Translations under genes and position numbers: made by a program
Part shown: positions 1 to 10,323 of the stretch, piece after piece
Position numbering within the stretch: the stretch's first letter is position 1
Layout: every line of letters starts with the position of its first letter
DNA from: a virus
Virus genome (UHGV): UHGV-1723398
Reading direction: 5' to 3' (one strand)
DNA: 10,323 nt
The notes under the pieces: generated by a model
What the model was told of the DNA's origin: nothing
The model's input: the letters and a program-made list of their open reading frames with translations, nothing else
Database searches by the model: none

Positions 1-32
1 TTTTTTTGCAAATCACAAAGTCCATTTAATGA

Positions 33-56
33 GCCTCGCGATGCGGGGCTTTTTTT
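33..56 (+). terminator. Rho-independent terminator-like hairpin, probably ending an upstream transcription unit
   Basis: 7-bp stem GCCTCGC (33-39) / GCGGGGC (43-49) with one G-U pair, 3-nt loop GAT, followed directly by a 7-T run (50-56). Read by eye; no folding energy computed. Confidence 0.5.
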
Positions 57-66
57 ACATCTGAAT

Positions 67-94
67 TTCACAGCGCATCTCACGCGCATATTAC
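67..94 (+). promoter_or_regulatory. Candidate sigma70-type promoter upstream of the rha-like gene
   Basis: TTCACA (67-72), 16-nt spacer, TATTAC (89-94); 5/6 and 4/6 matches to TTGACA/TATAAT. Sits between the upstream terminator and the rha start. Hexamer matching only. Confidence 0.25.
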
Positions 95-205
95 ATCACC
101 CGAGCCTTTCAGAAAGTTGAGCCTGAGAACTGCCGTATATGGTGGCGACCATCTCGGGGCGGCTTTTCTGTGAGACAGGCTCACTTTCTAAAAGGTAAAG
201 ACGCT

Positions 206-724
206 ATGAATCATCAATTGGCTAATCTCGATTTCCGGGACATGGTGGTTGTTTCTGGTGATCGCGTGATCACAACCTCCCGCAAGGTAGCAGCTTACTT
301 CGACAAGCAGCATCACCACATCATTCAGAAAATCGAAAAGCTAGACTGTTCGGATGAATTTCTAACCAGCAACTTTTCGCGGGTTACCTATGAACACAAG
401 GGTAATCAGTATGTTGAATATGAAATTTCCAAAGACGGTGCGATGTACATCATCATGTCGTTTACCGGCAAAAAAGCTGCCGCCATCAAAGAGGCGTTTA
501 TCAAAGCATTTAATTGGATGCGTGACAGGCTGATGGAGATGGCTCACTCATACCAAAGAGAGCACAACGAGTTAATGCTGGAGTTCATGAAGGAAAAGGA
601 TGTTGCCAGTATGTCAGGACGCTTGCTGAACCGCTGGGGCAGGATCAAAAAACCTCAACTCATAGCAAGAATCGAAAGGCTTGAGCAGCAGGCGCAAATA
701 TCGATCCCCGGACTGCCAAAGTGA
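206..724 (+). CDS. rha: Rha-family phage regulatory protein (Phage_pRha / ORF6N-type domain), 172 aa
   Basis: Translation MNHQLANLDFRDMVVVSGDRVITTSRKVAAYFDKQHHHIIQKIEKL...MYIIMSFTGKKAAAIKEAFIKAFNWM has the conserved layout of Rha-family N-terminal domains as I recall them. ATG at 206 is preceded by AAGGT (192-196); the ORF track's start at 170 is a GTG with no Shine-Dalgarno. Slightly lower GC than the structural genes, consistent with a moron. Confidence 0.7.
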   Translation: MNHQLANLDFRDMVVVSGDRVITTSRKVAAYFDKQHHHIIQKIEKLDCSDEFLTSNFSRVTYEHKGNQYVEYEISKDGAMYIIMSFTGKKAAAIKEAFIKAFNWMRDRLMEMAHSYQREHNELMLEFMKEKDVASMSGRLLNRWGRIKKPQLIARIERLEQQAQISIPGLPK

Positions 725-732
725 CCATTCCA

Positions 733-754
733 AAGCCCATCTACGGGTGGGCTT
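733..754 (+). other. GC-rich hairpin 8 nt downstream of the rha stop codon (possible weak terminator or mRNA 3' stabiliser)
   Basis: Perfect 7-bp inverted repeat AAGCCCA (733-739) / TGGGCTT (748-754) with 8-nt loop; no U-tract follows (GATAATG), so not a canonical intrinsic terminator. Confidence 0.3.
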
Positions 755-1029
755 GATAATGAAACCGTGATTTACATCCCCACAATCCGGGTATGTAAAA
801 GATAGTTCAGGCGAGAACAGATTTAACTAAGTCTGTGCACCACCAGTTGCGGCAGTACCACGAAACAACCCAAGCCAGTAAGTGGGGAAATAACACTGGC
901 AGCCACTGAAAGATGAACCTCCAGCCTTAAGGCAAAAAAGATTCTTTGTGGTGGCGGACTGATGGAAAGACATCGGTTATTGCAGAGACCATTCAATGAG
1001 TGGTCTCGACAATGGCTTATACCCTACAC

Positions 1030-1055
1030 GGGATAACTTAACTGATATCCCTTTT
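1030..1055 (+). other. Short hairpin followed by TTTT just upstream of the 80-aa ORF (weak terminator-like or regulatory structure)
   Basis: GGGATA (1030-1035) / TATCCC (1046-1051) perfect 6-bp inverted repeat, 10-nt loop, then TTTT (1052-1055). The stem is short and AT-containing, so stability is doubtful. Confidence 0.25.
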
Positions 1056-1076
1056 AACGGATAAACGGAGCCAACA

Positions 1077-1319
1077 ATGGCAGAGATTATTCCCATGACT
1101 GAAGAACAGAAATTCCAGTTAGAGATTTACAAACTGGTCATGAACCAGAACGCAGCCGCAGAAGAAGCATTTCAATTCATTGGCACTGACGAACTGAAGC
1201 TTGAGCTATTCAAAATTCACTTCCAGTCAGGTGGCGCTAATTCGGATATCACGACCCGCACAATCGAAGCGGTGCGTAAATCGAAGGAAGCGTTAGACCT
1301 GTTCACTACCGGAGCATAA
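1077..1319 (+). CDS. Hypothetical small protein (80 aa) conserved upstream of the small terminase gene in P22-like phages (ORF80-like)
   Basis: Intact ORF with a GGAG Shine-Dalgarno 8 nt upstream of the ATG; same strand and position as the small ORF I recall preceding gene 3 in P22-like genomes. Predicted acidic and helical; no recognisable catalytic motif. Confidence 0.5.
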   Translation: MAEIIPMTEEQKFQLEIYKLVMNQNAAAEEAFQFIGTDELKLELFKIHFQSGGANSDITTRTIEAVRKSKEALDLFTTGA

Positions 1320-1398
1320 ACATGGCAACTCAAGGTTTCGACAACCCATCCAAATTCCGCGATGAATGGGATAAGCAAGCAGAAGGGAAATAATCAAT

Positions 1399-1824
1399 AT
1401 GGCGACTGAGAAAAAGAAAGGTGGTCGCCCCTCTGATTATATGCCGGAGGTGGCTAATGACATTTGCGCATTGCTTTCCTCCGGTGAGAGTCTGCGCAAA
1501 GTTTGCGAACGCCCAGGAATGCCGAGCAAAACATCAGTTTTTCGCTGGCTGGCTGAACATCAGGAGTTTCGTGACCAGTACGCGAAGGCAACAGAGACTC
1601 GGGCCGACTCTATTTTCGAAGAGATATTCGAAATTGCTGACGACGTAATCCCTGATGCCGCCGAGGTGGCAAAGGCAAGACTTCGCGTTGATACCCGCAA
1701 ATGGGCGCTGGCCAGAATGAATCCCCGTAAGTATGGCGACAAGGTAACTAATGAGCTTGTCGGCAAAGACGGCGGCGCAATCCAGATTGAAACATCACCG
1801 ATGAGCACTCTATTCGGAAAATGA
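1399..1824 (+). CDS. Terminase small subunit (Sf6 gp1 / P22 gp3 functional equivalent), 141 aa
   Basis: N-terminus MATEKKKGGRPSDYMPEVANDICALLSSGESLRKVCERPGMPSKTSVFRWL matches the helix-turn-helix DNA-binding region of Sf6-type small terminases as I recall it. Stop codon overlaps the large terminase start (ATGA at 1821-1824), indicating translational coupling. Confidence 0.85.
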   Translation: MATEKKKGGRPSDYMPEVANDICALLSSGESLRKVCERPGMPSKTSVFRWLAEHQEFRDQYAKATETRADSIFEEIFEIADDVIPDAAEVAKARLRVDTRKWALARMNPRKYGDKVTNELVGKDGGAIQIETSPMSTLFGK

Positions 1825-3242
1825 CCTCGATTAATCCTATCTTTGAACCGTTCATTGAGGCGCATCGCTACAAAGTCGCCAAAGGCGGTCGAGGTAGCGG
1901 TAAGATCGGTAAGTCATGGGCAATTGCGAGGCTGCTTGTTGAAGCGGCGCGTCGGCAGCCGGTGCGTATTCTCTGCGCTCGTGAACTGCAAAACAGTATC
2001 AGCGATTCGGTAATCCGGTTGCTTGAAGACACCATAGAGCGGGAAGGGTATTCGGCTGAGTTTGAAATTCAGCGTTCAATGATTCGTCATCTCGGAACGA
2101 ATGCTGAATTCATGTTCTACGGCATCAAAAACAACCCTACGAAGATTAAATCGCTCGAAGGTATTGATATCTGCTGGGTGGAAGAAGCGGAGGCGGTAAC
2201 GAAGGAATCGTGGGATATTCTGATACCAACCATCCGCAAGCCGTTTTCCGAAATATGGGTGAGCTTCAACCCGAAAAACATCCTCGACGATACCTATCAG
2301 CGATTCGTCGTAAACCCTCCTGATGATATTTGCCTGCTGACGGTGAACTACACCGACAACCCGCACTTTCCTGAAGTCCTCCGTCTGGAGATGGAAGAGT
2401 GCAAACGCAGAAATCCGACACTGTATCGTCACATCTGGCTTGGTGAGCCAGTAAGCGCAAGTGATATGGCAATCATCAAACGTGAATGGCTTGAAGCCGC
2501 AACCGATGCGCACAAGAAACTCGGATGGAAAGCGAAAGGCGCTGTTGTCTCTGCGCATGACCCATCAGATACAGGGCCAGATGCTAAAGGTTATGCATCG
2601 CGTCACGGTTCGGTAGTTAAGCGCATTGCCGAAGGTCTGCTGATGGATATCAACGAGGGTGCTGACTGGGCTACTTCGCTGGCGATTGAAGACGGCGCTG
2701 ACCACTACCTGTGGGATGGTGATGGTGTTGGTGCCGGGCTACGCAGACAGACAACGGAAGCGTTCTCCGGCAAGAAAATCACCGCCACGATGTTCAAGGG
2801 CAGCGAATCGCCATTCGATGAAGATGCACCATATCAGGCCGGAGCATGGGCTGATGAAGTCGTACAGGGCGACAACGTTCGCACTATTGGTGATGTGTTC
2901 CGCAATAAGCGAGCGCAATTCTATTACGCGCTGGCTGACAGGCTGTATCTGACATATCGGGCGGTTGTCCACGGTGAGTATGCAGACCCCGACGACATGC
3001 TGAGCTTCGACAAAGAAGCGATAGGCGAGAAGATGCTGGAGAAGCTGTTTGCAGAACTGACGCAGATTCAGCGCAAATTCAATAACAACGGGAAGCTGGA
3101 GCTAATGACTAAGGTCGAAATGAAGCAGAAGCTCGGTATTCCATCTCCTAACCTGGCTGATGCGCTGATGATGTGTATGCATTGCCCGGCATTGGTCCGC
3201 GAAGAAACAGAAATATACGTTCCCTCATCCTCCGGTTGGTAA
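1821..3242 (+). CDS. Terminase large subunit (ATPase plus nuclease), 473 aa
   Basis: N-terminal P-loop-like segment VAKGGRGSGKIGKS, a Walker B-like hydrophobic stretch ending in acidic residues (IDICWVEEAEA), and an acidic C-terminal half (DPSDTGPD, DGDGVGAG) consistent with an RNase H-like nuclease domain. Size and position match P22/Sf6 large terminases. Confidence 0.9.
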   Translation: MTSINPIFEPFIEAHRYKVAKGGRGSGKIGKSWAIARLLVEAARRQPVRILCARELQNSISDSVIRLLEDTIEREGYSAEFEIQRSMIRHLGTNAEFMFYGIKNNPTKIKSLEGIDICWVEEAEAVTKESWDILIPTIRKPFSEIWVSFNPKNILDDTYQRFVVNPPDDICLLTVNYTDNPHFPEVLRLEMEECKRRNPTLYRHIWLGEPVSASDMAIIKREWLEAATDAHKKLGWKAKGAVVSAHDPSDTGPDAKGYASRHGSVVKRIAEGLLMDINEGADWATSLAIEDGADHYLWDGDGVGAGLRRQTTEAFSGKKITATMFKGSESPFDEDAPYQAGAWADEVVQGDNVRTIGDVFRNKRAQFYYALADRLYLTYRAVVHGEYADPDDMLSFDKEAIGEKMLEKLFAELTQIQRKFNNNGKLELMTKVEMKQKLGIPSPNLADALMMCMHCPALVREETEIYVPSSSGW

Positions 3243-3244
3243 AC

Positions 3245-5371
3245 ATGGCAGAGACATTAGAGAAAAAACATGAGCGGATCATGCTCAGGTTTGACCGCGC
3301 CTATTCTCCACAGAAGGAAGTGCGCGAAAAGTGCATTGAAGCTACGAGGTTTGCTCGTGTCCCCGGAGGTCAATGGGAAGGAGCAACGGCGGCTGGAACT
3401 AAGCTTGATGAGCAGTTCGAGAAGTATCCTAAGTTTGAAATCAATAAGGTAGCAACTGAACTTAACCGCATCATTGCAGAATACCGCAATAATAGAATCA
3501 CCGTTAAGTTTCGTCCTGGTGACAGAGAGGCAAGCGAAGAGTTAGCCAATAAATTAAATGGTCTGTTCCGTGCTGACTACGAAGAAACTGATGGCGGTGA
3601 GGCTTGCGATAATGCATTTGACGACGCTGCTACTGGTGGTTTCGGTTGCTTCCGTTTGACGTCGATGCTGGTCAATGAATACGACCCCATGGACGATCGT
3701 CAGCGTATTGCTATTGAACCAATATACGACCCGTCGCGCTCTGTGTGGTTTGACCCTGACGCTAAGAAGTACGACAAATCTGACGCGTTGTGGGCGTTCT
3801 GCATGTATTCGTTGTCACCTGAAAAATATGAGGCTGAATACGGAAAGAAACCTCCTGCTTCTCTGGATGTAACGTCTATGACCAGTTGGGAATATGACTG
3901 GTTTGATGAAGATGTTATTTACATAGCGAAGTATTACGAAGTTCGTAAAGAGTCTGTTGACGTCATCAGTTATCGACATCCAATCACTGGAGAGATTGCA
4001 ACATACGACAGTGATCAGGTTGAAGATATTGAAGATGAACTGGCAATAGCTGGATTTCATGAAGTGGCAAGGCGCTCAGTGAGGCGCCGTCGTGTGTATG
4101 TATCCGTAGTGGATGGTGATGGTTTCCTTGAGAAACCTCGACGTATTCCTGGTGAACATATCCCCCTCATCCCGGTTTATGGAAAACGCTGGTTCATTGA
4201 TGACATTGAGCGTGTCGAAGGACATATTGCAAAAGCAATGGATCCACAGCGTTTGTATAACCTTCAGGTATCAATGCTGGCTGATACTGCAGCACAAGAC
4301 CCCGGTCAGATCCCTATAGTTGGCATGGAGCAAATTCGTGGACTTGAGAAGCACTGGGAGGCTCGCAACAAGAAAAGACCAGCGTTCTTGCCGTTGCGCG
4401 AAGTGAGAGATAAATCTGGCAACATCATCGCTGGAGCTACCCCGGCAGGATATACACAGCCCGCGGTTATGAATCAGGCATTGGCTGCATTACTACAGCA
4501 AACCAGTGCTGATATTCAGGAGGTTACAGGCGGCAGTCAGGCCATGCAGCAGATGCCAAGTAATATTGCTCAGGAAACGGTTAACAACTTGATGAACAGA
4601 GCAGATATGGCTTCGTTTATCTATCTGGACAATATGGCGAAAAGTCTTAAACGCGCTGGTGAAGTATGGCTGTCAATGGCGCGTGAAGTGTACGGTTCAG
4701 AACGTGAAGTGCGCATCGTTAACGAAGATGGAAGTGATGATATCGCTGTCCTGAGCGCACAGGTTGTTGACAGGCAAACAGGGGCTGTTGTTGCGTTAAA
4801 TGACCTTTCTGTCGGTCGATACGATGTGACGGTTGATGTTGGACCAAGCTACACAGCACGACGTGATGCAACGGTTTCTGTACTGACAAATGTCCTTAGC
4901 TCTATGCTTCCAACAGACCCAATGCGCCCGGCAATTCAGGGTATTATTCTGGACAATATCGATGGCGAAGGCCTTGATGACTTCAAAGAGTACAACCGAA
5001 ACCAACTGCTGATATCTGGTATTGCAAAACCACGCAATGAGAAAGAGCAGCAGATTGTTCAACAGGCGCAAATGGCAGCACAAAGCCAGCCAAATCCTGA
5101 AATGGTTCTCGCTCAGGCGCAAATGGTAGCAGCGCAGGCAGAAGCGCAAAAAGCAACTAACGAAACTGCTCAAACTCAAATCAAAGCATTTACTGCCCAG
5201 CAGGATGCGATGGAGAGTCAGGCAAACACTGTCTATAAACTGGCCCAAGCCAGAAACATCGATGACAAAGCAGTGATGGAGGCAATACGCCTTCTGAAAG
5301 ATGTCTCCGAGTCACAACAACAGCAATTCCAGTCACCACCACAGTCTCCGGCAGACTTAATGCCGAGTTAA
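3245..5371 (+). CDS. Portal protein (P22 gp1 / Sf6 gp3 family), 708 aa
   Basis: ATG at 3245 lies 2 nt after the terminase stop and gives a 708-aa product, the size of P22-like portals; the ORF-track start at 3173 would overlap the terminase gene by 70 nt. C-terminal ~110 aa is a Q/A-rich helical low-complexity segment typical of the P22-type portal barrel. Confidence 0.9.
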   Translation: MAETLEKKHERIMLRFDRAYSPQKEVREKCIEATRFARVPGGQWEGATAAGTKLDEQFEKYPKFEINKVATELNRIIAEYRNNRITVKFRPGDREASEELANKLNGLFRADYEETDGGEACDNAFDDAATGGFGCFRLTSMLVNEYDPMDDRQRIAIEPIYDPSRSVWFDPDAKKYDKSDALWAFCMYSLSPEKYEAEYGKKPPASLDVTSMTSWEYDWFDEDVIYIAKYYEVRKESVDVISYRHPITGEIATYDSDQVEDIEDELAIAGFHEVARRSVRRRRVYVSVVDGDGFLEKPRRIPGEHIPLIPVYGKRWFIDDIERVEGHIAKAMDPQRLYNLQVSMLADTAAQDPGQIPIVGMEQIRGLEKHWEARNKKRPAFLPLREVRDKSGNIIAGATPAGYTQPAVMNQALAALLQQTSADIQEVTGGSQAMQQMPSNIAQETVNNLMNRADMASFIYLDNMAKSLKRAGEVWLSMAREVYGSEREVRIVNEDGSDDIAVLSAQVVDRQTGAVVALNDLSVGRYDVTVDVGPSYTARRDATVSVLTNVLSSMLPTDPMRPAIQGIILDNIDGEGLDDFKEYNRNQLLISGIAKPRNEKEQQIVQQAQMAAQSQPNPEMVLAQAQMVAAQAEAQKATNETAQTQIKAFTAQQDAMESQANTVYKLAQARNIDDKAVMEAIRLLKDVSESQQQQFQSPPQSPADLMPS

Positions 5372-5384
5372 CCAGGAGTAATCA

Positions 5385-6269
5385 ATGGAAAACGAACTGA
5401 TCATCGACGGTCAGGTTATTGGCCTGTCTGAAACACAGGAAAATGCAGAAGAAACCATCATCCAAACAGAGTCACAGCCTGAGAATGAAAGCCAGGATGA
5501 CAACGGTAAAGAGGTGGCAACTGAGCCTGAAAAAACCGAAGAGACACCAGAAGATTACGCCTTGCGTATTGGTGATGAAGAAATTCAGCTTAACGCTGAC
5601 GATGATGATCACATTGACGGGCAACCTGCACCGCAATGGGTGAAAGATCTTCGCAAAGGCTTCAAAGAAACACAGAAAGAAAACCGTGAGTTGCGCCGCC
5701 AGCTTGAGGAAGCATTAGCCAAGCCAGCGGAACATCAGCAACCACAACCAGACGCTATTCCACCAAAACCGACTCTTGAGTCGTGTGATTATGACGAACA
5801 GGCGTTTGAACAGGCATTGACTGATTGGCATGAGAAAAAAGGCCGTGTCGAACAGCAGCAGCAACAAAAACTACGTCAGCAACAGGAATACCAGCAGCGT
5901 TTCCAGCAAAGGGTAGAAGCGCATAAACAACGGGCAGCCAAACTTCCTGTGAAAGATTATCAGGAAATGGAAGCCATTGTTCTTAGTGAGCTACCACCAA
6001 TTCAGCAGGAAATCATCATTCACTGTGCAGACGAAGGCTCTGAACTACTCGCCTATGGCTTAGGTAAGAGCCAGCAATTACGCCAGCGTGTAGCCGCTGA
6101 GACAGATCCAATTCGCGCAGCATTCCTCTTGGGGCAGATTAGCAAACAGGTAAGCCTTGCTCCAAAACCAAAGAAAGCCATCAAGCCAGAGCCGGAAGTA
6201 CGTGGTGGCGGTGCTGATGCGAAACAAGACGAATTCAACAAATTATGCCCCGGCGCAAAAATCGAATAA
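5385..6269 (+). CDS. Scaffolding protein (P22 gp8-like), 294 aa
   Basis: Directly downstream of the portal gene with an AGGAG Shine-Dalgarno; highly acidic N-terminal third, charged coiled-coil-like middle with a poly-Q stretch (EQQQQQKLRQQQEYQQRFQQ), basic C-terminal region. Size and position match P22-like scaffolding proteins. Confidence 0.75.
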   Translation: MENELIIDGQVIGLSETQENAEETIIQTESQPENESQDDNGKEVATEPEKTEETPEDYALRIGDEEIQLNADDDDHIDGQPAPQWVKDLRKGFKETQKENRELRRQLEEALAKPAEHQQPQPDAIPPKPTLESCDYDEQAFEQALTDWHEKKGRVEQQQQQKLRQQQEYQQRFQQRVEAHKQRAAKLPVKDYQEMEAIVLSELPPIQQEIIIHCADEGSELLAYGLGKSQQLRQRVAAETDPIRAAFLLGQISKQVSLAPKPKKAIKPEPEVRGGGADAKQDEFNKLCPGAKIE

Positions 6270-6280
6270 GGAAAAGATAA

Positions 6281-7552
6281 ATGCCTAACAATCTCGACAG
6301 TAACGTCAGTCAAATCGTTCTGAAAAAATTCCTTCCTGGTTTTATGTCAGATTTAGTTCTGGCGAAAACCGTAGACCGTCAGTTGCTGGCAGGTGAAATC
6401 AACTCCAGCACTGGCGATAGCGTTAGCTTTAAACGTCCGCATCAATTCTCATCCCTCCGTACTCCCACTGGTGATATTTCAGGGCAAAATAAAAACAACC
6501 TGATCTCAGGTAAAGCCACGGGGCGTGTAGGTAACTACATCACTGTTGCTGTTGAATATCAGCAACTGGAGGAAGCGATCAAGCTTAACCAGCTGGAAGA
6601 AATTCTCGCGCCGGTTCGCCAGCGAATCGTTACCGACCTTGAAACAGAGCTTGCTCACTTCATGATGAATAACGGTGCGTTGTCACTTGGTAGCCCCAAT
6701 ACTCCAATCACCAAATGGTCTGATGTTGCGCAGACGGCATCTTTCCTGAAAGACCTCGGCGTTAATGAAGGTGAAAACTATGCTGTAATGGATCCATGGT
6801 CTGCACAGCGACTTGCTGATGCGCAGACTGGTTTGCACGCTTCAGATCAATTGGTTCGTACTGCATGGGAGAATGCGCAGATTCCAACCAATTTTGGCGG
6901 CATTCGCGCACTGATGTCTAATGGGCTTGCCTCTCGTACGCAGGGGGCATTTGGCGGAACACTGACAGTCAAAACACAGCCAACTGTTACCTATAACGCA
7001 GTTAAAGACTCATACCAGTTCACTGTAACATTGACCGGAGCGACAGCCAGCGTTACAGGTTTTCTGAAAGCTGGTGATCAGGTTAAATTCACCAATACCT
7101 ACTGGCTGCAACAGCAGACCAAACAGGCGTTGTATAACGGAGCCACACCAATTAGCTTCACTGCAACGGTTACTGCTGATGCTAATTCAGACAGCAGTGG
7201 CGATGTGACGGTTACGCTTTCTGGTGTTCCGATTTATGACACTACAAACCCGCAGTACAACTCTGTAAGTCGTCAGGTAGAGGCAGGCGATGCCGTATCT
7301 GTAGTAGGCACTGCTAGCCAGACAATGAAGCCAAACCTGTTCTATAACAAGTTCTTCTGTGGACTTGGCTCTATCCCACTGCCGAAACTGCACAGTATTG
7401 ATTCTGCTGTTGCAACATATGAAGGTTTCTCCATCCGCGTACATAAATACGCAGATGGCGATGCCAACGTGCAAAAAATGCGCTTTGACTTACTGCCTGC
7501 ATATGTGTGCTTTAACCCTCACATGGGCGGTCAGTTCTTCGGTAATCCGTAA
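6281..7552 (+). CDS. Major capsid (coat) protein, P22 gp5 / Sf6 gp5 family, 423 aa
   Basis: 423-aa ORF immediately after the scaffolding gene with an AAGGA Shine-Dalgarno, followed by a strong intrinsic terminator; size and position match Sf6-type coat proteins. Assignment is by synteny and size, not by a motif I can verify by eye. Confidence 0.85.
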   Translation: MPNNLDSNVSQIVLKKFLPGFMSDLVLAKTVDRQLLAGEINSSTGDSVSFKRPHQFSSLRTPTGDISGQNKNNLISGKATGRVGNYITVAVEYQQLEEAIKLNQLEEILAPVRQRIVTDLETELAHFMMNNGALSLGSPNTPITKWSDVAQTASFLKDLGVNEGENYAVMDPWSAQRLADAQTGLHASDQLVRTAWENAQIPTNFGGIRALMSNGLASRTQGAFGGTLTVKTQPTVTYNAVKDSYQFTVTLTGATASVTGFLKAGDQVKFTNTYWLQQQTKQALYNGATPISFTATVTADANSDSSGDVTVTLSGVPIYDTTNPQYNSVSRQVEAGDAVSVVGTASQTMKPNLFYNKFFCGLGSIPLPKLHSIDSAVATYEGFSIRVHKYADGDANVQKMRFDLLPAYVCFNPHMGGQFFGNP

Positions 7553-7556
7553 TAAC

Positions 7557-10323: not shown

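Follow-up and report, generated by a model that had tools for sequence, protein, structure and literature searches.

The gap at positions 725-1076 of the virus genome UHGV-1723398 is a conserved non-coding module, neither a spacer nor a scar, and it is probably a transcribed part of the late operon, an ‘RNA moron’ embedded in the late transcript and a variant of the orphan motif Proteo-phage-1. The window, by which is meant the whole 10,323-nt stretch of DNA that was analysed, belongs to an E. coli P22-like prophage. The evidence comes from conservation of the gap, from a modular map of its relatives, from the strand preference of its structure, from similarity and covariation shared with an RNA family and from expression of the P22 ortholog; from these we infer that the RNA is processed from the late transcript and acts in trans. 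The features of the gap are as follows.

726-774, + strand: module A, a conserved non-coding block (BLAST map of 126 loci and annotated regions)
733-754, + strand: H1, a 9-bp hairpin with a UACG loop, then GAUAAUG (folding)
771-799, + strand: hairpin UUUACAU..AUGUAAA with inner CCC/GGG (folding; the promoter scan makes no call)
775-831, no strand: variable stretch of 57 nt, part of module B, missing in many relatives, in which breakpoints joining 774 to 832 and 767 to 850 recur
817-836, + strand: 8-bp hairpin ACAGAUUU/AAGUCUGU in variable module B (folding)
850-978, + strand: module C, a Proteo-phage-1-like core plus 3' domain, ortholog of the body of P22G (similarity, covariation, P22 RNA-seq)
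869-886, + strand: P2 hairpin, CCC (869-871) and GGG (884-886) around a 12-nt loop, AAGCCAGUAAGU (covariation across members)
874-900, + strand: putative loop-tail pseudoknot, GCCAGU (874-879) with ACUGGC (895-900) (compensatory change)
902-955, + strand: P3 domain, GCCACU/GGUGGC, AAAGA/UCUUU and apical GCC/GGC (a purely thermodynamic prediction)
957-978, + strand: P4 hairpin with GAAAGA loop, GGCGGAC on its 5' side and UUAUU on its 3' side (likeness to Pseudomonas members)
974-998, no strand: insertion slot 1, empty in the window (breakpoints 974, 976 or 979 on one side, 997 or 998 on the other)
985-1007, + strand: H5, a 10-bp hairpin, GAGACCAUUC/GAGUGGUCUC, of two allelic types (compensatory changes)
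1014-1043, + strand: mini-ORF of 9 codons, MAYTLHGIT and stop, starting at a conserved GAYAAUGG, the annotated start of P22 orf25
1028-1063, no strand: insertion slot 2, holding the pid moron (- strand) in P22 and BTP1; phage L joins 1028 directly to 1063
1030-1055, + strand: H6, a 6-bp hairpin GGGAUA/UAUCCC (1030-1051) and UUUU (1052-1055), weakly terminator-like
1066-1079, + strand: GGAG ribosome-binding site and ATG of ORF80 (DUF2560) (sequence, ORF list, Pfam)

A conserved non-coding module

An earlier sequence-only reading had described the gap as an exception in a densely packed genome with no ORF of at least 60 aa on either strand, and both statements hold. The sole other gap in the window, 7553-7754, contains a 61-aa ORF, and within 725-1076 stops are found throughout all six frames, leaving as the longest ORFs one of 57 aa (TTG start) and one of 48 aa (ATG start), both on the - strand and overlapping 823-996. 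In relatives these - strand frames are broken by 1-2-nt indels, for instance GGGGGAAAA in P22 against GGGGAAA, and a manual count places the common polymorphisms of the enteric sequences over the three codon positions as 3:4:3. A small-protein reading of the gap was therefore rejected. ARAGORN detects no tRNA or tmRNA gene in the window; lambdoid phages often carry such genes here. Scans for promoters and terminators in the gap and in its P22 ortholog return a single relevant element, the pid terminator on the - strand of P22; the scan of the window calls a terminator at 31-51, yet none of H1, H5 and H6.

The gap matches 201-206 phage records at 80% identity or more, nearly all of them at 90% or more, among them P22, HK620, Sf6, HK97, HK022 and Stx-type phages. 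It always separates the lysis region from the packaging genes (here rha from ORF80/DUF2560), with upstream genes that vary and downstream packaging genes of P22-type, HK97-type, Sepvirinae-type or lambda-type. The core alone occurs in 165 phage records and in 1120 of 5426 complete E. coli genomes; RefSeq gives it no annotation in the E. coli genomes among the matches listed, and some phage records carry a ‘hypothetical protein’ in the gap. Nearly all members start between a few and about 20 nt past the upstream stop codon, as in P22, POCJ13, L128, L162, L167, L076 and the Pseudomonas chromosomes. Pfam matches in ten flanking ORFs are confined to NUMOD3, GcrA and DUF2560, with no conserved neighbouring protein. 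The map of 126 loci shows the ORF80 (DUF2560) flank to be equally conserved, at 94-98%, and places recurrent breakpoints at 725, 767/774, 832-852, 974-979, 997/998, 1028/1035 and 1063/1065. The question of whether relatives preserve the gap as sequence or as a mosaic junction thus has a double answer, in that both are seen: the gap is a mosaic of conserved non-coding modules. The high identity of the enteric copies could come from recent horizontal exchange instead of selection.

RNA structure in the gap exceeds what is expected by chance. The folding z-score of the whole gap is -4.97 on the + strand against -2.93 on the - strand, and three sub-segments give -4.6, -3.0 and -4.0 against -1.4, -2.5 and -2.7. 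These better scores, together with G.U pairs in P3, P4 and H5 that would become C.A mismatches on the - strand, identify the + strand as the RNA strand. Alongside the two hairpins already pointed out, at 733-754 and at 1030-1051 with UUUU at 1052-1055, three further ones that had been overlooked lie at 817-836, 957-978 and 985-1007.

The upstream part of the gap, modules A and B, separates rha from the RNA core by 125 nt. Module A begins directly after the stop codon of the upstream gene, which is rha here, hkbL in HK620 and gene 65 in Sf6. Its hairpin H1 proves stronger than the 7 bp first claimed, since the arms AAGCCCAUC/GGUGGGCUU form 9 bp including one G.U pair, and it aligns at 30 of 39 positions with the hairpin unit found at the end of inserted cassettes in Sf6-type phages. 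H1 has no U-tract and is thus not a canonical terminator; by its likeness to that unit it is classed as a punctuation hairpin closing the rha cassette and as a putative paralog of the type-II form of H5. Further downstream, the hexamers TTTACA (771-776) and TGTAAA (794-799) lie where the sequence-only reading had placed a weak promoter, but they are reverse complements of each other and form the arms of one hairpin; TGTAAA has G2 and A6 in place of the A2 and T6 required in the -10 element of a sigma-70 promoter, and the scan is silent there.

The RNA core and its likeness to Proteo-phage-1

Proteo-phage-1 (RF03044) was described as a candidate sRNA, an orphan, found in Proteobacteria and in phages that infect them (Weinberg et al. 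2017, PMC5737381). It is the only Rfam match in the region, reported by cmscan at 841-904 with 17.4 bits and E = 1.5, well below its gathering threshold of 42 bits, and no Rfam family is hit at its gathering threshold in the window. The RF03044 model appears to be narrower than the family, because five of the eight non-enteric sequences with a perfect core also score below the Rfam threshold. At the level of individual positions the agreement is close: 23 of the 25 conserved consensus positions are matched in the window, for which the chance expectation is about 1e-6, and the two mismatches pair with each other. Thus, the P2 loop of the family, AAGCCGGuuAGUG, is represented by CCC/GGG closing AAGCCAGUAAGU, with one substitution of G to A, and the loop-complementary 3' tail, AAaAACaCCGGCAGCC, by AAUAACACUGGCAGCC at 889-904, with a single change of C to U. 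The tail change restores pairing with the loop change, the pair being G-C in eight sequences, A-U in two and unpaired in one. The pseudoknot in other members reads GCCGGU/ACCGGC, so that the enteric A877/U897 is a double compensatory change; an A.C mismatch is found in the pseudoknot of 6 of 108 unique enteric sequences.

Like RF03044, the element has a P2 hairpin that presents the loop AAGCCNGUNAGU(G) and a 3' tail AACACNGGCAGCC, the two being complementary, and it shares both the phage or prophage context and the position just 3' of an upstream ORF. The host range agrees also, and the verified members L076 and L130 come from Pseudomonas phages or prophages. Unlike RF03044, the window has no P1, the bipartite hairpin 5' of P2: cmscan shows its pairs as non-canonical or deleted, and the enteric alignment 5' of 862 is variable, with no stem preserved across the CCACG, CAGCG and CCGCG haplotypes. 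P2 has just 3 bp, the loop-tail pair is A-U and not G-C, the loop-tail spacing is compact (33 nt against 40-49 nt), and the middle of the 3' domain is different and shorter.

Enteric copies contribute almost no covariation, since they are 90-100% identical, and support for the fold comes from the wider family. In other members the P2 loop is closed by at least seven different stems, and both sides change in five of the six P2 pairs. Counted over the family alignment, 95.9% of cells are paired, a value that none of 500 shuffles reaches, and controls in which the structure was slid along the alignment give 19-64%. With a model built from non-enteric members only, 864-904 scores 32.9 bits and the next match 7.9, although the model is partly circular because the pattern used to collect its source sequences fixes the loop and tail. 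RNAalifold applied to 19 Pseudomonas chromosomal copies recovers P1 (with covariation) and P4 but not P2, and proposes a long-range helix that has no support. Blastn in ‘distant’ mode finds no homolog of the core under 90% identity among phages, so intermediates between the enteric and Pseudomonas forms are still missing.

The 3' domain adds a second point of contact with the Pseudomonas members, which alone share its terminal part. A GGCRGAC followed by a hairpin with a GAAAGA loop is common to the Pseudomonas chromosomal members (stem GCGUG/CACGC) and the phage contig L076 (GAGGG/CCCUC), the block occurring with three different stems. P4 is reduced to 4 bp by a cassette insertion at position 974, and A.A occurs within it in six other sequences among the 108 unique enteric ones. 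The P3 domain is nearly invariant in enteric sequences, its polymorphisms sitting in loops. Taken together, these comparisons suggest that the core is probably a structured RNA with an H-type loop-tail pseudoknot and a folded 3' domain, and that it may be placed as the enterobacterial branch of a wider RNA superfamily of which RF03044 is the narrow centre.

Two further structural proposals were discarded. A closing helix predicted for the window, 852-856 with 979-983, was dropped as it is not preserved in relatives that carry insertions at 974. A role as a stop-codon readthrough or frameshift pseudoknot was considered because the pseudoknot begins 4-20 nt past the stop codon in several members, and was rejected by inspection, L128 and L162 having the loop in one frame and L167 in another.

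Expression in P22 and a possible function

One of the attractions of the enteric element is that its ortholog in P22 is already known as an RNA. P22G is an abundant 204-nt sncRNA detected by RNA-seq, mapped to 21873-22076 of AF217253 on the + strand at 374-488 RPM, for which neither a structure family nor a function was assigned (Naaz et al. 2026, PMC13397905). It spans the ortholog of about 850-992 of the window, with P22 21932-22076 being about 92-97% identical to 850-992, and ends 16 nt before the start of orf25. Strand, position after rha/ORF201 and sequence are therefore shared; a difference is that P22G includes 59 nt of the 3' end of P22 ORF201, which have no counterpart in the window. 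Its ends were defined by read coverage in a single small-RNA-seq study, and the paper does not name it as one of the validated RNAs (PMC13397905). With a 5' end inside ORF201, P22G could be a decay intermediate. In the literature searched for Proteo-phage-1, for these sequences and for sRNAs of lambdoid phages at the junction, the P22 study of 2026 was the sole report to turn up; nine ncRNAs are listed in the transcriptome paper on BTP1, whose text does not give their positions.

The suggestion that the gap encodes a small RNA is thus supported by a conserved, structured core on the + strand and by the RNA-seq signal of its P22 ortholog. The limits proposed for the transcript, 780-1055, did not hold up: the conserved RNA covers about 850-978, and no promoter-like site is called upstream of it in the window or in P22, where the RNA directly abuts the rha stop codon. 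In the scheme that we favour, the RNA would have no promoter of its own here and would be produced within the Q-antiterminated late transcript. P2 would display the loop AAGCCAGUAAGU, six nucleotides of which would pair with the tail ACUGGC to form the H-type pseudoknot, and the 3' domain would follow, ending in the GAAAGA-loop hairpin with GGCGGAC before it. Because of its compact fold, bracketed by H1 and H5, the RNA may persist as a discrete stable fragment, as P22G appears to do in P22, and its invariant loop and linker nucleotides would most likely engage a partner in trans, either protein or RNA.

The scheme has a precedent in the sRNAs that bacteria derive from 3'UTRs, such as CpxQ and SroC. 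Like them, the element lies shortly after an upstream stop codon, and its Pseudomonas chromosomal copies end with a hairpin and U-tract; unlike them, the enteric copies have no canonical 3' terminator. More tentatively, an unannotated and mobile ‘RNA moron’, from a superfamily much broader than RF03044, may be present in the model phages P22, HK97, HK022, HK620, Sf6 and BTP1 and in about one fifth of E. coli genomes, where it may be excised or left over from the late transcript and act in trans on a host or phage factor. CsrA/RsmA, which binds GGA, is a candidate partner in view of the two conserved GGA motifs, in GGCGGAC and in the GGAAAGAC loop, and a defence system is a candidate target in view of the Acr-annotated and toxin-like genes carried by neighbouring slots.

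No function is known for the orphan Proteo-phage-1, and a tractable experimental system has been lacking. Should the enteric element prove to be a relative, the family becomes testable in P22/Salmonella and in HK97 or HK022/E. coli, with the expressed ortholog P22G in hand. The Rfam model would then account for only a small fraction of a broader superfamily of phage RNAs, and the blank ‘non-coding’ stretch in the lambdoid annotations examined would be a conserved RNA cassette, sitting at a hot spot of accessory-gene exchange (pid, Gp49-family, DUF551 and anti-CRISPR annotations). For genome annotation alone, a core present in a fifth of complete E. coli genomes is unlabelled in the records sampled.

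Insertion slots and competing readings

The region downstream of the core contains two sites of cassette exchange. In relatives slot 1 holds, on the + strand, Sf6 gene 66, a Gp49-family gene, a DUF551 gene, an Acr-annotated gene or a gene for a 23-aa peptide, and in the window slot 2 holds only the 34-nt H6 block. H5 exists as types I and II, which differ by three compensatory pair changes, with A-U, G.U and G-C all found at stem position 4; its G.U pairs exist on the + strand only, and L109 is a recombinant in which the switch between the two types falls inside the hairpin. The block 998-1065 recurs alone as a matching piece in most records sampled among E. coli genomes, O157 prophages and siphoviruses. 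None of H1, H5 and H6 has the GC-rich stem plus U-tract of an intrinsic terminator: H1 is followed by GAUAAUG and H5 by GACAAUG, and H6 has three G-C pairs and only UUUU. In our scheme the three hairpins would be + strand RNA punctuation units that close gene cassettes, and the sequences they share would mark the points at which accessory cassettes are swapped, both slots being empty in the window.

The idea that the gap is the scar of a moron exchange is therefore half right. Exchange is evident from the 126 loci and the two recurrent slots, one of them the published pid site of P22; the gap itself is a conserved module and not a scar, and no protein gene is present in it that relatives lack at the same place, both slots here being empty. 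The pid locus of P22 and BTP1 (Cenens et al. 2013, PMC3573128; Wolput et al. 2022, PMC8835761) occupies the same intergenic region, from rha/orf25 to orf80, but pid, which the window lacks, encodes a protein on the - strand and has a promoter and a terminator of its own. The Sf6 record bears ‘bsq’ boundary-sequence annotations. Lambdoid morons and boundary sequences are reportedly described in the HK97/HK022 and HK620 genome papers. The gap resembles these in its short conserved sequences and terminator-like hairpins at junctions where the cassettes of collinear phages differ; it departs from them in that the hairpin-bounded unit holds a structured RNA and no protein gene, and in that the hairpins lack good U-tracts.

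What, then, if the gap were purely a mosaic junction, made up of linker or boundary sequences and leftover cassette terminators? Its similarity would be maintained by frequent exchange among lambdoid phages, the likeness to Proteo-phage-1 would be meaningless and P22G would be an intermediate of late-mRNA decay. Breakpoints at fixed points, the recombinant within H5 and the location of the block exactly between exchangeable lysis and packaging modules of four virion types all accord with such a view, as do the equal conservation of the ORF80 flank and an enteric variation too small to prove selection on structure. It leaves unexplained, however, the 23/25 match to a non-enteric RNA motif with compensatory changes, the GGCRGAC and GAAAGA hairpin with covarying stems, the avoidance of predicted stems by polymorphisms, and the + strand bias of stability and G.U pairs. 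Junction and RNA are, moreover, not mutually exclusive roles, and the reading in its pure form is judged unlikely.

A cis-acting leader, in which the RNA, H5, the mini-ORF and H6 tune transcription or translation into ORF80 and the terminase genes in the manner of an attenuator or riboswitch, seems less probable again. The enteric element is always upstream of packaging genes on the same strand; an order of core, terminator and same-strand genes is found in L076 (before a holin), in L156 and in the Pseudomonas chromosomal copies; H5 could sequester a Shine-Dalgarno sequence of the conserved AUG in its 3' arm, GAGUGG; and the mini-ORF stop codon falls within the H6 loop. Yet the downstream genes are unrelated across members, L147 being followed by a convergent gene and the L153 motif lying after the terminase, and cassettes of 130-800 bp, including the opposite-strand pid, are tolerated between the RNA and ORF80. 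Phage L dispenses with H6 entirely, and H6 has four U only and is not called by the scan. Q-modified RNA polymerase, furthermore, ignores terminators.

An overlooked gene for a protein of less than 60 aa, or a frameshifted pseudogene, is very improbable: the 57-aa and 48-aa - strand ORFs, the ‘hypothetical protein’ of some phage records and P22 orf25 at the conserved AUG are outweighed by the indels and lack of third-position bias described above, by an ATG at 973 that has no Shine-Dalgarno sequence, by an orf25 frame that is short and of varying length between phages (9 codons here), and by the lack of any RefSeq annotation in the E. coli genomes among the matches listed. It is equally hard to credit an independent sRNA gene transcribed over about 780-1055 from the pair at 771-799, in which TTTACA matches five of the six positions of the -35 consensus at a spacing of 17 nt, given the hairpin formed by the two hexamers, the silent scan, the absence of 775-831 from many relatives that retain the RNA, and a P22 RNA that abuts rha with no promoter-like site upstream. 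The embedded late-operon RNA consequently remains our preferred reading. As a minor observation, nine nucleotides at 848-856 may resemble the type I-F CRISPR repeat in reverse complement, a likeness on which nothing here relies.

The gap between rha and ORF80

The long gap of the window holds a conserved, highly structured non-coding module of the + strand, which is related in sequence and structure to an RNA family, contains covarying punctuation hairpins and two cassette slots, and has an ortholog in P22 that accumulates as a small RNA. The window comes from a P22-like (Lederbergvirus) prophage, of which it covers the late region, and a stretch of the E. coli PEC408 chromosome is 100% identical to the gap sequence. 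ORF80 is followed by a 23-aa ORF, the small terminase, the large terminase, the portal and further genes.

Features of the window and modules of the gap, the modules being defined by recurrent breakpoints in a BLAST map against 126 fetched loci
170-724: rha, upstream of the gap
725-1076: the gap, between rha and ORF80
1077-1319: ORF80/DUF2560, downstream of the gap
726-774: module A
775-840: module B, often missing as a 57-nt indel
850-974/978: module C, the core
974-979 / 997-998: slot
985-1028: H5 (hairpin 985-1007) and the block after it
1028 / 1063: slot
998-1065: block that also travels alone

The sequence-only reading described an unusually long gap without an ORF of 60 aa or more, and this holds: the longest frames are of 57 and 48 aa, both on the - strand, and stops break every frame. 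The two hairpins it named are real, H1 (733-754) having 9 bp and a UACG loop and H6 (1030-1051) being followed by UUUU, and three further ones that it lacked lie at 817-836, 957-978 and 985-1007. The gap is truly exceptional within the window, since the sole other long intergenic stretch (7553-7754) contains a 61-aa ORF. Folding of the whole gap gives z = -4.97 on the + strand versus -2.93 on the - strand, a bias repeated in every third of the gap.

Is the gap then a spacer? It is rather a conserved mosaic: megablast and blastn recover it from 201-206 phage records, with an identity of at least 90% in nearly all of them. Carriers include HK620, Sf6, IME10, P22, phage L and CUS-3, the cos siphoviruses HK97, HK022 and mEp235, Stx-type phages and one Klebsiella phage, and 2557 of 5426 complete E. 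coli genomes contain parts of the gap. Similarity begins at the stop codon of the upstream gene, whichever gene that is (rha in the window, hkbL in HK620, gene 65 in Sf6, a hypothetical gene in HK97), and in every case the lysis region is on one side of the block and the packaging genes are on the other, a position kept in a Sepvirinae phage and in an O157 prophage with a lambda-type terminase. HK97 (L006 1569-1877) keeps the RNA, H5 and H6 but only 82 nt from the start of ORF80, beyond which it diverges into the HNH endonuclease and cos region, and so retains the non-coding module without its usual downstream gene. The piece 998-1065 recurs as a match in most E. coli records sampled. The H5 3' arm, GAYAAUGG block and H6 stand alone in many sampled records of E. 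coli genomes, O157 prophages and siphoviruses, always between lysis and terminase genes (e.g. phage Ayreon, L005, and E. coli O157:H7, L169), and the Ayreon record annotates the hairpin of this block as a terminator.

The core and the orphan motif RF03044

The core occurs in 165 phage records and 1120 of 5426 E. coli genomes, and its identity is at least 90% in all records but one. When 600-1200 was scanned permissively against Rfam, one match was returned, to RF03044 (Proteo-phage-1) at 841-904, whose 17.4 bits (E = 1.5) lie far below the gathering score of 42. Alone this would be noise, but the match is taken seriously because of four observations: (i) 23 of the 25 strongly conserved consensus positions are matched, in the loop AAGCCGG..AGUG and the tail AA.AAC.CCGGCAGCC, so good a match being expected by chance anywhere in the window at ~1e-6; (ii) the two deviating positions, G to A in the loop and C to U in the tail, are partners in a loop-tail helix of 6 bp, which thereby changes from GCCGGU/ACCGGC to GCCAGU/ACUGGC; (iii) the loop is closed by CCC/GGG exactly where other members have the hairpin P2 (869-886 in the window); and (iv) pattern scans of viral, genome and metagenome collections yielded verified members, with L076, a Pseudomonas phage contig, at 79 bits and L147, L153 and L131 at 42-58 bits. 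In L128, L148, L156, L162 and L167 the core is present below the Rfam threshold, and the curated model covers just part of the family.

In an alignment of eight non-enteric and three enteric (enterobacterial) sequences 95.9% of cells are paired, five of the six P2 pairs are changed on both sides and a pair of the loop-tail pseudoknot (874-879 with 895-900) goes from G-C to A-U; none of 500 shuffles matched the observed pairing values, and slid controls were 19-64% paired. A covariance model built from the non-enteric sequences only finds 864-904 at 32.9 bits (E ~1e-7), the next window match being at 7.9 bits, a partly circular test in that the harvesting pattern fixed loop and tail while leaving the P2 stem and the covarying pair free. 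Five of the eight non-enteric sequences, with a perfect loop-and-tail core and good P2 stems, score below the RF03044 gathering value. P1, the hairpin of RF03044 5' of P2, has no counterpart in the window; two defining tests, score and P1, set the window element apart from RF03044, and it is therefore filed as a related variant and not as a member.

Similarity resumes 48 nt past the tail, where the window has GGCGGAC and then CUGAUG-GAAAGA-CAUCGG (P4, 957-978), Pseudomonas chromosomal copies have GGCRGAC and then (CA)GCGUG-GAAAGA-CACGC(ACUG)UUUU, and L076 has GGCGGAC and then GAGGG-GAAAGA-CCCUC before a strong terminator. With three different stems amid fourteen fixed nucleotides, the homologous unit is larger than the 82-nt Rfam model. 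Between tail and P4 lies P3 (902-955), a three-part helix predicted by energy alone. Among 108 unique enteric sequences the stems are almost invariant, and seven of the nine common polymorphisms in 862-978 fall at unpaired positions, while the other two produce mismatches, A.C in the pseudoknot and A.A in P4 (six sequences each). Where a cassette is inserted at 974, P4 is left with 4 bp. In Pseudomonas corrugata/brassicacearum-group chromosomes and soil metagenomes (L129-L146, L149-L166) the Proteo-phage-1 match is only the first 80 nt of a ~190-nt conserved RNA, which continues via a GC-rich domain to the GAAAGA hairpin and a U-tract and lies outside prophage, between a metallothionein-like ORF, which it directly follows, and the gene of a KGG-repeat stress protein.

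Genomic context and the P22 small RNA

The element starts 4-20 nt past the upstream stop codon in P22, POCJ13, L128, L162, L167, L076 and the Pseudomonas chromosomes, where it follows the metallothionein-like ORF and ends in a hairpin and U-tract. Could it be a cis leader for the packaging genes? The genes downstream are unrelated across members (holin, KGG stress protein, unknown ORFs), one member has a convergent next gene and in another the motif follows the large terminase gene, so that a 3'UTR-type or stand-alone RNA fits these contexts better than a dedicated leader.

Small-RNA sequencing of P22-infected Salmonella is the subject of Naaz et al. (2026; PMC13397905). Their P22G, known from this one study, with ends set by read coverage and not stated to be among the RT-PCR-validated RNAs, spans 204 nt of the + strand of AF217253 (21873-22076) at 374-488 RPM and is described as 'downstream of ORF201, no known function' (PMC13397905). 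Over its last 145 nt it is orthologous to window 850-992, from P2 through P4 and ending in the H5 5' arm. Since a scan found no promoter-like site upstream of the RNA in P22 or the window, the simplest reading of P22G is a stable fragment of late mRNA. For a promoter-driven sRNA the promoter-like pair TTTACA/TGTAAA had been pointed out; the hexamers are present, but they are reverse complements forming the stem of hairpin 771-799, TGTAAA as a -10 candidate is without the key A2 and T6, and the promoter scan made no call for the pair. A hidden small protein is opposed by the 1-2-nt indels by which the core differs in P22 and others and by the 3:4:3 spread of frequent polymorphisms over the codon positions of the - strand ORF; the core is non-coding, and no annotated feature lies on it in the listed RefSeq rows.

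Cassette slots and punctuation hairpins

At slot 1028|1063 P22 has ~630 bp with the pid gene in opposite orientation, the published pid moron (PMC3573128; PMC8835761), whose Rho-independent terminator was found on the - strand of P22, and phage L joins 1028 straight to 1063. Slot 974-998 in relatives receives + strand cassettes: Sf6 gene 66, Gp49-family proteins, DUF551 proteins, an anti-CRISPR annotated in phage Huey, and a cassette of 130 nt with the gene of a 23-aa peptide. Every one of them ends in a hairpin unit, AUUACAAAAGCCAUUC-CCUACA-GAGUGGCUUUGAUAAUGG ('type II H5'), to which the window's H5, GAGACCAUUC-AAU-GAGUGGUCUC-GACAAUGG ('type I'), is allelic, with three compensatory pair changes between them and A-U, G.U and G-C all occurring at stem position 4. 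The rha cassette is closed by H1 (733-754 plus GAUAAUG), which agrees with the type II unit at 30 of 39 aligned positions. The G.U pairs form on the + strand only, and these units are therefore sense-strand RNA punctuation hairpins, neither cruciforms nor - strand terminators. At the equivalent of 985-1007 the IMG/VR contig L109 is a recombinant joined inside the hairpin, its 5' arm being of type II and its 3' arm of type I, with 7 of 10 bp left, which is direct evidence for exchange within a punctuation hairpin. Such exchange also speaks for a rival reading, a pure recombination junction, which would leave the match to 23 of 25 motif positions and its two mutually compensating changes unexplained.

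As a structured RNA, the element would be released or protected from the late transcript and could act in trans on a partner through its invariant single-stranded nucleotides, while the hairpin units might stabilise cassette transcripts and supply short homologies for cassette exchange. The feature is real and non-trivial, and its putative function now lends itself to direct tests in model phages. Earlier sources already describe a moron site in this region (pid), the accumulation of RNA reads (P22G) and the motif family in Rfam; new relative to these sources are the link between all three, the enteric element as a divergent, compact variant without P1 that has its P4 end in common with Pseudomonas members, a family broader than its Rfam model, and a modular map with allelic punctuation hairpins.

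Downstream of each punctuation hairpin comes GAYAAUG (hairpin and motif together at 733-761 and 985-1016), and its AUG begins a tiny frame, MKP* in the case of H1 and MAYTLHGIT* in that of H5. The annotated start of P22 orf25 is the conserved AUG of GAYAAUGG, where the window frame has just 9 codons (1014-1043). The 3' arm GAGUGG or GGUGGG could be a sequestered Shine-Dalgarno sequence, and the tiny frames may be remnants of gene starts or re-initiation signals. The 23-aa ORF between ORF80 and the small terminase gene (1322-1393, +; MATQGFDNPSKFRDEWDKQAEGK) closely resembles MSAEGFNNPSKFRDEWDSSVKSK, the product of the 130-nt cassette with which other phages fill slot 974|998 (L028 ~1000-1090), and the two may represent a conserved, mobile micro-protein. 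Upstream of rha, inside the late operon, a canonical intrinsic terminator (31-60, +; 9-bp stem and T-run) suggests that rha is a separately bounded cassette. After the coat gene, the stretch 7553-7780 has a strong terminator-like hairpin, GGGGCUUACGCCCCUUUU, at ~7557-7578, and its 61-aa ORF (7595-7780) has a ribosome-binding site and overlaps the next gene's start.

Follow-up and report, generated by a model that had tools for sequence, protein, structure and literature searches.

Conservation, predicted fold and genomic context of Orf80 (DUF2560), a small late-region protein of P22-like phages

P22 and several of its relatives carry a short gene between their lysis genes and the small terminase gene, whose product is known as Orf80 in P22, HkbM in HK620, gp67 in Sf6 and gp69 in epsilon34. 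These proteins belong to Pfam family DUF2560 and to PHROG 571 ('unknown function'), and their genes share the same synteny: lysis genes, a Rha or KilA-N gene, a leader, orf80, in some cases orf59c, and then the small terminase gene. Both P22 orf80 and the Pfam family have already been catalogued as 'function unknown', and in this respect the gene described here is an ordinary find. The original prediction for this locus had likewise left its function blank, and a literature search bore this out: we found no function assignment for DUF2560, and the papers that mention the family name it in tables only. ORF80 of the Stx2 phage Sp5, an unrelated protein of 2,793 aa, was rejected as a version of the same protein.

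P22 has been described without orf80. A working strain carries a cassette in place of orf25, pid and orf80 (bioRxiv 10.1101/2023.08.15.553423), and phage in which orf25-orf80 was replaced with a kanamycin-resistance cassette are viable, lyse and lysogenise, with a minimal effect of the replacement on lysogeny and resistance both in vitro and in mice (PMC11016777). Orf80 is dispensable for the growth and lysogeny of P22. Flanked by orf25 and orf80 is the moron pid, whose transcription runs counter to theirs (PMC3573128, PMC8835761).

Tad2-like (PF11195) and Acb2/Tad1 (PF24729) proteins resemble DUF2560 proteins in being small, non-enzymatic-looking and non-essential and in being encoded in the same gap between the lysis and terminase genes. 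Unlike them, DUF2560 proteins are predicted to be all-alpha and appear near-universal in their phage group rather than patchy, and we found no likeness in sequence or fold to these or other characterised anti-defence families. Ppi of the SaPIs and Rpp of the PICIs are small helical proteins that bind and retarget terminase small subunits; they are satellite-encoded and each is specific to one small-terminase type, whereas Orf80 is phage-encoded and stands unchanged beside at least three small-terminase types. The sequence upstream of orf80 also has described counterparts. Like lambdoid intrinsic terminators and the hairpins at moron boundaries, it has a GC-rich stem of 8-10 bp with a loop of 3-6 nt at the end of the preceding cassette; unlike the lambdoid intrinsic terminators, it has, in the E. 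coli/Salmonella/Shigella group, an invariant GAYAATG in place of the U-run. 'Boundary sequences' were reportedly proposed for HK620 by Clark et al. in 2001.

A gene under purifying selection in a P22-like late region

The stretch of DNA that we analysed (10,323 nt from virus genome UHGV-1723398, hereafter the window) is a P22-like late region, in which the small terminase gene is followed by the genes for the large terminase, portal, scaffold, coat and head-completion proteins. In the ORF list, orf80 starts with ATG and ends with a TAA stop at 1317-1319, and it sits on the late-operon strand, with the lysis cassette on one side and the packaging genes on the other (Table 1). It had been credited with a good ribosome-binding site (RBS), and its GGAG is indeed well placed; the RBS region (1060-1076) showed almost no polymorphism among 45 unique copies. 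The 80-aa protein matched the DUF2560 profile PF10834 with E=1.1e-43 (147.7 bits against a cut-off of 25), residues 5-76 aligning to profile positions 1-72 of 72, and matched PHROG 571 with E=2e-41. Its identity is 98.8% with P22 Orf80 and 100% with HK620 HkbM, epsilon34 gp69 and the Sf101 protein, and a tblastn search found homologues of orf80 in 178 phage records.

Table 1. Features at and around orf80 in the window
Feature	Position	Strand	Evidence or remark
Rha-family regulator (Phage_pRha and ORF11CD3 domains)	170..724	+	Listed GTG at 170 is the first possible start; the real start may be downstream
First motif copy: hairpin AAGCCCATC-tacg-GGTGGGCTT (733-754) and GATAATG (755-761)	733..761	+	Just after the rha stop
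Conserved structured non-coding leader, 236 nt; accessory-gene insertion hot spot	841..1076	+	Conservation, fold, inserts
Hairpin GAGACCATT-caatg-AGTGGTCTC (985-1007), then GACAATG (1008-1014)	985..1014	+	69 nt before the orf80 ATG
Second hairpin GGGATA-(10 nt)-TATCCC, then TTTT; weakly terminator-like	1030..1055	+	MFE fold
Shine-Dalgarno CGGAG (GGAG at 1067-1070)	1066..1070	+	6 nt 5' of the orf80 ATG
CDS, 80-aa DUF2560 protein, orthologue of P22 Orf80 / HK620 HkbM / Sf6 gp67	1077..1319 (including stop)	+	ORF, Pfam, identity, selection, AlphaFold2
23-codon mini-ORF (MATQGFDNPSKFRDEWDKQAEGK), putative gene with its own GGAG	1322..1393	+	2 nt after the orf80 stop, 5 nt before the small-terminase ATG
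Small terminase, Sf6 type	1399..1824	+	PF20901 Sf6_terminase, E=1.1e-44; PHROG 1482

Pairwise comparison with homologues of 64-74% identity gave dN/dS values of 0.11-0.15 (Nei-Gojobori), and comparison with P22 orf80 gave seven synonymous changes and one non-synonymous change. Across the 45 unique aligned copies, site variability was 0.003, 0.0003 and 0.045 at codon positions 1, 2 and 3, respectively. An identical protein was encoded by 86 fetched loci (from IMG/VR and genomes) in 77 distinct nucleotide versions, the differences between which were all synonymous, a pattern that is overstated in that the 86 loci were picked for protein identity. The conserved 80-aa protein of the original prediction is borne out by the profile match, the spread over phage records and the low dN/dS, and its placing where P22-like phages carry a small uncharacterised ORF before the small terminase gene agrees with P22 orf80, HK620 hkbM and Sf6 gene 67. 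The interval 1077-1319 is a true protein-coding gene, an orthologue of P22 orf80, and purifying selection on it is strong.

Orf80 is a 9.0-kDa protein with a pI of 4.7 and a net charge of about -5. AlphaFold2, supplied with a 51-sequence alignment reaching down to 26% identity, returned a confident four-helix bundle (pLDDT 93.7, pTM 0.82) with predicted helices at residues 9-20, 25-35, 39-51 and 58-77. Only L15, A27, A31, F34, F45 and A65 are nearly invariant among 51 diverse family members; all are core hydrophobic positions, and no catalytic-looking conserved polar residue was found in these 51 sequences. Because family-wide conservation falls on hydrophobic core residues, Orf80 is predicted not to be an enzyme, and because the protein is acidic, nucleic-acid binding is unlikely. 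Structure prediction had been suggested from the start as a way to a function; it delivered the confident model but no characterised relative. Sequence and profile searches of the PDB gave no match to Orf80, nor did searches with PADLOC and NCBIfam, and no informative structural or sequence relative of the fold came to light.

An exhaustive HMM search of 1.84 billion representative proteins recovered only 75 DUF2560 clusters at 50% identity, most of them stand-alone proteins of 75-100 aa, and Orf80, with its 80 aa and four helices, fits the description of a stand-alone, all-alpha family of about this size. The longer fused homologues P0099, P0118, P0122 and P0130 look like frameshift run-ons or chimeric assemblies and were rejected as uninformative on function. 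Fold and length are retained down to 26% identity, at which point the DNA can no longer be aligned. Since the family is small and narrow and its fold has no characterised relative, the function of Orf80 cannot be read from homology.

Between rha and orf80 lie 352 nt without a credible ORF. Minus-strand ORFs at 823-996 and 827-973 were rejected; they lack an RBS, and polymorphisms in the region are without 3-periodicity and keep G-U pairs on the + strand. Also rejected were plus-strand mini-ORFs of 24 codons (962-1036) and 22 codons (996-1064, orf25-like) and the AUG within GAYAAUG, all of which are broken by the Sf6 and P22 inserts and keep no consistent frame across loci. On the downstream side, the original prediction had placed orf80 directly upstream of the small terminase gene. 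It is upstream, but the two are not directly adjacent, being separated by a 79-nt spacer (1320-1398) that holds the 23-codon mini-ORF. This mini-ORF fills the slot of orf59c in P22 and hkbN in HK620, is dissimilar to both and gave only a weak DUF2740 match (E=0.064); it may serve as a relay for translational coupling or be a scar left by recombination. Apart from the occupant of this slot and the absence of the pid and gp66 inserts, the locus shows no substantive difference from those of P22, HK620 and Sf6. The same 79-nt spacer is also found before P22 gp3-type terminases.

The GC content is 0.453 for orf80, 0.458 for rha and 0.484 for the window. A consensus scan of the + strand from 600 to 1500 found no sigma-70 promoter, a terminator scan made no + strand call near orf80, a tRNA scan found none, and Rfam over 1-2000 at E<=1 gave two chance-level matches only. 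Elsewhere in the window, the listed GTG start (3173) of the portal ORF (3173-5371) overlaps the large terminase gene, and the real start is likely the ATG at 3245 (MAETLEKK...); this portal shares 99.6% identity with its counterpart in phage N7 but only ~32% with P22-type portals. The N-terminal part of the small terminase gene (1400-1750) is common to ~25 related loci, and its C-terminal end (from 1751 on) is common, together with the large terminase gene, to ~54. The small terminase gene seems to contain a mosaic joint that separates its DNA-binding portion from the portion in contact with the large terminase.

Association of orf80 with terminase and head modules

A BLAST comparison of the window with ~100 loci showed that a block from ~850 to 1319 is shared by ~80-92 of them, with coverage dropping to 33-45 loci to the left of 850 and to ~25 loci to the right of the orf80 stop. 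Mosaic breakpoints fall exactly at that stop codon, and in phage APC_JM3.2 the nucleotide identity spans orf80 and ends at the start of the small terminase gene. We found the identical Orf80 protein upstream of at least eight types of downstream junction and at least three types of small terminase. It is followed after 80 nt by a 141-aa Sf6-type small terminase, after 80 nt by a 162-aa P22 gp3-type small terminase, after 3 nt by an unclassified small terminase of 146 aa, after 30 nt by a 164-aa gp3-type small terminase or after 2 nt by orf59c and then the small terminase gene, and several further types have one to three extra genes. A Pfam search of the neighbours of DUF2560 genes found GP3_package, Sf6_terminase and Terminase_2.

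The same picture was obtained with distant members. Those of 26-45% identity occupy the same site, after the lysis cassette and with 0-4 small genes before the small terminase gene, and precede small terminases of the Terminase_2, Terminase_4 and Sf6 types; in all, five small-terminase types (four Pfam families and one unclassified) follow distant DUF2560 members. The portals encoded downstream of them belong to P22_portal, Phage_portal (HK97-like) and Phage_portal_3. We saw no co-variation of orf80 with one terminase family. What the members have in common is their setting, the slot between lysis cassette and small terminase gene in lambdoid phages and prophages of Enterobacterales, and all hosts named in DUF2560 records are Enterobacterales. 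By record counts, orf80 appears to be nearly universal, not patchy, in enterobacterial P22-like phages: among records of Salmonella phages, 91 have orf80 and 96 have a P22-type portal, the two lists not being matched per phage.

HK97, HK022 and their relatives have the leader and only codons 1-28 of orf80, which abut the gp74 HNH gene. In HK97 (locus L022, 2501-2638) and mEpX2 (L023, 2501-2638), the 28 codons lead into an ORF of 45 codons, and this ORF overlaps the beginning of the gp74 HNH endonuclease gene. Neither this truncation nor the P22 deletions fit a gene that is required for normal phage production. In three other loci, ST64T (L021, 4247-4633), L011 (4246-4632) and L106 (3248-3634), the gene right after DUF2560 encodes a protein of 128-129 aa with an HExxH motif (LVHECAHVAF); it had no Pfam match, and the motif suggests a small metalloprotease-like accessory protein.

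Taken together, the loci compared exclude a terminase-specific role for Orf80, which shows no tie to any one terminase or portal type. Since identical and divergent members alike stand beside many terminase and portal types and all hosts are Enterobacterales, the family follows host clade and genome position, not the packaging or head module. The suggestion that Orf80 could have a role in packaging initiation therefore finds no support: the identical protein precedes Sf6-type, gp3-type and unclassified 146-aa small terminases, and HK97-like phages keep only 28 codons of the gene. An important part in packaging is in essence contradicted by the P22 orf25-orf80 deletion as well, given that this phage is viable, lyses and lysogenises.

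A more generic role in packaging or assembly has more to recommend it. Orf80, as the product of the first morphogenetic gene, could be a non-essential aid to efficiency that is independent of terminase type, acting through a host DNA-binding factor, through the conserved ATPase/nuclease fold of the large terminase or by guarding the cut end of the concatemer. Members of as little as 26-35% identity still stand between lysis cassette and small terminase gene, with 0-4 small genes before the latter; in many loci just 1-4 nt separate the orf80 stop from the start codon that follows, a spacing suggestive of translation coupled to that of the packaging genes; and the location of orf80 3' of a terminator-like hairpin would have it transcribed with those genes. 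Such a helper would nevertheless have to work with unrelated small terminases and two large-terminase families while the protein stayed identical and mosaic breakpoints fell at its stop codon, and HK97-like phages have lost all but 28 codons of its gene. In addition, a portal search returned phages of Vibrio, Hamiltonella (APSE), Ralstonia and Sodalis, genera absent from the DUF2560 matches (a comparison of genus lists, not of individual phages), and the P22 deletion mutants are viable with a minimal phenotype. Purified P22 terminase (gp2 and gp3) and procapsids package DNA in vitro without Orf80, and Orf80 is not known as a P22 virion protein; both points also count against a packaging helper. 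We consider this role unlikely, though not negligibly so.

The leader and its hairpin-GAYAATG element

The leader upstream of orf80 is 93-97% identical in P22, HK620, Sf6, ST64T and HK97, and that of ST64T is as well conserved as the others though its DUF2560 protein is only 44% identical. Variability is 0.014 in the leader versus 0.045 at the third codon positions of orf80, and the + strand RNA folds with z = -4.6. At least part of the leader was found in 2552 of 5426 complete E. coli genomes, where it is never annotated, and Rfam has no family for the leader or for its hairpin element.

Within this region we recognised a motif that consists of a GC-rich stem of 8-10 bp with GAYAATG directly 3' of it. 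In the HK620 genome, only two of 13 GAYAATG sites have a hairpin, and they are the two equivalent ones (the chance expectation is 1.9% per site); across all loci, a hairpin precedes roughly half of the 306 + strand GAYAATG sites versus 1 of 95 on the - strand. Depending on the locus, the site 69 nt upstream of the ATG carries one of three hairpin alleles. In a count made with a script anchored on GAYAATG (a MAFFT alignment of the hairpins was out of structural register), each of the nine stem pairs occurred as at least two pair types, compensatory double changes among them; as the hairpins had been pre-selected as perfect stems, this covariation is suggestive and carries no formal test. Polymorphisms in hairpins of the window type keep pairing through G-U on the + strand only. 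In more divergent loci the corresponding site, 25-60 nt upstream of the start, is taken by an intrinsic terminator of canonical form, U-run included. The copy of the motif at 733-761 forms a separate conserved block of 49 nt in ST64T, HK97, L011 and L013. Further copies were seen at L011:3968, L013:3952, L014:3933, L105:2970, L020 ~3320 and L110:3511.

The motif coincides with mosaic joints, and the leader accepts inserts at two points: at ~975, the Phage_gp49_66 gene of Sf6 (gp66) and E. coli 6629, and at ~1035-1063, the P22 pid moron. The sub-block 998-1065 survives in lambda-like prophages of E. coli O157:H7 that lack orf80, as does the second hairpin at 1030-1055, where the terminator scan was silent. 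Candidate roles for the hairpin-GAYAATG element are those of a terminator remnant, of a site for mRNA processing or stability and of a recombination boundary; we infer, from comparison of the loci, that it may be a punctuation hairpin of terminator origin that closes the accessory cassettes. Such a hairpin would be read through by Q-modified polymerase, and orf80 would then be transcribed with the packaging genes.

The conservation of this structured leader brings up the idea that Orf80 regulates late gene expression, acting on late transcription, mRNA fate or translation (maybe by way of the hairpin-GAYAAUG leader) or on the lysis clock. The gene follows the lysis genes directly in the late operon, the leader and its strand-specific hairpin motif accompany it across lineages, and all examined phages with orf80 are lambdoid and have Q-type antitermination. 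An acidic protein with a net charge of about -5 would be a poor binder of RNA or DNA, however; Orf80 has no HTH-like basic recognition helix, no likeness to known regulators and no transmembrane segment with which to act on the holin, and the leader is also present without orf80 in O157 prophages and without full orf80 in HK97-like phages. We regard a regulatory role as decidedly improbable.

More doubtful still is the proposal, put forward at the outset, that orf80 may be another moron; in that case it would serve in lysogenic conversion, with its expression from the prophage benefiting the host. The gap is a known moron site (P22 pid and the Sf6 gp66/Phage_gp49_66 insert), and orf80 is very common in E. 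coli and Salmonella genomes. The gene itself has little of a moron about it: the consensus scan found no sigma-70 promoter, its strand and GC content are those of the late genes, it is not patchy by record counts, and the terminator-like hairpin lies 5' of it, not downstream, so that there is no promoter-terminator bracket. The remaining idea, that the block is a recombination linker or 'boundary sequence' between lysis-side and packaging-side modules and its protein of little import, could draw on the 93-100% identity of 850-1319 in phages with differing flanks and on breakpoints at the ends of the block and, in HK97-like phages, inside it, but appears largely refuted by the codon-position pattern, the low dN/dS and the retention of fold and length at 26% identity where the DNA is unalignable, and we give it hardly any credence.

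A possible host-directed role for Orf80

The gap that orf80 closes on its packaging side holds different genes in different phages: rha in this window, KilA-N and hkbL in HK620 and the Phage_gp49_66 gene in Sf6 (gp66) and E. coli 6629. In a Citrobacter prophage (L011), a Tad2-like protein is encoded directly 5' of DUF2560, and in a Serratia prophage (L105) a protein of the Acb2/Tad1-hairpin type is encoded two genes 5' of it. We considered and rejected an assignment of the Sf6 gp66/6629 gp49 family to Tad2/DUF2829; it is Phage_gp49_66, and the Tad2-like protein is a separate neighbour in L011. DUF2560 thus borders a hot spot in which recognised counter-defence families occur, and is itself far more constant than they are.

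We tentatively favour a role for Orf80 as a non-essential, late-expressed and host-directed binding protein of an accessory, fitness-enhancing or counter-defence type, a reading that we hold to be possible rather than probable. Orf80 would be made only late in infection, since no promoter was found and since, in all lineages examined, a terminator-like hairpin lies 5' of the gene; read-through of this hairpin should be confined to Q-modified polymerase. It would probably act stoichiometrically, by binding another macromolecule, and its target is more likely to be a host factor than a component of the phage packaging machinery, because DUF2560 follows the Enterobacterales across unrelated head and packaging modules. 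In this capacity it would enhance the fitness of the phage or serve against a host defence. A bolder version is that DUF2560 is a widespread host-directed late protein, which might, for example, neutralise a host system triggered by terminase, portal or packaging, and that it is gated by an undescribed, covarying hairpin-GAYAAUG RNA element that punctuates the hot spot between lysis and packaging genes; as a whole, we think this improbable.

Few unknowns of P22-like phages are as constant as this gene, which is also common among prophages of E. coli and Salmonella, and knowing what its product does would fill a gap in a model phage. What our analysis adds is the exclusion of a terminase-specific role, the distribution by host clade, a confident predicted fold without a characterised relative and the hairpin-GAYAATG element. 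Together with its insertion hot spot, this upstream element may be a more original lead than orf80 itself. For Orf80, the options have been narrowed to a real and constrained protein that is predicted to be a non-enzyme, is not specific to a terminase or head type and tracks the host clade; experiments are therefore pointed towards interactions with host factors or defences and away from packaging initiation.
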